Source: a bacterium
GTDB taxonomy: Bacteria > Patescibacteriota > Minisyncoccia > UBA6257 > GWB1-50-10
Direction of reading: 5' to 3'
DNA length: 62,730 bases
Assembly: GCA_021824045.1 (NCBI GenBank)
Contig: JAKALR010000001.1
Span: 1 to 62,730 of the forward strand
The first letter of the stretch is position 1, and the number at the start of each line of letters is the position of its first letter. The position numbers and the translations under genes were made by a program. The notes beneath the pieces were generated by a model. The model saw only the letters and a list, made by a program, of their open reading frames with translations. It had not been told where the DNA came from and ran no database searches. This document shows positions 1-62,730 of the stretch, piece after piece.

Positions 1-1666
1 GGAGACCTTCATTTTTCGCCCGGAAGTTCGTGAGTTCCCTCGTGCGGCAGGCGTTCACGAGGACATCCCCCGCCTTGGCGTTGATTCCCACCACCATGCC
101 TTCATACGCCTCCATGCCCGATTCCACGAAGAGCTTTCCCCTCCCCTGGGCCGCCACGAGGCCGTAGTTGTTGGTTGTTCCCGTTTCGGTATTCACAATC
201 GAACCGTGGTCGTCGTTCTGAAGTTCTCCTTTGTATTCTTCGTATCCCAGAAAAATACTGTTCATGATGCCGGTTCCCTTGGTCGAGGTCAGAAACCGAT
301 TCCGTATGCCGATGAGGCCCCTCGTCGGAATGGCGAAGTCCATGAAGGTCGTTCCGTTGTCAACGCGCATATCTTTCATGATGCCCAGCCGCTTTCCCAG
401 CATTTCAATAATTGTGCCAGCATACGCTTCCGGAACCTCTATCGAAACGAGTTCGATCGGTTCCAATTTTTTACTGTTCTCTTCTTTGAAGATGACCTGG
501 GGTTTCGAAACTTCGATCTCATATCCCTCGCGCCTCATTTTCTCGATGAGGATCGAAAGATGCAGTTCTCCGCGTCCGGCGACCACCCACCGGTCGAATG
601 AATCGGTCGGGGTGACGGAAAGCGCCACATCGGTTTCCAATTCATGCTCCAAGCGCTCCTTGATGTTCCGCGACGTTGTATACGTTCCATCCTGGCCGGC
701 GAAGGGCGATGTGTTCACGCTGAACGTCATCTTGATGGTCGGTTCGTCGATTGTGATTGTGGGAAGCGCTACGGGGTTTTCGGCGTCGGCGATCGTCTCG
801 CCGATTGAAATGTCCGGAATGCCGGCAACGGCCACGATGTCACCGGCTTCCGCCGTATCGACGTCGATCCGCGCGAGTCCGTCGAAAAGCATAACCGCGC
901 TCAATTGTTCTTTCTTCACCTCCCCGCTCCTCGTGATGTGGGCGATAGTCGATCCTTTCTTGAGCGTTCCGGAATAGAGTCGGCCGATGGCTACCTTGCC
1001 CTTGTAATTGTCATAAACGAGATTCACCGTGAGCATTTGGGTCGGCTTTGAAGAGTCGATCGCGGGAGCGGAGATATAGGAAATAACGTTGTCGAAAATG
1101 GGCTCCACGTTCTTCATTTCGCCGAGATCCGGTTTGAGCCCCGCTTTACCCTGGACGGCCGAGGCGTAGATGACGGGGAATTCTATTTGCTCATCCGTCG
1201 CGCCGAGTTCGATGAAAAGATCGTAGGTTGCGTTCAAAACCCACGCTGGCCGGGCGTCGGGCTTATCAATTTTGTTAATGACAAGGATCACCTTATGACC
1301 CGCTTGGATCGCCTTCCGGAGGACGAATTTGGTTTGTGGCATGGGACCCTCCTTGGCGTCCACGAGGAGCAAGACGCCGTCCACCATGCGCATGATGCGT
1401 TCCACTTCTCCGCCGAAGTCGGCATGGCCGGGCGTGTCGACGATGTTAATCTTTACTCCTTTGTAGTGTACGGACGCGTTTTTTGAAAAGATGGTGATCC
1501 CCCGCTCCCGTTCGAGTTCGTTGGAATCCATAATGAGATCCTGCGACGCATCGCCCTTCATTTTGAAGTTTTCGGATTGCCTCAAGAGCGCGTCGACCAG
1601 AGTCGTTTTCCCGTGGTCAACGTGAGCAATGATGGCTATATTTCTAATGTCCTCTCTTTTTTTCAT
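1..1666 (-). CDS. typA: TypA/BipA translational GTPase (C-terminal end cut by window edge)
   Basis: Not in the ORF track because it runs off the window. Manual translation from the ATG (complement of 1664-1666) gives [48 protein letters not shown] and stays open to base 1. Confidence 0.9.
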
Positions 1667-1739
1667 ATATTTTTGAATTCGCCCGCGTTTTATTTCTTAT
1701 CGGCGACGTAACGCCTTATTGAACCAAAAAAAGCGGCAA

Positions 1740-1768
1740 TTGTCAAAAGATGTCGCATATTGTATGAT
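1740..1768 (+). promoter_or_regulatory. sigma70-like promoter TTGTCA-17-TATGAT ending 6 nt before ATG 1775
   Basis: TTGTCA at 1740-1745, 17-nt spacer, TATGAT at 1763-1768, ATG at 1775. Confidence 0.45.
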
Positions 1769-1774
1769 AAGGGT

Positions 1775-2134
1775 ATGGAAAATATAGAAAAAGGAGGAAA
1801 TATCGCAAAAGTCCTGCAAGAGGTGCCGCCGAATGTCCACGATTTGGCCGACAGCATCATGGTCGATATTCTGGCGAATGAAACTCTGGAAAAGAATATC
1901 GAAACGGGAGCGAACGAAATTCTCATCGGACAGCTCATGGAGGCGGAAATCACTAAGGTAGTGACGAGGTATGAAAATGCAGAGGGGTATGGCAAGGACT
2001 ATGTCGAGGATGCGCTCCTTCCGGAGCTCCGGAACGCCTTGGAGCATTTTGATTTTAGGAGCAGGAATGTCGACGAGGAAAAGGCAAATCGGATACGGCA
2101 AGCGGTGGCATCTTCTTTTGAGAAAAGGTCTTAG
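1775..2134 (+). CDS. hypothetical protein (119 aa from ATG 1775; track ORF begins at TTG 1760)
   Basis: Only sizeable ORF in the typA-uvrC gap and divergent from typA. No family recognised. Confidence 0.4.
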   Translation: MENIEKGGNIAKVLQEVPPNVHDLADSIMVDILANETLEKNIETGANEILIGQLMEAEITKVVTRYENAEGYGKDYVEDALLPELRNALEHFDFRSRNVDEEKANRIRQAVASSFEKRS

Positions 2135-3420
2135 GGGAGAAAATTATATCCCCTGACCTTTTTGTGGTACGCAATGGCGAAGCGATGAGCTTCGTCTCGT
2201 ACTTTTATGAGCGTCGCGAGATCGGTGAATGGCGGAATTCTTCCTATGATATCATTCCGTTTCCGTTCCGGTCCTTTCACGATGCCGACGACCGGGATGG
2301 TAACTCCCGCCTTGTTGAGGATTCCGCGGACGGCGCTCACTTGTCCTCTGCCGCCGTCAATGAGGAAAAGATCGGGTAAAGGCCATCCGCCGGCCGGCGG
2401 AGTTCTTTTGAGGCGCCGTTCGAGAATTTCCCGGAGCATGCCGAAATCGTCCGGTTGAAGAACGGTCTTGATCTTAAATTTCCGATATTCGTTTTTGTCA
2501 GGCTCGTTGTTGGTGAAGACAACCATGGAACCGACCGCCGAAGTGCCGTTGATGTTTGAAATATCATAGCCTTCGATACGGTAATTTTGCTTGTCCGCCA
2601 TAGCCTCGGCGGAGGTGGAAATCTTGTCATCGGAGATGACCGCCACGTCTTGGATGTGCCGGAGGGCGAATAATTGCCGCTTCAGCTCCCCTGCCCACTC
2701 AAAGTCCAAGGCCTTGCTTGCCGACCTCATGTCGCGCTCTATATTCTTTGTTATTCTTTCTTTTTTGCCTTCGAAGATGAGTTTGACGTTCTGTATGTTC
2801 TTCGCATACTCCTCTTTTGAGATCGCTCCGATGCATGTTCCGGGGCAAAGACCGATTTGATAGTCGAAACAAGGCCGTTGTAGGGGCCTTAGCGGAGTCG
2901 GATGAGTTGCATACGGGAATATCCTCCTGATAATCCTCAGGGCTTCGCGGATGCTTGAGGCGGAGGTGAATGGACCGTACCCCGCACCAAGCCGAACGCT
3001 GCGCTCTTCGCGCTCCCGTGCGGGGCGTTTCGTTGGGCGTTTCGTTGGTGACGGGGCGAGTCTTTTGCCTTCTTTAATATCCTTTCCTCTCACCAATAAA
3101 ACCCTGGGATATTTTTCTTTTGTTATGGCGACATAGAGGAAGCTTTTGTCGTCTTTCTCTTTGATGTTGAACGGCGGCTGGTGTTTCTTGATGAGTTTCG
3201 ATTCGAGTATCAGTGCTTCCACGCCCGTATCGGTCTTCTTAAATTCAATTTTACTTATTCCATCCACTAATCCCTCGATCCTTGCGTCGTGAGGTCTCGT
3301 GAAATAGCTCGAGACCCGTCGCTTCAAGTTGACGGCTTTGCCGATATAGAGAATCTTCCCCGCGCCGTCTTTCATGATGTAGACGCCGGGAGTTTCCGGA
3401 AGTTTTGAGTAGAGATTCAT
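2131..3420 (-). CDS. uvrC: excinuclease ABC subunit C, short form (429 aa)
   Basis: GIY-YIG N-terminus (PGVYIMKDGAGKILYIGKAVNLKRRVSSY) and endonuclease core (FLIDGGRGQV..RDEAHRFAIAYHKK). The protein ends right after this core. Confidence 0.85.
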   Translation of the reverse strand: MNLYSKLPETPGVYIMKDGAGKILYIGKAVNLKRRVSSYFTRPHDARIEGLVDGISKIEFKKTDTGVEALILESKLIKKHQPPFNIKEKDDKSFLYVAITKEKYPRVLLVRGKDIKEGKRLAPSPTKRPTKRPAREREERSVRLGAGYGPFTSASSIREALRIIRRIFPYATHPTPLRPLQRPCFDYQIGLCPGTCIGAISKEEYAKNIQNVKLIFEGKKERITKNIERDMRSASKALDFEWAGELKRQLFALRHIQDVAVISDDKISTSAEAMADKQNYRIEGYDISNINGTSAVGSMVVFTNNEPDKNEYRKFKIKTVLQPDDFGMLREILERRLKRTPPAGGWPLPDLFLIDGGRGQVSAVRGILNKAGVTIPVVGIVKGPERKRNDIIGRIPPFTDLATLIKVRDEAHRFAIAYHKKVRGYNFLP

Positions 3421-3456
3421 TACCTATAATTTCTTCTTTTCTCCAATTAAAATCAA

Positions 3457-3600
3457 GCCTGCGGAAATTTGTTTTGAGGAAGCTCTCGGAGGCAAAAAAG
3501 CTTGGTTCCGCCTTTGGCGGATTTTTCGCCGAGAGAGCAGGATGGCTTTTGCCGCTGGAGCAAAAGAACATCCGGTTCCGAGAAATAAGTTTCCGCAGGC
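3457..3600 (-). promoter_or_regulatory. conserved multi-stem intergenic element, copy 1 (candidate structured leader RNA of uvrC)
   Basis: Closing stem GCCTGCGGAAA/TTTCCGCAGGC. Inner stems are GGCAAAAAA/TTTTTCGCC, TCCGCC-TTT-GGCGGA and CTTTTGC-CGCTGGA-GCAAAAG. Homologous to 9737-9881. Confidence 0.6.
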
Positions 3601-3603
3601 GCC

Positions 3604-4464
3604 TCAGTAGTCGTTTCCCGAGATAAAATCGATAAAGCTCTGGAGCGGTTTTTTCACGGGCTTCGGGTGATGCGTCGCTCCCCTGATCTCGCGTATATTG
3701 TTCGCCGTTTCATTCACTCCCACTGCGATGATTTCTTTCGCCGCGCTGAAGTCGTCCCAATGATAGTTCAAGACCGGCGGATGGAGCATGAGGCTGGCCT
3801 CCTTGATCCTTTCTTTGGCTACCTGGTATTCCAGCGCCGAAAAAGCGTCGACGATAGTCGATTTGATGCCGGAGAGAGAGAAACGTTCGTCTTCGATGTC
3901 GGGCCACTTGCTCGAGACGTCGACGCCGATGATATATTCGGCGCCCATTCCTTTTACAATGTCCACGGGAACCGGATTCACGAAACCGCCGTCCATGAGA
4001 AGTTTTCCGTCGATTTCGACGGGTGAGAAAGCGATAGGAAGGGCCGAGCTCGCCTTCACGGCTTTTACGAGGCTGCCTTTGCTGATAACCACCTCATCGC
4101 CGTTCTTAACGTCGGTCGCGATGGCCTTGAATGGTATCTTGGTGTTTTTGATGTCTAATCCGTCGATTTTCTCCGCGAGCATTTTTTCGACGGCTTCTTC
4201 ATCCGTGAAGAGCAAACTCTTTTTTCTCCTCAAATGCTTTCGATGGAAAGAATATTTCTCGGCTATTTCGAGGAATGCCCGTTCTATGAAATCGATGTCC
4301 TCCGTCGCGGCGTAGAGGCCGCCGACAAGGGAACCCATTGAGGTGCCGGCCAGGTAGTCGATTTTAAATCCGGCCTTGAGGAGCGTTTTGATGACCCCGA
4401 TGTGGGCAAGCCCCTTGGCTCCCCCGCCCCCGAGCGCTAATCCTATGGTTTTCGGTTTATTCAT
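3604..4464 (-). CDS. patatin-like phospholipase
   Basis: GLALGGGGAKG oxyanion motif, GTSMGS (GXSXG) nucleophile elbow, downstream DGG. Confidence 0.85.
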   Translation of the reverse strand: MNKPKTIGLALGGGGAKGLAHIGVIKTLLKAGFKIDYLAGTSMGSLVGGLYAATEDIDFIERAFLEIAEKYSFHRKHLRRKKSLLFTDEEAVEKMLAEKIDGLDIKNTKIPFKAIATDVKNGDEVVISKGSLVKAVKASSALPIAFSPVEIDGKLLMDGGFVNPVPVDIVKGMGAEYIIGVDVSSKWPDIEDERFSLSGIKSTIVDAFSALEYQVAKERIKEASLMLHPPVLNYHWDDFSAAKEIIAVGVNETANNIREIRGATHHPKPVKKPLQSFIDFISGNDY

Positions 4465-4513
4465 CTCCTAAATTATAAAATATTAATTTGAAATTAGAAA
4501 TTGTCGAAAATTG

Positions 4514-4547
4514 ATTAAAAATTAAAAATTGGAAATTAAAAATTCAG
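4514..4547. repeat. AT-rich intergenic motif AAAAATTAAAAATTGGAAATTAAAAATTC, copy 1
   Basis: Near-identical strings at 7155-7181, 20387-20418 and 22341-22372, with a partial copy at 31248-31268. Always upstream of a minus-strand gene start. Confidence 0.8.
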
Positions 4548-4560
4548 AAAGTTCTCAAAA

Positions 4561-7086
4561 TTAATCCTTGAGAACTTTCTTGAGGTACTCGCCGGTGAAA
4601 CTCCCGGCTTTTTTGGCGATGATTTCCGGATTTCCCGCGGCGATCAGCCGGCCGCCTTTTTCCCCTCCCTCGGGGCCGAGATCGATTACCCAGTCGGCGG
4701 TTTTCACGACGTCCAGGTTGTGCTCGATGACGACGATGGTATTCCCCCGTTCGACGAGTTTTTGGAGGACCTCGATGAGTTTCTTGACATCGGCGAAGTG
4801 GAGACCGGTTGTCGGCTCGTCCAAAAGGTAAAGCGTGCGTCTCGTGTCGCGCTTGCCGAGTTCGGCGCCAAGTTTGATCCGCTGTGCTTCTCCGCCGGAA
4901 AGGGTTGTTGCCGACTGTCCGAGTTTCAAGTACCCGAGACCGACCTCATTCAGTATTTTCAATTTGTCCTCAATCCAGGGGATGTCGTCGAAGAACTTCG
5001 TCGCTTCCTCGATGGTCATTTCGAGGACTTCGAAAATGTTCTTTTCCTGGTACTCAACTTCCAGCGTTTCCCGGTCGAATCGCTTTCCTTTGCAGATGTC
5101 GCAGGTTACGTAGACCGTCGGCAGGAAGTGCATTTCGATCGCGATGACGCCGTGACCCTCGCAGTTCTCGCATCGCCCGCCGCGGACGTTGAAGCTGAAC
5201 CGCCCCGGCTTGTATCCCCTCACCCGCGCATCGGGCGTCGAAGCGAAGAGATCGCGGATTGGTCCCCAGGCGCCGACATACGTGGCGGGGTTCGATCTGG
5301 GCGTCCGGCCGATCGGCGATTGGTCGATGTTGATGATACGGTTCAAGTATTCGGTTCCGATGATCTCTTTGCATTGTCCCGTCTTGAAATGCGATCCGTT
5401 GAATTTGTTGGACAAGTTCTTGAAAAGGACGTCGTACACAAGCGTGCTTTTGCCTGATCCGGAAACGCCGGTGACGGCCGTGAACCGGCGGAGCGGGATA
5501 TCGACGTCGAGATTCCTCAGGTTGTTTTCCGTGGCGCCTTTTACTTTCAAGAAGTCGTGGGTTTTCGGGACAGCTCTCCGCGTTTTCGGAATCGCGATGA
5601 ATTCTTCGCCCCGGAGGTAATCCAAGGTCAACGATGTTTGCTTCTTGTCGGAAAAGACCTGGGGAATCGGGCCGTGGGCGACAACTTTCCCGCCGTGGAC
5701 GCCGGCGCCCGGGCCGATGTCGACGAGATAGTCCGACTCGCGGATGGTATCTTCATCATGTTCCACGACGATGATGGTGTTCCCGAGATCGCGGAGGTTT
5801 TTGAGCGTCTGGATGAGTTTCGCGTTGTCTTTCTGGTGGAGACCAATCGTCGGCTCGTCGAGAATGTAGAGGGCTCCCACGAGGCGCGATCCGATCTGGG
5901 AAGCCAGGCGGATCCGCTGCGACTCCCCGCCCGAAAGCGTCCCGGCTTTGCGGTCGAGTGTCAGGTATTCGAGTCCGACGTCAATCATAAATTTCAGACG
6001 ATTCTTAATCTCTTTCATCGGCACTTCGGCGATCATGAGGGAACTCTCGTTTTTCTTGAGTTTCGTTTCGAGTTTTGTGAAAAAATCGAACGAGTTCACG
6101 ATTGAAAAAGCGGTGACCTCGGCGATATTCTTGTCATCGATGAGCACATTTAAGCTTTCCGTCTTGAGCCGTTTCCCGAGGCAGGTCGGACATATTTTTT
6201 CCGACCAGGGATTTTCGACGCCGAGGCCGTGGCAGGTTTCGCAGGCGCCGAAGGGGCTGTTGAACGAAAAGAGCCGCGGTTCGATCTCGGGGAAGGAAAA
6301 GCCGTCCACGGGGCAGGTGTATTTGGCGGAAAGGGATACCTCCTTGTCGGTAATGACGGTCACGACGTCGTTGCCGTATTTCAACCCGTTTTCGATGCTC
6401 TCCGCGAGGCGCAGGCGGTTGTCCTTATTCCGGAAATCGAGGGCCGCGGGGATTCGGTCAATCACGAGATCGATCGAGTGCTGCTTATAACGGCTGAGAT
6501 CGATTCGCTCCCTGAGGCTCGCGTATTTGCCGTCGATCCGGACCTCCGAGAATCCGGCGTTCAGGAAGTCGTAGAGCATTTGGTAGTACTCTCCCTTCCT
6601 GCCGCGGACGACGGGTGCCAAGATCACCATATTCCGTTTTTCCTTCGTTTCTTTGTAAATTTGGATTGCGATGTCGACGATCTCTTCCTGTGTCATCTTC
6701 TTGATCTCGCGGCCGCAGAGCGGGCAGTGCGGGACGCCCACGCGCGCGAAGAGAACGCGGAGGTAGTCGTAGATTTCCGTGATGGTGGCGACCGTCGAGC
6801 GCGGATTCGCGCTGTGGTGTTTCTGATCGATGGAGATGGCCGGCGACAATCCTTCGATTTCATCGACGTCCGGCTTGTCGAGGCTGCCCAAAAACTGCCT
6901 GGCATAGGCCGAAAGGGATTCGATGTATCGCCGCTGTCCTTCGGCGAAGATGGTGTCGAAGGCCAACGACGATTTGCCTGACCCGGAAAGTCCCGTCATG
7001 ACGATCATTTTGTCGCGCGGGATTTCGAGGTTGATATTCTTCAAATTGTGCTCGCGGGCACCTTTGATAATTATTTTATCGGTCAT
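4561..7086 (-). CDS. uvrA: excinuclease ABC subunit A (841 aa, insertion domain absent)
   Basis: Two ABC modules ([18 protein letters not shown]; LSGGE signatures) and zinc CxxC pairs. Confidence 0.95.
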
Positions 7087-7154
7087 GGGTTTGAAATTTT
7101 TAATTTTATAAATAATTTTCTCATGTTTAAAACATTAAGAAATTAAAAGGTTTA

Positions 7155-7181
7155 TTTAAAAATTGGAAATTAAAAATTCAG
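7155..7181. repeat. AT-rich intergenic motif, copy 2
   Basis: TTTAAAAATTGGAAATTAAAAATTCAG. The flanking ~70 nt up to the uvrA start also resembles the rsmI upstream region. Confidence 0.8.
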
Positions 7182-7274
7182 TCATTGCGCATACGCGCCA
7201 ATGCCCCTCGGTTCGCTTTCCGGGAGGGTATAAGGCGAGTCTAATATAAAACCTGCCGAAGGTCAAAGTCAGAA

Positions 7275-7607
7275 CTATTTTTTCTTGCTTTGGTCTACGG
7301 TTTTTTCTTTGAATTTTTGAAGATCATCCTTCACCTTGTTTTTAACCATGTCGATGGCGGTCCGGAGGTTGATGTTCTCATTCTCGGCGAAGAGCTTTTT
7401 CCCGGGCAGCTCCAGGTCTACGGAAGCATGGAACACGTCCCCGTGCTTGTGGTGCTTGGTGGAGCGCCCCACTTCAACGAAAGCGATCACCTCCCCCTTT
7501 GTCTCGAATCGCTTGATAATCCTCCCGAGAGGCGTCAGTTTCATTTCGATATAGGTTTTAATCGACGGCGTCAAATCGAGTCCCGTGCTTTCGATGGTTA
7601 TTTTCAT
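7275..7607 (-). CDS. hpf: ribosome hibernation promoting factor (HPF/RaiA family)
   Basis: MKITIESTGLDLTPSIKTYIEMKL.. has typical short-HPF length and layout. Confidence 0.85.
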   Translation of the reverse strand: MKITIESTGLDLTPSIKTYIEMKLTPLGRIIKRFETKGEVIAFVEVGRSTKHHKHGDVFHASVDLELPGKKLFAENENINLRTAIDMVKNKVKDDLQKFKEKTVDQSKKK

Positions 7608-7610
7608 GAA

Positions 7611-7712
7611 GTAATTATACGGTAATACGGTAGTAATTTGTAGTAATATGATTGTAATACATGGTACTACGAATTACGCGAAGCAAATTACTACGTATTT
7701 CCACTGTATTAC
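7611..7712. repeat. phased GTAAT-box array (5 direct copies, then 3 inverted ATTAC)
   Basis: GTAAT at 7611, 7622, 7633, 7643 and 7654; ATTAC at 7673, 7687 and 7708. A TATAAT at 7614-7619 (minus) lies 6 nt from the hpf ATG. Confidence 0.7.
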
Positions 7713-9712
7713 TTTACTTTTTTCGAAAGTATCCTGATCTCGTCCCGAAGGATCGCCGCAAGCTCGAAATCGAGCCGTTCCGCCGCTTCTTTCATTTCTT
7801 TTTCTTTCTGCTTGAGGAGCTTCTCGAGCACCGTCTTCGATTTCGGAAGCGGCTTCGTTTCGAGGTTCAGGATATCCTCCGCGGGGAGAATGTCCTTGAT
7901 TTCTTTCACGATCGTCTTCGGCGTGATATTGTGTTTTTTATTGTACGCGACCTGGATTTTCCTCCTCCGGTCGGTTTCTTTCACCGCCCGCTCGATGGAG
8001 CCGGTGATATGGTCCGCGTAGAGGAGCACTTCGCCTTCGACGTTCCTCGCCGCCCGGCCGATGGTCTGGATGAGCGATGTTTCGCTTCGCAGGAACCCCT
8101 CCTTGTCGGCGTCCAAAATGGCGACAAGCGACACTTCCGGCAGATCAAGTCCTTCCCGAAGGAGGTTCACGCCGACCAAAACGTCGATCTCCCCTTTCCG
8201 AAGTTTCGTGAGAATCCGGATCCGGTCCAAGGTATCCACGTCGCTGTGCAAATAAGCAACTTGTAGCTTATAACTTGTACCTTGGAGCCCAAGACGTTTT
8301 CCTGAATCTTCGAGGTTGCCGAGGTATTCCGAAAGATCTTCCGCCATGCGTTTGGTAAGAGTGGTTACCAAAACCCGTTCGTTGCGGGCTACACGTTGCA
8401 CGATTCGAGGTACAAGATCTTGTATTTGGCCTTTCACGGGACGGATCGTAATTTTCGGATCGACAAGGCCGGTCGGCCGGATAATCTGCTCGACGACCTG
8501 CGAGCTTTTCTCCTTTTCGTAGGCGCCGGGCGTGGCTGACATGAAGATGGATTGATGGATCTTCTTTTTGAATTCTTCGAATCGCAAGGGTCGGTTGTCC
8601 GCTGCGGAGGGCAGTCGGAAACCGTACTCGATAAGCGTCTTTTTGCGCGAGGCGTCGCCGTGATACATGCCCTCAAGCTGCGGGATTGTCACGTGCGATT
8701 CGTCGATGACGGTCAAAAAATCATCCGGGAAATAATCCAAGAGCGTATCCGGCGGATCCCCCGCTTTCCTCCCGGAGAGCGCCCGGGAATAGTTTTCGAT
8801 GCCGTTGCAGTAGCCGACCTCGCGGATCATGGCCATGTCGGCCTTGGTTCTCCTTTCCAATCTTTCCGCTTCCAGCGGTTTTCGTTCTTTTTCGAATTTC
8901 TTGAGCTGTTTTTTGAGTTCTTCCCCGATCTCTTTCAAGGCCCGCTCCCGGTCCGGCGCTGCGGTGATGAAATGTTTCGCCGGAGCGATGTAGACCTCGT
9001 TCACGGTTTTCGTTTCCCCCGGCCTGAAGCCCTCCACGGGATTGATTTCATATATCTTTTGGATGATGCCGTTCTTGAGTTCGAGGTTGTAAATGTTTTC
9101 GATGCCCGGCGGCATGATTTCCCAGTTATCTCCGCGAACCCGGAACGTGCCCCGCGTAAGATCGGCGGTGGTCCTCGAGAATTGGAGGTTCACCAACTTT
9201 TTGATAAGCTCGTGCCGCTCCAGTTTCGTCCCCGGCTCAAGCTTGATGATATTCTCGGCGTATACCTCGGGAGCGCCGAGGCCGTAAATGCAGGAGACGG
9301 ATGCGACCACGATGACGTCCTTCCGCGTGAGAAGGGCCGCCGTCGCGGCGTGACGGAGCTTGTCGATCTCGTCGTTGATCATTGCTTCCTTGCCGATGTA
9401 GGTGTCCGACGTCGGGATGTACGCTTCGGGCTGGTAGTAGTCGTAGTACGAGACGAAATAATTCACGGAGTTATGCGGGAAAAGATCCCTGAGCTCGTTC
9501 GTGAGCTGGGCCGCCAGCGTCTTGTTGTGGGCGATGACCAAGGTCGGTTTCTGGACGCGCAGGATGACGTTCGCGATGGTGAACGTTTTGCCGCTGCCCG
9601 TAACACCCAAAAGCGTCTGGTTTTCGTAACCCCTTTCAAGGCCCTTTGTGAGTTTATCTATAGCCTGCGGCTGATCCCCGGCAGGTTTGTTTTTCGAAAT
9701 AATCTCGAACAT
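7709..9712 (-). CDS. uvrB: excinuclease ABC subunit B
   Basis: GVTGSGKTF Walker A, VIDESHVT helicase motif II, C-terminal UVR motif (AAERLDFELAAILRDEI). Confidence 0.95.
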   Translation of the reverse strand: MFEIISKNKPAGDQPQAIDKLTKGLERGYENQTLLGVTGSGKTFTIANVILRVQKPTLVIAHNKTLAAQLTNELRDLFPHNSVNYFVSYYDYYQPEAYIPTSDTYIGKEAMINDEIDKLRHAATAALLTRKDVIVVASVSCIYGLGAPEVYAENIIKLEPGTKLERHELIKKLVNLQFSRTTADLTRGTFRVRGDNWEIMPPGIENIYNLELKNGIIQKIYEINPVEGFRPGETKTVNEVYIAPAKHFITAAPDRERALKEIGEELKKQLKKFEKERKPLEAERLERRTKADMAMIREVGYCNGIENYSRALSGRKAGDPPDTLLDYFPDDFLTVIDESHVTIPQLEGMYHGDASRKKTLIEYGFRLPSAADNRPLRFEEFKKKIHQSIFMSATPGAYEKEKSSQVVEQIIRPTGLVDPKITIRPVKGQIQDLVPRIVQRVARNERVLVTTLTKRMAEDLSEYLGNLEDSGKRLGLQGTSYKLQVAYLHSDVDTLDRIRILTKLRKGEIDVLVGVNLLREGLDLPEVSLVAILDADKEGFLRSETSLIQTIGRAARNVEGEVLLYADHITGSIERAVKETDRRRKIQVAYNKKHNITPKTIVKEIKDILPAEDILNLETKPLPKSKTVLEKLLKQKEKEMKEAAERLDFELAAILRDEIRILSKKVK

Positions 9713-9736
9713 ACGTTATTTATATATTAAACGAGG

Positions 9737-9881
9737 AAAATGGGAAATGCCCGTGCGGCAGCTCCCGGAGGCGAAAAAGCTCGGTTCCGCCGAAGACGGA
9801 TTTTTCGCCGAGGGATAGCAGTGGCGGCTCCGCTCGCTGGAAGCGGAGAACGCCCGATGCCGGCAGGGCATTTCCCATTTT
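9737..9881 (-). promoter_or_regulatory. conserved multi-stem intergenic element, copy 2 (candidate structured leader RNA of uvrB)
   Basis: Closing stem AAAATGGGAAATGCCC/GGGCATTTCCCATTTT. Inner stems are GGCGAAAAA/TTTTTCGCC and CTCCGCT-CGCTGGA-AGCGGAG. Homologous to 3457-3600. Confidence 0.6.
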
Positions 9882-9890
9882 TCGAGTTGG

Positions 9891-10445
9891 TTATTCGAAG
9901 ATGAGAACGGCGGCGGCAACGACGGTTGTCCAGATGCCGTCCTTGTGCCCCTCCGCCGATTGCGTGATGTTCGTCGTCTTGAAGATTTTGCCGGATGACT
10001 TATAGACCTGTTCCCGCTCGTCCCAGGCGGCATTCGAATCGAATTCAAGGCCGAGGGTCGATGCGAGCATGGTTGCCGCGAGATCCTCGGCATACTCCCC
10101 CGCCTTTTCTTCCGTTTCGCCGAACGAGTGGTGTTCCGAAAGATAGCCGTATTGATTCGGATCGGAAGGTTGCGCGAGACCGATAGACGACACAGTCAGG
10201 CGGTTCGGTTCATTCGTGGCGTTCCGGGCCATGACGCAAAACACGACTTGGCCGGGATTCAGCAGTTTCTTGCCTTCGTCGCGCGGCACGCGCTTGCAGT
10301 TCGGCGGGAAGATTGAACTCACCATCACGAGATTGTATTCGGCGATCCCGGCGTCCCGGAGCGCCATCTCGAACGACTGCAAATATTCTTTGTGGCGGCC
10401 GACGCCCTTCGTGAAGAACATCCGCTTGGGTACCAAATTATCCAT
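9891..10445 (-). CDS. pdaD: pyruvoyl-dependent arginine decarboxylase
   Basis: Family-typical N-terminus with [11 protein letters not shown], matching the PvlArgDC/AaxB self-cleavage serine region. Confidence 0.8.
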
Positions 10446-10983
10446 GGAAGATAGTATAGAGTTTTTCGTTCTTAAAGGGAATAAGGGCGATCACGACCGC
10501 CTCGGTGTAAGATTTCGTCCGGTCGATGACATTCCCCGTGAGGATCCCGATTGCGCCGTTTTCTTGCTTCGAGTTCGTCCGATGGAAGACGATGTCGTCC
10601 GCTTCGCCGAGTTCCCTCCCTTCCTTGATGAGTTCGGCGATCCGCGGGGGCAGGAAAAAAGTTCCCGTTCTCCCCTTGCCGAAACCGTCCCCTTTCGACT
10701 TCACGACGATCCACGCTAATGCTTCCATTTCGGAATCCTTTTCTTCAACGCCGCCCTCAATGCCGACGAAGAAATCCGCGTCGGGTCGCTCCTTGGATGC
10801 GTTCTCTGCCCGGTTCTTCGCGCCGAGGAAGGTATCCGCATCAGTCATCGGCTGATCCGAAACGCCCGAAGGGACGGAAATACCTTCGATTGTGAACTCC
10901 TCGTTCGGAAACATTTTCCGGAAGCCGTCGAGTGTGGCTTTCATTTTCACCGGATTTTTCGATGCAATGACGATTTTTTTCAT
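10438..10983 (-). CDS. inosine/xanthosine triphosphatase (YjjX family NTPase)
   Basis: [35 protein letters not shown] resembles YjjX end to end. Confidence 0.75.
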
Positions 10984-10989
10984 ATGGTT

Positions 10990-11421
10990 TCAAAGATTTT
11001 CATCTGAATGTTTTATTTTAATCCATTTTAGCCCCGACCAGCGTGTTATTTCATCATGGCAAGGGACTTTTGCTGATGGCATGTTGGAAAGTATAATTTC
11101 AATCTTTTTCTTATAAAGTATTTTTTGTATTACAGCAAACCCTATTTCGGCGAATGTTTCGGGCCCTATATAACCCGCTCTATTATTTTTTCTTTCATTC
11201 GCAACGAACAGTACGTCCGCTTTCAGCAGATCTATGAAAAACTTTTTGTGTACGCTAGGGTAAGTTTTCTTAAAAACCTTTTGGGGGATACTGCGAGGAT
11301 AGTTTAGTACGACGTAGTTCTTTTTTTCCCAGTATCTCATCCACTCCTTTATCTCTTCCTGGAGTTTTGCGCTTCCCGCTATGACAACCATCTTCATTGT
11401 TAAACCGTCTTTAGCAGCCAT
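10990..11421 (-). CDS. hypothetical protein, possibly nucleoside 2-deoxyribosyltransferase-like
   Basis: MKMVVIAGS..ADVLFVAN..GYIGPETFAEIGFA pattern. Visibly AT-richer than its neighbours. Start could be 11421 or 11397. Confidence 0.5.
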   Translation of the reverse strand: MAAKDGLTMKMVVIAGSAKLQEEIKEWMRYWEKKNYVVLNYPRSIPQKVFKKTYPSVHKKFFIDLLKADVLFVANERKNNRAGYIGPETFAEIGFAVIQKILYKKKIEIILSNMPSAKVPCHDEITRWSGLKWIKIKHSDENL

Positions 11422-11488
11422 CGAGGTTATTATGCAACAAAAATGCCTATTCGGGAAAGCAAATACGCGGGGTATTTGCTACTCTCTT

Positions 11489-11512
11489 CGCGCTTCGATT
11501 AATCGAAGCGCG
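11489..11512. repeat. perfect 24-bp palindrome CGCGCTTCGATTAATCGAAGCGCG
   Basis: Centred on the stop codon of the TrpR-like gene. Shares the core GCTTCGATTAATCGAAGC with 11920-11943. Confidence 0.85.
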
Positions 11513-11873
11513 GATTATATGAACAGGAACGGGTAACAGAGAAAATCCGCGAATGACTTTTTTGCTGTTTCTTATTGTTGCTGTATTTTCGGTGAATTCT
11601 CGGTTTTTTCGTAAGGCCGTGCTTCATGAAGCTGATTGTTTCCTGGCTCACGTCGATTCGTCGGCCTATTTCCCGGTAGCTCAATTTTTGTTCGAGGAGT
11701 ATCGGTATTGCGAGACGTTTTTCGAGCATAGTCATTTCACTAGAGGTGAAGAACGCCTGCAGGGTGTTGACGAGTTCCTCGCCGCTCTTGGACTCCTTCA
11801 TGGTATTTCGAAAACGATTCCAGGCTTTCAAGCGCAGATCTTTTGCTAGATATTTTTTACTGACATGTGTCAT
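11499..11873 (-). CDS. TrpR-like YerC/YecD family DNA-binding protein
   Basis: SEMTMLEKRLAIPILLEQKLSYREIGRRIDVSQETIS; paralog of 22406-22696. The track ORF extends into tRNA sequence, so it was trimmed to ATG 11873. Confidence 0.7.
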   Translation of the reverse strand: MTHVSKKYLAKDLRLKAWNRFRNTMKESKSGEELVNTLQAFFTSSEMTMLEKRLAIPILLEQKLSYREIGRRIDVSQETISFMKHGLTKKPRIHRKYSNNKKQQKSHSRIFSVTRSCSYNPRFD

Positions 11874-11900
11874 GGCTCTTGGTAATGCGTCATAGCTCTT

Positions 11901-11917
11901 GGTATTGATAGTATACC
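11901..11917. promoter_or_regulatory. GGTAT..ATACC operator-like inverted repeat overlapping a TATACT -10
   Basis: Minus-sense GGTATACTATCAATACC. Compare GGTATACTATAGTATACC at 22378-22395, upstream of the paralog. Confidence 0.45.
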
Positions 11918-11919
11918 AC

Positions 11920-11943
11920 GCCGCTTCGATTAATCGAAGCGGC
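11920..11943. repeat. perfect 24-bp palindrome GCCGCTTCGATTAATCGAAGCGGC
   Basis: Lies ~50 nt upstream of the TrpR-like start. Same 18-bp core as 11489-11512. Confidence 0.85.
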
Positions 11944-12016
11944 CTCGGATGGATCAAGAAAAAAGAAGAAAGGATTTTCCCGACCCCCCTTTCTATTCCC
12001 GCATCCCCTCCATCAG

Positions 12017-12056
12017 AACGAAAAAGGCCCGACATAAAAGCCGAACCTTTTTCGTT
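12017..12056 (-). terminator. terminator-like hairpin after the tRNA-Gly locus
   Basis: AACGAAAAAGG..CCTTTTTCGTT, an 11-bp stem with T-rich arms. Confidence 0.5.
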
Positions 12057-12059
12057 TTG

Positions 12060-12105
12060 TGCGGAATACGGGAATCGAACCCGTGTCTCAACCTTGCCCC
12101 ACACC
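12060..12105 (-). pseudogene. orphan tRNA 3' half (from anticodon position 36) preceded by GGTGTGGGG
   Basis: Minus-sense GGTGTGGGG-CAAGGTTGAGACACGGGTTCGATTCCCGTATTCCGCA: anticodon-loop 3' side, T-arm and acceptor 3' strand, with no 5' half nearby. Confidence 0.7.
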
Positions 12106-12133
12106 AATCAAGGATTGAAAACTCTTATTCTTG

Positions 12134-12204
12134 TGCGGGTAAGGAGAATCGAACTCCTGTCTCAACCTTGGGAAGGTCGCATTCTACCACTAAACCATAC
12201 CCGC
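12134..12204 (-). tRNA. tRNA-Gly(CCC)
   Basis: Manual fold: GCGGGTA/TACCCGC acceptor, anticodon arm CGACC-TTCCCAA-GGTTG, T-arm AGGAG-TTCGATT-CTCCT. Confidence 0.9.
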
Positions 12205-12212
12205 ATTATTTT

Positions 12213-12512
12213 TTAGGGCGTGCTGGTCGTCGAGGTGACCGTGCCGGTCGTCCCCGGTACCACGATTATAAGCCCTTCTCCCGGATTTTTGTAGTTGGTC
12301 TGGGCTTTCAGCTGCTTGATCAGGTTCGCCGGATCTTGGAAGTATTGGATTTCCGAAGACAAGTTCCGGTTTTCCTGCTGGAGTTGATTATAGTCGACCT
12401 GCAACGCCTGAGCTTGGCTTTCAGCGGCGTTTTTAGAACTATACAGGCTTATGAATCCCCATCCGATGACGGCGACCACCGCCATGAACACGATTGTCTT
12501 CCAGTACTTCAT
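12213..12512 (-). CDS. FtsB/DivIC-like septum formation initiator
   Basis: N-terminal TM helix followed by a coiled coil (QALQVDYNQLQQENRNLSSEIQYF). Confidence 0.6.
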   Translation of the reverse strand: MKYWKTIVFMAVVAVIGWGFISLYSSKNAAESQAQALQVDYNQLQQENRNLSSEIQYFQDPANLIKQLKAQTNYKNPGEGLIIVVPGTTGTVTSTTSTP

Positions 12513-12619
12513 CCCGTTAGAAACAAAACGCCTTTTTCATAAGCGGTTGCCTATGATGCGCGGTTAATTCGACTTGGTAAGTGATCATCTTTTTCATAAG
12601 TTTATGGTTTCTCACGGGA
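12513..12619. mobile_element. MITE-like element family 1, copy 1 (107 nt) inserted at a start codon
   Basis: Ends CCCGTTAGAAAC..GTTTCTCACGGG, internal direct repeat TTTTTCATAAG x2, flanked by TTCAT (12508-12512) and TTCAT (12620-12624). Confidence 0.8.
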
Positions 12620-12696
12620 TTCATTACCTCCTATTCTACACCCTCTCAGCCGCTGGATGAAAGAGTGGAGACGAAGGAGCGGAGGATTCTGCGGTT

Positions 12697-14505
12697 CTAT
12701 TTCTTGATGAGCTCCTTGAAAATCTCCGGCGCGATCCGTACCTTCCCCATCGCTTTCAGTTTCTCCTTCCCCTTCTTCTGTTTCTGCCACAGCTTTATCT
12801 TCCTCGTTCGGTCCCCGCCGTTCTTGCCGAAGTTTCCGAGTTCTTTCCGCATGGCCGGGATGTCCTCCCGCGCGATGACCTTGCCGTTTATCTTTGCCTG
12901 GATCGCCTGGGAGAACTGCTGCCGCGGCAGAGTTTCTTTCAGTTTCTGAACCATTTTTCTGGCTTCCCGTTCGACGGTTTCCCGGGGGAAGAAGCGGGAA
13001 AGTCCCGGGATGATCTCGTTGGCCACGAAACTGTCGACCCGCACGATGTCGGCTTTTTCGTAATCCATGAATTCGTAGCTGAACGAAGCGTAACCGGACG
13101 TCGTCGATTTCAGCTGGTCGTCGAAATCGCTGATAAGTTCGGCGAGCGGCATTTCGGCTTCCACCTCCACAGACGCGCCGGCCGTTTTGGTCGTCATATT
13201 TCTCACGCGGAAAATGTTTTGGAGCGAGATGACGTTCGACAGATATCTCGAGGGGACGAGGATGTGTATGCCGACAATCGGTTCCCAAATCTCCTCGGTC
13301 CCTTCGGGGAGTTCTTCCGGTTTCGTGATGAATCCCCACTTCCCCTTGTTTTTTATTTTATAAATCACCGACGGGAACGTGCTGACCACCCTCACGTTGA
13401 ATTCCCGCTCCAGCCGTTCGGCCGTTATCTCGAAATGCAGTTTCCCGAGGAATCCCACTTTGTATCCCCTGCCCAGGATCTCGTTCTGATCCGGTTCTAT
13501 TTTCAACGACGAGTCGTTCAGGTGAAGTTTCTCCAGCCCCTTTTTCAAATTATCGTAGTCATTGGCATCTTCGGGATAGAACGACACGAAGACGACCGGG
13601 TTCGGTTCCTGGTAGCCGGGGAGAACAAAAGTTTCGGGGTCTCGGGTGTAGGGTCTCGTGATGAGGAGGATGGTGTCGCCGATCTTGACGCGGCTCGTGT
13701 CCTTGATGCCGGTCGCGATGTATCCGGTGTCGCCGGCATGTATCGCGGGGGCTTCTTTGAGCTGCGGCGTGAAATATCCCACTTCTTTCACCCGGGCGGA
13801 AAAGTTCCTTTGGACCAGGTGGATCTCTTCTTCCCGTTTGAAACTCCCCTCGAAGACTCTCACCGACGCGACGACGCCCTTGTGGTCGTCGTAAAAAGAA
13901 TCAAAGATGAGCGCCCGGGGAACGCCCTTGATCTCCAGTTTCGGGGGCGGTATTTTTTTGACCGCGTCTTCCAGAAGCTCCTTCACTCCCTCCCCCGTTT
14001 TGGCGGATATGAGGTGCACTTCTTCCTTGTCGCATCCGATGAGATCGCCGACCTCCTCCCTCAGTTCCGCGAGTACCGGGTCGTTCTTATCCTTGAAGAT
14101 GTCTATCTTGTTGATGGCACCGATTAAGGTGAGGCCGGCGTTCTTGGCCGACCTGAAGTTGGAGAGCGTCTGGGCTTGGATGCCCTGCGTGGCGTCGACG
14201 AGGAGGATGCCTCCTTCGACGGCCTGGAGCGCTCGTGAAACCTCGTACGAGAAATCGGAGTGTCCCGGCGTGTCGATTAAATTGAGGGTATAGGAAATAG
14301 GGCCTAGGGTATAGGACATTCGGACGGGAGCCATTTTGATGGTGATTCCCCGTTCCCGTTCCAGTTCGAGCTGATCAAGGTATTGGGCGTGCATATGCCG
14401 CGAATCGACTGTTCCGGTAACTTCGAGAAAGCGGTCCGCGAGTGTGCTCTTCCCGTGGTCGATGTGTGCAATGATACAAAAGTTGCGGATATTTTCTTGG
14501 TTCAT
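12697..14505 (-). CDS. lepA: elongation factor 4 (LepA)
   Basis: IIAHIDHGKSTLADR, DTPGHSDF, NKID, with a full-length LepA C-terminal domain. Confidence 0.95.
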   Translation of the reverse strand: MNQENIRNFCIIAHIDHGKSTLADRFLEVTGTVDSRHMHAQYLDQLELERERGITIKMAPVRMSYTLGPISYTLNLIDTPGHSDFSYEVSRALQAVEGGILLVDATQGIQAQTLSNFRSAKNAGLTLIGAINKIDIFKDKNDPVLAELREEVGDLIGCDKEEVHLISAKTGEGVKELLEDAVKKIPPPKLEIKGVPRALIFDSFYDDHKGVVASVRVFEGSFKREEEIHLVQRNFSARVKEVGYFTPQLKEAPAIHAGDTGYIATGIKDTSRVKIGDTILLITRPYTRDPETFVLPGYQEPNPVVFVSFYPEDANDYDNLKKGLEKLHLNDSSLKIEPDQNEILGRGYKVGFLGKLHFEITAERLEREFNVRVVSTFPSVIYKIKNKGKWGFITKPEELPEGTEEIWEPIVGIHILVPSRYLSNVISLQNIFRVRNMTTKTAGASVEVEAEMPLAELISDFDDQLKSTTSGYASFSYEFMDYEKADIVRVDSFVANEIIPGLSRFFPRETVEREARKMVQKLKETLPRQQFSQAIQAKINGKVIAREDIPAMRKELGNFGKNGGDRTRKIKLWQKQKKGKEKLKAMGKVRIAPEIFKELIKK

Positions 14506-14507
14506 GG

Positions 14508-16613
14508 TTATGAGCTTTGGTATCCCAGGGTGAGCGTTATGGTGATCCGCTTGTCGGGATCATCGGTGTGGTAGGTGTAGACCGGCGAGTCGGATTCCAG
14601 CCAATAGTATTTGAACGGGGCGTTGATGGTCAAGTCGAGTGAATTTTGAACGCCGGACTGCCGTTCGAAGATGAACGTGTATTTCTGGCCGGGCATCAGG
14701 TTTTTGATGCTGCCGTAGCTCGTTTGGTAGCGCATGGCAAGCGTCGAGGTCGTCCCCGCCTTGGTGAAGAGCCAAGCTCCGAAAACATTCTTGCCGAACT
14801 CGGATCGCTGCCAGGTATCGAAGTTGGTGAGAAATACTTCGTTCGCTTGAATTGCCGCGAGATCGGGATTCACGGCATAGTCGGAATGCGCGTAGTCGAG
14901 CGTGCTGTATTTCTTCCGCGCGCTGTTTCCGGTCATGTCGACGAGGCTGGAGTTCGGCTCGGTGAAGATTTGGATGAAGTCGTTGTTGGTCGCCCGCCAC
15001 CAGGGGTCGGTTTGCGTGTTGCCGGTATGCGCCCGCACGACCGTCACGTTGGTAAAGGTGTTTCCGCTCGTGTCGATATCGACTTTGGCGCTGACTGATT
15101 CCTTGATGAACGCGTCGCTCTTGCCGCCGGCGATGTTCGCGTTCACGACTGCCAGGTAGTTTCCCCAAAATCCTTCGGGGAGTTGGTAGACGCTGCCGTC
15201 CACGTCGCTCGAATTGAGGAACGATGCAATGACCGGATCGGTGGAATAGAACATAATGTCCTTTTTGGCGATGTTGTTTTTGAGCGCGTCCATGAGCGCG
15301 CTTGCCTGCTCAGTCGAGAGGTTGTTCAGCTTTTCCATGAGGATCGGCGCCAAGACCTGGAGGATTTTCTTGGGCTGCCCCGCTTGCTTATTGGTCCCGG
15401 TTTCCGTTTCCCGTTGAACTTCTTCGAGGAAGTTCGAGGAGTCGACGGTCGGATAGCCCGGCGCCGTCACGGGACCCGTGATGGTGAGGAGCGAGTTCAC
15501 CACGTTGATATTGATGGCTATCGCGGCGTCGAACGTAATGCCTTTTTCAGAGTACATCTTGGACGCGTTCAGAAAATTCAAGGTTGTCTTGGCGGATGTC
15601 GGGAAATCGAAGAACCAGTTGGAATCCCGCGCGCCCCAGTTGGGCGTGGTTGCCTGGAGTTCTTCGGGAGGCACGATCTTCACGGCTAATTGGCCGTCGG
15701 GATCATAGATGTCCCGAACGTCCATGTTCTGCATCTGGCCGTTTTGGACACTCACGTCCGCGTAGCTTCCGATGAATCCTCCGCCGGGACGGATCTCGGC
15801 CGGGTTTTCAAAAAGGATTGCGATGTGTTTCGGGGTCGGTGAATTCAGGAAGTTGGTCAATTGGACGAGGACGTTGTCCCATCCATAGAGTTCCGAACTG
15901 TATTTCAGGTATTGGTTCCCGACGCTCTGATCGAGTCCGCCGAAGAACCCGGACATATTCTTGAGATACGAAGTTGTGTTTTTCACGCTCTCCGCCTGGG
16001 CATTCAGGTCCTGCACGAGGGAGTGCAGTTTCCCGAGGTCCGCGATGAGCGCCGGACCGTTGCTCTTGAAATACGTGAAGCCGTTTTTCTGGAGATCGTC
16101 GAGCGTGTTTGTGAGATCGAGAAGTTTCATATTGAGGGTGGATACCTGCCCCACGAGACCGAATGATTCTTTGACGATCGGAATGAAATTACCCAGGGTA
16201 TCGATGATGCTTTGCCCGAGTCCTTTCGTCACCAGATCGTTGATGTTGGCGAGTGACTTGGTGTTGCTCTGGAGGTATGCGGCGGCGGTCCCCGGTTCCA
16301 TGTTTTTCAGGGCTCCGACCGATGAATTGAAATTCTGCATGATCTGGGAGCCGTCCTGCTCGACAATTGATTTCATCTGCTTAATGTTGGCGAACGTGAT
16401 GCCGATGAAGGAAACAAGCCCGATGATCCCCGCCACGAAGACGGCGAGAACGATCCTTTTGATGATCGCGGCGACGCCCTTCTTCTCTTGTTGGGGCATC
16501 TTCATGAGGTTGACGGTCTCGAATTTGCGGAGGCGTTCGTAATCGAAATTCGGCTTCCTGACGTCAACGAGGATCGGCTCGATGTTTTTTTTGGGTACCT
16601 TTTTTTTCGGCAT
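14508..16613 (-). CDS. DUF4012 domain membrane-anchored protein
   Basis: AEIRPGGGFIGSYADV signature and N-terminal TM. Start trimmed to ATG 16613, just after the upstream GT stop. Confidence 0.75.
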   Translation of the reverse strand: MPKKKVPKKNIEPILVDVRKPNFDYERLRKFETVNLMKMPQQEKKGVAAIIKRIVLAVFVAGIIGLVSFIGITFANIKQMKSIVEQDGSQIMQNFNSSVGALKNMEPGTAAAYLQSNTKSLANINDLVTKGLGQSIIDTLGNFIPIVKESFGLVGQVSTLNMKLLDLTNTLDDLQKNGFTYFKSNGPALIADLGKLHSLVQDLNAQAESVKNTTSYLKNMSGFFGGLDQSVGNQYLKYSSELYGWDNVLVQLTNFLNSPTPKHIAILFENPAEIRPGGGFIGSYADVSVQNGQMQNMDVRDIYDPDGQLAVKIVPPEELQATTPNWGARDSNWFFDFPTSAKTTLNFLNASKMYSEKGITFDAAIAININVVNSLLTITGPVTAPGYPTVDSSNFLEEVQRETETGTNKQAGQPKKILQVLAPILMEKLNNLSTEQASALMDALKNNIAKKDIMFYSTDPVIASFLNSSDVDGSVYQLPEGFWGNYLAVVNANIAGGKSDAFIKESVSAKVDIDTSGNTFTNVTVVRAHTGNTQTDPWWRATNNDFIQIFTEPNSSLVDMTGNSARKKYSTLDYAHSDYAVNPDLAAIQANEVFLTNFDTWQRSEFGKNVFGAWLFTKAGTTSTLAMRYQTSYGSIKNLMPGQKYTFIFERQSGVQNSLDLTINAPFKYYWLESDSPVYTYHTDDPDKRITITLTLGYQSS

Positions 16614-16614
16614 G

Positions 16615-17757
16615 TTAGGCGATGGTTTTGAACGTATCGAGGAGCGCCCCGGCTGATTGTTTCCAGTCGAATCGTTTCGCATTTTCCCGGCCGGCGGCGA
16701 TCAATCGTTCCTTGGTCTTATTTTCCAACAAAACGTCTTCTATTGCCAATGCCAGCTGGTATGATTTCCAGGGATTCACGAGGATGGCGCTTTCCCCCAG
16801 CACTTCAGGCATGGGTCCCCGGTCGGAGGCCACGACGGGCGTTCCGCAGATTTGCGCCTCGAGGCACGGAAACGCGAATCCTTCGAAGAAAGACGGATAC
16901 ACGAAGACCGATGCGAGGTTGTAGAGCATGAGCAGATCCTCTTCCGTCGCTCGCCCCCAGATCAGGATGTCGTCGCGGAACGGAGAATGTTCCGCTTCGG
17001 CGAATATCTTCTCGTAGAGCCATCCCCGCGCGCCGACCAAGATCAGTTTCACGTTCTTGAATTGTTCTTTTTGCTTCAGGAGATTGAAGGCTCGGATGGT
17101 CCCGATCGCGTTTTTTCGGGGTTCCAGCGTCCCGACCTGGAGCAGGAACGGGAAATCAATATTTTTCGCCCTGGGGAACTCTCGGAGGCGTTCGTCGCCG
17201 GATTCCAGCTGCCGGTAGGAATTGTTCACGCCGGGATAGATGCGGACGATCTTCTCCGGCTTCACGTGAAACCGGTCGATGATGCTTTGGCGCGTGAACT
17301 CCGATACCGCTACGATGCGTCCCGCTTCCCGGATTTGCTTTTCGTAATTTTGTCTCCAGTGCCAGAAGTTTTTCGTCCACGTGAAGAATTCCGGGTAAAG
17401 AACGAAAGAAAGATCATGGATGGTAAGGATGTGTTTGCCGGGATTTTCAAACGACAGGATGTCCATGTGGGGGCTCCAGTAGACATCCGCCGCGACGAGG
17501 CGGTCTATTTTGGGAAAATTGAAGAAACGGTTGGCGATTCCCCAGACTTTATTGGGTATGCCGTAGTTCAGCCACGTTCCCTTCACCGTGTTTTCGAGGG
17601 GGTATCCGCCGCGGTTTTTTCCGGAGCGATTGGCGAAGAAAAGGAATTCTTCACCGGGCGCTTCGGCCGCGAGGCTCTTCGTCATGAGCCGGGTGTATTC
17701 GGGGACGCCCGAGACGATGGAAGCGTACAGTGAACGCACATCGATGAATATTTTCAT
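16615..17757 (-). CDS. glycosyltransferase family 4
   Basis: EGFAFPCLEAQICGTPVVASDRGPMPEV (EX7E region). Confidence 0.85.
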   Translation of the reverse strand: MKIFIDVRSLYASIVSGVPEYTRLMTKSLAAEAPGEEFLFFANRSGKNRGGYPLENTVKGTWLNYGIPNKVWGIANRFFNFPKIDRLVAADVYWSPHMDILSFENPGKHILTIHDLSFVLYPEFFTWTKNFWHWRQNYEKQIREAGRIVAVSEFTRQSIIDRFHVKPEKIVRIYPGVNNSYRQLESGDERLREFPRAKNIDFPFLLQVGTLEPRKNAIGTIRAFNLLKQKEQFKNVKLILVGARGWLYEKIFAEAEHSPFRDDILIWGRATEEDLLMLYNLASVFVYPSFFEGFAFPCLEAQICGTPVVASDRGPMPEVLGESAILVNPWKSYQLALAIEDVLLENKTKERLIAAGRENAKRFDWKQSAGALLDTFKTIA

Positions 17758-17863
17758 CCCGTTAGAAACAAAGCACTTTCTTCATAGGCGGTTGCCTATA
17801 GTGCGCAGTTGACTCGACTTTGTGAGTGATTTACTTTTTATAAGTTTGCGGTTTCTCACGGGA
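17758..17863. mobile_element. MITE-like element family 1, copy 2 (106 nt) inserted at a start codon
   Basis: Same termini as copy 1, flanked by TTCAT (17753-17757) and TTCAT (17864-17868). Confidence 0.8.
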
Positions 17864-17877
17864 TTCATGAAACGGTT

Positions 17878-18975
17878 TTATAATCGCAGGCCGTATTCCT
17901 GGAGAACGTTCAGAAATTTTTGTATGAAGACCTCTTTTGAAAATCGTTCCGCGGCTTTCGCGATGGCGTTCCTCTGGAAATGCATGTTCTCGAAATCTTT
18001 GACGGCCTCAATGATGGCCGCCGGCGTTTGTTCGTTGAAGAACAGGCCGGTCTTCTTGTTTTCGACAATATCCCGAATCCCCCCCTTCTCGTAGGCGATG
18101 ACCGGTGTGCCGCACGCTTGGGCCTCCGCGGCGACCAATCCGAAATCCTCGATTTGCGGAAAGATGAGCGCCTTGGCGTTGGAGTAGAGTTTCCGGAGTT
18201 CCTTGTCGTCGGCTTTCGTTATGAACTCTATCTTTTGCGACCGGGCCATCGTTCTCAGCTTCTGGAGTTCGGGGCCGCTCCCGACGATTTTCAAAGGTTT
18301 CTGCAACTGATTGAACGCGGCGATGCCGACGTCGAATCCTTTGTAATAGAGCAATCTGCCAACCATGAGGTAGTAATCCTTCTTGCCGCCGATGCTTTCG
18401 GGGAAAAAGGTTTTGAGATTGACCGGCGGATTCACGACCACCGAATCCCTGCCGTAGTACGATTTTATCTTTCCGGCGATGAAGGAAGAATTCGCCATGA
18501 AGAGATTGACCTTCGCCGCCGATTTCTTGTCCCAGTTCCTGAGGCGCTTCGCTATCGGATACGCGATGGCGTTTGAAAGGGCGCGGGGCGAGGCGGACAT
18601 GTTTTTCAGGTAATCAATCTCCCACGCGTACCGCAGGGGCGTGTGGCAGTAGCTCACGTGGTATTGCCCGCGGACGTTGATGCCCTTGCCGTAGCCCGCG
18701 GTGGAAGAAATGACGAGGTCATATTCCTCCGGAGAAGTCAGGAATTTCGCGGCGAGCGGCATGAGCGGGATAAGAGCGCGATGATGGTTTCGCACGAAGG
18801 CGTTGTCGAGGAAGCTGGTCTTCTTGATATTCCGGTCGAAGAGCCCGCCGGTCTTTTGCTTGTCGTACAGAAGCGTGTAGAGGTCTGCGTTGGGAAAAAT
18901 TTCCAGGAGGACTTTCACGACTCGTTCCGCTCCTCCAAATTGGTTCAAGTAATCATGTAGAATTGCCACTCGCAT
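17878..18975 (-). CDS. glycosyltransferase family 4
   Basis: EDFGLVAAEAQACGTPVIAYEKGGIRDIV. Confidence 0.85.
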   Translation of the reverse strand: MRVAILHDYLNQFGGAERVVKVLLEIFPNADLYTLLYDKQKTGGLFDRNIKKTSFLDNAFVRNHHRALIPLMPLAAKFLTSPEEYDLVISSTAGYGKGINVRGQYHVSYCHTPLRYAWEIDYLKNMSASPRALSNAIAYPIAKRLRNWDKKSAAKVNLFMANSSFIAGKIKSYYGRDSVVVNPPVNLKTFFPESIGGKKDYYLMVGRLLYYKGFDVGIAAFNQLQKPLKIVGSGPELQKLRTMARSQKIEFITKADDKELRKLYSNAKALIFPQIEDFGLVAAEAQACGTPVIAYEKGGIRDIVENKKTGLFFNEQTPAAIIEAVKDFENMHFQRNAIAKAAERFSKEVFIQKFLNVLQEYGLRL

Positions 18976-19042
18976 TGGTTCAATTCTACAGCTACTTCAA
19001 GAGAAATGAAAATCACGCCGATAGAGCGGATACTCTCCGTTG

Positions 19043-19642
19043 CTACACTCCGGTCGGGTCCGAGAAAAGTATGGCGATGGTTTTCCCGAGAATCTTCAAG
19101 TCCGCGAGGAACGATTCATGATCTACGTAATAGATGTCCAGCGCTACTTCATCTTTGAACGGCAGCTTCGAAGCGCCCATGACCTGCGAAAGGCCGGTGA
19201 GGCCGGATTTTGCGAGCGCGAGCCGCTTGAACTCCGGCGGGTATTTTGATATCTCTTCGGGTTCGTGCGGCCGCGGACCCACGAGCGATATATCACCCGA
19301 AAGGACGTTCCACGCTTGCGGGAATTCGTCCAGGCGGAATTTGCGGAGCAGTTTCCCGGTTTTTGTCAGTCGCGGGTCGTTCTTGATCTTGAAGAGCGGC
19401 CCGTCCTTGCGTTCGTTCAGTCCATCCAGTTCTTTTTTCATGGCGTGCGCTCCCCGAATCATGGAACGGAATTTCCAAACCCGGATCACCTTGCCGCCGC
19501 TTATCCGGTCAAGCCTCACGAATATTGGGAAACCGTCCTCGATCGCTATCGCGACCCCGATGAACGGCGTGAGGACGACGGTAATGATCGATGCCGGCAA
19601 AGCGACGATGAAGTCCAATATTCTTTTCCCCCGATAAGCCAT
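19043..19642 (-). CDS. undecaprenyl-phosphate sugar phosphotransferase (bacterial sugar transferase family)
   Basis: KFRSM..GPLFKIKNDPRLTKTGKLLRKFRLDEFPQAWNVLSGDISLVGPRP. Start trimmed to the ATG overlapping the rsmI stop (TAATG). Confidence 0.8.
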   Translation of the reverse strand: MAYRGKRILDFIVALPASIITVVLTPFIGVAIAIEDGFPIFVRLDRISGGKVIRVWKFRSMIRGAHAMKKELDGLNERKDGPLFKIKNDPRLTKTGKLLRKFRLDEFPQAWNVLSGDISLVGPRPHEPEEISKYPPEFKRLALAKSGLTGLSQVMGASKLPFKDEVALDIYYVDHESFLADLKILGKTIAILFSDPTGV

Positions 19643-20316
19643 TATGGTGTTATGATCACGAATTCCCCTTTCCCCTTTTCCTTTTCGAAATATTTTTTCG
19701 CTTCCTCGACGGTCCCCCGCCAAATCTCTTCATGGATTTTCGTCAATTCTTTCGCCACGATGAGGGGATGGTTGGGGCCGCAGATATGCTCCATGTCGGC
19801 GAATGTTTTTTGCAGCCGGTGCGGCGATTCATAGATAATGACGGGTCGAATCCCGATTTCTTTCAATGTTTGGAAGAACGTTCGCCTTCCCTTTTTATGG
19901 GGTGGGTATCCGGCGAATGTGAATTTGTCCGCGTTCATGCCCGAAGCGGAGAGAGCGGCGGCGATCGCCGAAGGTCCCGGGATGGGGACGATTTTCACCT
20001 CCGGCGTCCGGTCTCTCACGAACGCGATGAGTTTCGATCCGGGGTCGGCGATATTCGGCGTGCCGGCGTCGGTTACCATGGCAATGGCTTTTCCCGATCC
20101 CAAAAATTCAAGAACCCGTTCGTAGAGGTCGTTTTTCGCGTATTCGTCGTACCGCCACATGGGTTTCTTAATGCCAAGATGGTTCAGGAGCTTTCCCGTC
20201 ACGCGTGTGTCTTCGGCCAATATCAAATCGACGCCTTTCAGCGTCTCAACTCCCCGTTCCGTTATGTCTTTCAGATTTCCTATGGGTGTCGCCACCACGT
20301 ATAATTTACCGTTCAT
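19642..20316 (-). CDS. rsmI: 16S rRNA (cytidine1402-2'-O)-methyltransferase
   Basis: GKLYVVATPIGNLKDIT..ILAEDTR, tetrapyrrole-methylase fold family. Confidence 0.9.
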   Translation of the reverse strand: MNGKLYVVATPIGNLKDITERGVETLKGVDLILAEDTRVTGKLLNHLGIKKPMWRYDEYAKNDLYERVLEFLGSGKAIAMVTDAGTPNIADPGSKLIAFVRDRTPEVKIVPIPGPSAIAAALSASGMNADKFTFAGYPPHKKGRRTFFQTLKEIGIRPVIIYESPHRLQKTFADMEHICGPNHPLIVAKELTKIHEEIWRGTVEEAKKYFEKEKGKGEFVIITP

Positions 20317-20386
20317 GATTTTCTCAATTTTTTAATTTTGTAATTTTATAAATAAATCTCTAATTTTCAAAAGTTTTTAAACATTA

Positions 20387-20418
20387 TTTAAAAATTAAAA
20401 ATTGGAAATTAAAAATTT
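20387..20418. repeat. AT-rich intergenic motif, copy 3
   Basis: TTTAAAAATTAAAAATTGGAAATTAAAAATTT, upstream of rsmI. Confidence 0.8.
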
Positions 20419-20549
20419 ATTTCAAACCTTTACTTTAGATTTTATCCTTGATTGAGCGTTTCTGACTTTGCAATGCTGACGATATCGAAAAAGAGCTGGC
20501 GTCCGGTATGCCGGATTGCCCGGCCTGTTTCCAATTTTAGCACGATTTT

Positions 20550-21323
20550 TCATTTTACCCGAAACAGTTTCTTTACCTTTTTGTCGCGCGACCATCCGGC
20601 AATCCTTTTTTTCATTAGCTCTTCCCCGTTCCGATAGTCTTTTTCTATTACTTTTATGACCTCAACGAAGGCGTCGTCGATTATCCCGCTCTTTTCCGTT
20701 GAATGGCGGTAGACCGCAGAGAGGGCATAGCCGAAACCGTTTGCGATGAGTGGCCCTCCTTTTTTATTTGACGTTTTCCCTATCCACGCCGTAATTGTTT
20801 TTCTGTGGCCGATGATTGCGAGGAGCGTCCTTCTCATGCCGTCGAATACATGGAAGCCATCCGGTCCTTCCCAGAGGAATATCGGATAATCGTCTCGCTC
20901 TTGGTGCTTTGAAAACCCCGTTTTTAAAATGGCACCCCTCGCCTTTTTGTTGGTTTCCCATAATTTCAAGAATTGCATGGGGTCGCTTTTACACTTCGCC
21001 ATTGTGTAACGATCGATTTCCGGAGACATCCCGGTAAGCACTATCTTCTCCAGGGGAATTTCTTTGCGCGTCCAAATAAATCGTGTATCCGATAATATCC
21101 GGAAAACAGCTTTGAGTTTCCAGTCTTCGGCTATGGCCGCGACGAGATTCCAAAATGACGATTCGCCCTGCGTTTTTGGGAAGTTCGCAATTTCCCGGTC
21201 TATTGCCTGCCACGTTTTTTTGTCTTTGATGCTGCCCAGTATCTTTCTAAATTCATGCTGCAAATATTGGATTGCCATCTTTTCGGCGTTTTTCGACGGG
21301 GTCAATTTCAGCTCATTTTTCAT
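20550..21323 (-). CDS. hypothetical protein with weak ParB/sulfiredoxin-like motif
   Basis: FHVFDGMRRTLLAII resembles the DGxxR core of ParB-N/Srx folds. Start overlaps the mltG stop. Visibly AT-rich. Confidence 0.55.
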   Translation of the reverse strand: MKNELKLTPSKNAEKMAIQYLQHEFRKILGSIKDKKTWQAIDREIANFPKTQGESSFWNLVAAIAEDWKLKAVFRILSDTRFIWTRKEIPLEKIVLTGMSPEIDRYTMAKCKSDPMQFLKLWETNKKARGAILKTGFSKHQERDDYPIFLWEGPDGFHVFDGMRRTLLAIIGHRKTITAWIGKTSNKKGGPLIANGFGYALSAVYRHSTEKSGIIDDAFVEVIKVIEKDYRNGEELMKKRIAGWSRDKKVKKLFRVK

Positions 21324-22285
21324 TTGAGGTATTGCTCTATGTTTAATTTTTGCTCAGCGTAGGTATTTGCGCAATGGATGACGCGGTTCGCGTCGTGGAG
21401 ATAGTAAAGACACGTCGTGGTTTGCGGGTTCAATGCGGCGTTCATCGCCGCAAGTCCGGGATTCGAAATGGGTGTCGGCGGGAGGCCTCTGTGGAGATAC
21501 GTATTGTAGGGTGAATTGATTTTCAAATCGGCGACGGCAAGCGGCGCCCAGTAGCCCTGGCCGGTATTACCGCGCGCGTACTCGATGGTTGCGTCGATAT
21601 CGAGGGGCATATTTTTCAAGAGCCGGTTCCAGATAATGCCCGAGATGAGCGCCATGTCACTCGTCCCGGCCGCCTCTCGTTGGATAATCGAAGCGATCTT
21701 CAAGGCCGTTGTCCATTTGATGTTTTGAGCTGCCGCTTCTTTCGCGTATGGCGCGAAGCTCTCGTTGAATTGGGTTATGAATCTTTGCGCGATCTGGGTA
21801 CCCGTTTCGTCGACGGGCAGAAGGTAGGTATCGGGGAAATAAACTCCCTCTTGATAATCGTTGCCGCCCAGCGTTTGATAAGCATTCAAAAATTGGTTTT
21901 TGGTCGCGTCGGTCCATCCGAGATCTTTTTGGAGAAGATCCGCAGTCTCCTCTTTCCGCAGGCCCTCCGGCACGACGACCCACTTCATATACGGCGGTTG
22001 TCGGAGAATCGCGGCAACTTCAAAAGCGTTCATGCCTCCGGAAATCTGGTATCCGCCCGGAGTGATGGTCGGGTTTCCCTCGAGAAGAAGCGCGACCGAG
22101 AAACCGAAACTGCTCCGGATGAACCCCTGACTTGCCAAATTTTGTATCGCTTGGGCGTTGTTTTCGCCGAGGGGCGCCACGAATCGTTCAGGCGTCGGCG
22201 CTCCTCCCGGCGCGCCGAAGAAAAGATAGTATGCCGCTCCCAGAACGAGAATCACCAAGCCCCCGATGATGAGTGTTTTTTTCAT
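21320..22285 (-). CDS. mltG: endolytic murein transglycosylase MltG (YceG-like)
   Basis: N-terminal TM plus YNTYLHRGLPPTPISNPG, typical of the YceG family. Confidence 0.85.
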   Translation of the reverse strand: MKKTLIIGGLVILVLGAAYYLFFGAPGGAPTPERFVAPLGENNAQAIQNLASQGFIRSSFGFSVALLLEGNPTITPGGYQISGGMNAFEVAAILRQPPYMKWVVVPEGLRKEETADLLQKDLGWTDATKNQFLNAYQTLGGNDYQEGVYFPDTYLLPVDETGTQIAQRFITQFNESFAPYAKEAAAQNIKWTTALKIASIIQREAAGTSDMALISGIIWNRLLKNMPLDIDATIEYARGNTGQGYWAPLAVADLKINSPYNTYLHRGLPPTPISNPGLAAMNAALNPQTTTCLYYLHDANRVIHCANTYAEQKLNIEQYLK

Positions 22286-22340
22286 ATTCCTCTTTAGCCA
22301 TTATAACCTCCCCGTCCTTGATAGTATAACCGTATCGGGG

Positions 22341-22372
22341 TTTAAAAATTAAAAATTGGAAATTAAAAATTC
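22341..22372. repeat. AT-rich intergenic motif, copy 4
   Basis: TTTAAAAATTAAAAATTGGAAATTAAAAATTC, between divergent mltG and the TrpR-like gene. Confidence 0.8.
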
Positions 22373-22377
22373 CCAGT

Positions 22378-22395
22378 GGTATACTATAGTATACC
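22378..22395. promoter_or_regulatory. perfect palindrome GGTATACTATAGTATACC overlapping a TATACT -10
   Basis: Directly upstream of the TrpR-like gene. Related to 11901-11917. Confidence 0.5.
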
Positions 22396-22405
22396 ATCCG
22401 GAAAT

Positions 22406-22696
22406 ATGCCGAGAACGAGCAAAAAATATTTTGATAAGAAAACAAAAGAAGAAATCTGGAAATCTCTTTTTGAGGCATTGCAAAAAATAAAAGGAGGTAA
22501 TGACGTTGAGAGGATAATGGACCGACTGCTTTCCGGAGACGAGAAGATGATGCTTGAGAAAAGGTTGGCAATCCTCAGTTTGCTCAAAGAAGGCGTCTCA
22601 ATCAGGGAAATCAGTCGGCGTTTGAGCGTAACGCGGCGAACCATCACGTTTTTAAGATCCGGCTTCAAGCAAAGAAGCAGCGGAAAGGGGCGGTAA
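22406..22696 (+). CDS. TrpR-like YerC/YecD family DNA-binding protein
   Basis: DEKMMLEKRLAILSLLKEGVSIREISRRLSVTRRTIT. Start trimmed to ATG 22406. Confidence 0.7.
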   Translation: MPRTSKKYFDKKTKEEIWKSLFEALQKIKGGNDVERIMDRLLSGDEKMMLEKRLAILSLLKEGVSIREISRRLSVTRRTITFLRSGFKQRSSGKGR

Positions 22697-22698
22697 GC

Positions 22699-22932
22699 TT
22701 ACTCGCCGATGTATTTGAATCGGGGGACTTTTTGGCCGTTGACTTCCACTTTTTCGAGAAACATATTGAGCGGGCGGACCCAGATTTGGCCTTCGTCGTA
22801 GAGTGCTTGGTAGACGACCATCTCTTCCATCGTCTCGCTGTGTTTAGCCACTCCGAGAACCCGGTACCGGTGATGTTCCGGTTTGAAATGTTCGTAGACA
22901 CCCAATTTGAGGTTTTTTGCTTCTTCGGTCAT
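22699..22932 (-). CDS. DUF1653 family protein
   Basis: YEHFKPEHHRYRVLGVAKHSETMEEMVVYQALY..WVRPLNMF. Confidence 0.7.
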   Translation of the reverse strand: MTEEAKNLKLGVYEHFKPEHHRYRVLGVAKHSETMEEMVVYQALYDEGQIWVRPLNMFLEKVEVNGQKVPRFKYIGE

Positions 22933-23510
22933 GATTTTCTTTTAATGAAGCCGTCGAAGGTTATTCTTTCGTAGTCCAATTCATCGATGCCGTTCATTTT
23001 GTAAATTTGGTTAGTGGAAAAGATTTTTTGATCGGCGGAATCGAGACGGAGAAGCTTTTCAGCTTCGCTGACTTTCTCCCATGACGGCGCTTCGATTTCG
23101 AGATACGGATTGAGTTTCGGCCAGGTATCGATGTCGAATTCAATATCCCCTTTTTGCCAGCGGATTCTTTTGTTTTCCTCATAGAACTTATAGATCATGC
23201 CGATGCTCAGGAGGAAATCGACTGTTTTTTGGTAATCGTTCACGATGATTTCCACTTCTTTCATGCTCCGGTCGGAAGTTTTTCCATCATCGCTCGAAAC
23301 TCCCAGCCGCTGCTTGAAGGTAAGGGTAATGCGTTCGCCTTCATCCCGCAGACGAACCCATGCCGCCTGCTTATCTAAGGGAAATCCCGGGAAATCGAAA
23401 ACCTGCCGGCGATAGAAGTATTCACCGACTTTATGCGCCCCAATCGCCTTCAACTTTTCTTCGATTGCCGCCGGATCGATATCAAGGAACTTCACTTCTT
23501 TTTCTTCCAT
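22929..23510 (-). CDS. CYTH domain protein (class IV adenylyl cyclase / triphosphate tunnel metalloenzyme)
   Basis: EVKFLDID..WVRLRDEGERITLTFK..EVEI..FDIDTWP..LEIE. Confidence 0.75.
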   Translation of the reverse strand: MEEKEVKFLDIDPAAIEEKLKAIGAHKVGEYFYRRQVFDFPGFPLDKQAAWVRLRDEGERITLTFKQRLGVSSDDGKTSDRSMKEVEIIVNDYQKTVDFLLSIGMIYKFYEENKRIRWQKGDIEFDIDTWPKLNPYLEIEAPSWEKVSEAEKLLRLDSADQKIFSTNQIYKMNGIDELDYERITFDGFIKRKS

Positions 23511-23617
23511 CCCGTTAGAAACAAAACACCTTTTTTATAAGCAGCTACCTATGATGTGCTGCTGACTCGACTTTATGCGCGGACATATTTTTCATAAGTT
23601 TGTGGTTTCTCACGGGA
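23511..23617. mobile_element. MITE-like element family 1, copy 3 (107 nt) inserted at a start codon
   Basis: Same termini, flanked by TCCAT (23506-23510) and TCCAT (23618-23622). The flank differs from copies 1 and 2 but is duplicated on both sides. Confidence 0.8.
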
Positions 23618-23641
23618 TCCATGGCTTTTATGGTAACCTCT

Positions 23642-24112
23642 TCACTTAAGATTTTCAATTTCCGAAAGTTTATTCGCGAGAATCACGTCGTTCTCTCCGA
23701 AGAGAAATCTTCCTCTGAACTTCTTCCCTTCTAAAAAGAGCGGGAGCCAGAATTTGTCATCCGGCCACATTGTATCGTAGGGAATATCGGCTATGTCAAA
23801 CCATTGCGGTTTCATTTCCTCACTTTCTTTCGGTGTCCCGGTAAAACCTTTTATCTGAAAAACGTGTACCTCGAAGATCCCCCCATTTATTTGGAACTCG
23901 AATTCCAAAATGCCCTGCTTTTCCATTTCGGTTGCCGTAATACCGGCCTCTTCGTGGAGTTCGCGTTTTGCCCCCTCTTCCAAGCTTTCGTCCTTGTTCA
24001 ATTTTCCCCCGAAGCCGTTCCACCGTCCGGCGCCGAATCCCCGTTTCTTCATGCCGAGAAGGATTTTCGGATGCTCGTAGATTAAACAGAGCGTGAGCGG
24101 CGTCTTATTCAT
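23642..24112 (-). CDS. Nudix hydrolase (MutT-like)
   Basis: GGKLNKDESLEEGAKRELHEEAGI Nudix box. Start taken at MNKTPL. Confidence 0.8.
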   Translation of the reverse strand: MNKTPLTLCLIYEHPKILLGMKKRGFGAGRWNGFGGKLNKDESLEEGAKRELHEEAGITATEMEKQGILEFEFQINGGIFEVHVFQIKGFTGTPKESEEMKPQWFDIADIPYDTMWPDDKFWLPLFLEGKKFRGRFLFGENDVILANKLSEIENLK

Positions 24113-25130
24113 CGAGTATTTCCCCCTTCGCATAATTGGCCAGGACTTTTTTGCTCGGGAAGAAAATCGGCTGCGGCAGCTTGCTGAGAGAGAACCACCG
24201 CCACTCCGTTATTTCGTCCGGTTCTTTCGCCCGCACTCTTCCCTTGAAGTCGGTGGCGAGAAGTCCGACCGTGACGAAGTGCGAATCTTTCGTCATGTCG
24301 CTCGAAATGCTTATTAGTTTCAGCTTATTCTTGTCGATCTTGATCCCGGTTTCTTCAAGGGTTTCCCGGTATGCTCCATCCTTGAAACGTTCATGAAATT
24401 CCAGTTTCCCGCCCGGCATGGTCCACGTTCCCCCGCCGTGGAGTTCTGAGTCGGCTTTTCGGGGATCACCGTTTCTCTTGCCGAGAAGAATTTTCCCGTT
24501 TTTGAGGATCATGACGCCGACGCCGTCGCCGATCCTTTGTTTCATAACGCCTATGACGAAGCTGTTCAAGAGCCATGAGCTCGATTGGATTTTTCCGCCG
24601 CGGCCGATGTTAAAAATCATCTTCGTCCCCATTTTTTTGCAGAGTGCTACTTCGGGAATATTCTTTCTTGTCCGGTCTCCGCCATTCACGAAAATATCCG
24701 GTTTCAGTTCTTTCAGTTCGGCCGAGACGCTCATATCTTTCGGGTTTGGGGGGTGCGAGGTTAGAATCACCCGATCGACTTCTCCTAAGGCTTCAATGAT
24801 CTCCTTTCGCTCTTTTTGCGGCATGAAGGCAAATCCTTTTTTCTTTTTGAGCCAGTTGTCGTTGTTTAGAATGACGATGAGTTTGTCGCCCAGCCTTTTC
24901 GCTTCCCGGAACATCCGGATATGGCCGATATGTACGGGGTCGAATCCCCCGCTCACGGCGACGATGACGGGTTTCTTTTTACCATAGGCGTTTTCCGTCC
25001 CGCACCATGGACAGAACCACTTCTTTTTCGATCGCGGCGCGTCGCCGATTGTCCACCACTTCTTGCACCTGCTGCAGCTCATGTGGTGAAGTTTCTCAAC
25101 GCTCCGCTTGCTTTTGATTGTTTCTCTCAT
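24105..25130 (-). CDS. zinc-ribbon / cytidylyltransferase-like / Nudix fusion protein
   Basis: CSRCKKWW..CPWCG, then AVSGGFDPVHIGHIRMF (HxGH nucleotidyltransferase), then GGKLEFHERFKDGAYRETLEETGI. Confidence 0.75.
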   Translation of the reverse strand: MRETIKSKRSVEKLHHMSCSRCKKWWTIGDAPRSKKKWFCPWCGTENAYGKKKPVIVAVSGGFDPVHIGHIRMFREAKRLGDKLIVILNNDNWLKKKKGFAFMPQKERKEIIEALGEVDRVILTSHPPNPKDMSVSAELKELKPDIFVNGGDRTRKNIPEVALCKKMGTKMIFNIGRGGKIQSSSWLLNSFVIGVMKQRIGDGVGVMILKNGKILLGKRNGDPRKADSELHGGGTWTMPGGKLEFHERFKDGAYRETLEETGIKIDKNKLKLISISSDMTKDSHFVTVGLLATDFKGRVRAKEPDEITEWRWFSLSKLPQPIFFPSKKVLANYAKGEILDE

Positions 25131-25341
25131 ACTCTTTCTTGACTTCTCTTATAAACATGTCTTTTAGAGTTTCGTTTTCGTTATTGTCAGCGGGATAATT
25201 TTTCGCGATTCTTTTGTATCTGCTTGTTCAACTGTTGCTGTTCGTAATTCATGTCATTTTCCATGACACTTCTTGTACTTCAAACCGCTGCCGTCCTCCG
25301 CCGCTAAAGCTTCGGCGGACTCCGCTTGCTCTGAAGTTGTC

Positions 25342-27876
25342 TTAAGCGTTTCGGCCATGACAATGCTTGTACTTGACGGGAGTGCCGTCAGGTTTTTTTG
25401 CTCCGCACCAGCAGGGATCATTCCTGCCGATGTCCTTGTATTCCGGCGGCGGAGCCACAGCCGGTTTCGCCGGAGCGGCGGTCGCTGCGGTATTCGCGAA
25501 GTCCATCGCAAGAATCTGAAAAATGACGCTGTAAACGAGCGATTCCACGGCGCCCGTCAGTTGCTGGTAGAGCAAGTGCGCTTCCCGCCGGTATTCGACG
25601 AGCGGATCATGCTGGCCGTATGCCCTGATGTTCACCGATTCGCGGAGGCTCTCGAGCTGTTCCAGGTGGTCGACCCAGAGCGTGTCCATGATGCGCACGA
25701 TTTGCTGGGCGATGACGGTCGATTTCATCTGGTCGATGGTTTCCGGCATCGTTGAGGGTTTTGATTCGATGCTTTCGATTTGTTTCTGAATCTCGTCCCG
25801 TTTTTCCGGAGTTTGGTCGATCTGGTTTTTCAGCGATTCGATGGTATTCGCCGTAAAGTTCTCCACCATCTCTTTCGCGATGGGCATGATTTCGTTTTTC
25901 TCGCCGGCCTCGAGGATTCTTGCTCTCCTCGTGTATACGGCGATTCGCTGTTTGTTCAAAACGTCGTCGAAATCCAGGAGGTGCTTTCGGATGTCGAAGT
26001 TCGCTCCCTCGACTTTGACTTGTGCCTGGTTAATCGCTTTCACGACGGTCTTCGATTGAATGGGCATATCCTCGGGGTAGTTCAGGGTTTCCATAAGCCG
26101 CTTGATCCGATCGCCGCCGAAGATGCGCATGAGATCGTCTTCGAGAGAAAGGAAAAACTCCGTCGAGCCGGGATCGCCTTGCCTGCCGGTGCGGCCGCGG
26201 AGCTGGTTATCCACCCGGCGCGCTTCGTGGCGTTCCGTGCCGATGACGAAAAGACCGCCGGCTGATTTTATTCTTTCCGATTCCTCTTTGTCCGGCGGAT
26301 TGCCGCCGAGGACGATATCGACGCCGCGGCCGGCCATGTTAGTCGCGACCGTCACGGTCCCCGCGCGTCCCGCCTGGGCGATGATTTCACCTTCGCGCTC
26401 GTGGTTTTTGGCGTTCAGGACTTCATGCGGGATTCCGGCTTTCGCGAGGTGTGATGAGATGATTTCGTTGTTCTCGATGGACGTGGTGCCGACGAGGACC
26501 GGCCTTCCTTTTTCCCGTTCCTCCTTGATGGCTTTGATCGCGGCGTCGTATTTTGCTTTCTTCGTTTTATAAATGGCGTCCGGAAAATCCTTGCGGATCA
26601 TCGGACGGTTGGTCGGGATGGTCACGACGTCGAGCTCGTATACCTTGTGGAACTCCTCGGCGCTCGTTTGGGCGGTGCCGGTCATGCCGCCGATCTTTTG
26701 GTAGAGACGGAAATAGTTTTGAATGGTGATTTGGGCGTACGTCCGGTCTTCCTGCCGCACGTTTACGCCTTCTTTCGCTTCGATTGCCTGATGGAGACCG
26801 CCGGAATACCGCCGTCCGAGGAGCATACGGCCGGTGAATTCATCGACGATGATAACTTCACCGTTCTTCACGATATAGTCCTTGTCGCGTTTGAAGAGCG
26901 CTTTCGCCTTGAGGCTTTCCTGGAGAAAATGAACCAGCCGGAGATTTTCTGGCGCGTAAATGTTCTCCACGTTCGCGAGTTTTTCCACCTTCCCGATCCC
27001 CGATTCGTTGATGGAGACGGTTCGAAGCTTTTCGTCGACGAGGTAGTCCTCTTCTTCGTTCAGGTTTTCGACGATGCGGGCGAACACCTTGTAGTATTCA
27101 CTCGACTCCTGGTCGGGACCGGCGATGATGAGGGGAGTTCGCGCTTCGTCGATCAGGATGCTGTCGATCTCGTCGATGATCGCGTACGGAAAGCCCCGCT
27201 GGACTTTGTCTTCCAGGCGGAGCGAGAGGTTGTCCCTGAGGTAATCGAATCCGAATTCGTGGTTTGTGCCGTAGGTGATGTCCGCCGCGTAGGCTTCTTT
27301 CCGGGAAATCGGTCGCAGAAATTTTTCGACGACGCGGAATCCGCCGACGACATCCCGTTCCTCGTCGAGTTTTTCTTCGCCGACGAATGACGGGTCGTAG
27401 CGGTACGCCGCATCATGGACGACGCAGGCGGTCGTGAGCCCCAGGGAATCGTAAATCTGTCCCATCCATACGGCATCCCGTTTCGCGAGGTAGTCGTTCA
27501 CGGTAATGACATGGACGCCGTTTCCCGTGAGGGCCCGGAGCGCCGTCGGGAGCGTCGCGGCGAGCGTTTTTCCCTCGCCGGTTCGCATTTCGGCGATTTT
27601 CCCCTCATAGAGGGCCGCGCCACCCATAAGTTGAACGTCGAAATGGCGCTGGTGGAGCGTCCGTTTTGCCGTTTCCCGCGTAAGGGCAAACGATCGCGGC
27701 AGCGCTTCGTCCAGGCTCTTGCCGTCTTTGATCTCGTCCTTCAGCTTCGCTATTTCCCCTTTGATTTCCTCGGAGTTCAGTTTTTCAATCTCCGATTCCA
27801 GGGCATTGACGTCTTTCGCAATTGATTCATAGCGCTTGAGGTTGTTGTCTTTGAATATTTTAGTTAAGAGTGACAT
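25342..27876 (-). CDS. secA: preprotein translocase ATPase SecA
   Basis: MRTGEGKT motor domain, full-length layout, C-terminal SEC-C motif CWCGAKK..KHCHG. Start trimmed to MSLLTKIF (ATG 27876). Confidence 0.95.
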   Translation of the reverse strand: MSLLTKIFKDNNLKRYESIAKDVNALESEIEKLNSEEIKGEIAKLKDEIKDGKSLDEALPRSFALTRETAKRTLHQRHFDVQLMGGAALYEGKIAEMRTGEGKTLAATLPTALRALTGNGVHVITVNDYLAKRDAVWMGQIYDSLGLTTACVVHDAAYRYDPSFVGEEKLDEERDVVGGFRVVEKFLRPISRKEAYAADITYGTNHEFGFDYLRDNLSLRLEDKVQRGFPYAIIDEIDSILIDEARTPLIIAGPDQESSEYYKVFARIVENLNEEEDYLVDEKLRTVSINESGIGKVEKLANVENIYAPENLRLVHFLQESLKAKALFKRDKDYIVKNGEVIIVDEFTGRMLLGRRYSGGLHQAIEAKEGVNVRQEDRTYAQITIQNYFRLYQKIGGMTGTAQTSAEEFHKVYELDVVTIPTNRPMIRKDFPDAIYKTKKAKYDAAIKAIKEEREKGRPVLVGTTSIENNEIISSHLAKAGIPHEVLNAKNHEREGEIIAQAGRAGTVTVATNMAGRGVDIVLGGNPPDKEESERIKSAGGLFVIGTERHEARRVDNQLRGRTGRQGDPGSTEFFLSLEDDLMRIFGGDRIKRLMETLNYPEDMPIQSKTVVKAINQAQVKVEGANFDIRKHLLDFDDVLNKQRIAVYTRRARILEAGEKNEIMPIAKEMVENFTANTIESLKNQIDQTPEKRDEIQKQIESIESKPSTMPETIDQMKSTVIAQQIVRIMDTLWVDHLEQLESLRESVNIRAYGQHDPLVEYRREAHLLYQQLTGAVESLVYSVIFQILAMDFANTAATAAPAKPAVAPPPEYKDIGRNDPCWCGAKKPDGTPVKYKHCHGRNA

Positions 27877-27949
27877 GGGGTGAAATACGTCGGGCCGCCG
27901 GTGCGGCCGTGGACAGTTGCGGGACAATATCAAGCGTATGAGCGGTCAT
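27860..27949 (-). other. candidate 29-codon leader ORF overlapping the secA start
   Basis: GGAGG-8 nt-ATG. Encodes MTAHTLDIVPQLSTAAPAARRISPHVTLN. Its first codons lie in a 20-bp stem, and its stop TAA is 12-14 nt inside secA. Confidence 0.3.
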
Positions 27950-28050
27950 GGTGGTGACCTCCAATATTTTTATTGTTGTGTGAGTGCGCATCCATGACCG
28001 CTCATACGCTTCAATTGTAAAGGTGAGTGCGCAACCGTGGCCGCACCGGC
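27897..28050. repeat. nested long inverted repeats in the secA upstream region
   Basis: Inner perfect 20-bp IR at 27932-27951 / 27992-28011. Outer 12-bp IR at 27897-27908 / 28039-28050. Direct repeat GTGAGTGCGCA x2. Confidence 0.85.
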
Positions 28051-28096
28051 AGTCCGAACCGTCTGATGCTTATCCTTAAGCATAAGGGCTATTCCA

Positions 28097-28198
28097 TAAA
28101 AAAACCAGAGCCCCTTGCGGGGCTCTGGAATTTTGAAGGTTTTTCCTTGAATTTTCTCGCGAGTTTCCTCTTGAGGACAAGGAAAACTTCACTCACAC
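28097..28198 (-). ncRNA. candidate ~100-nt small RNA (own promoter and intrinsic terminator)
   Basis: TTGCAT-16-TATAAT at 28205-28232 (minus). Terminator CCAGAGCCCC-GCAA-GGGGCTCTGG plus T8 at 28097-28128. Internal imperfect stem GAAGTTTTCCTTG/CAAGGAAAAACCTTC. Confidence 0.5.
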
Positions 28199-28341
28199 AA
28201 CGGTATTATACCACGCCTTGGAGAAAATGCAAGGGGCTCTCGCGGCTCCGTGCTCCTCATCGGCGAATTTCTCTTTTGAGTAAATCCTCCAACCGTCTCG
28301 TCGGAATCAAGCCGCACAAAATATATCGAACTCGATCTCGT

Positions 28342-28377
28342 GTCCTCACTTTTTCCCATATGGGAAAAAGTGAGGAC
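28342..28377. repeat. perfect 36-bp palindrome GTCCTCACTTTTTCCCATATGGGAAAAAGTGAGGAC
   Basis: Related palindrome TCACTTTTTCCCCTAGGGGAAAAAGTGA at 37056-37083. Confidence 0.85.
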
Positions 28378-28489
28378 AGCTCGGGATTCAGACAGCAATA
28401 TTGTGGTCATTCCCTCCTCGTCATTTGGGGATTTCTGCGTCTCAAAAAAGCCTTCTTCGGGGTACGGGGCTGTGCGGACCAGGTAAGTC

Positions 28490-28536
28490 AAAAAAGTGTG
28501 CGCTCCGGGCCGCTTGGCCAAGTCTTGCCCACTTTT
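28490..28536. terminator. repeated palindromic terminator-like element, copy 1
   Basis: AAAAAAGTGTGCGCTCCGGGCCGCTTGGCCAAGTCTTGCCCACTTTTTT, directly after the DedA stop. Inverted copy at 61659-61708, partial at 55828-55870. Confidence 0.6.
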
Positions 28537-29163
28537 TTATTTTTCCTGGTCCTTGTGCATGATTCGCTGTTTTTTCCGGCGGACGATGAGCCAGTACAGG
28601 AAAGCGGCGGCGATAACGATGGCGATTACGTAGTCCATCTGCTTGAAGTAATCCTGAATAATCGTCCAGTTATTTCCCAGGAAAAACCCTATGTAGGTCA
28701 GGAACGCTGCCCACAGAAACGATCCGAAGAAGGTGAGATAGGTGAATTTCGCGATGTTCATCTTCCCGATGCCGGCCGGGAGCGATATGAACGTGCGGAT
28801 CATCGGAACAATTCTTCCGAAGAATATGGAATAGGAACCGTATTTCCTGAACCACTCGTCGGTTTTTTGGAGATGCCGCTCGGAAAGGATGATGCGGAGG
28901 AACTTGTACTTTCCCCTGATTTCCAATATCCATTCGGCGAGGAAGTAGGAAAGGAACGCGCCAGCCATGTTCCCGAGGGTTCCCATCAAGGCGACAAGCC
29001 AGAAATTCAAATTGCCCTGGAGTGCCAGAAATCCGGAGAACGGCATGATGACTTCAGATGGAATCGGAATGTTCACGCTTTCCAAAGTCATCAAGATGAA
29101 AATCCCCGGATAGCCGAGGTATCTGATGGTTTCGATGACGAGATTGGAGAGCAGCGCGAACAT
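28537..29163 (-). CDS. DedA family membrane protein
   Basis: Multi-TM protein with IPIPSEVIMPFSGFLA, typical of DedA/SNARE-associated proteins. Confidence 0.85.
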   Translation of the reverse strand: MFALLSNLVIETIRYLGYPGIFILMTLESVNIPIPSEVIMPFSGFLALQGNLNFWLVALMGTLGNMAGAFLSYFLAEWILEIRGKYKFLRIILSERHLQKTDEWFRKYGSYSIFFGRIVPMIRTFISLPAGIGKMNIAKFTYLTFFGSFLWAAFLTYIGFFLGNNWTIIQDYFKQMDYVIAIVIAAAFLYWLIVRRKKQRIMHKDQEK

Positions 29164-29829
29164 TTATTTCGTTTGGAGTTTCGGGCTGGAGTGAAACTCG
29201 AGCTCCTGGTCGCTCAAGACGAATCGGCCGGTTCCCTGCTTCGCGGCAAGATATCTCCGGAGTCTCCGTTTCGCTATGGCGCCGGCGACGTTTTTTTCCA
29301 GAAAATCCCCCGCTGTGCCGCCGAGCATATTTTCCAACACCTTCGCTCCGGGACTTTTCTTTTTGCCGTTGAATCGCAGATCGGAAAGATGCATCGCCAT
29401 ATTCGGATCGTAATCGGAATTCAAGACGAAGAACTTTTCGATTTTCGCTTTGTCTCCCCAGAGTGGAACCCAATTCCGGTAGATGGTCGCGCTGTACGGG
29501 TTGATGGACGTTATCTTCCAGGTCGCTTCAGTCACGAAATGGTTGAGGCAGAGTTTATCCCTTTTCGTTTCTTCGAAGTCGTCCGGCCTCCTTTTTCCGA
29601 GGAGCGAGAAGATGACATTGACCGCGTATCGCGCGGTGAACATCCTCCCCTCCTGCACTGCAATGAGAAGGTCGAAATCGGAGCTTTCTTTGACGTTTCC
29701 CACGGCCATCGAGCCGGTCACGATGACGAAATCGACGAAGGGTGCGAATCGGAAAGAGCCGGCCAACTTGACGAGCTTTTTCCATTTTTGATCGAGGAGG
29801 AGTTTTTGGTCCATGGTCGTATTATTCAT
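29164..29829 (-). CDS. nucleotidyltransferase-domain protein (Pol-beta superfamily)
   Basis: VTGSMAVGNVKESSDFDLLI (GS..D.D motif). Confidence 0.6.
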   Translation of the reverse strand: MNNTTMDQKLLLDQKWKKLVKLAGSFRFAPFVDFVIVTGSMAVGNVKESSDFDLLIAVQEGRMFTARYAVNVIFSLLGKRRPDDFEETKRDKLCLNHFVTEATWKITSINPYSATIYRNWVPLWGDKAKIEKFFVLNSDYDPNMAMHLSDLRFNGKKKSPGAKVLENMLGGTAGDFLEKNVAGAIAKRRLRRYLAAKQGTGRFVLSDQELEFHSSPKLQTK

Positions 29830-30877
29830 CCTGATCCGGAGATTCTACCGCAAGCGGTTCTATGCCGGCGCCTTCGCCGGTGATGCGGAGCACGTCTTTG
29901 TCGATTTTCCCCAGTTCTTTGGAAGCGCTGTTATACATATTGACGGTGGTGCCGAGATGCACGCCGATTTTCTTGAAATACGCGTCGTAGCTTCCGAGGT
30001 GTTTTCCGAGCTCGTCCACCCGCTTCCGTATTTCTTTGGCCGATTCCTCGATCTTCATCGCCCGGAGTCCCTGGAGGACGGTCTGAAGATAGGCCAAGAA
30101 GGATGTCGGAGAAACGATGATGACTTTGTACTTTCCGGCCGCCCGCTGAATGAGGTTCTCCGTGTCCTCGGTTACGGCGCCGACTTTGTTGATGAGCAAA
30201 TCGTAGTAGATCGCTTCATGGGGAATGAACATGAACGCGAAGTCGGTCGTCCCCTCCTCCGGCCGTATGTATTTTGACGTTTCCACGATCCGCTGCTTCA
30301 AGTCGCCGACGAAAAGTTTTTCCAGGCGGTCTTTTTCGGTCGGATCCTTGGTTTCAATGAGGCGGTTGTAGTTCTCGAGCGAGAATTTGGAATCAATCGG
30401 GATGATCTTCTCATCCGGCTTTCTGCCGACGAAAACGACCGCGTCGACGATCTCGCCGTTCTTGAACGGGTATTGCATCTGATAGACCTCGGGCGGCAGG
30501 ACGTTTTTGAGGAGCGTCTCGAGGTAATATTCACCCAAGACTCCCCGCTGCTTCGGATTCTTCAGAATGTCCTGGAGCGACTGGAGCTGGTCGGCGAAGT
30601 TCACAACCTGCTTGTTGGTTTCATCGAGCTTCGTCAGACGTTCCGTTACGTCCCGGATGATTTTCGCGCTTTGGCCGAATTGGTTTTGCATCGCCCGCGT
30701 CGATTCGGCAAGCTTGCTGTCCAAGGTTCGCGTTACCTCATTCATTTGATTTTGGAGCAGGGTGAATCCTTCGCTGTTGTTCTCTTTCGGCTTCTTGAGA
30801 TTTCGCATCAAAGAGAACACTGCGACCAGAAGTCCAACTACGAGGACAATGAGGATAACTAACAATGTGATCGTCAT
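29822..30877 (-). CDS. rmuC: DNA recombination protein RmuC
   Basis: N-terminal TM, coiled coil, C-terminal RmuC core (FAFMFIPHEAIYYDL). Confidence 0.85.
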   Translation of the reverse strand: MTITLLVILIVLVVGLLVAVFSLMRNLKKPKENNSEGFTLLQNQMNEVTRTLDSKLAESTRAMQNQFGQSAKIIRDVTERLTKLDETNKQVVNFADQLQSLQDILKNPKQRGVLGEYYLETLLKNVLPPEVYQMQYPFKNGEIVDAVVFVGRKPDEKIIPIDSKFSLENYNRLIETKDPTEKDRLEKLFVGDLKQRIVETSKYIRPEEGTTDFAFMFIPHEAIYYDLLINKVGAVTEDTENLIQRAAGKYKVIIVSPTSFLAYLQTVLQGLRAMKIEESAKEIRKRVDELGKHLGSYDAYFKKIGVHLGTTVNMYNSASKELGKIDKDVLRITGEGAGIEPLAVESPDQDE

Positions 30878-30902
30878 GTTTTTGGTTACTAGTTATTTGT
30901 TA

Positions 30903-31232
30903 CTAATTATTCCCTATCACGGTTGCCGAGAATATCAAAAGGAGTATCGCAATCAGGATGTTCGCCGTCAGGAAGAAATATGCCGTGAAGCGCTCCTTCT
31001 CAAACAAGCGCCATGCCAAAATGACATTCATGACGATGAAGGCGAATCCGGCCAAAAGGACTCCCAGGAAATCCGCCCGGTTGCCCAAGAAATCTACGCC
31101 ATTCCATTTGTCGAAATGGATGATGGAGGGGTAAGTCAATCCTCCCAGTTTAGGAATGACGAGGCCGAGGGTGATCAACACGAACAGGGCGTTGAATCCG
31201 ACGAGCAAAAGGACTGGTTTCTTCCTGATCAT
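30903..31232 (-). CDS. hypothetical membrane protein
   Basis: Three to four predicted hydrophobic helices. No family recognised. Confidence 0.5.
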   Translation of the reverse strand: MIRKKPVLLLVGFNALFVLITLGLVIPKLGGLTYPSIIHFDKWNGVDFLGNRADFLGVLLAGFAFIVMNVILAWRLFEKERFTAYFFLTANILIAILLLIFSATVIGNN

Positions 31233-31271
31233 ACTGATATTATAAGCTTTTAAAAATTAAAAATTCTCATT

Positions 31272-31346
31272 TGGTAGCCCCAAGGGGAGTCGAACCCCTG
31301 TTTACGCCGTGAGAGGGCGCTGTCCTAGCCACTAGACGATAGGGCC
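31272..31346 (-). tRNA. tRNA-Glu(CUC), CCA encoded
   Basis: Anticodon arm GCGCC-CTCTCAC-GGCGT, T-arm AGGGG-TTCGACT-CCCCT. Promoter-like TTGCGA-18-TAGAAT at 31355-31384 ends 8 nt from the tRNA 5' end. Confidence 0.9.
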
Positions 31347-31471
31347 TTCATTAGATTCTAACCAATTCCCGAGCCTCATCGCAAGGACTTGAAGGAATCC
31401 TCCTATTCATGGGGTTTAAAAACCCCCCGAGCGGCCGGAGTTTATCCCCGGCATGGGGAGTGCTCGGGAAG

Positions 31472-32779
31472 TCAGTCATACATCCCCGGCTTGGCAAGCC
31501 AGACCGGCGATTGCCGCACGAGGAGTTTTTCCGCTTCCATCGGATCGCGCATGATGTCTTTCGTGATCTTTTCCGTCCGCACCGATTGGGATCCTTTGAC
31601 GAGGATCACGTCTCCCTTTTTGACCATGGTTTTCAGCACCTGCGCCGCGTCGCCGAGATTCTCGAACGAGAAAACATTCCGTTTCGGCATGCCGGCCTTC
31701 ACGGCCTCTTCGGCCATGAATTTCGCCCTTGATCCGACGGCGATGAGGATACCCGCTGATTGGGAAGCGATTTTTCCTATTTTTTGGTGGGCTTCCATGG
31801 TGTAGCGCCCGAGTTCCAGCATGTCCCCGAGGACGGCTATCTTTCTTTTCGCTGTGATATCCTTGAGCGTCAGGAGCGCCTCCTCGGTCGCCTGGGGAGA
31901 TGCGTTATAGGAGTCGTCGATGATGAGGGAATCTCGTATCCCCGGGATGACAGTTTCCCGTCCGGGCGGGTTTTGATATCCTCTGAGACTCTCGGCGATT
32001 TTCAAGAGATTCATGCCGAAGATGAGGCCGGTCGCCGCTCCCGCCGCGCCGGCGTACGCCGCCGATTTTCCGAGAACTCCTTCGATTTTAACCGGCACCA
32101 TGCTGCCGCCGTAGTTTATCTTGAAAGAAACGAAGCCGTTCTCGCCATTTCTGTCTATGGTATTGGCGAAGGAAGTGATGCGGACGTCGGCGCCTTTTGC
32201 GAAGCCGTACGTTATCACGTGCCCCCTCGTTTGCTCTTTGAAGAATTCGACGTGTTTGTCATCGGCGTTCAAGATGGCGAACCCGGTCGACGGCAGCTGG
32301 GCGATCAATTTCGATTTTTCCCTGGCGATACCTTCCGGTCCGTCGAAGAATTCGACGTGGACAGGCGTTTCGCCGATGGCCGTGATGACCCCGATCTCGG
32401 GCCGTGCGACTTCGAGGAGATAATTCATATCATTGGGCCGGTCCACGCCGTATTCGAGGACCAGCATTTCGGGATACCGGCTGTTCTTCACGATGAGCTG
32501 TCCGATGCCCTTGCCGATGACTTTGAGCCAAAAAAAAGCACCGTCCGTGTTTTTGAAATCGCCGATGATGGTCGTCGGAAGTCCGAGTTCGTTGTTGAAA
32601 TTTTTGGAAGCCGTTCGCACCCGCCGTTCGGCGCCGAGAATTCTCGCGACAGCTGTTTTCGTGGATGTCTTGCCGACATTACCGGTTACCCCCACGATGC
32701 TCGGCCGGTATTTCGCTATCGTCCAGCGGGCCAGTCGCTTGAGAATGGATGAAAGTATTTTGAGGGTGAAGTTTTTCAT
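31472..32779 (-). CDS. murF: UDP-N-acetylmuramoyl-tripeptide--D-alanyl-D-alanine ligase
   Basis: GVTGNVGKTSTK P-loop and Mur ligase layout. Confidence 0.9.
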   Translation of the reverse strand: MKNFTLKILSSILKRLARWTIAKYRPSIVGVTGNVGKTSTKTAVARILGAERRVRTASKNFNNELGLPTTIIGDFKNTDGAFFWLKVIGKGIGQLIVKNSRYPEMLVLEYGVDRPNDMNYLLEVARPEIGVITAIGETPVHVEFFDGPEGIAREKSKLIAQLPSTGFAILNADDKHVEFFKEQTRGHVITYGFAKGADVRITSFANTIDRNGENGFVSFKINYGGSMVPVKIEGVLGKSAAYAGAAGAATGLIFGMNLLKIAESLRGYQNPPGRETVIPGIRDSLIIDDSYNASPQATEEALLTLKDITAKRKIAVLGDMLELGRYTMEAHQKIGKIASQSAGILIAVGSRAKFMAEEAVKAGMPKRNVFSFENLGDAAQVLKTMVKKGDVILVKGSQSVRTEKITKDIMRDPMEAEKLLVRQSPVWLAKPGMYD

Positions 32780-32788
32780 AAAGTGGGT

Positions 32789-34414
32789 TTAAGGGTTGGC
32801 GAAGAAATATGCGTCCAGGCTATTGCCCGGGTTGTCCGGCGTAACATTTTCGTAGTTCAAGACGAACGAGGCCAATTGCTGAAATGCGGGAACGACCGAG
32901 ACGGCCGCGAGTTCTGATTTTGGTCTGACCAGTTTAATGAGAATGAGGTATTGCGGCCGGGTTGCCGGAACCATGCCGATGAACGTGTGGATGTATTGAT
33001 TGGGATAATAACCGCCGGTTTGAAGATCCGGGATTTGCGCGGTGCCGGTCTTGCCGGCGACGGTGAATTGCGGAATGGTAGCAACGACAGCCTTATTCAC
33101 GGCGTCGATCATCATGCCCCTGACTTCTTCGGCGGTCGTGGTCGAAATGACGCGGCGCATCACCTCGGGCGTATCACTCGCGTCCAGGTAGGGACGCATG
33201 AGGAGGCCGCCGTTCGCGATGACGGCGAACGAATTGATCATCTGGATGGGGGTGACCGAGACGCCCTGCCCGAAGGCTGCCGTGCCGTAATCGACGGCCT
33301 TCGCGTCCTTTTTTTCGAGATTCGCGAGGCTTCCGGAAGCCTCGTTCGGCAGGTCGATGCCGGTGGGATCTCCAAAGCCGAATTTTTTCACTCCCGCGTA
33401 GAACAGTTTGTTGCCGATTTGCTGTTCCGCCCAAACGGCGCCGGTATTCAATGATTCTTCAATGACCTTGGTCATGGTCGTATTGGGGCCGTACGCTTTC
33501 AAGTTCCAGTTCCTGATGACGCTTCCGTTCAGGACGGCGACGCCCTTGTCGTTGTACGTCGAGGTCGGCGTAAAAATAGCATTGTCGATGCCGATCGACA
33601 TGGTGACCGGCTTGAAGACCGATCCCGGTTCATAGTTGTCCTGGATGCTTTGGTTGCCGTACAAGCCGATCGACGAACTTGCGTAGGCGTTCGGATCGAA
33701 GGTCGGATAGGAAGCCATCGTGAGAATCGCGCCGGTCACCGGATTTTCGATGATAACCGAGCCGCTCTCGGCGGTTTGAACGCCAACGAGGTTCTTGATG
33801 AGTTCCTCGGCTTGGGCCTGGAGGACGCGGTCGATGGTGAGGTGGACGTCAGTGCCCGCCGCGAGAACGTTATTGAATTCCTTTTCGACGCCGTAGAGGC
33901 CGGTCGGCTGGGGATTCTGGCCGTTCACGCCGACGAAGCCGATGACGTTCGCGGCAAGACTGCCGAAAGGATAGTAGCGATACTGCTTGGTGTCGCTGTA
34001 GATCCCCTGGAGATCCAGGGCGTTCACCGCGTTCACCTGGTCTCCGGTCGCTTTCTCGATCAGCACCCGGAACAAGCTCTGCGGGTTATCGAGCATTTTG
34101 TAGACCGCGGTCGAACTCGCACCCATGATCGGCGCCAAAGCATCCGCTTCCCCGCGCGGATCTTTGATTTCCTTGGGGACTGCGTAGATGACCGGGTAGC
34201 CCCTATTGATGGCGACGGGTATCGCATTGCCATACCGGTCGGTTATAAATATTTCTCCGCGTTGGAGCTCCAGTTCGGCGACGTTCGCCATCCTGGCCTG
34301 GACCTTGTCCAGGTAATACGCCCCTTTGCTTATTTGAACCCGATATAAATTGAACCCTAAAATTCCGAAGATTAGTCCGAAAAGTGTTGTTAGAAGGATG
34401 AATCTGACACCCAT
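32789..34414 (-). CDS. ftsI: penicillin-binding protein (FtsI/PBP2-type transpeptidase)
   Basis: SVFK (SxxK), SLN (SxN), KTGTA (KTG). dcw context. Confidence 0.9.
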   Translation of the reverse strand: MGVRFILLTTLFGLIFGILGFNLYRVQISKGAYYLDKVQARMANVAELELQRGEIFITDRYGNAIPVAINRGYPVIYAVPKEIKDPRGEADALAPIMGASSTAVYKMLDNPQSLFRVLIEKATGDQVNAVNALDLQGIYSDTKQYRYYPFGSLAANVIGFVGVNGQNPQPTGLYGVEKEFNNVLAAGTDVHLTIDRVLQAQAEELIKNLVGVQTAESGSVIIENPVTGAILTMASYPTFDPNAYASSSIGLYGNQSIQDNYEPGSVFKPVTMSIGIDNAIFTPTSTYNDKGVAVLNGSVIRNWNLKAYGPNTTMTKVIEESLNTGAVWAEQQIGNKLFYAGVKKFGFGDPTGIDLPNEASGSLANLEKKDAKAVDYGTAAFGQGVSVTPIQMINSFAVIANGGLLMRPYLDASDTPEVMRRVISTTTAEEVRGMMIDAVNKAVVATIPQFTVAGKTGTAQIPDLQTGGYYPNQYIHTFIGMVPATRPQYLILIKLVRPKSELAAVSVVPAFQQLASFVLNYENVTPDNPGNSLDAYFFANP

Positions 34415-34701
34415 TGATGTGCGGTAAGATATCCCGGCTTGGTATCCAAAACCAAATCGTATTTCGTCGCGAGCGAATCAAGATTTTGCGGCGCCGTCAC
34501 GTTGAAGAGCTGACTTTTCAGTTCGTTCTGGGCGTTCGTTACTTGCGCGATTTGGTTTTTCAAGTTCGAAGCTTGGTACCGGGCGTTTACGAGCGCGTTG
34601 TACATGAAGATGTACGAGATACCTGCAATAAGTATAAAGGAAAGCAAAAATATTATGAAGCGCGCGTTCTGGGTATAAATCGATGGTCGTATGATGGTCA
34701 T
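34390..34701 (-). CDS. FtsL-like cell division protein
   Basis: Single TM plus short coiled coil, positioned between rsmH and ftsI. Confidence 0.55.
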   Translation of the reverse strand: MTIIRPSIYTQNARFIIFLLSFILIAGISYIFMYNALVNARYQASNLKNQIAQVTNAQNELKSQLFNVTAPQNLDSLATKYDLVLDTKPGYLTAHQWVSDSSF

Positions 34702-34727
34702 GGTAATTACTTTTTAATTTGAGATTT

Positions 34728-35612
34728 TTAATTTTTAAGACAGATAGCTCTGAGTTTCGCCGAGCGACTTTTGGGATTTCGGGCGATCTCTTCCCGTTCC
34801 GGTTTGATCACTTTCTTGTTTAAAAATGCTATGGTGTTCTCTTGGTGAAGCAATTTGAAGTTTTCTTTTACAATCTTGTCTTCGATTGAATGAAAGGTGA
34901 TGACGCCGAGGCGTCCTCCCGGTTTCAGGATGCCGGTCAGTTCCGCGAGGAGCTTTCTGATGTTTTCGAGTTCGCTGTTCACGTAGATTCTGATTGCCTG
35001 GAATGTTCTCGTGGCGGGGCTGATTCTCGGATCTTTGAAATGGAACGCGGAATTCACGATTTCGGAAAGTTCGTGGGCAGTCTCGATTTTCTTTTTTCGC
35101 CGCTCCTCCACGATTCGTTTCGCGATCCTCCGGGAATTCCGTTCATCGCCGTAGTGGTAGATAATGTCCGCCAGTTCGTTCTCTCGGAGGGTGTTCACCG
35201 TTTCATAGGCCGTGCGGTCGTTCCCGTCGGGGTCGTATCGCATATCGAGCAGCTCGTCTTTCATGAAACTGAATCCCCGCTTCGATTCGTCGATGTGCCA
35301 GAACGAGAACCCGAGATCCACAATCATACCGTCGGCTTTCGGGAGATTGTGCTTCGCGAGGATTGCCGGGGTGTCGGCGTAGTTCCCGTGTTTGAGGATG
35401 ATCGTATCGTTCGGCCACTTGTCCGGCAGATCGGAGTTGTGTTCGAGAATTTCCCGATCCCAGTCGATTCCCAGAAGCGTTCCTCCCGGGGTGATCCGTT
35501 TCAGGATCTCTTTCGAATGTCCCCCTTCGCCGAAGGTTCCGTCGATGAAGAATTCCCCTTCTAACGGATTCAAAATTGCTATTGCTTCTTTTAAAAGAAC
35601 CGGAGTATGCAT
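34728..35612 (-). CDS. rsmH: 16S rRNA (cytosine1402-N4)-methyltransferase
   Basis: HTPVLLKEAI..DGTFGEGGHS, full-length RsmH/MraW. Confidence 0.95.
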   Translation of the reverse strand: MHTPVLLKEAIAILNPLEGEFFIDGTFGEGGHSKEILKRITPGGTLLGIDWDREILEHNSDLPDKWPNDTIILKHGNYADTPAILAKHNLPKADGMIVDLGFSFWHIDESKRGFSFMKDELLDMRYDPDGNDRTAYETVNTLRENELADIIYHYGDERNSRRIAKRIVEERRKKKIETAHELSEIVNSAFHFKDPRISPATRTFQAIRIYVNSELENIRKLLAELTGILKPGGRLGVITFHSIEDKIVKENFKLLHQENTIAFLNKKVIKPEREEIARNPKSRSAKLRAICLKN

Positions 35613-35614
35613 TG

Positions 35615-35706
35615 CGGATATTAACGGATATTACCGGATATGCCTGATATGAACGGCGAACTATTCTCCCTATCCGTTAGTATCCGTGAGTATCCGTTCA
35701 TATCCC
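35615..35706. promoter_or_regulatory. phased GGATA-box array between mraZ and rsmH (4 direct + 4 inverted, 10-bp period)
   Basis: GGATAT at 35616, 35626 and 35636, plus TGATAT at 35645. TATCC at 35671, 35681, 35691 and 35701. Confidence 0.7.
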
Positions 35707-36129
35707 TAATTCTCCGAGTTTTTCGGCTATTTCGTCCGACGAAGATTCGGTTTTGGTTTTGTATGTCTCCCAATTCTCCGAATCCCAGATTTCTATCCTG
35801 TTGAAGAGGCCGGTCAGAACGACCTGTTTTTTGAATCCGGCGTATTTTCGGAGATATTCGGGGATTAAAATTCTCCCCTGATTATCAAAAGTTACATCCG
35901 ATGCTCCCGCGAGCATCAACCGTACGAACGCTCTTGAGTTCGATTGAGCCAATGGCAGCGACATCAATTTTTGCACGAGCGTCTCCCATTCCTTTGCGCC
36001 GAACATGAACAAGCATTTGTCCAAGCCTCTGGTGATTATGGCTCCGGCCTCTATCTTTTCCCTGAATTTGGCCGGTACCGCCACGCGACCTTTGATATCT
36101 AAGCTATGGTTGTATTCTCCCAGTATCAT
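35698..36129 (-). CDS. mraZ: transcriptional regulator MraZ
   Basis: Two SpoVT/AbrB-like halves (LDIKGRVAVPAKFR, FDNQGRILIPEYLR). Start trimmed to MILGEYNH. Confidence 0.9.
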   Translation of the reverse strand: MILGEYNHSLDIKGRVAVPAKFREKIEAGAIITRGLDKCLFMFGAKEWETLVQKLMSLPLAQSNSRAFVRLMLAGASDVTFDNQGRILIPEYLRKYAGFKKQVVLTGLFNRIEIWDSENWETYKTKTESSSDEIAEKLGELGI

Positions 36130-36142
36130 AATGAAACCTTCG

Positions 36143-36208
36143 TTATCCCCAGATTGGCGTCTTATCCACAGATTTATCCACTTCTCACCACTCTTATGTA
36201 CCATTATA
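36143..36208 (-). promoter_or_regulatory. mraZ promoter (extended -10 TGGTATAAT) with downstream GTGGATAA-type boxes
   Basis: TATAAT at 36203-36208 (minus). Minus-sense boxes are GGTGAGAA, GTGGATAA, GTGGATAA and GGGGATAA, between the -10 and the ATG. Confidence 0.55.
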
Positions 36209-36223
36209 CCACCACTCCCGACA

Positions 36224-36442
36224 TTAAAAAACCGCCCCCGGGGCGGATTGCGTAGGTTCTATCTATTGTTTGAAGCGAAAGTTATCAACAGGTTGACTTT
36301 TGCTGGTTCCCCACTTTCAATTCTTTGTTTATGCTCGCCGGGTACTTCCCGCTCAGGCTGTCTCCGGGGCGACGCCCAAGTCTTAGCCTTCGCGAAAAGT
36401 ACCCGGTTCGCCTTTATTGGTTCATCCCCTCAAGTGGGTTTG
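36224..36442 (-). ncRNA. structured ~200-nt 3' region after the hydrolase gene, ending in an intrinsic terminator
   Basis: Long irregular helix (CCGGGTACTT/AAGTACCCGG, AGGCT/AGCCT, CGC/GCG). Terminator CCGCC..GGCGG plus T6 at 36224-36246. Confidence 0.4.
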
Positions 36443-37021
36443 TTATTTTTTTTGGAGATCGAGAAACGCTTCGAGGGTCGACGGGAGCTCAAGCGTCCCC
36501 TTGCTGAAATGGTCCTTGGCGTGCTCGATAACAATCCTTGAACCGAGTTTGTCCCGGAAGTCGTCTTGGTTGTCGAGCGGCACAAAAGGATCGTTGTCCG
36601 AGAATATGGCGACACTTTTCAGCAAATGCGATTTTACTCTGTTCAAATCCAGAGGCGCTTCGAGCCAATGTTTTCTTGTTTCTGTTTCGCCCGCGTCATT
36701 GTCGGCGTTTGTGATGCGCTTGAAGAATCCGGCGACGAATACCGCTCCGCCGACTTTCACGCTTTCCGGAAGCGACTCGAGATATCGCGCGATCGCTTGA
36801 TTGCCCATGCTGTGGCCGACGAAATAGGTATTTTCGTCCGGTGTGCCGACGGCTTCGGCGAGTTTCGGGACCCACTTTTCGATGCGGGGCGTTTCCGTGT
36901 CCGGAAGCTGCGGAATGATGACTTCGAATCCCCTTGCTTCCAATTCTTTCTTGAGCCACGGGAACCAGGCGTTTCCGGGATGCCCTTCCCATCCGTGGAC
37001 AATAATTACTCTCTTTTGCAT
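36443..37021 (-). CDS. alpha/beta serine hydrolase (YdeN/RBBP9-like)
   Basis: VIIVHGWEGHPGNAWFPWL..GHSMG. TATAAT at 37028-37033 lies 6 nt upstream of the ATG. Confidence 0.75.
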   Translation of the reverse strand: MQKRVIIVHGWEGHPGNAWFPWLKKELEARGFEVIIPQLPDTETPRIEKWVPKLAEAVGTPDENTYFVGHSMGNQAIARYLESLPESVKVGGAVFVAGFFKRITNADNDAGETETRKHWLEAPLDLNRVKSHLLKSVAIFSDNDPFVPLDNQDDFRDKLGSRIVIEHAKDHFSKGTLELPSTLEAFLDLQKK

Positions 37022-37055
37022 AACTTTATTATAGTAGTAATCTTTATTTTTCTCC

Positions 37056-37083
37056 TCACTTTTTCCCCTAGGGGAAAAAGTGA
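37056..37083. repeat. palindrome TCACTTTTTCCCCTAGGGGAAAAAGTGA
   Basis: Overlaps the expected -35 region of the hydrolase promoter. Related to 28342-28377. Confidence 0.8.
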
Positions 37084-37164
37084 AGCACTTCAATTAATTG
37101 AAGCGCCTGAGGCAAAAAGATGCCCTGGATTCCGCGAGGCGCGAAAATCCAGGGTTGAAAATCT

Positions 37165-37542
37165 TCAGTACACGCGGAGCTGGCCGCGTTCCACCCGCTC
37201 AAATGAGTCGGCGGTTCGCTTAAGAACGGCTGGTCTCACTACGTGGAAGCATTGGCCTTGGGTGAGGTGATGAATATCGACAAAGAAGGCCGTCTCCTGC
37301 TCAACCACAGTCACGTGATTGGCGGTCAGCGCGGGATTGGGAAAGACAAAGATCCCCCCGTTCTTTTCGATGGCGAGGAATTGTCCATTCTCCATCTCTC
37401 CGAATTTTGGTATCGCGAGCGGATCGATTAACGCCTGTTCGTTCGCAATGCCAATCCGTTTTGCTTCGAATTCCTCCATGAAGAGTTTCATCATGGCGGA
37501 GTTCTTCACCCCGGCCTCATATTTGTTGATAACATCGACCAT
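37165..37542 (-). CDS. hypothetical protein
   Basis: Clean 125-aa ORF followed by the hairpin CCCTGGATT..AATCCAGGG. No family recognised. Confidence 0.5.
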   Translation of the reverse strand: MVDVINKYEAGVKNSAMMKLFMEEFEAKRIGIANEQALIDPLAIPKFGEMENGQFLAIEKNGGIFVFPNPALTANHVTVVEQETAFFVDIHHLTQGQCFHVVRPAVLKRTADSFERVERGQLRVY

Positions 37543-37643
37543 AACGATGCCTCCCTTTTGTTTTGTAAACGTTCTTCGGAAATCTCTTTAAGGTACCCCC
37601 TGAGATTATGATAAGTTATAGAACCGCGCCGCCATCCTGTCAA

Positions 37644-37677
37644 ACAAAAAACAGCCGTATTTTTAATACGACTGTTT
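37644..37677 (-). terminator. intrinsic terminator after the ATP-cone gene
   Basis: Minus-sense AACAGTCGTAT-TAAAA-ATACGGCTGTT followed by TTTTTTG. Confidence 0.6.
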
Positions 37678-37687
37678 TGAGGAAATA

Positions 37688-37966
37688 CTATTTCCCCTTG
37701 GCGGCGTCGAAACGGCGCCATGCGGCCGAGACGGCAGGTTCCCGCTTGTCCAAATCGCCCATGATCTTGTATTTCAATGTCGACGTCGGTATAGCTTCTT
37801 TCGTATCGGCGAATTGAATTGCTGCTCCTCCCACCTCTTTGACGAGTGCTTGAACCTTCCCTTCGTCGAGGCCGGCTTCGCGTGCCGAAAGTTCGATCGA
37901 TTTCATGATCTTCGAGGGATCGAAAGGCTCCCGCGAGCCATCCTTCTTGATGACCTCTTTTATCAT
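37688..37966 (-). CDS. ATP-cone domain protein
   Basis: VIKKDGSREPFDPSKIMKSIE, the typical ATP-cone opening. 92 aa stand-alone protein. Confidence 0.7.
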   Translation of the reverse strand: MIKEVIKKDGSREPFDPSKIMKSIELSAREAGLDEGKVQALVKEVGGAAIQFADTKEAIPTSTLKYKIMGDLDKREPAVSAAWRRFDAAKGK

Positions 37967-37990
37967 ATGTTTCCCCTTTTAACGACCTTT

Positions 37991-38049
37991 CCAGGTAGGA
38001 GAAACTCAATTTCACTTCATGCATAGCTAATTGAGTTTTCACTACCTGG
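37991..38049. mobile_element. 59-nt hairpin element, short member of family 2
   Basis: CCAGGTAGGAGAAACTCAAT..ATTGAGTTTTCACTACCTGG. The arms match those of the 143-nt element at 42327-42469. Confidence 0.65.
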
Positions 38050-38056
38050 TTTTCCC

Positions 38057-38341
38057 CTACTCTTTTTCCCTATTGTCCTCTATCTTTCTCAAGCGATTGG
38101 GTGAAACTCTATACGCAGGACTTCGCACTTCTTTCTCATCTAAGTTCATGACGACATATAAGCCTTTGTCCTTTAGGTAATTGAGGATCATTACTTTTTG
38201 TCCTTCTACCGTTTCCATAACGCTCCGGTTCTCGTATTCCGGATCTTTTCCGGCATATTCCGCTGCGGCGAATTCCTCCCTCGTTATATTGCCGATGATC
38301 TGCTTTTGCAAATTTTCGTCAGGTAGTTCAAATTTTGGCAT
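38057..38341 (-). CDS. hypothetical protein
   Basis: ORF trimmed to MPKFELPDEN. No family recognised. Confidence 0.45.
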   Translation of the reverse strand: MPKFELPDENLQKQIIGNITREEFAAAEYAGKDPEYENRSVMETVEGQKVMILNYLKDKGLYVVMNLDEKEVRSPAYRVSPNRLRKIEDNREKE

Positions 38342-38345
38342 ATCT

Positions 38346-38978
38346 TTAGTATACCACTTCGGGAGTCTTGATGCCGTCCGTCCCAAGAACTTTGAATTCC
38401 ACGCCGTCAGTCGAGATTTTCACGAAGGCGGTGTTCGTGATGTCCATCGTTTTGAAGGTTTCGTAGGTGCCGAAACCGACATGGATCAGAAATGCTCTTA
38501 TGATTCCTCCGTGACTCACGACAAGGACGGTTTTCCCGGGATACGCCGCGGCGATTTCTCTCAAGAATGTTATCATGCGGCTGGCCATAGTTTCGTTGTT
38601 TTCCATACCTTCGGGGTAAACGGCGTTGAGTTTGGTTTTGTCTAACAATTTTTCCAATCCAGCCCTGGCTTCTCTGATCTTCTCGTCAAGTTTTTCGATG
38701 TTACTGCCGTCTAACTTGCCATAATCCCTTTCTTTTATAATGTCGCGCGTTTCAATCGCCAATTCTTTCTCGGCGGCTATTATTTCAGCTGTTTGTCTGG
38801 CCCTTATGAGGTTCGAAGAGAAAACGGCATCGAAAGGGATGTCTTTTAATTTTTTTGCCGTTTCGGTCGCTTGCAATTTGCCGTTCTCGGTTAAGGGTGG
38901 ATTTCCTCCCACTGTCCTGCCGACGTTACCTTCCGATTCGCCGTGCCGAACCAGGTAGATGGTGCAAAAATTATCCAT
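38346..38978 (-). CDS. histidine phosphatase family protein (phosphoglycerate mutase-like)
   Basis: IYLVRHGESEGN catalytic motif. The track N-terminus is tRNA sequence, so it was trimmed to ATG 38978. Confidence 0.85.
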   Translation of the reverse strand: MDNFCTIYLVRHGESEGNVGRTVGGNPPLTENGKLQATETAKKLKDIPFDAVFSSNLIRARQTAEIIAAEKELAIETRDIIKERDYGKLDGSNIEKLDEKIREARAGLEKLLDKTKLNAVYPEGMENNETMASRMITFLREIAAAYPGKTVLVVSHGGIIRAFLIHVGFGTYETFKTMDITNTAFVKISTDGVEFKVLGTDGIKTPEVVY

Positions 38979-39052
38979 GGTGGGCAATACAGGGATCGAA
39001 CCTGTGACCTCTTCGATGTGAACGAAGCGCTCTACCACTAAGCTAATTGCCC
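38978..39052 (-). tRNA. tRNA-Val(CAC), CCA encoded
   Basis: GGGCAAT/ATTGCCC acceptor, anticodon arm CTTCG-TTCACAT-CGAAG, T-arm ACAGG-TTCGATC-CCTGT. Confidence 0.9.
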
Positions 39053-39089
39053 TATCTGATATTCTTAAGTTAAATCAAAATCCCCTTAA

Positions 39090-39130
39090 ATTCAAACCTC
39101 CCGGTTCCCCATGGGAGCCGGGAGGTTTTT
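39090..39130. terminator. bidirectional terminator-like hairpin after rplL
   Basis: CCTCCCGG..CCGGGAGG with T-runs on both strands. Confidence 0.6.
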
Positions 39131-39141
39131 GAACGGAAATC

Positions 39142-39510
39142 TTATTGCAATTCCGCGGTGGCGCCGACTTCCTCGAGTTTCTTCTTAAGTTCCTCGGCTT
39201 CCTCCTTCTTGAATCCTTCTTTGACCAATTTCGGAGCCGCGTCGGCCAAATCCTTGGCCTCCTTGAGTCCCAAGCCGGTCACTTCCCGGATAATCTTGAT
39301 GACGTTGATCTTCTGGTCGCCGGCGGCCTTGAGCATCACGCCCCAGGACGTCTTTTCCTCGGCTGCCGCTCCCCCGCCGTTGCCCGGTCCGGCGACGGCC
39401 ATGGCCGCTGCCGATACGCCGAATTTTTCTTCGAGCGCTTTCACGAGTTCGGAGAGTTCGATGACCGAAAGTTTTTCTATTTTTTCTATGATATCGTTGA
39501 ATTTTTCCAT
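39142..39510 (-). CDS. rplL: 50S ribosomal protein L7/L12
   Basis: Ala/Gly hinge and the C-terminal domain [25 protein letters not shown]. Confidence 0.95.
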
Positions 39511-39566
39511 GATGGTTTTTAACTTATGACTGATAACCCATAACGTCGACTGTTATTTGTTATACG

Positions 39567-40076
39567 TTACGAGTTGGTAGTTGATTGTTTGACCTTTTCG
39601 TTCAAGACGAACAAAACTTTCTTGATGGGAACGGTGAGCATGAACGCCAGCTCTCCCAAGAGGACCTCCCGCGAGGGCAATTGTCCGAGGGTTTCGACTT
39701 CCGCTTTTTCCATGAACCTCTTGTCCTTCAGATCGAAGCCGCCGAGAATATTGAAAATATTCTTGACTCTAAACGGCTTTCCGAATTGGTAGACGACGCT
39801 CGCGGTTTCCAGAGAATCCTTCGGCGAAAATACGACGCCGACCTGCCCTCCGAGCTTCTTGGCGTCGAAGTCGATGCCCCTCTCTTTCAGCGCGAGCGTG
39901 AGGAGCCGTTTTTTCATCACCACCATCACGCCACCAATCCCCCGCACGAGTTTTCTGAACCCCGAGAGATCGTTGGCCGAGAGGCCGGTGAAGTCGGTGA
40001 AAACGACGGTCTCGCTCTTGCTGAGCTGCTCTTTTCCCGTCTCAATTTGTTCCTTTTTTTGCGCTTTTGTTTTCAT
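39567..40076 (-). CDS. rplJ: 50S ribosomal protein L10
   Basis: Directly upstream of rplL. L10-like sequence and length. Confidence 0.9.
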   Translation of the reverse strand: MKTKAQKKEQIETGKEQLSKSETVVFTDFTGLSANDLSGFRKLVRGIGGVMVVMKKRLLTLALKERGIDFDAKKLGGQVGVVFSPKDSLETASVVYQFGKPFRVKNIFNILGGFDLKDKRFMEKAEVETLGQLPSREVLLGELAFMLTVPIKKVLFVLNEKVKQSTTNS

Positions 40077-40213
40077 ACAACAAAAAATCTGCGTTGCCGC
40101 AGAGGTTAAGAAGAATCGACCTGGCTTCAGTGAAGTTTCTTCCTCGGCAGGGCTTATTTCCGTCTCTCCACCGGTTGGCGGAGGCGGATGCCTGCTATCT
40201 ACGGAACAGCTTC

Positions 40214-40241
40214 ATATTAGCACGCTTTCAGAAATATGCAA
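40214..40241 (-). promoter_or_regulatory. rplJ promoter TTGCAT-16-TAATAT with ~135-nt leader
   Basis: TTGCAT at 40236-40241 and TAATAT at 40214-40219 (minus). The long GC-rich leader is a possible L10-leader-type autoregulatory region. Confidence 0.5.
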
Positions 40242-40252
40242 ATGAAGCTAAC

Positions 40253-40319
40253 GAGATAGATAGAAATAGGCTTCGCGATATTTACCGGAATCCTATATCC
40301 GTTTATTTCTATGTATCTC
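40253..40319. repeat. 16-bp inverted repeat built from GATAGA/ATAGA units after gyrB
   Basis: GAGATAGATAGAAATA at 40253-40268 pairs with TATTTCTATGTATCTC at 40304-40319 (one mismatch). Confidence 0.75.
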
Positions 40320-40332
40320 TATGTATTTCCGC

Positions 40333-42324
40333 CTAAATATCGATGTTCTTGGCGTAAACGGCGTTTGCCTGGATGAAGTTCTTGCGCGGTTCCACGAGCT
40401 CTCCCATCAGGACGTCAAACATCCGGTTGGCTTCAATCGCGTCATCAACGGTTATTTTCTTCATGAGGCGCGTCGCGGGATCCATGGTTGTTTCCCAAAG
40501 CTGCGAGGGGTTCATTTCGCCCAAGCCCTTGTAGCGCTGGATGTTCACGCCGTCGCCACCCATCTTTTTTATCAATTTGTCGCGTTCGTCGTCGCTGTAG
40601 GCGTACTGAAATTCTTTCCCTTTTTGAACCCGGAAAAGCGGCGGCTGGGCGATGTAGATGTAGCCGTCCTCCATGATTTTCGGAAAATACCGGTAGAAGA
40701 GCGTGAGGAGGAGCGTCCTGATGTGCGCACCATCGACGTCGGCATCGGTCATGATGACGATCTTATGGTAGCGGAGCTTCGTGATGTCAAAGTTCTCCGA
40801 TATGGCGGTTCCGAGCGCGATGACAAGCGAGCGGATTTCCTTGTTCGCGAGCATCTTATCGATTCTCGATTTTTCCACGTTCAAGATCTTTCCGCGGAGC
40901 GGGAGGATTGCCTGGAATCTCCGATCGCGCCCCTGTTTGGCGGATCCGCCTGCGGAGTCTCCCTCGACGATGAACAGTTCCGATTCCTCGGCCTTGCGGG
41001 ACGAGCAGTCGGCGAGCTTGCCGGGAAGCGTCAATCCTTCGAGCGCGCCCTTCCGGAGAACCGTGTCTTTCGCGGCCTTGGCGGCTTTCCGGGCTTTCGC
41101 GGCAATCAGGTTCTTTTCGATAATTTTCTTCGCGTCTTGGGGATGCTTCTCCAGAAATTCCTTCAGGGCTTCGTTCACGACGTATTCGACGGCGGTCCTG
41201 GCTTCCGGATTTCCCAGCCGGGCCTTGGTTTGTCCTTCGAATTGAGGTTCGTGTATTTTTATTGAAATAATCGAAACGACGCCTTCCCGGATGTCATCAC
41301 CCGTCAGATTCTCGTCCGCCTCTTTGAGGTATTCTTCTTTCCTAGCGTAATCATTCAATGTTCGCGTCATGGCGCTTCGGAGACCGGTCAAATGCATGCC
41401 GCCGTCCGACGTGTAGATGTTGTTCGCGAAGCTCAGTTCTTTGGCTTCCTGGTCGTTGATGTAGGTGATCGCGGTTTCGATCTCGATGTCCTGATACGTT
41501 TTGTGGACGTAGAAGGACTCGTCCTGTATCGACGTTTCTCCGTCGATCAGATAACTCAGGAAGGATTTCAGTCCGCCGTCGAAGTAAAAACCGTATCGAT
41601 ACGGCTCGTCTCCCCGTTCGTCCACGATCATTATCCGTACGCCCTTCGTGAGATAGGCCTGCTGCCGCAAGTGGTCGATGATCCTCTTCCGGTCATATTC
41701 TATTTTTTGGAAAATTTCGGGGTCGGCGTCGAAAATGACTTTCGTCCCGGTATGCGTCGATTTACCGTTTTTCCTGACGGCGAATTCCGGCTTGCCGCGT
41801 TTATATTCCTGGAAATAGACGGTGTTATCGCGGGAAACCTCGACGCGGAGCCATGTTGAGAGCGCGTTCACGACGCTGACGCCCACGCCGTGGAGCCCGC
41901 CGGAGACTTTGTAGGATTCGCCGCCGAATTTTCCTCCGGCATGAAGCGTGGTCAGAACCGTTTCCAGAGCCGACTTCTTGGTTTGCTGGTGGATGTCGAC
42001 CGGGATGCCGCGGCCGTCGTCGGTTACCGCGATCCGGTTGTCCTTCAGGAGTTCGATGGTTATATTCTTGGCATACCCGCCCATCGCTTCGTCGATGGAG
42101 TTGTCGACAACCTCCCAGACCAAATGGTGGAGGCCGTCGACTCCCGTGGAGCCGATATACATGCCGGGGCGTTTCCTGACCGGCTCAAGGCCCTCCAGGA
42201 CGTAAATGTCCTTGGCGCCGTAGGATGGCTCGGATTTTGCCTGCGATTTGACCTCTTTTTTGGGTTCTTGCTTCGGTTCCTTTTTGGGTTCCTGGGTTTT
42301 CTGGTTTATTGGTATTTTTACCAT
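40333..42324 (-). CDS. gyrB: DNA gyrase subunit B
   Basis: GLHHLVWEVVDNSIDE, EGDSAGGSAKQGRDR, PLRGKILNVEK. Carries a K/E/P-rich N-terminal extension. Confidence 0.95.
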   Translation of the reverse strand: MVKIPINQKTQEPKKEPKQEPKKEVKSQAKSEPSYGAKDIYVLEGLEPVRKRPGMYIGSTGVDGLHHLVWEVVDNSIDEAMGGYAKNITIELLKDNRIAVTDDGRGIPVDIHQQTKKSALETVLTTLHAGGKFGGESYKVSGGLHGVGVSVVNALSTWLRVEVSRDNTVYFQEYKRGKPEFAVRKNGKSTHTGTKVIFDADPEIFQKIEYDRKRIIDHLRQQAYLTKGVRIMIVDERGDEPYRYGFYFDGGLKSFLSYLIDGETSIQDESFYVHKTYQDIEIETAITYINDQEAKELSFANNIYTSDGGMHLTGLRSAMTRTLNDYARKEEYLKEADENLTGDDIREGVVSIISIKIHEPQFEGQTKARLGNPEARTAVEYVVNEALKEFLEKHPQDAKKIIEKNLIAAKARKAAKAAKDTVLRKGALEGLTLPGKLADCSSRKAEESELFIVEGDSAGGSAKQGRDRRFQAILPLRGKILNVEKSRIDKMLANKEIRSLVIALGTAISENFDITKLRYHKIVIMTDADVDGAHIRTLLLTLFYRYFPKIMEDGYIYIAQPPLFRVQKGKEFQYAYSDDERDKLIKKMGGDGVNIQRYKGLGEMNPSQLWETTMDPATRLMKKITVDDAIEANRMFDVLMGELVEPRKNFIQANAVYAKNIDI

Positions 42325-42326
42325 AT

Positions 42327-42469
42327 CCGGTTAGTAGAAACTCGATTGCGGGTCAATATGATTCACTGAATCGAGTCTGTTGCATATGACCTTTTTATGA
42401 ACTTTATCATCACTACTTATTCCTTTGCATTGACCCGACGGTGAATCTCATCGAGTTTTCACTACCGGG
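42327..42469. mobile_element. 143-nt hairpin element family 2 inserted at the gyrB start codon
   Basis: Ends CCGGTTAGTAGAAACTCGAT..ATCGAGTTTTCACTACCGGG, flanked by CATAT (42322-42326, containing the gyrB ATG) and CATAT (42470-42474). Confidence 0.75.
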
Positions 42470-42530
42470 CATATCAAGTCAACAAAAAATAAGCTTGTGG
42501 CCTCTTTATAGCTTTATTTTACCATACTCT

Positions 42531-43175
42531 CTATGCCTTTACCAGTTCATCGCCGATGAAATTCGCGTTGGCCTGCTCCCAATTCACCACGTTCCACCAG
42601 GCAGTAATGTAGTCAGGCCGGCGATTTTGATATTTCAGGTAGTGGGCGTGTTCCCAAACGTCGAGGCAGAGGACGGGCTTGAACCCGTTCGAAATCGGGT
42701 TTTCCTGATTCGATGTTTGGATGATTTTTAACCCCTCGCTGTTGCTCATGCCAAGCCAAGCCCAGCCGCTCCCGAAGACGCCGGCGGCGGCCTTGGAAAA
42801 TTCTTCCTGGAATTTTTCGAAACTGCCGAAGGTCGCGGTTATTGCGCTCGAAAGTTCTTCCGCGGGTTTTCCCCCGCCCTTGGGTTTCATGAGCTCCCAA
42901 AAAAGCGAATGGTTGAAATGACCTCCGCCGTTATTGCGGACTGCGGTGCGAATGCTTTCCGGCACCCCGTTTAAATTTTTTAACAGATTGGCGAGTGATT
43001 GAAGTTCCGGCTTGCCCGCCGAAGCTTGAGCGAGGGCGGGAAAACCGGCGAGCGCGTCATTCAGTTTCGCCACGTACCCCGCATGATGCTTGGTATAGTG
43101 GATCTCCATCGTTTTCGCGTCGATGTACGGCTCGAGCGCGTCGTAAGCGTAGGGCAATGGGGGTAATTCAAACAT
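42531..43175 (-). CDS. Fe/Mn superoxide dismutase
   Basis: [29 protein letters not shown]. Start trimmed to MFELPPLPY. Confidence 0.9.
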
Positions 43176-43216
43176 ATATAAAGTATACCAAATAACCGGC
43201 ACTTTAGTTACCCGAA

Positions 43217-44995
43217 TTACAGCTGTTGGAGTTCGTAGAATCTCTTGTACAATCCGTTCGGCTTCTTGATGAGTTCTTCGTGTGTCCCCTCCTCCGCGAT
43301 TTTTCCCCGGTGCAGGAAGAATATCCGGTTCGCTTTTTTCACCGTGCTCAGGCGGTGCGCGATGATGAATGTCGTTCTGCCCGTCATCAGTTTTCCGAGG
43401 GCTTCCATGACGAATTTCTCCGATTGGGCGTCGAGGCTGGACGTCGGTTCATCGAGGATGAGTATTTTCGGATTTTTGAGTATGGCGCGGGCGATGGCGA
43501 TCCGCTGTTTCTGACCGGTCGAAAGCTTGATGCCCCGCTCCCCGACCATCTGGTCGTATTTCTTTTGGAATTTTTCTATGAAGTCGTTGGCGTGGGCTTT
43601 GGTCGCCGCCTCGGTCACTTTTTTGTCGGATGCCGAAAAATTGCCGTAGCGGATGTTGTTCTTCACCGTATCGTTGAAGAGCATGATCTCCTGCGGCACC
43701 GCGGCGATCTGGCTTCTCAGGAATTTCAGATCGAAGTTTTTGACGTTATGCCCGTCCACCAAAACCTCGCCTTTCGTGGGTTTCAAATAGTGCGAGATGA
43801 GATCGACGAGCGTGGTTTTGCCGACGCCCGATTCCCCCACCAGGGCTATGATTTCTCCCGGATGGACCGTGAAACTCAAGCCGTTCAGCGTCGGAGCCTT
43901 GTTGTTCTTGTACGAGAAGCTGACGTTCTTGAATTCCACGCTGCCCCGTATCGCGGGGAGTATCACGGCGGACTTGGGGACGTAGGTTTCCGTCGGCTGG
44001 GTCAGTATCTTTTCCGCGCGTTCCAGGGCCACGAGGCCGTTGTTGAACGTCTGCCAATTTTGGGCGAGGACGACGAACGGTCCGAAGAACATCGCGGCGT
44101 AGCCGTTGAACATCACGAGTTCGCCGATGGTCATCCTTCCCTGCCAAATCGAGTAGATGGCGTAGACGTATATTATTGTTTGGGAAACGATGATGATGAC
44201 GCGCTGGGAAAAACTGATGTTTTGCCAGATGCCGATGAATTCCTGCCAAAACTTGGCGGCTTTCAAGTTGAAGTTCCGGTATGATTTTTTCTTCTCGTAT
44301 TCCTCGGCCGTGGCCTGTTTGACGGCTTGGGCGTTCATCACGGCGTCGTATGCGTCGCCGTACGCCAAGTTGTACGAATGGTGCATTTTCCGTTGTATTG
44401 TGGAAAGTTTCGGGGCAACTCTGAAAAGGATGAAGACGTATATGATGACGGCGACGAGTATCAGGGACGTCAGCACCGGCTTGATGGAAAAAGTTATGAT
44501 GAGCGCGCCCACGACGCTCAAGATCTGCGGAGCGATGCCGACGACGACGTTGCCCAATATGTTCTGGAGCCAGTTGGAGGCGCGGGTTATCCTGTCCCAG
44601 GTATCGCCCATCTTGTGTTCTTTGTGGAAGGAAAGCGGCAGCTCCAGAAGGTAGCTGAAGCCGTTCACCGCATAATCGGCTTCGACGAGCGAAAGGAGTT
44701 TCTCCCGTTTCAGGTCTATCTGCCAGTCGAACGTGTCAGCGCCGATTTTCATGACGAGCCATATTCCCAGGAACAGAAAGACCAACGGGAGTATTTTCCC
44801 GAAAATCTCGAACGTCCCGTGCTCGTTAATGATGCTGTCGATTACTTTTCCGGAAAGATACGGAACGGCGACGTTCGTTATGGCCGAGAGGACGCTCAAA
44901 ATCGAAATAACGAGAACGACCTTCCGGTAAGGCCTCAGGTATTTCAGAATTATTTTAAATCCCCTGGTTGCTTTCTTTTTCTTATCCTCGATCAT
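43217..44995 (-). CDS. ABC exporter, fused permease/ATPase (MsbA-like)
   Basis: Six-TM domain plus [23 protein letters not shown] and ILILDEPTS. Start trimmed to MIEDKKKK. Confidence 0.85.
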
Positions 44996-45054
44996 AAAAA
45001 TCAACATTATTATACAATAAAAACGCCCATTCGGGAAGATGGGCATTCCGAATT

Positions 45055-45492
45055 TTAGTTGTTCTTTTTTTCTTTTAAGGCGCAGGATTTGCAGACGCCG
45101 TAGAATTCCAGGGCGTGCTGTCTGATTTCCGCGAAATGCTTCGATGACCGGAGAATACGGGCTTGCGTTTCTTCCATCCCGCAATGGTGCACGATTTCTA
45201 TCTTCCCGCAGGCGAGGCATATGAGGTGATGGTGTTCGGCGAGGTCGGCGAGCTCATAGTGGGCGTGATTATGCCGCAGGTCGATCTGCTTCAACACTCC
45301 TTTCCCGTTCAGCGATTTGAGTGTCCGATAAACCGTCGCCTGATCGGCGCTTCGCGGCAAGGCATCGATGACTTCCTGGGCGCTCAGGGGTTTCCTCGCT
45401 TTTTTGAAAATCCCGAGGATCGCGAGCCGGGACGGCGTCGCCTTATAACCGCTTTTTCTGAGCAGCTGCCGGTCCGCGTCGTTTTTCGTCAT
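45055..45492 (-). CDS. Fur family metalloregulator (Zur-like)
   Basis: HHHLICLACGKIEIV..CKSC. Divergent from a metal ABC importer. Confidence 0.85.
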   Translation of the reverse strand: MTKNDADRQLLRKSGYKATPSRLAILGIFKKARKPLSAQEVIDALPRSADQATVYRTLKSLNGKGVLKQIDLRHNHAHYELADLAEHHHLICLACGKIEIVHHCGMEETQARILRSSKHFAEIRQHALEFYGVCKSCALKEKKNN

Positions 45493-45514
45493 ATCCCATG
45501 CTATTTTAAATGCG

Positions 45515-45532
45515 AATTATTTGCAAATAATT
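45515..45532. promoter_or_regulatory. perfect 18-bp palindrome AATTATTTGCAAATAATT (Fur/Zur-box-like operator)
   Basis: Located in the 76-nt divergent intergenic region between zur-like and znuC-like genes. Confidence 0.65.
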
Positions 45533-45568
45533 TGACAGTTTAGAATATCGCCGATAGGATGATAAACA

Positions 45569-46288
45569 ATGGCAGGCCGAAAAATCATTGAAGTGAAAAA
45601 CCTCAGCGTTACTCTGGATGGTCGGAAGATCGTCGGCGAAGTTTCTTTCACCTTGCAATCCCAGGAAGTTTTAGCCATTGTCGGCCCGAACGGTGCCGGC
45701 AAATCGATACTCCTCAAAACCCTCGTTGGCATCAATAAGCACTATTCCGGCGAGATTTATTTTGCGCCCGGGACGAAAATCGGCTACCTCCCCCAACGTT
45801 TCCATGTTGATTCTTATCTTCCCATAACCGTGAGGGAATTTTTGAATCTGAAGCCGGAGCATAAATATACTCTCGAAGAAGTTTTGCGGCTGGTGGATAT
45901 CCCGGAGACCTGGCTCACGCAGAATCTCGGGACGTTCTCGAGCGGCCAGCTTCAAAAAATTCTCCTCGCTTGGGCCGTCATTGACCAGCCGCACGTGCTC
46001 CTCTTTGATGAACCGACGGAAAACGTCGACGTTGTTTCACAGGAATCGATCTACGACCTTCTCCACGAACTCCAGGATCGCCTCGCCATCTCCATCATTA
46101 TCGTCTCGCATGATCTGGATGTCGTTTATAAATATGCCAACACCGTTCTTTGTCTCAATGAACGGATGCTGTGCTACGGCGAACCTGTTGCGACATTGAC
46201 GAACGAGGCGCTCTCGGAGCTTTACGGCGATCATGCCTTCTTCCACCATCATCACTTCGGAAATCATCATCACGATGACGTCCAATAA
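45569..46288 (+). CDS. znuC: metal (zinc/manganese) ABC importer ATPase
   Basis: GPNGAGKS, FSSGQLQKILLA, LLFDEPTENVD, His-rich tail HHHHFGNHHHDD. Confidence 0.85.
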   Translation: MAGRKIIEVKNLSVTLDGRKIVGEVSFTLQSQEVLAIVGPNGAGKSILLKTLVGINKHYSGEIYFAPGTKIGYLPQRFHVDSYLPITVREFLNLKPEHKYTLEEVLRLVDIPETWLTQNLGTFSSGQLQKILLAWAVIDQPHVLLFDEPTENVDVVSQESIYDLLHELQDRLAISIIIVSHDLDVVYKYANTVLCLNERMLCYGEPVATLTNEALSELYGDHAFFHHHHFGNHHHDDVQ

Positions 46289-46291
46289 TTT

Positions 46292-47083
46292 ATGGATATT
46301 TTCATTCTTACGCTAATTTCCGGAATCTTCGTCGCTGCTGCGAGCGGACTCGTGGGATCATTCTTGATCTTGCGACGGATGGCGCTTCTCTCCGACGCCC
46401 TTTCGCACGTTGCGCTTCCCGGCATCGCGCTCGGCATATTGTTTCACGTTGTGCCGATTTGGGGAGGCCTCATCTTCCTCTTCCTGGGAGTAACGCTGAT
46501 CTGGATCGTGGAGAATAAAACGAAGCTGGCGACGGAATCGGTAACCGGCGTTATGTTCGTGACCGCCCTCGCGATTGGCACCCTTATCATACCGGAACAG
46601 GATCTCCTTGAAGCTTTCTTCGGCAATGTCGCTAAGCTCACCATTCTCCAGATCGGCCTCCAGACATTCGTCGCTCTCGCGATTATCACGTTCATCCTGA
46701 TCTATCTCAAGCGCCTGACGCTCTTTTCAATTGCGCCGGACTTGAGCGCCTCGCTTAAGGTTTCATCGCTGAAAATGCAATTGGTTCTCCTTATTCTCAT
46801 CGCTCTTACCATCACCATCGGCATCAGTTTTGTCGGCGTACTTCTGATGAGCGCTCTCATCATCATTCCTGCCGCTGCGGCGAGGAACATCGCAAAGAGC
46901 TTCAACGGTTTTTTGGCGGTCTCGGTCGCTATGGCCATCCTCGCCCTCGTCTCGGGACTTCTGATCGGCGAAATTTATAACTTGAATCCGGGCGTGATGA
47001 CGGTTATGGCGAGCGCCAGTCTGTTTGTTGTCAGCCTTTTTGGGAGAATTGATCCATTCAAAAAGCGGCCAAACTCAAGCTAA
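46292..47083 (+). CDS. znuB: metal ABC importer permease (ABC-3 family)
   Basis: Multi-TM ABC-3 layout directly after the ATPase gene. Confidence 0.85.
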   Translation: MDIFILTLISGIFVAAASGLVGSFLILRRMALLSDALSHVALPGIALGILFHVVPIWGGLIFLFLGVTLIWIVENKTKLATESVTGVMFVTALAIGTLIIPEQDLLEAFFGNVAKLTILQIGLQTFVALAIITFILIYLKRLTLFSIAPDLSASLKVSSLKMQLVLLILIALTITIGISFVGVLLMSALIIIPAAAARNIAKSFNGFLAVSVAMAILALVSGLLIGEIYNLNPGVMTVMASASLFVVSLFGRIDPFKKRPNSS

Positions 47084-47122
47084 CGTAAAAATCTCGCTGA
47101 CAAAGGTTTTTCCATCTCGGGC

Positions 47123-47317
47123 TCAGGGGCGCCTCTTGCGGAGCCATTTTATGAAAATGATGAAGACGATGGCAATGATAAGGACCGCGACCAGATACGG
47201 GATCGCTTTCGCCGGATCGACGAAGAAATACCAGACGAGAATCCCAATAGCCAAGATTAAGAATCCCGCCAGGAATCGTTCCAGTTTATTACTTTTGGAA
47301 GAAGAATTAACTGACAT
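47123..47317 (-). CDS. small hypothetical membrane protein
   Basis: 64 aa with two hydrophobic helices, followed by a basic tail. Confidence 0.4.
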   Translation of the reverse strand: MSVNSSSKSNKLERFLAGFLILAIGILVWYFFVDPAKAIPYLVAVLIIAIVFIIFIKWLRKRRP

Positions 47318-47345
47318 CGTTATAGGGTTTCACGTCTCGGGTGTC

Positions 47346-49103
47346 CTAATGCGAGAGCGTCAGGGTGAAGAGTATTTCGCGGGCGATCGATTCGTCTTCG
47401 CCCATGAATGCTTGATTTACGATCACTGCGTCGTGGTACCAGCCGGTTGAAGTCACGGATGTCGCCTGAGACGGCATGGCCTTCATTATGTCGTAATAGC
47501 TGCTGAGGGTGTTTTTCAAAACAAATCCCAATTGATATTCCAAGAGGTCCAGGCGAATTCCCTTTCCCGTATCGTTGTTCATTTCTTGGTATGTTATGTC
47601 GAACGCGTCGTTGAAGGCCGGTCCCATTTGATATTTCCCCGTCAAGGCGCCGCCGTAGGTATCCCTTATTTGGTTTATGTAAGAGATCATATTCGTGCTT
47701 GTCCGGCAAAACTCGCGGTTACCGATCATGATGGTCTCTCCGTCGGAACATGACGTCAGATCGTTGTTTTGTTCCAGGATGTTGATGGTTGTCGGATTAG
47801 AATTGGGATCGTATGGAGAAAGCGATGTGAATGCGATTCCCGGTCCGATAAAATCGGATGACTGGCACGGACCCAGTCCCTTGAGTTCGTGGATACTATC
47901 CATGCAAGCGACCCCGTAGTTCTCGGCCTTCCAATCGTTCGCCGGATAGATAATCTGAATTCCGTATTTGTCGTTGGTAAAAGCGCTCCAGTCGGATGTA
48001 TTGATATCCGAGGTGTAGGTTGACGCCGCGAGCGGAAGAACCTGGACGGTTTCTTGCCACGGTGTTCCGCTGCCGTCTCCGTCGATGAAATATTGACCTA
48101 TGTTGAAGAACATGAACCGGTCGGGGTGGTTTTTGTCCATCGCGAAATATCTGATGCCGTTGGTTGCCGAATAATCGGCCGGACACTTGCTTGAGTTGTA
48201 CCAAAATGGTTCATTTGAATCCGGCGGCGGCGGATAATTGATGATGGCGATGACGAAGTTATCCGGCATCGGAGGGAACCCGGGTTGATATTGCAGTGGC
48301 GATACGAAGCAATCGTTGGATGGGTAACCGGCTAAGAATTGCTTAGCGATGGCTTCAGTGAGCGAATAGCTTGGGTCCTTGGAAAAGACCTCAACGCTTT
48401 GATTATTCACCGATATTTTGTCGCCTTTTTCGCTTACTCGCACTTCGGGCATCCCCGGCGTTTCGTAGTAATTGAACGTGATACCTAGTTTCGAAGAAAT
48501 ATACATCCGGACATTCGGATCGGTTTCGGTTATGGCGTTATCCACAAATCCGAAGTATTTCGTGATGGGCATCGTGGCACTCGCCATGCCGTCACTCGGC
48601 CCGTGGTCGAGCATGGCGACCGCCACCTGGCTGTTCTCTATCTTTACGGAGTTCACGACGATGCGGTCCCCCAGAAGCTTTGTCCCGACTTCCTTGGGCT
48701 TCCCGTTGTCGTCCAGAAAAATGACGATATAGTAAAAACTTCCGCTTCCGCCGAGTTGTTCAACAACCGGCACAGCGGCATCGTTCTTTCCGTCGCTATT
48801 CAAATCGCCGAAGGCGATTTGATTGCTCATAAGCGCGGCGGTCTCGGTTATCGTTGGCGTAACGGCGCCTTTTCCTTGCGATACCGATGTAGCGTACTCG
48901 CCGTTATCATTGAAAGTAAAAGAACCGCCGATGTCAGGCAGCGTGTAATTTGCTGTTTTTATCTGGCCAGCCGTCAATCCCGCCGGAATTGTTTTCGTTT
49001 GCGTGGATTTCGCGAAAATGAGATATAACGCCCCAACCGCCACCACGATGCCCAAAACCATCAACTCCGTTGATATTTTTGAGACCCCTCCTTTCTGTTT
49101 CAT
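47346..49103 (-). CDS. hypothetical secreted/membrane-anchored protein with FG-GAP/VCBS-like motif
   Basis: N-terminal TM and FGDLNSDGKNDAAV. No further family recognised. Confidence 0.65.
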   Translation of the reverse strand: MKQKGGVSKISTELMVLGIVVAVGALYLIFAKSTQTKTIPAGLTAGQIKTANYTLPDIGGSFTFNDNGEYATSVSQGKGAVTPTITETAALMSNQIAFGDLNSDGKNDAAVPVVEQLGGSGSFYYIVIFLDDNGKPKEVGTKLLGDRIVVNSVKIENSQVAVAMLDHGPSDGMASATMPITKYFGFVDNAITETDPNVRMYISSKLGITFNYYETPGMPEVRVSEKGDKISVNNQSVEVFSKDPSYSLTEAIAKQFLAGYPSNDCFVSPLQYQPGFPPMPDNFVIAIINYPPPPDSNEPFWYNSSKCPADYSATNGIRYFAMDKNHPDRFMFFNIGQYFIDGDGSGTPWQETVQVLPLAASTYTSDINTSDWSAFTNDKYGIQIIYPANDWKAENYGVACMDSIHELKGLGPCQSSDFIGPGIAFTSLSPYDPNSNPTTINILEQNNDLTSCSDGETIMIGNREFCRTSTNMISYINQIRDTYGGALTGKYQMGPAFNDAFDITYQEMNNDTGKGIRLDLLEYQLGFVLKNTLSSYYDIMKAMPSQATSVTSTGWYHDAVIVNQAFMGEDESIAREILFTLTLSH

Positions 49104-49164
49104 GGATTGATTATAGCAAAGCCGATGATTAAAAAAAGTAACGGAAATCGCTGAGGTTTTAATT

Positions 49165-51282
49165 TTATAATTTCCTTCGCCGCAAGAGCATGGCGTTTCC
49201 CGCGACGATGACCGTGCTGAGGGACATGAGGACCGCTCCGAATGCGGGGGAAAGAAGAACTCCTTCCCCTGCCAATACTCCGGCAGCCAAAGGTATTGCG
49301 ATGATATTGTATCCGGCCGCCCACCAGAGGTTCTGTATCATCTTCGCGTAGGTGAGACGCGAAAGCGTGATGATTTTCGGAATGTCCCGCGGATCGTTCT
49401 TCACGAGGATGATGCCGGCGGATTCTATCGCCACGTTGGTCCCCGCGCCGATCGCAATGCCGAGATCCGCCTGCGTCAGGGCAGGCGCGTCGTTCACGCC
49501 GTCGCCAACCATGGCGACGCGCTTGCCTTTTGACTGCAATAGTTTCACCTTTTCTGATTTTTCGCTTGGCATGACTTTCGCGAAGTATTCTTTGATTCCC
49601 AATTCTTCAGCCACCCATTTTGCCACGTCATTCGCGTCGCCGGTCACCATGGCGACCTCCACGTTCATGTCCTTGAGCGTTTTGATCGCCTCGCGCGATT
49701 CTTCGCGGATGACATCGGCGAGCGTGATGGCGCCGACGATCGATTCGCCGTTCGCCACGTAAATCACGGTTTCGTTTCCTTTGCCGGTCACCTGGAGGGT
49801 ATTCCCGGGAAAATCAGCGAGCATATTTTCACCTCCAATGAAAATTCTTTTTGCGGCCTCATTTGAATTTTTTGCACTTGCGCCCTTGCCCGGCGAGCGC
49901 CGGAAATCATCGACGGTCTCCAGTCGCAATCCCCTTTTCTTTGCTTCAGCGACGATCGCTTTCGCGATGGGATGTTCCGAATTGGCATCCACCGAGGCCG
50001 CCAGTTTCAGTATCTCGTCTTTTGAAATTGGTTCGCCGACCGACGGATGGTCATGTGAAATTATTTCGGTGACTCCGTATTCTCCCTTGGTGAGCGTCCC
50101 GGTTTTGTCGAAAAGGACGATGTCGATATTCCGGGCCGCCTCGAGCGCGATTCGTTGTTTTACAATGAAACCGTTCTTTGCCGCCTTGGTTGTCGAGATC
50201 GATGCGACGAGAGGCACCGCGAGTCCCAACGCATGAGGGCAGGCGATCACGAGAACCGCGACGAGCCGCTCGATGGCGAACGCCGTGCCCGCGCCGGAGG
50301 CGATCCAAAGAACGACGGTTACGGCGCCCGCGCCGACGGCGACAAACGTGAGGTAGAACGCGGCGCGATCGGAAAGGATCTGGAGATGCGATTTCGACGC
50401 CTGAGCTTCCTTTACGAGACGTGCGACGCCGGCGAGGAACGTATGCTCGCCGATTTCCGTCACCTTGATTTTCAATACTCCGTCGCCATTCACGGTGCCG
50501 GCAATAACGCCGTCCCCCTTACCTTTTGAAACCGGTTTCGATTCGCCTGTTGCAATCGATTCATCGACGGATGACTCCCCTTCAATGACCTCGCCGTCGG
50601 CCGCGACCTTGCCGCCCGGCTTCACGAGGATGACATCCCCCTCTTTCAATTCCGCCAAAGGAATTGTTTTTGTTACCTGTTGCTGATTACTTGTTACTAC
50701 TATTTCCGCCGTATCCGGCAAAAGCTTTGACAGTTCCCCTAAAGCGCCTTGGGCATTCTTCACGGCTCGCATTTCGAGCCAGTGCCCGAGAAGCATGATG
50801 GTGATGAGGGTCGAAAGTTCCCAAAAGAGCATGTCATTCCTACCCGTAACGACCCCGTAGGCGCTCCAAGCGTATGCCGTCGTGATCGCGATCGAAATCA
50901 AGGTCATCATGCCCGGCAATTTTCCCCTTATCTCGCGCCAAGCGCTTGCGAGGAAAACCCAGCCGCCGTAGAAGAAAACGACGGAAGCGAGAACAAATTC
51001 CAAAAGGACGAGATCCGGAAAAACCGGCGGATTCCAATGAAAAAACGCCGTCACCGCGTCTGAATACAAAATAAGGGGGATGCTCAAAACCAAGCTCACC
51101 CAAAATTTCGTTCGGAAAATGTTTTCATGATGCCCCCTATGCCTATCCCTATTTATCCGTTCTTTATCCGCATCTATTCGCACTTCAACCAGACTCATCC
51201 CGCACTCGGGACACATGCCCGGAGCGTCCTTCCGGACGTCCGGGTGCATCGGACAGGTATAGATTATTTTGTTATTTTCCAT
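49165..51282 (-). CDS. copper-translocating P1B-type ATPase (CPH motif, CopB-like)
   Basis: N-terminal TCPMHPDV..CPECGM metal finger, ACPHALGLAVP, DKTGTLT, GDGVNDAPAL. Start trimmed to MENNKIIY. Confidence 0.9.
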   Translation of the reverse strand: MENNKIIYTCPMHPDVRKDAPGMCPECGMSLVEVRIDADKERINRDRHRGHHENIFRTKFWVSLVLSIPLILYSDAVTAFFHWNPPVFPDLVLLEFVLASVVFFYGGWVFLASAWREIRGKLPGMMTLISIAITTAYAWSAYGVVTGRNDMLFWELSTLITIMLLGHWLEMRAVKNAQGALGELSKLLPDTAEIVVTSNQQQVTKTIPLAELKEGDVILVKPGGKVAADGEVIEGESSVDESIATGESKPVSKGKGDGVIAGTVNGDGVLKIKVTEIGEHTFLAGVARLVKEAQASKSHLQILSDRAAFYLTFVAVGAGAVTVVLWIASGAGTAFAIERLVAVLVIACPHALGLAVPLVASISTTKAAKNGFIVKQRIALEAARNIDIVLFDKTGTLTKGEYGVTEIISHDHPSVGEPISKDEILKLAASVDANSEHPIAKAIVAEAKKRGLRLETVDDFRRSPGKGASAKNSNEAAKRIFIGGENMLADFPGNTLQVTGKGNETVIYVANGESIVGAITLADVIREESREAIKTLKDMNVEVAMVTGDANDVAKWVAEELGIKEYFAKVMPSEKSEKVKLLQSKGKRVAMVGDGVNDAPALTQADLGIAIGAGTNVAIESAGIILVKNDPRDIPKIITLSRLTYAKMIQNLWWAAGYNIIAIPLAAGVLAGEGVLLSPAFGAVLMSLSTVIVAGNAMLLRRRKL

Positions 51283-51311
51283 TAATTTGAATGTCTCATT
51301 AAACTTAACCT

Positions 51312-52190
51312 TTAAGAACCGACACTGCAACTTCCGCTTGTGGGATTGTTCGTCGGCTTGATTTGGGACAGGACGAAATTATACCCGGAAACGCTGGAAT
51401 ATGTCTTACCCAGGATCACTTTTGGATCGATATCGGCGTAACGCTCTCCTATTCCCTGAAAGTACTTCGCTATGTTCGCAGAGGTATCGGGAAACCAGTA
51501 TTGATTCAAAGTGAGTGCCGCTTTGTACATCTCTGTTTCGCTCGCTCCCTGTGAGGCCATGAGTTCAAGAAATCCAAGCATCGCCATTCCGTGATTGCAA
51601 TCCGGAAAATACGTCGAGTTATCGCAACAGGGCCGGTAGATGTTCCGGGCGACTTTTTCCACAAGAGCTTCTTCGTTCGGGGTTAACTCGACGAACTCGT
51701 GGGTGCTGAAATGATCCATCGCGTTCCCGACGGCGATTGTCCAACCGCCCGTCGAGGCGAAATTGCCGGCGCCGCCGTATCGTGGATCGGATATCGGTCC
51801 CGTTTCCAATATCGGACTTTTATTGCTCAGACCGAAAGCCCACAGTAAATTCAGAATAACTCCGGCATTTTTTTCGTTCACGACCAGATTTCCGTTCCCC
51901 TCGCCGTAAAGCAGATTGTGCTCGTATGCACTTAACCCCCCGTTTTCCGTGTATATCGCTTCAAACTTTTTCGGATCAATGACTCCGCTTGTCACCATCT
52001 GAGCGCCCAAACTCCCCCACTCCACGGGCAGAGCCGTTCCATCGGTATCCGTGGCTTCTGTCGGTTGCCGAAGCGCTGTTTGCGGCGTGCTGTTTTCCCC
52101 GGCACGATATATCCAGGCGACAAGGACGACCATGATGGCAATTATGATTGAGGCTCTGAATATCCAATCTTTTTGTTTTTTGTTTCCCAT
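51312..52190 (-). CDS. hypothetical membrane-anchored Cys/His-rich protein
   Basis: N-terminal TM and RPCCDNSTYFPDCNHGMAMLG. Located between the copper ATPase and a CcdA-like gene. Confidence 0.65.
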   Translation of the reverse strand: MGNKKQKDWIFRASIIIAIMVVLVAWIYRAGENSTPQTALRQPTEATDTDGTALPVEWGSLGAQMVTSGVIDPKKFEAIYTENGGLSAYEHNLLYGEGNGNLVVNEKNAGVILNLLWAFGLSNKSPILETGPISDPRYGGAGNFASTGGWTIAVGNAMDHFSTHEFVELTPNEEALVEKVARNIYRPCCDNSTYFPDCNHGMAMLGFLELMASQGASETEMYKAALTLNQYWFPDTSANIAKYFQGIGERYADIDPKVILGKTYSSVSGYNFVLSQIKPTNNPTSGSCSVGS

Positions 52191-52194
52191 GGTT

Positions 52195-52959
52195 TTAGCG
52201 TACGAGATGCAAGACCTTATCCATGAGGAGGTTCACGTCTGTCTGATATGTACCGCCCCCCATTGCGAGTTGATGGGTAGCCGTGAGATACAATATCACG
52301 ATGCCCATTGTGAGATATGCTGCGCTGGCGATAAGATCGGCCACGGCGATGCTTATTTCATGCCCGGCCAGGCGGTATGTCATTCTCTTCTGGAAGAACC
52401 CCAGTTTTTCGGTTACGCCGGATTTGTCCGTGATGTAAGCCAGGGCGAAGAGCGGTACGACCATCCCGAGGACGTAGAAGACGGCGTACGCCGTTCCCCA
52501 GAAAAGCGATCCGGGAAGTACCGAGAGCGCGAGGACGCCGGCTAAGACGGGCGCGCAGCACAGAGTCGCGAATCCGGAGAAGATTCCGAGAATGAATACA
52601 GAACCGGCACCGGTCACTTTCCCGCCGCCCCTCTGCTTGATGTGGAAGGGTAAAGAGAAATGTTTCCCGAGGAGAAGTGAAATGCCCAAGAGCACGAGAA
52701 AGAGAGAGCCGGCGTAGTACAGCGGATCGTGGATGCCGCTCACGAAAGTTCCGAACGCGGCGATCCCGAGGCCCAAGGGCAGGAAAACAACGAGGAGTCC
52801 GAGAAAAAACACCGCCGTCATGGCAATGACTGTTTTCCGCTGTCTGAAGATGGATGCGAGATAAGTCGGAAGGAGCACCGTGATGCAGCACGGTGCAAAA
52901 AGCGCGGCGATGCCGGCGACGAACGCGGCGATGAGTGAGGTAATGATGAGTGTAACCAT
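52195..52959 (-). CDS. cytochrome c biogenesis CcdA/DsbD-like thiol-disulfide transporter
   Basis: Multi-TM protein with APCC in the first helix and ATLCCAP in a later helix. Confidence 0.8.
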   Translation of the reverse strand: MVTLIITSLIAAFVAGIAALFAPCCITVLLPTYLASIFRQRKTVIAMTAVFFLGLLVVFLPLGLGIAAFGTFVSGIHDPLYYAGSLFLVLLGISLLLGKHFSLPFHIKQRGGGKVTGAGSVFILGIFSGFATLCCAPVLAGVLALSVLPGSLFWGTAYAVFYVLGMVVPLFALAYITDKSGVTEKLGFFQKRMTYRLAGHEISIAVADLIASAAYLTMGIVILYLTATHQLAMGGGTYQTDVNLLMDKVLHLVR

Positions 52960-52960
52960 G

Positions 52961-53566
52961 TCAGTTAATGTTTTGCATTGCGTTCCAGATCGCGTTATTC
53001 CTGATGCCCATCATCGGATCGTCCAGGGCGTACCGTATGACGCCTGTTTTATCAACGACGAAGTACGTATGGCCGGGGAAGGAGCCGGGATGCATGGACG
53101 AAGGCAAGTTCAGAACGCCGTATTTTTGGGAAACGGCGCGCGACGTGTCAAAGAGAATGTCCGCCCCTTTCATATTTGATGTCTGATTGATTATTTGTTG
53201 CCACTCCTCTCGCGTATCGACGACGATGGAGATTGCTTGCGTGGTTGATGAGTTAAAACGGCTGTCGCTTGCAAAAGCAGCCATTTGGTTCCAGCAGGCC
53301 GGATAGCACATCGCCCCTTCGGTGAAGAAAAGGACGACATCCTTCTTCCCCAGGTAGTCATTCAAGTTGACGGTATTGCCGTCCAGGTCTTTAAGGGTGA
53401 AGTCCGGAGCTTGTTTGCCGATATAGCCGTTCAATGACTGACTCCCCGATGCCGTGCTGTTTTGAACTTGGCTGGTATTCGTCGATGGTTTGGAGAGGGC
53501 GAACGTCAGGAGAATTCCCGCGACCGCCACTAGTGTTACTAAGAGATAACTGTTTTTCTTTTTCAT
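52961..53566 (-). CDS. redoxin / AhpC-TSA family thiol-disulfide oxidoreductase
   Basis: GKQAPDFTLKDLDGNTV..VLFFTEGAMCYPAC. N-terminal signal/anchor. Confidence 0.8.
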   Translation of the reverse strand: MKKKNSYLLVTLVAVAGILLTFALSKPSTNTSQVQNSTASGSQSLNGYIGKQAPDFTLKDLDGNTVNLNDYLGKKDVVLFFTEGAMCYPACWNQMAAFASDSRFNSSTTQAISIVVDTREEWQQIINQTSNMKGADILFDTSRAVSQKYGVLNLPSSMHPGSFPGHTYFVVDKTGVIRYALDDPMMGIRNNAIWNAMQNIN

Positions 53567-53575
53567 GTTTAACTA

Positions 53576-53603
53576 AAATAAAAGGAACCTCTTGTGAGGT
53601 TTT
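53576..53603 (-). terminator. intrinsic terminator
   Basis: Minus-sense AACCTC-ACAA-GAGGTT followed by CCTTTTATTTT. Confidence 0.55.
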
Positions 53604-53652
53604 AATAGACTCCAACGCGCGAGTTTTCGACAAAAACTCTTACGTCGGAGTT

Positions 53653-54048
53653 TTAAGCGAAAGACGGGCTGTTTTCGTGAAAGGCAAGATAGGCCAGTAG
53701 ATTTAATTGAGCCGAATTTGACGATATTTCTTCTTCGCGTCCAGGTTTGATGAATCCTCTCTTCCTGTTGTTCCACTGGGAAGATCCAAGGAATGACCCG
53801 ATAGCCGCGAAAAGAAGCAGGAAAAACGAAATAACCGAAATACCGATCACGAATCCGGGCATAATATTACTTTGAATACACGAGCCGCTGCCGGTCACGT
53901 CAGCCGTAAGACATGCGGAATGACCTCCGGTCATCGCATGATTCATCAGAAACGAGCCGAAGATAATGGCTGCGAATATCATTAAAGCCAACGCTATTCC
54001 CAAGGTGAATTTCATGAGTATGAAAAATGATATCACAAAAAAGCCCAT
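53653..54048 (-). CDS. hypothetical membrane protein
   Basis: Four hydrophobic segments with conserved-looking Cys (HSACL, GSCIQ). Confidence 0.5.
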   Translation of the reverse strand: MGFFVISFFILMKFTLGIALALMIFAAIIFGSFLMNHAMTGGHSACLTADVTGSGSCIQSNIMPGFVIGISVISFFLLLFAAIGSFLGSSQWNNRKRGFIKPGREEEISSNSAQLNLLAYLAFHENSPSFA

Positions 54049-54109
54049 CTGGAAAGACGGGTTTCTCCGAACTTTTCTCCTGGACAGGTCGAGAGAAGAA
54101 GAGAAGGTC

Positions 54110-54298
54110 TTACTCGCCGATTGAGGGTAATTTGTCGTCAGACGCCTTAAGATCGGCGTCGATGTACTCCATCAAATCGGTTTTTAATGCTTCAGTGAAA
54201 CCATCTTCCGCAAGCATGGCGAAAAGGCGTTCTTTTTCCGCGTTCGGAATGTTTAACTTCCCGATCGTGTCATAGCAGGTTTTTATGATGTCGGTCAT
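54110..54298 (-). CDS. small hypothetical protein
   Basis: 62-aa acidic ORF, 4 nt upstream of which the 488-aa ORF ends. AT-rich region. Confidence 0.4.
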   Translation of the reverse strand: MTDIIKTCYDTIGKLNIPNAEKERLFAMLAEDGFTEALKTDLMEYIDADLKASDDKLPSIGE

Positions 54299-54302
54299 AG
54301 AT

Positions 54303-55769
54303 TTATAAACCTAATGTTTTAAGATCGAGTGGCTTGCCAACGATCTCAGCGTATTTATCGGCGACATTCTGTTTAAAAAACTCCTTGATCTCTTCTTCAT
54401 CCTTGAAGTACTTACCGATATTCTGTTTCATGCTGTCCATATAATATTTCCACGCCTCGTTAGGTACTGATTCTAGCATTATTTTGCGATCTTCCGGTGA
54501 GACCATATACAGCTCCTTGTCATAGCCATCGGACAGGACATATTGATCTATGAAATTCGTCACAGCGCTCTTCATCTCGTCGAGGCTGTGCTTGGTATCG
54601 GACGTGTTAATGGTCTCGTTCGTCTCGTTGAAAACGTCAAAAACCTTTTTGAGCATCTCTTGCTTTAATTCTTTCGGCATTTTAGCGGTCTCCTCTTTAT
54701 TTTCGATATTAAAATCTCTCTCAGCTTGCCTGAGTGCGTGAATATACCACTTATCACTCGCGTAGATTTCACTAGATTCCAGTATTTCTGACCAAGATCC
54801 ATTGTGAGCATGAGATGTCATCCCATTTCCCTCGGCGAACTTACTAATATCCTCGTTGATGTTAGAATCGCTGGATCTCGTGCCGCCGCCAGATATCCGG
54901 CTATAGCCCATCTTCTCGGTCGCGATATTGACTAGTTCGCTGTCATTCGTGCTCTGATCCCGTTCTATTAAGACGATTTTATTTTTGTCTATCGTTTCTT
55001 CCGGGATATTTGGTTTATAACCTTTTTCGTATATTATCACTGTTCCCGTAGGTAGGGTCACAGATTTAGCATAAAAAGTATCGACCGCCATGAGATTCTC
55101 TGGCCGACCATTGGTCGCGAACATCCCATTACCCGGCATTATTATCTGATATTCTTTATTATCCCATTGACCACCGCTGTTAGCGGAAACTCTGTGGTTG
55201 AGTGCAAAATGAGTAGTAATCCGTGGCACTTTCCCGTCCGTAGCTTCTCGGTCATTCAGTATCCCTAAAGAGCCGTCGGCCTCCACTTCTGGAGCAAAGC
55301 TGGTGGCATGCACGAACACAAGCTTGTCGGCCGTTATTTCCTGGGTCACTATTCCGCCTCTCTCGTCGACATCTAATTTGGCTCCGATTGTCGACACTAA
55401 ATCAAGTTGTGCACGATAACGTTCTACCAATTGATCATGGCGCTCTTTTATCTTCTCGGGTGACAGGTTGCTCAGGTCTATGTCGCTCGGTGCATGATCG
55501 GGTGTGACCGCCTCTGATTTCGGCGGCTCAGCTTCCATAATCTCCTTCTTAGCAGCTTCTAAAGATTCGATGCGTTCTCCCTCCAAACTGCTTTCTATCA
55601 ACTCCTCGTTTTTCGAAAAGATATCTAGTTTTTCATTCACATTCTCGGTCTGCTCGTGGTCTCGTTGGACAACCTCCGTTTTGGTTTTCTCTATTTCCGC
55701 TACCTCAGCGCCATTTTGTTCGCCAGTTTCTTCGGCTGGCACCCCGGGAAATTGTTCAAAAGGATTCAT
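54303..55769 (-). CDS. hypothetical protein (488 aa, acidic N-terminus)
   Basis: Long clean ORF in a visibly AT-richer block. No family recognised. Confidence 0.65.
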   Translation of the reverse strand: MNPFEQFPGVPAEETGEQNGAEVAEIEKTKTEVVQRDHEQTENVNEKLDIFSKNEELIESSLEGERIESLEAAKKEIMEAEPPKSEAVTPDHAPSDIDLSNLSPEKIKERHDQLVERYRAQLDLVSTIGAKLDVDERGGIVTQEITADKLVFVHATSFAPEVEADGSLGILNDREATDGKVPRITTHFALNHRVSANSGGQWDNKEYQIIMPGNGMFATNGRPENLMAVDTFYAKSVTLPTGTVIIYEKGYKPNIPEETIDKNKIVLIERDQSTNDSELVNIATEKMGYSRISGGGTRSSDSNINEDISKFAEGNGMTSHAHNGSWSEILESSEIYASDKWYIHALRQAERDFNIENKEETAKMPKELKQEMLKKVFDVFNETNETINTSDTKHSLDEMKSAVTNFIDQYVLSDGYDKELYMVSPEDRKIMLESVPNEAWKYYMDSMKQNIGKYFKDEEEIKEFFKQNVADKYAEIVGKPLDLKTLGL

Positions 55770-55990
55770 TGGTTAAACTATGATACTCCCTATATCCTTC
55801 GTCAAGGATGGGTAATTTGTGCCGTTTCCGGCAAGTCGGTGCGCTCCGGTGCAGGACGTCGAACTTTTTTCAGGGACAAGGTGCGGGAGATAGATTAGCT
55901 CAATACCTCTTCTAAAAGTTCAGGAAGTTCATCGGGTCCCATCTCGTTTTGGGTATAATGTCCCCTGCCCTTGAGTTCGACTATTATAGT

Positions 55991-56296
55991 TTACCTGATT
56001 TTTACAATTCTTTTTGTAACGGCATCCACAAATAAACGGAATGCGGTTCGCTTCTCCTTATCGTACATTATCCTTACTCCCAATAGGTGCCCTTTGCGGC
56101 AGATTAAACTTTTTCCATTCATGGGAACAGCTGAATCAAGAATACGATCGATGTACATTCTCCTCAAATTACCCGGACCGTCTTTTTGATAAAAACAAAT
56201 ATGACTTCCGCATTTTTCGCAGGAAATGTTCAATAAGCGAGAGTAGCCCCCTCTTGTTTTCTTATACCTGTCATTTTTAAAAACGAATTTCGCCAT
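55991..56296 (-). CDS. hypothetical zinc-ribbon-like protein
   Basis: SCEKCGSHICF..ICRKGHLLG. Start trimmed to MAKFVFKN. TATACT at 56303-56308 lies 6 nt upstream. Confidence 0.5.
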   Translation of the reverse strand: MAKFVFKNDRYKKTRGGYSRLLNISCEKCGSHICFYQKDGPGNLRRMYIDRILDSAVPMNGKSLICRKGHLLGVRIMYDKEKRTAFRLFVDAVTKRIVKIR

Positions 56297-56403
56297 GCGT
56301 TTAGTATAGCAAGAAGAAAAACCGTCCGGGATTGTCACGGAGTAATCTTATGAAAAAGATTTGTGCAACGTAAGGCGGGAGAAAATGACGGAAGAGAAAG
56401 ATT

Positions 56404-56931
56404 TTATCCTCGACCGTTGATATAGGTCTCTTTATCTACCAAGGATTTAGTGGAGACCTGATCGATAAAGACGATGCCGTTTAAATGATCCATCTCATGC
56501 TGAATAGCTCTGGCGAGGAGGCCGGTGGCCCTGACGGTGAACGGTTCCCCGTTCTTATCCAAAGCTCTACAGATCACACTTGCTGGCCGTTTTACCAACC
56601 CAAATAACGCAGATGAGGCGACGCTGCCGCAGCCCTCATATCCTATTGCTTTCCGTTTGGAGCGCCAGACAATTCTGGGGTTTATGAAAACTCTTAATGG
56701 GTCTGGTTTAGAAATATTCTTTCTGTAGGTCGTCTGGCGGATTTCGGTTACGAATATTCTTAGACCCCTGCCTATTTGCGGTGCTGCCATGCCTACAAGG
56801 TTATCGTGGCGCATAGAATCTACGAGGTCCTTTATGATCTGTTGCGCCTTCTTATCCAATGCGTTTTTAACCAACGCCGCCTTTTGCCGGATAACGCCCT
56901 CCCCAATTTGAGTGGCTCTTTTAATGCTCAT
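56404..56931 (-). CDS. def: peptide deformylase
   Basis: GMAAPQIG, EGCGS, HEMDHL. ATGA overlap with the upstream ORF stop supports the start at 56931. Confidence 0.85.
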   Translation of the reverse strand: MSIKRATQIGEGVIRQKAALVKNALDKKAQQIIKDLVDSMRHDNLVGMAAPQIGRGLRIFVTEIRQTTYRKNISKPDPLRVFINPRIVWRSKRKAIGYEGCGSVASSALFGLVKRPASVICRALDKNGEPFTVRATGLLARAIQHEMDHLNGIVFIDQVSTKSLVDKETYINGRG

Positions 56932-57383
56932 GATAGAGATTCGAGTTTGACATCCCATTTTCCCATTAGGTCCAATAGATGGTTATAGGTCGTTGGCTCA
57001 GCATTTCTCTTATTTTGAATAAAATCCCTAAAACCACTGAATTCTCCGATTAAATAATCTTTCATCAGTTCGTCTACAAGACTGCAATTAATTTCTTTCC
57101 TCAAATACAACGTAGCTATAACTTCGTAGTGATTAATAAGTTGTTCCCTAGCACTCACGTTAAGAGGGCTTAGTGCATATGCTTTTTGTAATCCAATAAG
57201 ATTGTTGTAAAGAGCGAGGAAATTATCAGTTATTCTTGCCTGAGCCCCTTCGCTTATCGTTTTATATGCGAAAACCGCGGCTGCCGCAGCCGCCATTGCA
57301 GCTACCGCAGTGGCTACGGCAGAAACAATGACCCAAATATCAGGTCTGCTTGATAGATAGACTATCGTTGAGGTTGGTGTCAC
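56928..57383 (-). CDS. hypothetical membrane protein
   Basis: GTG start, Ala-rich TM helix. No family recognised. Confidence 0.45.
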   Translation of the reverse strand: MTPTSTIVYLSSRPDIWVIVSAVATAVAAMAAAAAAVFAYKTISEGAQARITDNFLALYNNLIGLQKAYALSPLNVSAREQLINHYEVIATLYLRKEINCSLVDELMKDYLIGEFSGFRDFIQNKRNAEPTTYNHLLDLMGKWDVKLESLS

Positions 57384-57532
57384 CTTTGTGGATTAGGATC
57401 TTCCTTTGGCGGCGATATCCTTTGTGGTTCTTTTGGAGGTTCTGGCGGTTGCTTGGGATCCTTATCTGGTGTTATACGTCCTATTCCTTTACGGAACTCC
57501 TCGGTGTTGTTGTGCGTGAAACTCGCCTTCAT
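57380..57532 (-). CDS. possible small Pro/Lys/Glu-rich protein (50 aa)
   Basis: Below the track cutoff. Encodes MKASFTHNNTEEFRKGIGRITPDKDPKQPPEPPKEPQRISPPKEDPNPQR. Its TGA overlaps the GTG of the next ORF, and a TATAGT lies upstream. Confidence 0.25.
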   Translation of the reverse strand: MKASFTHNNTEEFRKGIGRITPDKDPKQPPEPPKEPQRISPPKEDPNPQR

Positions 57533-57553
57533 GGTTATGATAACTATACCACG

Positions 57554-57583
57554 AAAAAGCCCACCTCGTAAGGTGGGCTTTTT
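57554..57583. terminator. bidirectional intrinsic terminator after tRNA-Leu
   Basis: AAAAAGCCCACC-TCGTAA-GGTGGGCTTTTT. Confidence 0.8.
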
Positions 57584-57605
57584 CTACCATCCCGGCAATT
57601 TAGGG

Positions 57606-57689
57606 TGCCCAGGAGAGGATTCGAACCTCCACGTCCTTAACGGACAGCAGCACCTCAAGCTGTAGCGTCTGCCATTTCGCCACCTGGGC
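57606..57689 (-). tRNA. tRNA-Leu(GAG), class II
   Basis: GCCCAGG/CCTGGGC acceptor, anticodon loop TTGAGGT, long variable arm GTCC-GTTA-GGAC, T-arm GGAGG-TTCGAAT-CCTCT. Confidence 0.9.
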
Positions 57690-57691
57690 AT

Positions 57692-58399
57692 TTATAGTTC
57701 CCTTCCGATAATCCTGAGGGCTTTTCCTATCTTTTCCCTCTTTCTTGAAAGACAAACTACGCCTTTATTGTAATATAATTTTGATAATAACTTCAAGGAA
57801 TCGGTCTTGGCGTATTTTAGCTGGTACACTGAATCATTGATGCTCTTGGTGATGTGGCCACGTGCGCCGAACAACTCTTCTATCTTGACTCGTAGCCACT
57901 CAATGTGTACTTTACTAGCCGAAACAAAAGCTGTGTAAAACATAAAACTGGAACGCCATCTCGGATCCCAATAAGAATAAAATGTCCCATCACCGTCGAG
58001 ATGACCTCGGATAAAGTCAGAAAAATATTTTTTGGGGATTTTAATTGCTCCGATTGTCTTTGATTTCGCCGGCGTAAGGCCAATTGTTATAAGAAATTTA
58101 TAAAAATTAACGTCGCCAAATTGGACGTGTGGCGACTGTTTATGAGTAAAGCCGGATGTTTTATAACTGATTTTCACTTGAATGCCAAGGCATTTCATAA
58201 AGTTATCAAGTTGTTCCATATCATTGGATGTGAAATCGATGTGCCGACCATCCGGAGACAAATTTCCATCGGTTGCAAGAAGTCCCATGGCGTAAGCAAA
58301 ATGAGGTGACCACCGAATGGCCACTTTCCCCTGCGGTTTCGTTCCCCTCTTCCCCATCTCACTTTCATTATACCTCAAATAAAAACCCCGCTCGTCCAT
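57692..58399 (-). CDS. LAGLIDADG-family homing endonuclease-like protein, free-standing
   Basis: Two LAGLIDADG motifs (GLLATDGNLS, GHLDGDGTF). The stop codon ends 2 nt before the tRNA-Leu 5' end. Alternative start at 58357. Confidence 0.8.
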   Translation of the reverse strand: MDERGFYLRYNESEMGKRGTKPQGKVAIRWSPHFAYAMGLLATDGNLSPDGRHIDFTSNDMEQLDNFMKCLGIQVKISYKTSGFTHKQSPHVQFGDVNFYKFLITIGLTPAKSKTIGAIKIPKKYFSDFIRGHLDGDGTFYSYWDPRWRSSFMFYTAFVSASKVHIEWLRVKIEELFGARGHITKSINDSVYQLKYAKTDSLKLLSKLYYNKGVVCLSRKREKIGKALRIIGREL

Positions 58400-58430
58400 C
58401 GCGGGCGGGCGGGATTCCCGATACTTTCCC

Positions 58431-58751
58431 CTATGCCTTGAGTCTTTCCTTCATCTGCTTGCTGGAAAGTTCGCGAACGTAGTAAAGCTTCGAGCGATGG
58501 ACTTTCTTGGGCGAAGACAGGATTTCTATTTTCGATATGACCGGCGAATTGATCGGATAAATTTTTTCGACGGAAACCTCGTGGAGAGTCGTCCGAACCG
58601 TGAAGGTGCTGCCGGCTTCCTTGCCGTGTTTCCGCGCGATGACGAGCCCCTCGAAGGAGGATTGGCGCTCTTTGTCGCCTTCCTTGATCCGCTCCCAAAC
58701 CTTTACCCGGGCGCCGGATTTGATTTTCTTTAAAACCTCCTCGTTAATCAT
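58431..58751 (-). CDS. rplS: 50S ribosomal protein L19
   Basis: Full-length L19-like sequence. Promoter-like TTGACT-17-TACTAT at 58760-58788 ends 8 nt from the ATG. Confidence 0.95.
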   Translation of the reverse strand: MINEEVLKKIKSGARVKVWERIKEGDKERQSSFEGLVIARKHGKEAGSTFTVRTTLHEVSVEKIYPINSPVISKIEILSSPKKVHRSKLYYVRELSSKQMKERLKA

Positions 58752-58799
58752 TGGATTTCATAGTAACAATTACCTATCTAAAAGTCAAAATTTTAACAA

Positions 58800-58942
58800 G
58801 AAACCGTCTTATTTCGAGCGAATCATTCGGAGACCGAGCGGGCACGGCTTCCGCCCTTGAGGCGGAAGAGCGAGGTCGAGGATAAGCGCGGGCCGCCGGC
58901 TGGGGCGGGCCGACGCGGGTTCGCTCGAAATAAGACGGTTTC
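58800..58942. repeat. perfect 23-bp inverted repeat enclosing a 97-nt GC-rich spacer
   Basis: GAAACCGTCTTATTTCGAGCGAA at 58800-58822 pairs with TTCGCTCGAAATAAGACGGTTTC at 58920-58942. Inner hairpin CTTCCGCC..GGCGGAAG. Confidence 0.85.
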
Positions 58943-58948
58943 TCATCC

Positions 58949-59701
58949 TCAATCATACTCCACGGAGTCGATTCGGGCCTCCTCGCTCATGGCGAGGCTT
59001 TGGAGTATTTCTTCCAGGTCATATGGCAGGTCGGCTTCTATTTTCATCCTGCCGCCGTCCTTGAGGGGAAACTCGATTCCCTCAGCGTGGAGGAACTGCC
59101 TTTTGATGTTCACATCCTCACCCTTCTTGCCGTAAAGCTGATCCCCCACGACGGGGTGCCCGATCGAAGCCAGGTGCACCCGTATCTGGTGGGTCTTCCC
59201 CGTCAGAGGGTGAACCTCGAGGAGGGTGTATTTGCCTTTCTGGAGAACCTTGAGAACCCGGTATTCGGTCACGGCATCCTTCACCATCTTCATGTCCCTG
59301 GCATTGGTGCTTCTCTTGACGCTTCCGGACCGGAGGCCGATGGGCTTATCGATCTTTCCCCTCCCGAGAAGTTTCCCGTGGACGAGAGCAAGGTAGGTCT
59401 TGGTGACTTGGCCGGTTTGGAACAAGCCCTTCAGATATTCGAATGTCGGCTGGTTTTTCGCTATGAGGAGCATGCCGGAAGTGTCCTTGTCCAGCCGGTG
59501 GACGATTCCCGGCCTTAAAACCGGGTCATCCCCGACGGTTTTTACTTCCGGGTAGCGCTTCAAGAGCCAGTCGGTTATGAAAAGCCCCCCGACGTTCTCC
59601 ACTCCGGCTATTTTTGGCCTATGGACGGTCCACCCGGCAGGCTTATTGATAGCCAAGAAGTCCTTGTTTTCGTAGATTATATCTATGTTTTCCAGGGTCA
59701 T
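58949..59701 (-). CDS. RluA-family pseudouridine synthase (RluD-like)
   Basis: HRLDKDTSG catalytic motif. Confidence 0.9.
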   Translation of the reverse strand: MTLENIDIIYENKDFLAINKPAGWTVHRPKIAGVENVGGLFITDWLLKRYPEVKTVGDDPVLRPGIVHRLDKDTSGMLLIAKNQPTFEYLKGLFQTGQVTKTYLALVHGKLLGRGKIDKPIGLRSGSVKRSTNARDMKMVKDAVTEYRVLKVLQKGKYTLLEVHPLTGKTHQIRVHLASIGHPVVGDQLYGKKGEDVNIKRQFLHAEGIEFPLKDGGRMKIEADLPYDLEEILQSLAMSEEARIDSVEYD

Positions 59702-59810
59702 TGCTTAGTATTATACTCCGGTTTATTAGTCCTGAGCAGTGCCAAAGGATTGACTTTTTTCTATTTTGTGATAGTATATGTCCTATAACCCCCAAACAGG
59801 GCGTTTTTTT

Positions 59811-60299
59811 ATGGAAACAAGAAAAACAAAAGTGTTATTGGTCCTGGCCCTTACCCTCCTCCCCTTGAGGATGCTCAATATGGGTGAGGTGCCCGTTTAC
59901 CCTTCTATGGCGGAAAAAGCCAGCGCTGCCGTGATGAGCGGAGTCACAAGCACCATTTCCCAGGCCGTCTATACGGTACAGAACACCGCGGACGTCTGGG
60001 TGACGGCGTACGCAAGTGTACCCCAGGAGACCGACAGTTCGCCTTTTATAACCGCTTCGAACAAGCATGTACAAGACGGTTTCATAGCCGCCAACTTCCT
60101 GCCTTTCGGCACGAAGGTTAAAATACCCTCTCTTTTCGGGGATAAGGTGTTTACCGTCGAGGACCGGATGAGTCCCCGGAAAGTCGGTTTCGTGGATATT
60201 TGGATGCCTTCCGTCACCGCCGCCAAGGATTTCGGCATTCACAATACCCAGATTGTCATCTTGAGTGACGCACTCGCCGGACGTCTCGCGGAGCGGTAG
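59811..60299 (+). CDS. 3D-domain protein (MltA/RlpA-like barrel)
   Basis: TAYASVPQETDSSPFITASN..FTVEDRM. TTGACT-16-TAGTAT at 59750-59777 places the TSS after track start 59778, so ATG 59811 is used. Confidence 0.7.
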   Translation: METRKTKVLLVLALTLLPLRMLNMGEVPVYPSMAEKASAAVMSGVTSTISQAVYTVQNTADVWVTAYASVPQETDSSPFITASNKHVQDGFIAANFLPFGTKVKIPSLFGDKVFTVEDRMSPRKVGFVDIWMPSVTAAKDFGIHNTQIVILSDALAGRLAER

Positions 60300-60306
60300 A
60301 CCTTTT

Positions 60307-60585
60307 TTAATTCTCCTCCTCCTCTTCCAGAAAGTCGTCCATTTCTTTCTTGATGCTCTTCAGCTGTTCGCTTTCAACCTTCCGCAGTTCGCGGAGGGCT
60401 TCTTTTGTTTTTTCCTTCGCCCGTTCGATGAGCGGAAGATATTTCTCGCTGATGATCCGTTCCGCCTCTTTTTTATCGGGCGTCGTTTCCAGGACCTCCT
60501 CTATTTTTTTCATGATCTCGTCCTCGCCATCCATTGCTTGGCGGAGCACGTTGTATTCGTCACTTTTGAGCGTCCGATCATCCAT
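60307..60585 (-). CDS. hypothetical acidic coiled-coil protein
   Basis: 92-aa E/K-rich ORF. Confidence 0.4.
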   Translation of the reverse strand: MDDRTLKSDEYNVLRQAMDGEDEIMKKIEEVLETTPDKKEAERIISEKYLPLIERAKEKTKEALRELRKVESEQLKSIKKEMDDFLEEEEEN

Positions 60586-60597
60586 GGCTTAATGCTA

Positions 60598-60879
60598 TTA
60601 TATTCTCGACCGGTGGAGCCAATTCCACAAGGCGGCGAAGACCCAACCGAGGACATATCCGATGGCGGTTGTCACGATAACGAGCAGAATGGCCGTTCCC
60701 CAGGCAAAATTCCCTATGGTATAGGGAGGATGTATGAAGTGCAACCCGAAAATCCAATCCATGATTGGCTGAGCTAATCCTATCAAAACTAAAAACGCCC
60801 AGAATGCATGGCATAATCCAAGAAAAACTCCGAATACCACCCCCGACTTATTCTTGTCTAATGAGTTCATATTTTTCAT
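60598..60879 (-). CDS. hypothetical membrane protein
   Basis: Three hydrophobic helices. The track N-terminus overlaps tRNA-like sequence, so it was trimmed to MKNMNS. Confidence 0.5.
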   Translation of the reverse strand: MKNMNSLDKNKSGVVFGVFLGLCHAFWAFLVLIGLAQPIMDWIFGLHFIHPPYTIGNFAWGTAILLVIVTTAIGYVLGWVFAALWNWLHRSRI

Positions 60880-60910
60880 AAATATGCGACCTTTTGAAGT
60901 ATTGATTTTG

Positions 60911-61259
60911 TGGACCTGGGGAGAATCGAACTCCCGGCTCCTCATTGTTCCCGCACTTTCCCGAGCAGGGGCGAGGTTTTAAGTGTGCAATCCCGTACAA
61001 TGTGGACCGTAGCGGATTCGAACCGCTGACCTCCTCATTGCAAATGAGGTGCTCTACCAACTAAGCTAACGGCCCCTTTCTTGAATTTAAGTATAAAAAA
61101 AGCACAGAATTCTCGCAAACCGCCTAGAAATGAGCCGCCACATCGTACGGGACAAAAGCGGTATTCTTCCGGGGCAAAATTACTTATATATAAATCACCG
61201 TAGGTACTTATCCGTTGAAAGCAAAATCGTTTGTTTTCAACCCACTGAACTATAGGCCC
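60911..61259 (-). pseudogene. degenerate tRNA-like shell Y enclosing tRNA-Ala
   Basis: 5' part: GGGCCTATAGTTCAGTGGG, a 74-nt insert, then GAATACCGCTTTTG. Helix TCCCGTAC (61145-61152) pairs with GTACGGGA (60991-60998). 3' part has T-arm GGGAG-TTCGATT-CTCCC and acceptor CAGGTCCA (G3:U70 possible). Confidence 0.55.
61003..61075 (-). tRNA. tRNA-Ala(UGC)
   Basis: GGGCCGT/ACGGTCC with G3:U70, anticodon loop TTTGCAA, T-arm AGCGG-TTCGAAT-CCGCT. Own promoter-like TTGCGA-17-TATACT at 61090-61118. Confidence 0.9.
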
Positions 61260-61271
61260 TCCGTCACATCA

Positions 61272-61550
61272 TGGTGGGCATGGAAGGAATCGAACCTTCG
61301 ACCTCTGTCTTACTTGCCCCGCACCAAAATTGCGCTTTTCATGTCTGTGCGCGTGAATGGAATCGAACCATTGACCTCTGTCTTATCAGGACAGCGTTCT
61401 ACCACTGAACTACACGCGCAATTTTCGGTGCGGGGTCAGGCAGCGTTCTTCCGGGGTGAAAATGCCATATATAACTTAGCATAAGTATTCACCCGTTGAA
61501 AGCAAAGTTTCTTGCTTTCAACCCACTGAACTACATGCCCATTATTTTTC
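61272..61550 (-). pseudogene. interrupted tRNA-Ile(GAU)-like shell X enclosing an intact tRNA-Ile
   Basis: GGGCATG..CATGCCCACCA acceptor pair. 83-nt insert in the D-loop (61449-61531). Insert after anticodon nt 35 is bounded by CCCCGCACCGAAAATTG / CAATTTTGGTGCGGGG. One base is missing in the anticodon stem. Confidence 0.65.
61348..61419 (-). tRNA. tRNA-Ile(GAU)
   Basis: GCGCGTG/CACGCGC acceptor, anticodon arm CTGTC-CTGATAA-GACAG, T-arm AATGG-TTCGATT-CCATT. Confidence 0.9.
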
Positions 61551-61727
61551 ATTTCGAACGAACGAACCAGTCATATCGAAGATATCAGGACAGCATTCTT
61601 CCGGGGCGAAAGCGCTACTCTACTGCATGACTCCTTTTAAGGGGAGTTCGGTGAGACGAAAAAGTGGGTAAAAGACTTGGCCTAAGCGGCCCGGAGCGCA
61701 CACTTTTTCGGCTTGCCGAGCTCCCCC
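61551..61727 (-). other. partial third copy of the tRNA-linked module plus a stem enclosing a terminator-like palindrome
   Basis: Contains ..CGCCCCGGAAGAATGCTGTCCTGATA (Ile-like D-stem/anticodon fragment). Stem GGGGAGCTCGG (61716-61726) pairs with CCGAACTCCCC (61641-61651). Palindrome at 61659-61708. Confidence 0.5.
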
Positions 61728-61728
61728 A

Positions 61729-61941
61729 TTACTGGGTTAAGTTTAATTTTTCGAAGCCCTGGATGTCAAATTGCACGTTTTGGGGCTGCGTCGGCGGCAG
61801 CTTCAGGGTCGCGTTGATGCTGTCGGCGAGCGAGGTCACAAAATAGAAGACAAGAATCAGGGTCGCCGCGAACATCACGAGCGCGAGAAGGATAAAAAGG
61901 TTCTGTCGGGAATTTTTGAGACTCTTGAGCTTGCCGATCAT
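61729..61941 (-). CDS. small hypothetical membrane protein
   Basis: 70 aa with one TM helix. Confidence 0.4.
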   Translation of the reverse strand: MIGKLKSLKNSRQNLFILLALVMFAATLILVFYFVTSLADSINATLKLPPTQPQNVQFDIQGFEKLNLTQ

Positions 61942-61942
61942 G

Positions 61943-62467
61943 TTATTGGTAAAATACTTTTCCCCGTACGGCCATGTTGATGGACCCGTCCCCCTGCGGG
62001 GTGAAAGTTACTCCGTCGATGGAGTCCAGATATTTGAAATGCTCGAGAGAATCGAGGAATGTCAGGAGATCGCTGAGTTTCGAAGAGCCGACCGAAAGAT
62101 TGAAATTGATGGATCCGAAGCCGCTCGAGGTTTTCGGGTTTTCGCCGGCGAAGGAGAAGGAATAGCTGAGATTCTGTCCCGCAGCAATGGATTGGATGTC
62201 CTTGTTCAGATTGATGAGGTCGTAGTAGGACGGGACGATGTTGTTGAGGACGTTTTCGTAGCCGGCGATTTGGTTGTACTGCGACTGGAGCTTCGAGTAT
62301 TCAAGTATTCCGTTCGACATGGTAATCAGTTTGGACCGCGCGAGCGTGATGTTTGCGGCATACGTATCGATATTCCCCTTGAAAAACAAGATTCCTCCGA
62401 TGAGCGCTGCTATAATGATAAGAGATACGGCCAGTTCGTTCGTGAGACGTTTGTTGAAATGATTCAT
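61943..62467 (-). CDS. hypothetical membrane-anchored protein (PilO-like architecture, weak)
   Basis: N-terminal TM, then coiled coil, then a beta-rich C-terminus. Confidence 0.45.
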   Translation of the reverse strand: MNHFNKRLTNELAVSLIIIAALIGGILFFKGNIDTYAANITLARSKLITMSNGILEYSKLQSQYNQIAGYENVLNNIVPSYYDLINLNKDIQSIAAGQNLSYSFSFAGENPKTSSGFGSINFNLSVGSSKLSDLLTFLDSLEHFKYLDSIDGVTFTPQGDGSINMAVRGKVFYQ

Positions 62468-62510
62468 CGCTTGCTTGGCTTCATTATACCACTGAACGGC
62501 GGCTCAAAGA

Positions 62511-62730
62511 AATGGCGGATTTTGAGATCCATACCATTTCCTGGAAGGATGCGTCTTATCCCCGTCTTTTGCGGGAAACGAAAAACGCTCCCCGGAACCT
62601 TTTCTATCGGGGCGTTTTGCCGCGCGCCGATGAATTGATGGTCGCCATCGTCGGCACGAGGAAAGCGACCGAGGAGGGAAAAATCATCGCTCGGCAGATG
62701 GCCTCCGAGCTTTCGAAGAACGGCATCGCG
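62511..62730 (+). CDS. dprA: DNA processing protein DprA (N-terminal part, runs off window)
   Basis: Manual translation MADFEIHTISWKDASYPRLLRETKNAPRNLFYRGVLP..VAIVGTRKATEEG matches the DprA/Smf N-terminal region. Confidence 0.8.

Follow-up and report, generated by a model that had tools for sequence, protein, structure and literature searches.

A start codon split and rebuilt: a probable miniature mobile element between two glycosyltransferase genes of a Patescibacteria genome

How does a gene stay intact when its start codon has been split by about 100 nt of hairpin-forming DNA, and what placed that DNA there? The question is raised by two glycosyltransferase (GT) genes that lie in succession on the minus strand of the DNA analysed here (the window, a stretch of 62,730 nt), both assigned to GT4/Glycos_transf_1 (Pfam E 8e-29 and 2e-31). 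The upstream gene (17878..18975, 365 aa) ends in a TAA at 17880-17878, 9 nt before the original ATG (17868-17866) of the downstream gene (16615..17757, 380 aa), which is intact although its start codon is split by an inserted element. The working start of the downstream gene is a second ATG at 17757-17755, and the N-terminus read from it, MKIFID, agrees with full-length orthologues that are 61-66% identical. The same GT-GT junction is empty in six congeneric genomes, with a single ATGA[AG]G start and with the two genes either 0-14 nt apart or overlapping in ATGA, which bears out the view of a preliminary description of this DNA that the junction without the element would be tight and coupled; the 106 nt that it placed between the upstream stop and the true ATG are in fact 120 nt. 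Our reading is that a family of very small Patescibacteria mobile elements has left a non-autonomous, slightly decayed copy (a MITE) at positions 17757-17863, and we give this explanation as a whole, including a translational relay and a nuclease partner, a probability of about 0.72.

The boundaries of the element can be read directly from the window. TTCAT, which is ATGAA on the gene strand, stands at 17753-17757 and again at 17864-17868 (minus strand in gene orientation), and this repetition, already reported in the preliminary description, is supported by the covariation of such flanks across the family. The upstream copy holds the original ATG and corresponds to the single ATGA[AG]G of the empty orthologous sites, and the downstream copy carries the rebuilt ATG. 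Between them lies an element core of 105 nt (17758-17862, minus strand; family consensus 106 nt, subfamily A) plus one base, A at 17863, bounded by a 12-nt inverted repeat with one mismatch, CCCGTTAGAAAC (17758-17769) and GTTTCTCACGGG (17851-17862). Repeat search and alignment place the 5' terminal repeat on the gene strand at 17851-17863 (T-CCCGTGAGAAAC) and the 3' terminal repeat at 17757-17769 (GTTTCTAACGGG-A), the last base of which, 17757, is also the A of the rebuilt ATG. The two repeats, CCCGTGAGAAAC and GTTTCTAACGGG, pair at 11 of 12 positions, or over 14 with the flanking AT. The T at 17863 is probably part of the element; the terminal pair, T/A or C/G, covaries by family. Folding of this copy as RNA gives -33.5 kcal/mol (z -3.4), with a terminal stem that takes in the AU of the gene's AUG, and as single-stranded DNA the elements also fold into hairpins (z -4.6). 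A promoter and terminator scan of 17500-18100 found none inside the element.

The GT-junction copy is one member of a large family. Its terminal motif occurs nine times in the window against 1.4 expected, a count reached in none of 100 shuffles, and at least 25 further sites of this genome match the whole 116 nt with 75-85% identity. About 43 paired copies of 76-122 nt are present in this 612-kb genome. Another member of the same subfamily (12513..12618, minus strand, 106 nt), which retains an intact 35-codon ORF, is 85% identical to the GT-junction copy at the DNA level and has the same orientation to its gene, as had been noted in the preliminary description; a third copy in the window (23511..23616, minus strand, 106 nt) has ATGGA on both sides and a relay ORF broken by a TAG at codon 26. 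Copies of this subfamily's sequence were found in four of the eight congeners searched and in none of 32 other genera, and the right-end motif TCTAACGGGRTGR was found in 60 of 401 sampled genomes of the phylum, where a reversed control gave 0-1 per genome. Some insertions are common to more than one species and are therefore old, and in another species a different subfamily occupies the same GT junction, with an internal ORF closing at the same TAA. The interrupted genes have no common theme, and include GTs, dnaJ-like, topoisomerase-like, ftsB-like and hypothetical genes. The many short copies carry no enzyme gene, their 35-aa ORF having no Pfam match, and their target is duplicated and empty in relatives, as is typical of MITEs.

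That the flanking pentamers are a true target duplication is argued by their covariation on the two sides: ATGGA faces ATGGA five times, and GTCAA, GTAAA and ATAAA also occur as pairs (Fisher P=2.7e-4). Lengths of 4 or 5 bp both fit this pattern. In relatives with C...G ends (L049, L062), however, the left copy reads ATGAx and the right copy GTGAx, which suggests a probable duplication of 4 bp (TGAA) and a new start codon whose first base is the last of the element. The same covariation led us to reject an element-borne pentamer of the IS200-like kind, without duplication, since the left pentamer tracks the right one and not the subfamily. Homing by a homing endonuclease was likewise rejected, given some 40 unrelated loci and the target duplications. 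A search of metagenome contigs for the joined-flank (empty-site) pattern gave 0 matches.

Predicted start codons hold 32 of the 43 copies, against 8% of all ATGRA sites (P~3e-26 to ~1e-25), with one orientation throughout; these figures rest on crude, ORF-based gene calls, and several apparent non-start sites (e.g. C25:12513, C23:5424) are artefacts of spurious opposite-strand ORFs. We propose that the family inserts into 5'-ATGA(A)-3' at gene starts and duplicates 4-5 bp (TGAA or ATGAA), and that the base at the far end of the element (A, in some subfamilies G) would join the duplicated TG to rebuild the start, leaving the host protein unchanged. The original ATG, with the gene's own ribosome-loading signals, would then open a short ORF through the element, and the ribosomes translating it would open up the terminal stem, whose 14 bp otherwise hide the AU of the AUG. 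In the canonical form, termination at the TAA in the right repeat, 4 nt from the AUG, would allow reinitiation on the gene. Such handing on of ribosomes would explain how about 40 copies have lasted in so compact a genome.

The geometry of the small ORFs is consistent with a relay of this kind. In a canonical 106-nt copy, a 35-codon ORF opens at the original ATG and closes at a TAA placed 4 nt ahead of the rebuilt one, and the TAA + 4 nt + ATG ending is present in about 27 of the 43 copies. The GT-junction copy has a 1-nt deletion (CTTATGAAAAAG to CTTATAAAAAG), through which the internal ATG at codon 10 loses its G, and its uORF1 (17782..17868, minus strand) is a frameshifted remnant of the 35-codon relay ORF. 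As the preliminary description had stated, uORF1 comprises 28 codons, MNPVRNRKLIKSKSLTKSSQLRTIGNRL, and it closes with TGA; reading TGA as a sense codon was considered and rejected, long ORFs reading normally under table 11. The stop of uORF1 is overlapped (cTATGAag) by the ATG of a second ORF, uORF2 (17762..17785, minus strand; seven codons, MKKVLCF), and the internal ATGAAG at which uORF2 begins is kept in most subfamily-A copies. The TAA of uORF2 (17764-17762), contained in the 3' terminal repeat, lies 4 nt before the ATG of the GT gene, a two-step geometry that is read directly from the window. Ribosomes would thus pass from the TGA of uORF1 to the overlapping ATG of uORF2, end at the same TAA as in canonical copies and resume on the GT gene. 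Neither the original ATG of the downstream gene has a Shine-Dalgarno sequence, nor is one evident before uORF2 or the rebuilt ATG. This lack at the original ATG, together with its distance of only 9 nt from the stop of the upstream GT gene, makes it probable that coupled ORFs form a chain across the junction, from the first GT gene through uORF1 and uORF2 to the second.

Several comparisons among copies suggest that the frame itself has been maintained. A stop breaks the 35-codon frame in only one of 20 in-register copies (19 open), where 5.7 such copies would be expected (P~0.01-0.02), a modest test in that the copies share ancestry and are not independent, and pN/pS is 0.47-0.55 in the relay frame against 0.71-0.77 in the other two frames. 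In subfamily B, nine of nine closely aligned copies keep an internal ORF (MNK...YYF) that closes at the same TAA regardless of how it is phased with the upstream ATG, and copies in relatives keep ORFs of 34-35 codons. Selection thus looks to favour an open frame ending beside the ATG more than a particular peptide. To that extent the preliminary description, which doubted that the peptide was the selected feature, agrees with our result, but its argument from divergence between this copy and the one at 12513..12618 fails, because the peptides diverge through the 1-nt deletion and the DNA is not unrelated. Not every gene can need a perfect relay, since in about 12 copies, the one at the GT junction included, the frame stops early, 20-88 nt short of the ATG. 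In two copies that are orthologous to each other, ATA now stands in place of the upstream ATG, and a single copy (contig C28:5246, 105 nt) is fused in frame with its gene. We consider the relay through small ORFs probable on this comparative evidence.

A candidate for the enzyme that moves these elements is found in longer relatives with the same ends. These full-length elements are about 276-278 nt, one of them lies in this genome (contig C12:21666-21943, nuclease gene 21687-21944), and the architecture recurs in at least 12 other genera of the family. The only ORF of the 278-nt element encodes a GIY-YIG nuclease (Pfam E 4e-16; 86-95 aa, no other domain), the best solved relative of which is UPF0213 protein BH0048 (1zg2, E 6e-6). 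The nuclease ORF is in frame with the host ATG, often lacks its own start codon, and closes in an ATGA that overlaps the rebuilt start. Between the MITE consensus and the full-length element, 27 of the first 30 nt and 23 of the last 30 agree, and the repeats of the single full-length copy in this genome are 1-2 bases off those of the MITEs. The genome yielded no rve or DDE_Tnp_1 transposase. The enzyme most likely to move the family is the GIY-YIG nuclease, associated with the MITEs through common ends only, and we infer that it may act as their transposase. To our knowledge, transposition that involves terminal inverted repeats and a 4-bp duplication has not been described for any GIY-YIG enzyme. 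A bolder proposal, which we offer tentatively and at somewhat less than even odds, is that the ~276-nt elements are the smallest autonomous transposable elements known, the first prokaryotic class moved by a single-domain GIY-YIG (Ssn-like) nuclease, and the first to lack a promoter and start and stop codons of their own. Having inserted into ATGA, they would begin translation at the host ATG, end it at the duplicated TGA and send the ribosome back to the gene via the ATGA overlap, the 106-nt MITEs, the GT-junction copy included, being deletion derivatives that keep only the ends and a relay ORF.

The start-codon bias could also have come from selection after insertion rather than from targeting. 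On one such account, the element would be a plain MITE with the target ATGAA and a functionless uORF geometry, insertions elsewhere being lethal in an 89%-coding genome and therefore purged. Coding density is indeed 0.89, predicted genes contain all but about 9% of the ATGRA sites, and some copies have broken uORFs in front of genes that are still intact. Purging, however, leaves unexplained why the roughly 290 intergenic non-start ATGRA sites hold almost no main-family copies, and it accounts neither for the open frame, its 4-nt ending and its lower pN/pS, nor for the conserved subfamily-B ORF with its common TAA, nor for the dependence of the nuclease ORF on the host ATG. We regard this account as unlikely, and retain a relay-bearing element with a GIY-YIG partner as the preferred reading.

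The mobilising enzyme might also be another one, since the genome encodes a Y1 tyrosine transposase (IS200/IS605- or RAYT-type) in a 255-aa ORF (contig C11:12292-13092; Pfam Y1_Tnp above cut-off, E 6.5e-9) with visible HxH and Y motifs. The element would then be a REPIN- or PATE-like hairpin repeat moved as single-stranded DNA, with the GIY-YIG ORF as a passenger, and both its fold as single-stranded DNA and its size of about 100 nt, like that of REPINs, are consistent with this. Peel-and-paste transposition gives no target duplication, however, whereas both flanks covary here; there is one copy of the Y1 gene, with none of the element's terminal repeats at its sides, and full-length elements with the same ends bear the GIY-YIG ORF in many genera, all of which makes such a mover quite improbable. 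We find it equally hard to credit that the element is not selfish but a host-recruited regulatory module (a thermosensor, an attenuator, or a binding site for a protein or small RNA) that co-regulates some 40 genes. A stable structure that sequesters the AU of the AUG, a uniform position relative to start codons and the age of the insertions common to species would suit such a role. Yet the host genes lack a common theme, the element is patchy among congeners with empty orthologous sites, many copies are decayed, and target duplication and a nuclease-bearing full-length form point to mobility; an Rfam search at E<=1 over 12300-24000 of the window also gave no match.

If the relay works as proposed, it would show how a selfish element can occupy about 12% of the eligible start codons in a genome of 612 kb that is 89% coding and yet kill no genes, by splitting the start codon, restoring it and passing the ribosome back to the gene. 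Its copies would then offer a natural set of variants for the study of termination-reinitiation, comprising TAA + 4 nt, ATGA overlap, an in-frame fusion and broken relays. If the GIY-YIG nuclease mobilises the family, it would add a new catalytic class to prokaryotic transposons and give a biological role to Ssn-like single-domain nucleases, which are abundant in Patescibacteria. For annotation, the elements give rise to false short ORFs and misplaced start codons in CPR genomes.

Our literature search found no paper on this family, on start-codon-targeting inverted-repeat elements or on prokaryotic GIY-YIG transposons; it brought up only the parallel with MIRUs and the likening of an Ssn locus to an insertion sequence, both taken up below, and the likenesses to known systems are partial. 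Correia/NEMIS elements of Neisseria and Rickettsia palindromic elements (RPEs) are likewise short, non-autonomous inverted-repeat elements that occur in many copies in small genomes and are tolerated within transcription units. Correia elements duplicate TA and have no known tie to start codons. RPEs are tolerated by staying in frame and being read as part of the host protein, whereas an in-frame stop precedes the gene's ATG in the GT-junction copy and most others, the copy at C28:5246 being the exception. Small hairpin elements with a strict short target, a fixed orientation and miniature derivatives are also known from IS200/IS605 with PATE/REPIN, which have subterminal hairpins and a Y1 HUH transposase but leave no target duplication; the present family differs in its covarying duplicated flanks, in the GIY-YIG ORF that shares its ends, and in a Y1 gene unflanked by repeats.

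A closer analogue is provided by the Ssn nucleases (CDD cd10448), which consist of a single GIY-YIG domain of about 94 residues, cut only single-stranded DNA, at specific sites, and go with NTS/SRM hairpin repeats; copies of one repeat lie on both sides of the gene and are spread over the whole genome as well (Chenal et al. 2025, PMC11893778). The authors themselves remark that NTS-ssnA-NTS looks like an insertion sequence (PMC11893778). A GIY-YIG-only nuclease of about 94 residues with its gene flanked by a repeat scattered in many copies appears common to both systems, and the 5' part of the NTS (CGTCAT-TCCCGCG) resembles TTCAT-CCCGTTAG at the end of this element. The SRM motif HGTCWYN(0-2)YYVSBRHN(0-5)WNVSBRGN(0-2)RNCYNB nonetheless matched this genome three times against 1-6 times in shuffles, with no match at the elements or at the nuclease gene on contig C12. 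SRMs in Ssn are compact hairpins of about 30 nt on each side of the gene, whereas here each end has one arm and the ends pair together. Start-codon targeting, target duplication and relay ORFs have not been described for Ssn.

The logic of the relay finds its closest parallel in MIRUs (mycobacterial interspersed repetitive units). These are 40-100-bp direct, often tandem units of Actinobacteria, not known to have terminal inverted repeats, a defined target duplication or an enzyme partner, whereas the present elements are single units with 12-14-nt inverted repeats, a 4-5-bp duplication and a GIY-YIG full-length form, in a Patescibacteria MAG host. MIRUs have been described as short repeats, apparently mobile, whose insertion at a start codon leaves an ORF of the repeat translationally coupled to the gene it interrupts at a spacing of -4 nt, which limits the harm done (Supply et al. 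1997, as summarised in PMC12548453). By that description, start-codon insertion with an internal ORF ending beside the gene follows the same relay logic as the one proposed here. The spacing in our MITEs is +4 nt (TAA-CGGG-ATG), and -4 nt (ATGA) recurs in the full-length form and between uORF1 and uORF2. If the relay works, the family would be a second and mechanistically clearer case of the MIRU proposal.

Both glycosyltransferase (GT) genes at the junction lie on the minus strand and encode GT4-type proteins (Pfam Glycos_transf_1), the upstream one at 17878-18975 (E 2e-31) and the downstream one at 16615-17757 (E 8e-29). Read directly on the gene strand, the junction runs from the upstream TAA (17880-17878) through AACCGTTTC to ATGAA, then T-CCCGTGAGAAAC ... 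GTTTCTAACGGG-A and TGAAAATATTC, which bears out the TTCAT pentamers at 17753-17757 and 17864-17868, the inverted termini and the 9 nt between upstream GT stop and ATG reported in the preliminary description. The 105-nt element at 17758-17862 is real and belongs to a family of gene-less, non-autonomous elements (MITEs) that target start codons. Its terminal 12-mer occurs nine times in the window vs 1.4 expected, and at least 25 other loci of the genome match the 116-nt stretch over its full length with 75-85% identity. The downstream GT reading frame is undisrupted and shares 61-66% full-length identity with its orthologues. At its 3' end (16615-16682) it is overlapped by 68 nt of a DUF4012 ORF (724 aa, 14508-16682) when the latter is taken from its first ATG; the true start of that ORF is probably further downstream.

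At the orthologous GT-GT junction the element is absent from five congeners (G001, G003, G004, G005 and G007) and from the named records L076, L077 and L079-L081, as in ...CCATAGAATCATGAAGATCTTCATCGAT and ...CTGATGATATGAAGATCTTC, the latter with the upstream stop overlapping the ATG. All element-free orthologues begin their protein with M-K/R-I-F, so the rebuilt ATG at 17757 is the ancestral start position, and the element is an insertion here, not a deletion in the relatives. Across copies the flanking pentamers covary (ATGAA/ATGAA 25 times, ATGGA/ATGGA five times, GTCAA/GTCAA twice, GTAAA and ATAAA once each; Fisher P=2.7e-4 for ATGGA). A pentamer borne by the element, with IS200-style insertion beside the target, is ruled out because the left pentamer varies with its right-hand counterpart and not with the subfamily. 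Since T...A could be added to the inverted repeat, the target duplication can be read at more than one length. Relatives with C...G ends (L049, L062) carry ATGAx on the left and GTGAx on the right, which favours a 4-bp duplication (TGAA), the new start codon then opening with the element's last base; 5 bp fits three short-family copies equally well. In another species of the clade, a 101-nt element occupies the same GT-GT junction (L078, DAIDAY010000001.1, 1400-1500). Its terminal repeats are the same and its interior is unalignable; its left flank CTCTGAAT has no ATG, the TGA being the stop of the upstream GT, and its internal 23-codon ORF ends in TAA 4 nt before the ATG. The start codon seems to have been hit there independently.

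The genome (611,871 bp, 97.7% complete) has 32 contigs, denoted by C-numbers, of which the window is C25; among public sequences its GT gene is closest to those of MAGs that carry the label Patescibacteria or Saccharibacteria. The genome holds about 43 elements, counted wherever the two terminal motifs form a pair. About 25 of them belong to the main subfamily, A, with a length of 106 nt; the other subfamilies measure 100-103, 112-122 and 76-78 nt, besides a single 278-nt element. Oriented by internal sequence, nearly all copies read ATGAAT-CCCGT.AGAAA ... TTTCTAACGGG-ATGAAn, with a long ORF from the right-hand ATG. When the elements were virtually removed and ORFs called crudely, predicted gene starts fell at 32 of the 43 element sites vs 8% of all genomic ATGRA sites (binomial P~3e-26), a result robust to three parameter settings; several apparent non-start exceptions are artefacts of the crude calls. 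Some 250-290 predicted genes start with ATGRA, so the elements occupy about an eighth of the eligible starts. Sampling 401 genomes of the phylum revealed the right-end motif in 60 (reversed control, 0-1 per genome), and the highest count (39) is that of the present genome. A tandem pair from different subfamilies, ATGAAT[106 nt]ATGAAT[113 nt]ATGAAA, lies at C14:16839-17063, where the start codon rebuilt by the first element seems to have been the target of the second. Copies of the 76-78-nt subfamily with C...G-terminated repeats and GTCAA or GTAAA flanks lie off start codons (C13:8680-8756, C13:14668-14743, C10:11660-11737), so the target is RTNRA-like and not strictly ATG.

In the 106-nt form a 35-codon ORF (consensus MNPVRNHKLMKKMITNKVELTAHHRQSLMKKAFCF) runs from the original ATG to a TAA within the right repeat, 4 nt ahead of the rebuilt ATG (TAA-CGGG-ATG), and about 27 of the 43 copies end exactly there. 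This geometry suggests a relay, in which ribosomes would be handed over via the small ORF to the rebuilt ATG of the host gene. Among in-register copies 19 of 20 are open, where neutral simulations would give 5.7 with stops (P=0.01) and column shuffling 3.8 (P=0.02); pN/pS is 0.47-0.55 in the relay frame vs 0.71-0.77 in the two others. Element lengths mostly differ by multiples of three (100, 103, 109, 112, 115, 121 nt), one copy carries compensating indels, and ORFs of 34-35 codons are retained by the copies in three more species of the genus. In subfamily B, early stops often cut short the ORF opened by the host ATG, yet an internal ORF, MNK...YYF*, to the same TAA is kept in all nine closely aligned copies, in any phase. 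The right end TTTCTAACGGGATGA handles all three phases: at element lengths of 1 mod 3 its TAA is in frame, at 2 mod 3 the TGA of ATGA is (as in the 278-nt form), and at 0 mod 3 the frame stays open and fuses to the host protein, the one case being C28:5246. In that 105-nt copy (C28:5246-5350) the fusion is 157 aa long, the gene's own ATG is now ATA, and the element's ORF now encodes the N-terminal part of what is probably a secreted or membrane protein. We take these patterns to mean that selection acts on a frame bringing ribosomes to the rebuilt ATG rather than on any one peptide sequence, a moderate signal from copies that are not independent. The earlier suggestion that the peptide is not the selected feature thus stands in the limited sense that an open frame, more than any one peptide, looks selected, and is to be amended in that the open frame and its end at the TAA look maintained across the family.

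The copy between the GT genes is an older, frameshifted member whose proposed relay takes two steps. It shares 85% identity with copy 1 (subfamily A, 12513-12618). Its peptide departs from that of copy 1 after nine residues because a single base has been lost, the G in the ATG of codon 10 (CTTATGAAAAAG to CTTATAAAAAG). The first ORF (17868-17782, minus strand, 28 codons in the shifted frame) ends in a TGA overlapping a conserved internal ATG (cTATGAag), from which a second (17785-17762, minus strand, MKKVLCF*) reaches the family TAA 4 nt before the downstream GT ATG, so the two-step relay survives. The original ATG, 9 nt past the upstream GT stop, has no Shine-Dalgarno sequence and was thus probably itself served by coupling from the upstream GT. 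The predicted RNA fold (-33.5 kcal/mol, z -3.4) has a terminal stem, formed by the two repeats, that takes in the first two bases of the gene's AUG; a site scan of the element found no promoter- or terminator-like site, and Rfam gave no match. Many copies carry, in their left flanks, TGnTATAAT-like -10 boxes only 6-10 nt upstream of the original ATG (for example C2:28505, C28:5246, C30:1809, C28:3689), so many such genes may have leaderless or very short-leader mRNAs; in that case the 5'-terminal AUG would initiate the element's ORF.

Concerning the mobilising enzyme, an element with the same ends as the MITEs lies on the start of a dnaJ-like gene (C12:21666-21943) and contains a single ORF (MNPVRDHNL-MFYVYVMQSKK...KRFLSLTG*) coding for a GIY-YIG domain (Pfam E 4e-16), with UPF0213 protein BH0048 as its nearest solved relative. 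The MITE consensus matches it at 27 of the first 30 and 23 of the last 30 nt, and subfamily A accordingly looks like an internal-deletion derivative of the full-length element. Of 61 genomes sampled from the same taxonomic family, 53 have small GIY-YIG ORFs, and the best matches in at least 12 genera share the architecture ATGAAT-CCCGTTAGAGAC-ORF-GTCTCTAACGGG-ATGAA at gene starts. At these loci the ORF without exception shares the reading frame of the host ATG, L052-L055 have no start codon between that ATG and the conserved YVYV strand, and the ORF end (...CTA ACG GGA TGA) takes its stop from the duplicated TGA, overlapping the rebuilt ATG; the full-length element thus appears, from its sequence, to borrow start codon, stop codon and expression signals from its host gene. 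We infer that this GIY-YIG nuclease is the family's likely mobilising enzyme. By Pfam, neither an rve nor a DDE_Tnp_1 transposase is present in the genome, and there is one Y1_Tnp homologue (C11:12292-13092, a single IS200-like ORF of ~255 aa, E 6.5e-9), which might mobilise the elements instead or be a domesticated gene of RAYT type; none of the element's repeats surround it. Three further GIY-YIG matches lie at C15:16982-17200 (the genome's best Pfam match, E 8e-20), at C13:22939-23184 (a gene with its own ATG and without the element's repeats) and at 3175-3390 of the window, inside a 430-aa open frame.

A full-text literature search found no description of this start-codon element family, and Correia elements, Rickettsia palindromic elements and REPINs have the general theme alone in common with it. 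The nuclease of the full-length elements resembles the Ssn family of single-domain GIY-YIG ssDNA nucleases (~94 aa), whose genes are flanked by NTS/SRM hairpins scattered over the genome, an IS-like layout remarked on by its authors (PMC11893778). The published SRM motif is not enriched in the present genome and has no match on the elements. MIRUs consist of direct or tandem units that lack inverted repeats, and no enzyme is known for them. A review describes their insertion at start codons, with the repeat's ORF coupled to the gene at a -4 nt spacing (PMC12548453), and in this likeness they offer a precedent for the relay proposed here.

Follow-up and report, generated by a model that had tools for sequence, protein, structure and literature searches.

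Several described systems each resemble in part the element treated here. Bacterial MITEs, among them Correia/NEMIS of Neisseria and IS-derived ones, are likewise about 100 bp long, non-coding and multicopy; they carry terminal inverted repeats (TIRs) and a short target duplication, are transcribed together with adjacent genes and are polymorphic for presence or absence. The IS200/IS605 and PATE elements and the REP/RAYT system share with our element a very small nuclease gene, a dependence on DNA hairpins, an asymmetric TTNAY-like target, a fixed orientation and abundant non-coding derivatives. The known transposase repertoire comprises DDE, HUH, serine and tyrosine enzymes and Cas1. Free-standing GIY-YIG homing genes (phage T4 seg, the I-TevI family) are also small selfish nuclease genes wedged between host genes. 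Rickettsia palindromic elements are palindromic mini-elements of reduced genomes, tolerated since their insertions are compatible with translation; we know of no nuclease partner, start-codon targeting or regenerated signal in them. The closest sequence relatives with solved structures are the stand-alone Slx1-like/UPF0213 proteins (YhbQ, BH0048, EF2693), which are regarded as products of ordinary genes of the chromosome, with unknown function. Stand-alone Slx1-like GIY-YIG proteins have been called the 'minimal variant' of the fold (PMC1564403). The literature searched does not describe these proteins in a mobile context, with terminal repeats or in association with start codons.

In the window, i.e. 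the whole stretch of 62,730 nt that was analysed, the element studied here adjoins, on the 5' side, the ATG of a CYTH gene on the minus strand. It is the third of three copies in the window, and its parts and neighbours are the following.

23510..23617, minus strand: copy 3, 108 nt including the terminal T..A pair; non-coding, MITE-like, absent from the orthologous site in L001-L004.
23506..23509, no strand: target-site duplication, gene-proximal copy; TCCA on the plus strand, TGGA on the gene strand.
23618..23621, no strand: target-site duplication, upstream copy; TCCA on the plus strand, TGGA on the gene strand.
23605..23617, minus strand: 5' arm of the 13-bp terminal stem of copy 3; gene strand TCCCGTGAGAAAC.
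23510..23522, minus strand: 3' arm of the terminal stem of copy 3; GTTTCTAACGGGA.
23545..23622, minus strand: mini-ORF from the displaced original ATG (23622-23620); MDPVRNHKLMKNMSAHKVESAAHHR, then a stop 34 nt before the CYTH ATG.
22929..23510, minus strand: host gene, CYTH-domain protein, 193 aa; start codon regenerated by the insertion.
23642..24133, minus strand: upstream host gene, NUDIX hydrolase; in the empty allele 20 nt separate it from CYTH.
23540..23563, no strand: copy-specific internal hairpin AGCAGC(12 nt)GCTGCT; arms 23540-23545 and 23558-23563.

In the window sequence the 5-mer TCCAT stands at 23506-23510 and again at 23618-23622, enclosing an element of 107 or 108 nt. Between the 5-mers runs CCCGTTAGAAAC...GTTTCTCACGGGA (23511-23617), and the plus strand reads ...TTCTTCCAT/CCCGTTAGAAAC...GTTTCTCACGGGA/TCCATGGC..., with slashes at the boundaries. 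The terminal inverted repeats are CCCGTKAGAAAC. Between the 13-bp ends TCCCGTGAGAAAC and GTTTCTAACGGGA there is one G.A mismatch, found in the subfamily of the window copies. The CYTH ORF begins ATGGAAGAA, and its Pfam match starts at residue 1. The sole reading frame of copy 3 is the 25-codon mini-ORF. An earlier note on this DNA had described the two TCCAT 5-mers and the gene start ATGGA, and this observation is correct in every detail. The note had also called the copy a third start-codon insertion and given TTCAT as the flank of the other copies, which agrees with what we find at the remaining two.

12512..12619, minus strand: copy 1; target-site duplication TTCA at 12508-12511 and 12620-12623; before a DivIC-like gene (12213-12512).
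17757..17863, minus strand: copy 2; target-site duplication TTCA at 17753-17756 and 17864-17867; before a GT4 glycosyltransferase gene (16615-17757).

Without the terminal pair, copies 1 (12513-12618) and 2 (17758-17862) have TTCAT on both sides, and each adjoins the ATG of a minus-strand gene. The three window copies are 69-83% identical over their whole length, interiors included, which means that the short form itself has spread. The window contains six exact 12-mer ends, all from the three copies; by our own estimate about 0.01 such matches are expected by chance. A tblastn search detected no GIY-YIG coding sequence in the 62.7-kb window and there is no full-length element there, thus the three copies are non-autonomous. 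Copy 3 has the structural properties by which MITEs are recognised: it is short (<~500 bp) and without transposase coding, it has TIRs, a site-dependent target-site duplication with empty alleles, and dispersed copies with common interior sequence.

To the empty alleles belong those of a Patescibacteria population with relatives of the CYTH protein that are 93-94% identical. The earlier note had named an empty site in a related genome as decisive, and four contigs covering the NUDIX-CYTH junction (L001-L004) provide it: they read ...AACC ATGGA AGAAAAAG, with ATGGA once and no element. Compared with them the window has exactly 112 extra bases, i.e. the element and one flank copy, besides a 1-nt difference in the spacer. 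The site of copy 2 is empty in the same relative (L132 and L133), which reads ...GGAGC ATGAA AATCTTC... in a 20-kb stretch. At a further site the window holds the empty allele.

20549..20553, minus strand: ATGAA, an empty target site within a stop/start overlap (ATGA); the relative L001/L002 holds a 106-nt copy there.

The 106-nt copy of L001/L002 sits before a 42-codon ORF. There are thus three presence/absence differences within about 11 kb between two close genomes, and the element must be an insertion that has recently moved. This comparison reached the sites of copies 2 and 3; the locus L132 ends inside lepA, short of the copy 1 site. That copy 3 is an insertion with a target duplication is in our view practically certain.

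The insertion at the CYTH gene went into A/TGGA/A at the start codon, TGGA was duplicated and 108 nt were added. At its two ends the added sequence carries the 13-bp inverted repeat (T)CCCGT[T/G]AGAAAC...GTTTCTAACGGG(A). The A of the ATG is restored by the last base of the element, which leaves the host ORF intact, and the original ATG with the upstream translation signals of the host now lies before the element. The 3' arm of copy 3 contains the stop TAA, 4 nt ahead of the host ATG, and the arm ends with the A of the working start codon.

To place copy 3 in a family, one genome per species was scanned for both 12-mer ends. At least 112 stretches were obtained, nearly all from CPR: Saccharibacteria, Paceibacteria, Doudna-, Berkel-, Jorgensen-, Vogel-, Zambryski- and Nomurabacteria. 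A few among the matches listed come from bins labelled Omnitrophota, Pirellulales or WOR-3. The family set consists of 144 elements with usable flanks, 45-293 nt long and with up to two mismatches per end, on more than 100 mostly CPR genome contigs. The prevailing layout, given for the gene strand, is ATGRR, then T, then CCCGTTAGAAAC...GTTTCTAACGGG, then ATGRR and a long ORF. Eight members across genomes are of the same subfamily as the window copies.

The 4-nt flanks (N2-N5) are identical in 94 out of 144 elements, compared with 26.4 on average and at most 40 in 2000 shuffled pairings. The flanks therefore co-vary far beyond chance, as the earlier note had suggested from the local sequence, and the variants include TGAG, TGGA, TGTA, TGCA, TGCG and TGGG. 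The note had further taken the whole 5-mers for the target-site duplication. This holds for four bases (TCCA); the fifth, T23510, belongs to the element. In 135 out of 144 elements the base before CCCG is complementary to the base after CGGG (T..A in 94, C..G in 40). Eight elements are informative on the origin of the fifth base, having either TTG/GTG upstream with ATG downstream, or ATG upstream and GTG downstream (the C..G-ended ones). In all eight the base adjoining CGGG pairs with the base preceding CCCG, which assigns the fifth base to the element and leaves 4 bp for the duplication. The element can accordingly be written as (T/C)CCCG...CGGG(A/G), with a duplication of 4 bp, occasionally 3 or 5, and it donates the first base of the regenerated start codon. 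These eight cases led us to replace a 5-bp duplication plus one extra base by a 4-bp duplication with an element-borne terminal pair. At copy 3 this pair is T23510/A23617, and the original A of the host is at 23622. Copy 3 by itself cannot tell a 4-bp from a 5-bp duplication.

The terminal stem is exactly 13 bp, pairing being at least 94% at positions 0-12 and at background at position 13; for the short copies, positions 1-12 were set by the search pattern. Compensatory pair changes occur at positions 0, 11 and 12. Repeat positions 10-12 vary and are always complementary (GAC/GTC, GGC/GCC, GAT/ATC, GCC/GGC, GAA/TTC, GCT/AGC), and one short element has the additional end variant CCTG/CAGG. A resemblance of the ends (GTTAGAA/TTCTAAC) to integron attC was rejected, as the cores stand in the opposite order and the genes on either side are syntenic housekeeping genes.

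The orientation relative to the gene is identical in 90 out of 90 start-codon pairs with recognisable interior similarity, although these are related copies and not independent, which overstates the significance. Tandem double insertions with one common flank are present at three loci (L029, L030, L074), i.e. a duplicated site can be struck again. On one strand, the target reads TTCA^T at start codons; TTGA^C, TTTA^C and TTCA^C occur as well. Some members lie in -35 boxes and others inside pilin leader peptides; the in-frame pilin-leader insertions in L111 resemble Rickettsia palindromic elements. In contrast to bacterial MITEs, the family thus combines precise insertion at start codons, one orientation and a regenerated codon with ends that co-vary to keep the 13-bp stem.

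There are also longer members of 272-281 nt (about 277 bp), which have the same ends, 4-bp duplication, position and orientation as the short copies. A search by protein similarity gave 80 metagenome loci with 272-281-nt units at dozens of different sites, most of them reading ATGRR/T CCCGTTAGAG..CTCTAACGGG/ATGRR and then a long ORF. We read the frame from the displaced upstream ATG through every element. In L037 (275 nt) and L100 (278 nt) it encodes a protein of 94-95 aa, which matches the Pfam family GIY-YIG (PF01541) with E-values of 1.8e-16 and 5.6e-17, respectively. The full-length unit consists solely of this 94-aa Slx1/UPF0213-like GIY-YIG ORF. The ORF starts at the displaced host ATG, MNPVRD being ATG AAT CCC GTT AGA GAC, i.e. 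flank plus 5' repeat. It ends ...SLTG, where TCT CTA ACG GGA is the 3' repeat and the stop TGA lies inside the regenerated ATGA of the host. The nuclease has at least 3540 homologues in a set of 5.8 billion proteins. Among the best 120 of these, 95 are exactly 94 aa long, 70 begin with MNPVRD and 96 end with FLSLTG; these protein termini are the inverted repeat itself, translated. One variant sits between an mreD-like gene and PBP2, another upstream of an NTP-transferase, both with a 4-nt ATGA overlap with the host gene.

The nuclease is under purifying selection (median dN/dS 0.13 in 38 intact ORFs, with the repeat-encoded ends excluded), and its motifs Y.Y, WYTG, DLRKR..H and RE are conserved at 90% or more, which points to a functional enzyme in the full-length members. 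The nearest solved structures are the UPF0213 protein BH0048 (1zg2, E-value 4e-8), an SLX1 homologue (7wme) and 1ywl. No relative of the nuclease was found in the viral contigs searched. An empty allele of a full-length element, sought via the mreD-like neighbour, was not found; this search yielded only a 49%-identical relative that has a short element, the one with the CCTG/CAGG ends, at the junction.

Beyond the repeats, the interiors of the window copies are no more similar to three full-length elements than a shuffled control, therefore the link between short and long members rests on ends, flanks, position and orientation. By these features we consider it very probable that the window copies belong to the GIY-YIG-associated family. 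Their candidate partners with the same ends, flanks and position encode a GIY-YIG nuclease, which is outside the recognised transposase classes.

The best explanation, and to us a reasonably probable one, is that copy 3 is a non-autonomous MITE-like copy of an element family widespread in Patescibacteria, mobilised in trans by the nuclease. According to this model the GIY-YIG nuclease would act in trans on the short copies, and being Slx1-like it would recognise the paired ends as a terminal stem, hairpin or cruciform. It would make staggered 4-nt cuts at an asymmetric TTNA^Y, TTCA^T being the reverse complement of A^TGAA, after which host repair and ligation would complete the insertion. Since GIY-YIG enzymes do no more than cut, joining would depend on functions of the host. 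Selection would spare only those insertions by which an essential signal is regenerated, which would explain the pile-up of copies at start codons. That the nuclease is the mobilising enzyme is a view towards which the sequences incline us slightly. A variant in which sticky ends are merely cut and religated explains the orientation and predicts that copies group by flank type; it is weakened by copy 3 (TGGA), which is nearer to copy 1 (TGAA) than copy 2 is.

The chance that the GIY-YIG-associated family is a new class of transposon is substantial. In the fullest form of this proposal, for which our confidence falls a little short of even, the 272-281-bp units would be autonomous transposons of a new class. 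The bare 94-residue Slx1-like GIY-YIG protein would be the sole product and the 13-bp stem the recognition structure. The units would borrow the RBS and start codon of the host and return translation via the ATGA overlap. Insertion would occur only where the 4-bp duplication and the terminal base regenerate the split signal (start codons, -35 boxes, prepilin cleavage sites), and the window copies would be non-coding hitch-hikers. Such units would, to our knowledge, be the smallest transposons known.

The strongest competing explanation, which we nevertheless find unlikely, is that a conventional (DDE-type) transposase encoded elsewhere moves an ordinary MITE, with the GIY-YIG ORF as a passenger or selfish coloniser of the element. 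TIRs combined with a short target duplication classically mark DDE transposition, the window has no nuclease gene, and homology between short and long interiors is not demonstrable. However, about 1 Mb of loci contained no larger autonomous element and no transposase gene with these ends beyond the 275-278-nt GIY-YIG units, and the long form holds the 94-aa ORF and nothing more, with the repeats inside that ORF. The sole elements with these ends encode a GIY-YIG nuclease and not the DDE transposase expected of a MITE family. Compensatory changes between the ends would be unexpected if a transposase bound each end independently, and DDE elements do not usually keep a strict orientation at a non-palindromic target.

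An IS200/IS605-like (PATE/REP-like) single-strand element would insert 3' of TTNAY in one orientation and carry the right-hand 5-mer with it, making the duplication only apparent. IS200/IS605 targets include TTAC and TTGAT, and the one-strand targets TTCAT, TTGAC, TTTAC and TTCAC resemble them; the fixed orientation and the maintained hairpin pairing would also fit, and an empty site alone does not separate a donor-carried flank from a true duplication. We judge this improbable due to the behaviour of the flanks. Copy 3, flanked by TGGA, is closer to copy 1 (TGAA; 83%) than copy 2 (TGAA; 69%) is, i.e. the flanks co-vary among close copies of one genome, and the right-hand copy comes from the target and not from the donor. 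The 4-nt flanks are also identical in 45 out of the 79 elements with a right flank other than TGAA. Whereas IS200/IS605 and PATE elements have an HUH (Y1) transposase, TnpA, and two subterminal hairpins and do not duplicate the target, here one terminus pairs with the other, 4 bp are duplicated and the GIY-YIG nuclease is the only encoded protein, with no HUH transposase.

Classical homing, in which the GIY-YIG enzyme cuts empty alleles and the element is copied in by homologous repair at homologous loci only, is less probable still. GIY-YIG is a classic homing-endonuclease fold, and a given full-length copy stays at the same locus in many samples. The T4 seg and I-TevI enzymes, though, have extra DNA-binding domains, are not bounded by TIRs, make no target duplication and move to homologous alleles only. 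Here a bare 94-aa domain is found at dozens of unrelated sites, each with its own 4-bp duplication, and the window alone has three non-homologous sites. Homing creates no target duplications and is confined to one homologous locus; as the sole mechanism it is contradicted, and it could still add to the spread between strains.

Least credible is a conserved cis-regulatory leader of the host genes (a structured 5' UTR or leader peptide) instead of a mobile insertion: the placement immediately 5' of the start codon, the single orientation, the stable terminal stem and the enriched open mini-ORF would suit it, but it is contradicted by the empty alleles, with precise presence/absence (112 nt at copy 3) at three loci, each with a duplicated flank, and also by functionally unrelated downstream genes, tandem double insertions with a common flank (L029), members in -35 boxes and pilin leader peptides, and no match in Rfam 15 at the gathering score for the whole window or at E <= 10 for 23400-23750.

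It remains to consider how the host gene is expressed after an insertion. The 3' repeat can be read in three frames, and all three are predicted to be harmless to the host gene. The first (TTC TAA CGGG ATG) stops 4 nt before the host ATG; the second (CTA ACG GGA TGA), used by the nuclease, stops on the ATGA overlap; the third (GTT TCT AAC GGG ATG) gives an in-frame fusion, as in L095. The mini-ORF is open up to the host start in 28 out of 62 short start-codon copies (21 with the TAA, 6 with the ATGA overlap and 1 fusion), compared with 7.8 +/- 2.7 (max 16) for shuffled interiors and 13 for flipped elements, a statistic that the shared ancestry of the copies inflates. Copy 1 is of this kind: its 35-codon mini-ORF runs on as far as the TAA 4 nt ahead of the host ATG, and the displaced ATG is preceded by AGGAGG. 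In the other 34 of the 62 copies the mini-ORF stops early, as it does in window copies 2 and 3 (24 and 34 nt short of the host ATG, respectively), so a tight coupling is not universal. Ribosomes would start at the displaced ATG and read the element ORF or the mini-ORF. They would terminate within or beside the 3' repeat, at the TAA 4 nt before, at the overlapping TGA or through the in-frame fusion, and re-initiate at the regenerated ATG. On the reading frames, the case that such translational coupling keeps the host gene expressed is evenly balanced.

If the GIY-YIG protein is the mobilising enzyme, a nuclease fold would be added to the transposase repertoire, and the minimal autonomous mobile element would be about 277 bp. 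Whatever the enzyme, the element represents a parasite strategy for tightly packed reduced genomes: it splits an expression signal and regenerates it via the duplication and its own last base, while the displaced copy of the signal is taken over for its own translation. The full-text literature searched by topic, repeat sequences and peptide termini, which covers few subscription journals, holds no description of the element; an earlier one may exist elsewhere. In practice, thousands of CPR annotations as 'GIY-YIG nuclease family protein', and mis-named ones as 'excinuclease ABC subunit C', are probably this element. Start-codon calls beside short copies can err by about 112 nt. The presence/absence polymorphisms are usable as strain markers, and termination-reinitiation coupling in uncultivated bacteria could be tested in this natural system.

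The central hairpin that the earlier note had pointed out in copy 3 (GCAGC..GCTGC) does exist. Nothing suggests that it matters: AGCAGC/GCTGCT is present in the minimum-free-energy folds of both strands; it is incidental and particular to this copy, as copies 1 and 2 fold differently there.

A sister subfamily of the element, with C..G termini, is flanked as TTGA/C...G/TTGAC, and in several copies a -10-like hexamer (TATAAT, TACAAT or CATAAT) is found 17 nt past the downstream TTGAC(A). Judging from these sequences, -35 promoter boxes appear to be split and regenerated by the C..G copies, as start codons are by the T..A copies. The subfamily is present in the following loci of other genomes, and also in L013, L022 and L055.

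L014 4161-4255, C..G copy
L031 2268-2374, C..G copy
L088 163-261, C..G copy
L097 5831-5940, C..G copy
L033 2434-2530, C..G copy

Within the leader peptide of three type IV pilin-like genes in locus L111, the element is found in frame (102 nt, 34 codons). The prepilin cleavage motif G/FT is present twice in these genes (...TG FTPLETVNFNGFLDLFKMGDFKKNKENKNKFLTG FTLVELLVVIAIIGIL), and the element-encoded peptide is presumably cut off together with the leader by the prepilin peptidase.

L111 1238-1333, pilin-leader copy
L111 1742-1837, pilin-leader copy
L111 4790-4885, pilin-leader copy

In L075, an ORF from the GIY-YIG family of the full-length elements, starting with MFYTYV, is without the repeat-encoded termini; it adjoins a short copy on the upstream side, and its 3' end extends into this neighbouring copy. 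A second such pair is found in L010, and both ORFs may be full-length elements that have decayed or been rearranged. At the junction between the mreD-like gene and PBP2, L117 carries a full-length GIY-YIG element. A 49%-identical relative, L214, has a short element there, whose ends show a compensated variant (CCTGTTAGAAT...ATTTCTAACAGG). The junction is either a hot spot or the site of an old insertion decaying in situ.

L075 4948-5217, GIY-YIG ORF without repeat termini; 5210-5328, short copy
L010 about 5098-5274, GIY-YIG ORF; 4946-5069, adjacent short copy
L214 795-935, short element at the mreD-like/PBP2 junction

Hairpin versions of only 50-60 nt, some in tandem, keep the same 12-nt ends as the element. 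The contigs carrying them are binned as Omnitrophota or Sungbacteria.

L017 6125-6230, very short hairpin version
L074 3439-3544, very short hairpin version
L083 4726-4785, very short hairpin version

In L132, the contig of the close relative, positions 2569-7918 lie upstream of the syntenic block and are probably an integrated element; the genes there are for an N6/N4 methyltransferase, a nuclease of the HNH type, a PIN protein and an integrase of phage type.

The window contains other repeats, among them two inverted-repeat units unrelated to the element, for which Rfam gave no convincing match (best P9, E 0.54). Segments 3475-3536 and 9754-9815 have 62 nt in common at 84% identity. The intergenic AT-rich motif TTAAAAATTAAAAATTGGAAATTAAAAATT, occurring at least five times, may belong to promoter or terminator regions or else represent a further repeat family. 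A perfect 20-nt palindrome, CGCTTCGATTAATCGAAGCG, has two copies and a third, diverged one. The copies of a 74-nt direct repeat (80% identical) are located in the interval that separates the genes for tRNA-Ala and tRNA-Ile, and outside this gene pair.

58799-58943, inverted-repeat unit, 24-nt perfect arms (AGAAACCGTCTTATTTCGAGCGAA), GC-rich 97-nt core
9730-9888, inverted-repeat unit, 31-nt arms, spacing likewise 97 nt
4515-4544, 7150-7178, 20388-20417, 22342-22371 and 34711-34738 (inverted), TTAAAAATTAAAAATTGGAAATTAAAAATT motif
28346-28376 and 37053-37083, 31-nt palindrome TCACTTTTTCCC..GGGAAAAAGTGA, two copies
11491-11510, 11922-11941 and 37086-37105, 20-nt palindrome sites
61186-61259 and 61467-61540, 74-nt direct repeat, internal hairpin GTTGAAAGCAAA..TTTGCTTTCAAC

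Follow-up and report, generated by a model that had tools for sequence, protein, structure and literature searches.

Within the window (the whole 62,730-nt stretch of patescibacterial DNA analysed here), gyrB lies on the minus strand as a 663-aa ORF, with a compact hairpin element sitting at its start codon. Along the gyrB strand, from 42474 to 42322, the sequence runs ATATG, then 143 nt bounded by 20-nt imperfect inverted ends, then ATATG once more; re-reading the sequence bears out this arrangement, which had been described in an initial annotation. In the direction of gyrB, the features of the locus are:

42516 to 42526, minus strand: extended −10-like box TATGGTAAAAT, upstream of the insertion and conserved in the relatives L005 and L006
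42470 to 42474, minus strand: distal ATATG of the direct-repeat pair, holding the distal ATG (42472–42470), with the native gyrB leader retained
42413 to 42472, minus strand: 19-codon ORF and its TAG stop, beginning at the distal ATG and crossing the 5′ arm
42327 to 42469, minus strand: ORF-less hairpin element of 143 nt, beginning CCCGGTAGTGAAAACTCGAT and ending ATCGAGTTTCTACTAACCGG
42450 to 42469, minus strand: 5′ arm (‘A’ arm) CCCGGTAGTGAAAACTCGAT, with core GGTAGTGAAAACTC identical in ~60 copies, in other CPR genomes
42327 to 42346, minus strand: 3′ arm (‘B’ arm) ATCGAGTTTCTACTAACCGG, the reverse complement of which has GTAGAAAC in place of GTGAAAAC in the A arm
42322 to 42326, minus strand: proximal copy of the direct repeat ATATG, its ATG (42324–42322) being the gyrB start codon
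40333 to 42324, minus strand: gyrB, the host gene, 663 aa, with Pfam domains DNA_gyraseB, DNA_gyraseB_C, Toprim and HATPase_c

The proximal ATG does open gyrB, as had been claimed: the 663-aa ORF holds all four GyrB Pfam domains, and homologs of its product in Patescibacteria are named gyrase B. Equally, the distal ATG keeps the original upstream region, the left flank of the element aligning with the gyrB leader of relatives, and it opens only the 19-codon ORF (42472 to 42413, stop included), which ends 88 nt upstream of the gyrB ATG. Arising from the duplicated ATG, this is the sole ORF in the 143-nt element. The two 20-nt arms are 80% complementary, and the GTAGAAAC/GTGAAAAC difference between them represents a conserved GA/AG swap, through which the stem acquires a tandem G.T/A.C mismatch. 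The interior of the element bears no relation to those of other copies and folds as a long imperfect hairpin. A consensus scan for outward promoters or terminators inside the element returned only chance-level matches, on the opposite strand. Upstream of the insertion, TATGGTAAAAT is likely to be a gyrB promoter element, with the same spacing to the (distal) ATG in L005 and L006; it is absent from the output of the consensus promoter scan, which requires a −35 match.

Syntenic relatives, with gyrB 88–91% identical, read ...ATG-GTAAAAATAC, leaving a clean 148-nt gap directly past the ATG. L003 and L004 (gyrB 91% identical) and L005 to L008 (88%) are all without the element at the syntenic locus. 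This empty-site comparison, which had been proposed in the initial annotation, upholds the claim that a terminal-inverted-repeat element sits exactly on the gyrB ATG and confirms, at the level of sequence alignment, that the 143-nt hairpin is a real, recent insertion and not a conserved leader. A conserved gyrB leader or cis-regulatory RNA, the alternative that had been named alongside, is ruled out by its absence from the L003–L008 alignment, and the element has no Rfam match at the gathering threshold nor any at E ≤ 1. Only the size of the duplication needs revision: the 5-nt direct repeat is correct as read, but the ‘5-bp’ duplication probably spans 4 bp (TATG), since the family norm is a 4-bp TATG beside CCNGG termini, and the extra A in the gyrB repeat may instead close the right arm (CCGGA). 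Counting this A (42326) with the element brings its length to 144 nt.

Further elements lie elsewhere in the window:

37991 to 38049, minus strand: second, 59-nt copy of the gyrB-element family (CCAGGTAGTGAAAACTCAAT...ATTGAGTTTCTCCTACCTGG), flanked by AAA/AAA, between a stop codon and the SD/ATG of the next gene
12508 to 12624, minus strand: family-1 element, 107 nt, with ATGAA/ATGAA repeats, where a DivIC-like gene begins
17753 to 17868, minus strand: family-1 element, 106 nt, with ATGAA/ATGAA repeats, where a GT4 glycosyltransferase gene begins
23506 to 23622, minus strand: family-1 element, 107 nt, with ATGGA/ATGGA repeats, where a CYTH-domain gene begins

The three family-1 elements had also been reported to lie on ATGs, and this proved correct, with ATGAA/ATGAA at two of them, ATGGA/ATGGA at the third, and each proximal ATG opening a genuine gene. 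No GIY-YIG ORF was found in the 62.7-kb window; the idea that the window elements are remnants of such ORFs was rejected, as tblastn found none.

Beyond the window, CCNGGTAGTGAAAACTCRAT is present in 57 loci, nearly all from Patescibacteria, and the 20-nt end sequence occurs in ~60 copies over many Patescibacteria MAGs. The 68 paired elements, in each of which a single A arm is matched with a single B arm, come in two size classes, and their interiors are not conserved. An inner stem-loop beside the A arm of the gyrB element recurs in other copies. In Harrisonbacteria MHJJ01 there are two interior types at 4–5 loci each; such identical interiors at different loci within one MAG indicate that the ORF-less copies proliferate. 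Those interiors hold no recognisable remnants of a nuclease ORF, which counts against the explanation favoured below. A search of the 57 loci for a full-length IS with the same ends gave only arm pairs of poor quality (3–4 mismatches) at separations of 0.35–3.5 kb.

The longer relatives, at ~310 bp (290–325 bp), contain only an 85–97-aa single-domain GIY-YIG ORF between their arms. In L040 and L039 this ORF, matching Pfam GIY-YIG (E = 1.9e-18), lies exactly between the arms, and in one ORF-bearing relative the domain spans residues 3–72 of 91. Among distinct GIY-YIG ORFs collected from metagenomes, complementary flanking arms were found for 56 of 63, an ATG at both junctions for 39 of 63 and a downstream host ORF no shorter than 70 codons for 35 of 63. 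These ORFs fit several co-varying arm subfamilies, and their stop codon overlaps or abuts the right arm. In 13 elements the host ATG and the nuclease ORF form one in-frame fusion, and 8 others have a short ORF that opens at the host ATG and terminates 2 nt ahead of the nuclease ATG. Fusion or tight coupling is seen in only ~60% of ORF-bearing elements. The nuclease stop lies ~21 nt upstream of the host ATG.

Turning to target choice, the repeats that flank the family are TATG (21 copies), TATGA (3), TTGA (5), CATG (3) and TATA (2), together with TAAA, TTAA, TCTA, TCAA, CGATG, AATGA and one CATA; the two flanks thus co-vary for at least 12 different sequences and, since they vary yet match across copies, the duplications are true ones. 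In element orientation, TATG outnumbers CATA by ~25:1. Start codons of long ORFs are the insertion site for 28 of 63 copies under strict scoring and ~35 of 63 under lenient scoring, with TATG-type copies on strict start codons in 17 of 22 cases (77%); the expected start-codon share is 7.6% when every TATG site is counted and 21% when only the non-coding ones are. The form of the ATG-type target differs between subfamilies (TATG for CC...GG arms, ATGAA/ATGGA for TCCCG...CGGGA arms), and the earlier suggestion that the ATG itself is the common denominator is sustained: across several arm subfamilies, targets that contain ATG and coincide with genuine start codons are in strong excess. This excess reflects insertion preference and/or purifying selection against other sites, and the two are not cleanly divisible.

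Only the 4 junction bases carry signal in a search for an extended target motif or an upstream SD, and no G-rich SD was seen. A weak A-richness is apparent at −14 to −12 upstream of the insertion points. Inspection by eye for guide-like covariation between the duplication and the arm-adjacent bases found none. Elements keep the orientation of the host gene even on the locally minority strand; replication-strand bias is accordingly disfavoured as the cause of orientation, with 23 of 68 elements on the locally minority coding strand (a crude strand proxy) still following the host gene. The ORF-less copies have no conserved stop near the host ATG, their uORF ends being scattered, and among ~30 such copies at start codons only L042 reads through in frame. 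Excision at the RNA level, as by a group I intron, was considered and set aside: the boundaries do not fit a 5′-exon U with a 3′-terminal G, and 60-nt copies are too small.

As RNA, the gyrB element has a predicted fold of −47.8 kcal/mol (z = −4.6; none of 200 shuffles matched this stability). It behaves as a modular hairpin, and bases near the proximal AUG have the same probabilities of being unpaired as in a reconstructed mRNA of the empty site. We suggest that the element would fold as a self-contained hairpin within gyrB mRNA, so that the native leader and the proximal AUG would come to lie side by side with local structure at the AUG unchanged; in addition, ribosomes starting at the distal AUG may melt the 5′ arm as they read the 19-codon ORF. 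With its AUG context unchanged and its 5′ arm melted in this way, we infer from the modelled fold that gyrB would remain expressed despite the element.

Drawing these observations together, insertion at gyrB duplicated (A)TATG, such that one ATG stayed with the native leader and the other with the gyrB ORF. We propose that ORF-less copies are mobilised in trans by a GIY-YIG nuclease, and that this enzyme, by analogy with the Ssn nucleases discussed below, recognises a single DNA strand folded into the mismatch-marked hairpin and cuts beside the hairpin base, with the non-palindromic 4–5-nt target serving to fix the orientation of insertion. By landing on (T)ATG, a promoter-less, SD-less nuclease gene could then be translated from the start signals of the host, either as an in-frame fusion or through stop–start coupling, whilst the duplicated ATG would keep the host gene alive. 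Both the transposition chemistry and mobilisation in trans by the nuclease are put forward by analogy; to our knowledge GIY-YIG enzymes are hydrolases, none being known as a transposase. The conserved GA/AG swap and the fixed orientation of TATG hint, indirectly, at strand specificity. In some arm subfamilies the A and B arms are flipped relative to the ORF, and the role of the mismatch is therefore uncertain.

The gyrB element is shorter than ~500 bp and without coding capacity, has terminal inverted repeats and a target duplication with an empty site, and belongs to a set of multiple dispersed copies, all of which are features of MITEs. Taken as a whole, we consider it probable that the best explanation is of a non-autonomous, ORF-less, MITE-like copy of a hairpin-ended mobile family widespread in Patescibacteria. 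More ambitious is a joint reading, for and against which we find the balance to be about level: an autonomous class of ~300 bp, consisting of two complementary, mismatch-marked arms of ~20 bp and a gene for an ~88-aa Ssn-like GIY-YIG nuclease, would insert at start codons in fixed orientation, the ATG being rebuilt by the 4–5-bp duplication; the nuclease would be translated via the promoter, ribosome-binding region and start codon of the host, with the host ORF re-initiated ~21 nt past the nuclease stop, and a conserved 10–14-nt pairing between the start region of the nuclease gene and its KEHN codons would gate translation.

Several other explanations have to be set against these. That the insertion is an assembly artefact or a chimera at a repeat seems scarcely credible: the L001 contig does break, and terminate, within the gyrB element, but a contig break is expected inside a multi-copy repeat, two independent assemblies span the element identically with the same flanks, and the element is present in L002, an independent assembly of the same species whose GyrB is 100% identical. 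Also highly unlikely, if somewhat less so, is a role for the hairpin, original or acquired, as a regulatory RNA structure in the gyrB leader (an RNase III site, a stabiliser or a translational control) that is kept for its function. A very stable structure does abut the start codon of an essential gene, it is identical in two assemblies, and its inner stem-loop beside the A arm recurs elsewhere; against this, orthologous leaders at 88–91% gyrB identity lack it, Rfam offers no match even at E ≤ 1, the same arms precede dozens of unrelated genes, and local structure at the AUG is unaffected by the element.

Closer in kind to the mobile-family explanation is an ordinary MITE of a DDE insertion sequence (IS1380-, IS5- or IS701-like) that makes a 4–5-bp duplication, with the GIY-YIG ORFs as passengers or secondary insertions and the start-codon enrichment as purifying selection in gene-dense CPR genomes. 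The anatomy of inverted ends, short variable duplication and many ORF-less copies does match, and selection certainly purges intragenic insertions, long ORFs covering 87% of the surveyed DNA; we nonetheless regard this as improbable, as the 57 loci hold no pair of good arms 0.35–3.5 kb apart, the GIY-YIG ORFs sit exactly between arms in those 56 of 63 distinct cases and in several co-varying subfamilies, and a 25:1 ratio of TATG over CATA is unexpected for a symmetric transposase with selection acting on a symmetric hairpin. Alternatively, there may be no duplication at all, but ssDNA insertion 3′ of a fixed tetranucleotide in the ‘peel and paste’ manner of IS200/IS605, with a similar tetranucleotide borne at the right end of the element. 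Hairpin ends, strand asymmetry, a single fixed orientation and a 4-nt target would all suit such a process, and the Ssn enzymes, the nearest nucleases to have been characterised, are active solely on ssDNA and on a single strand (PMC11893778). However, both flanks co-vary at many non-TATG sites (TTGA at five, CATG at three and others), which a fixed, element-borne end cannot explain and which therefore counts against it; where IS200/IS605 elements have no duplication, a fixed target and subterminal hairpins, the present family departs from this set, its hairpins being terminal, and no HUH transposase is present. We thus rate this possibility very low.

The closest described system is that of the Ssn nucleases (CDD family cd10448) and their hairpin repeats. 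The best solved-structure matches of the CPR nucleases, a point against the favoured explanation, are the UPF0213 proteins BH0048 and EF2693, and SLX1. Ssn is a single-domain GIY-YIG enzyme that binds hairpin repeats as ssDNA, strand-specifically, and cuts upstream (Chenal 2025, Nat Commun, PMC11893778). Its genes are flanked by hairpin repeats (NTS/SRM), with NTS-ssnA-NTS having been likened to an insertion sequence and the repeats paralleled with the IS200/IS605 and REP/RAYT systems; Rickettsia is among the SRM-rich genera, and the role proposed in Neisseria is the control of transformation (PMC11893778). The words ‘duplication’, ‘start codon’ and ‘Patescibacteria’ are absent from the text of that paper, which has no treatment of target duplication, start-codon location, host co-orientation or host translation signals (PMC11893778). 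The likeness concerns the ORF-bearing CPR relatives and not the gyrB copy, and comprises a ~90-aa single-domain GIY-YIG gene bracketed by hairpin repeats, directionality of those repeats, and many ORF-less repeat copies within the same genomes; the difference is that each Ssn repeat forms its own small hairpin, whereas the CPR arms pair together around the ORF.

Other known systems share some of these traits. Correia elements, the MITEs of Neisseria, are short, ORF-less and present in many copies, with terminal inverted repeats and a target duplication, and are co-transcribed as hairpins; they are DDE-derived, duplicate TA and show no comparable preference for start codons or orientation, and they differ from the CPR family in that its ORF-bearing relatives encode a GIY-YIG nuclease in only ~300 bp. 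IS200/IS605 and REP/RAYT systems are very small and strand-specific, recognise hairpins, use a non-palindromic 4–5-nt target and have ORF-less derivatives; they employ an HUH tyrosine transposase with subterminal hairpins and no duplication, whereas the co-varying CPR flanks denote a true duplication and the enzyme is GIY-YIG. Rickettsia palindromic elements (RPEs) are palindromic selfish DNA of reduced genomes that lie in frame inside ORFs and are translated; here too palindromic DNA is tolerated at protein-coding genes of reduced genomes, but the CPR element occupies the edge of the ORF, where it restores the start codon. Finally, the free-standing homing genes of phages (GIY-YIG seg, HNH mob) are small, promoter-less, co-oriented and dependent on host transcription, and recombination copies them into the homologous allele, a process with neither inverted ends nor duplications; in common with them, the CPR elements wedge a small promoter-less nuclease gene between host genes, but they enter unrelated genes at a 4-nt target.

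In the literature library searched, we came across no account of hairpin or GIY-YIG elements that target start codons in CPR. Should the joint reading hold, CPR may host the smallest autonomous mobile elements known, at ~300 bp with one nuclease gene and two arms, and these would cope with a gene-dense, streamlined genome by landing on and restoring start codons and borrowing expression signals. The recently discovered Ssn-type single-strand nucleases would be placed among mobile elements that follow a clear target rule, and nature would offer an instance of insertion at translation starts that is specific for both sequence and orientation, with the enzyme, folded arms and TATG providing testable material for ssDNA tools. 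It would also explain the recurrent hairpins before essential genes such as gyrB in Patescibacteria. Annotators should note that a gene preceded by such a hairpin does not begin at the first ATG on the upstream side of it.

At the start of gyrB, the minus strand runs ...TTGTTGACTTG-ATATG-[CCCGGTAGTGAAAACTCGAT...103 nt...ATCGAGTTTCTACTAACCGG]-ATATG-GTAAAAATACC..., and the description of this arrangement at 42322-42474 in the initial annotation is correct both in its coordinates and in its minus-strand reading:

42469-42327, minus strand: 143-nt hairpin element
42474-42470, minus strand: distal ATATG, left with the native gyrB leader
42326-42322, minus strand: proximal ATATG, with the gyrB start codon (42324-42322)

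As had been claimed, the proximal ATG opens gyrB, encoding a 663-aa protein with DNA_gyraseB, DNA_gyraseB_C, Toprim and HATPase_c domains, and the distal ATG opens just 19 codons, with a stop 88 nt upstream of the gyrB ATG; the gene 5' of gyrB encodes an Fe/Mn superoxide dismutase. The ends of the element (20 nt each) are 80% complementary, and in its entirety it folds into a single long hairpin (-47.8 kcal/mol, z = -4.6; 0/200 shuffles as stable).

This hairpin is an insertion. GyrB homologs place the contig in the Patescibacteria (CPR), near Jorgensen-/Brennerbacteria, and the closest element-free loci (L003/L004, GyrB 91% identical) share the FUR-ABC-SOD-gyrB-L10-L12 synteny of the window; in these, and in L005-L008 (GyrB 88% identical), the gene starts as ...TTATTGACTTAAA-ATG-GTAAAAATAC... 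or ...CCCTTATTTTTT-ATG-GTGAAAATAC..., such that alignment leaves the element as a clean 148-nt gap exactly 3' of the ATG. A conserved gyrB leader RNA is rejected by these empty sites, and no Rfam family matches the sequence. L002, from an independently assembled genome of this species, has the element base for base, and a third contig (L001) breaks off within it; contig breaks are often caused by repeats. In the window and in L005/L006, TATGGTAAAAT, similar to an extended -10 box, lies ~45-55 nt 5' of the ancestral gyrB ATG and is the probable gyrB promoter. The gene strand has two copies of the 10-mer TATGGTAAAA, at 42517-42526 (the putative extended -10 region) and at 42316-42325 (the gyrB start, T-ATG-GTA-AAA); both copies are kept in relatives and the recurrence is probably chance. 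Several close Patescibacteria GyrB homologs of ~1030-1100 aa (P0011, P0028, P0030-P0032, P0108 and P0114) carry an intein domain (PF14890), so that gyrB in this group has been repeatedly colonised by different selfish elements.

The claim of an inverted-repeat element inserted on the gyrB ATG is thus supported by the empty sites, and it extends to a wider family. A search of one genome per species for CCNGGTAGTGAAAACTCRAT turned up 57 loci, almost all in Patescibacteria MAGs (Harrison-, Jorgensen-, Brenner-, Lipton- and Colwellbacteria, Paceibacteria, and bins labelled Saccharibacteria), from which arm pairing yielded 68 elements, each with one A arm (5'; GGTAGTGAAAACTC) and one B arm (3'; reverse complement GGTAGTAGAAACTC). 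The arms differ by a conserved GA/AG swap, which gives the stem a tandem G.T/A.C mismatch and so makes the two strands distinguishable. Sizes cluster at ~56-86 nt and 122-150 nt; across lineages the ends are near-invariant and the interiors unrelated. In many copies the A arm is directly followed by a GC-rich stem-loop of variable sequence (6 bp or more in 40/63 copies vs 12% of shuffles). Copies at several loci of one MAG have the same interior, which argues that ORF-less copies multiply, and adjacent units of tandem arrays have one TATG in common. The window copy qualifies as a MITE on all the structural criteria that were tested, with the GIY-YIG nuclease described below as its putative mobilising enzyme. 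The window holds a further copy:

37991-38049: 59-nt second copy with gyrB-type ends, between a stop codon and the SD/ATG of the next gene

Matched flanking repeats comprise TATG (21 copies), TTGA (5), TATGA and CATG (3 each), TATA (2) and, once each, TAAA, TTAA, TCTA, TCAA, TTTG, TGAA, CGATG, AATGA and CATA. As the repeats vary between copies yet match within each copy, they represent a true target duplication of ~4 (to 5) bp, and this co-variation of the flanks excludes an IS200/IS605 derivative with its fixed end. At gyrB, the 5-bp duplication originally proposed stands as a 5-nt repeat, but going by the rest of the family the duplication is likely to be TATG, and the fifth base (A) could be the element's own, as the last base of its CCGGA terminus. 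The sequence signal is confined to the four junction positions and, with the A arm set left, TATG outnumbers CATA by ~25:1.

With each element first removed in silico, 28/63 copies lie on a strictly defined start codon (the ATG of an ORF of 98 or more codons, an in-frame stop lying close upstream and no in-frame ATG upstream), rising to ~35/63 under looser criteria. For TATG-type copies the figure is 17/22, the background by the same criteria being 7.6% for TATG sites overall and 21% for those outside long ORFs; a binomial p computed on 20/27 keeps its order of magnitude with 17/22. Selection and targeting may each contribute to this excess. Most remaining copies sit at gene ends: TATGA and AATGA targets are overlapping stop and start codons, TTGA and TAAA targets include the stop of the upstream gene, and elsewhere the upstream ORF now terminates at the element's own TAG, at position +5. 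Replication-strand bias is rejected as a sufficient cause of orientation, since the 23/68 elements on the locally minority strand (by a crude strand proxy) are still co-oriented with the host gene. One copy with a palindromic duplication, CATG (L027:5303-5437), lies opposite to both neighbouring genes, which fits an orientation set by target sequence rather than by the gene.

The three further ATG-sited elements first reported in the window (family 1; 106-107 nt) were likewise borne out, each proximal ATG opening a real gene (DivIC-like, GT4 glycosyltransferase and CYTH). Two read ATGAA-TCCCGTGAGAAACC...GTTTCTAACGGG-ATGAA and one ATGGA-...-ATGGA, the repeat co-varying from copy to copy; an equivalent parse has a 4-bp duplication (TGAA/TGGA) and arms T...A, with the element's final A completing the ATG, such that the ATG is rebuilt under both. 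The view that the ATG is the common denominator is supported, with ATG in the junctions of families with unlike arms and duplication offsets.

In two long copies from genome loci, L040 (317 nt) and L039 (306 nt), an ORF is bracketed exactly by the arms, the 91-aa product of L040 matching Pfam GIY-YIG (E = 1.9e-18). A metagenome search with the alignment of the two proteins returned 404 relatives; among the best 80 of the 404 loci, 56 of 63 distinct ORFs (85-97 aa) lie between ~20-bp complementary arms (~290-325 bp in total), with an ATG at both junctions in 39 elements and, downstream in 35, a host ORF of 70 codons or more. These fall into several arm subfamilies, each with its own duplication, and most retain the dinucleotide swap at equal distance from the end:

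Duplication and arm of the ORF-bearing subfamilies
gyrB type: TATG-CCAGGTAGTGAAAAYTCGAC
family-1-like: ATGAA or ATGGA-TCCYGTAGTAGAATTT
subfamily: TATG-CCCCGTAGAGAAATTT
subfamily: (G)TTGA-CCCCGTAGTAGAATTT
subfamily: ATGGA-TCATGTAGTGAG
subfamily: TATG-CCCAGTAATACAAC
subfamily: ATG-CCCGGTGCTACAAC

No SD-like sequence precedes the nuclease ATG in ORF-bearing elements. Instead, the host ATG is in frame with the nuclease ORF in 13 elements (a fusion), opens a short ORF ending 2 nt ahead of the nuclease ATG in 8 (TGATTATG) or 10-23 nt 5' of it in 7, or opens an out-of-frame overlapping ORF in 7. From the nuclease stop to the host ATG downstream, the distance is 8-34 nt (mode 21). A 10-14-nt perfect inverted repeat pairs the nuclease start region (ATTATGTTC plus 3-6 untranslated upstream bases) with the KEHNxG codons ~83 nt downstream in 46/56 elements (L066-L145, e.g. 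L067:1470-1790; L039), and co-varies (CGCGATTATG with HNR, TTGATTATG with HNQ, CAGATTATG with HNL). In L039:2205-2511 the segment between the repeat halves is inverted and the ORF split; the repeat might gate translation or act as an invertible switch. ORF-less hairpins also occur immediately 5' of ORF-bearing copies (L077:150-300, L112:1380-1450, L122:1338-1470 and L039:2514-2573), an arrangement pointing to successive insertions at the duplicated target.

Hairpin repeats linked to a small GIY-YIG nuclease are a known kind of system; to our knowledge, the Ssn nucleases are the sole characterised single-domain GIY-YIG proteins tied to such repeats. The ORF-bearing relatives resemble Ssn/SRM in protein size, domain, flanking hairpin repeats and directionality; their products are candidate members of the Ssn clade (cd10448), with UPF0213 and SLX1 as best solved-structure matches. 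Ssn genes are bracketed by hairpin repeats, one strand of which is bound as ssDNA and cut just upstream (PMC11893778), and the strand-marking mismatch and fixed orientation seen here would fit recognition of this type. By analogy, the GIY-YIG nuclease probably mobilises ORF-bearing and ORF-less copies alike, and the non-palindromic 4-5-nt target would fix orientation; sense landing on (T)ATG would allow host signals to drive translation of a nuclease gene that lacks promoter and SD, the duplicated ATG preserving the host gene, which would explain the ATG common to families with different arms and offsets. A duplication generated by a hydrolytic GIY-YIG enzyme might arise from staggered cuts followed by host ligation/fill-in, or by another route. 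At gyrB, the ORF-less copy is probably near neutral: in the folded mRNA the hairpin is a self-contained module and unpaired probabilities at the proximal AUG equal those of the reconstructed ancestral mRNA, the stem base would bring the native SD-less, U/A-rich leader beside this AUG, and ribosomes initiating at the distal AUG would melt the 5' arm. The Ssn paper (PMC11893778) nowhere uses ‘duplication’, ‘start codon’ or ‘Patescibacteria’ in its text, and a literature search found no account of such elements in CPR; oriented start-codon insertion that rebuilds the ATG, seemingly using host translation signals, looks to be undescribed.

tRNA genes are a second genomic habitat of these nuclease genes, other small GIY-YIG ORFs adjoining or lying within them at L032:3120-3560 and L048:1480-1900; in L032 the tRNA 5' part (GGCGTAGCTCAGTGGTAGA...) is duplicated, one on each side of the ORF. 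The window itself has split or interrupted tRNA-like genes at 60990-61740 (minus strand), where a 5' half at ~61546 (GGGCATGTAGTTCAGTGGG plus hairpin TTGAAAGCAAG...CTTTCAAC) and its matching 3' half, ending CATGCCCACCA at ~61275, enclose a whole tRNA-Ile gene; a similar second 5' half lies at ~61259, and 61186-61259 and 61467-61540 form a pair of repeats with 80% identity. At 12057-12130, directly 3' of tRNA-Gly(CCC), is an orphan tRNA 3' half (GGGGCAAGGTTGAGACACGGGTTCGATTCCCGTATTCCGCACA), 83% identical to the matching part of that tRNA, which may be an integration scar or a partial duplication.

Three other hairpins of 144-159 nt lie off start codons and have no match in Rfam, the first two sharing a core of 84% identity:

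3457-3600: intergenic, upstream of uvrC
9730-9888: intergenic, upstream of uvrB
58799-58943: intergenic, downstream of a 250-aa ORF (58949-59701); perfect 24-nt arms

Further palindromes lie at 36338-36406, 27890-28057, 28341-28378 and 61641-61726; these four are a 69-nt hairpin with ends CCGGGTAC... and CGA/CGA flanks, a nested inverted-repeat pair (19 + 20 nt), a perfect 38-nt palindrome centred on CATATG, and an 86-nt hairpin with GGGGAG...CTCCCC ends.
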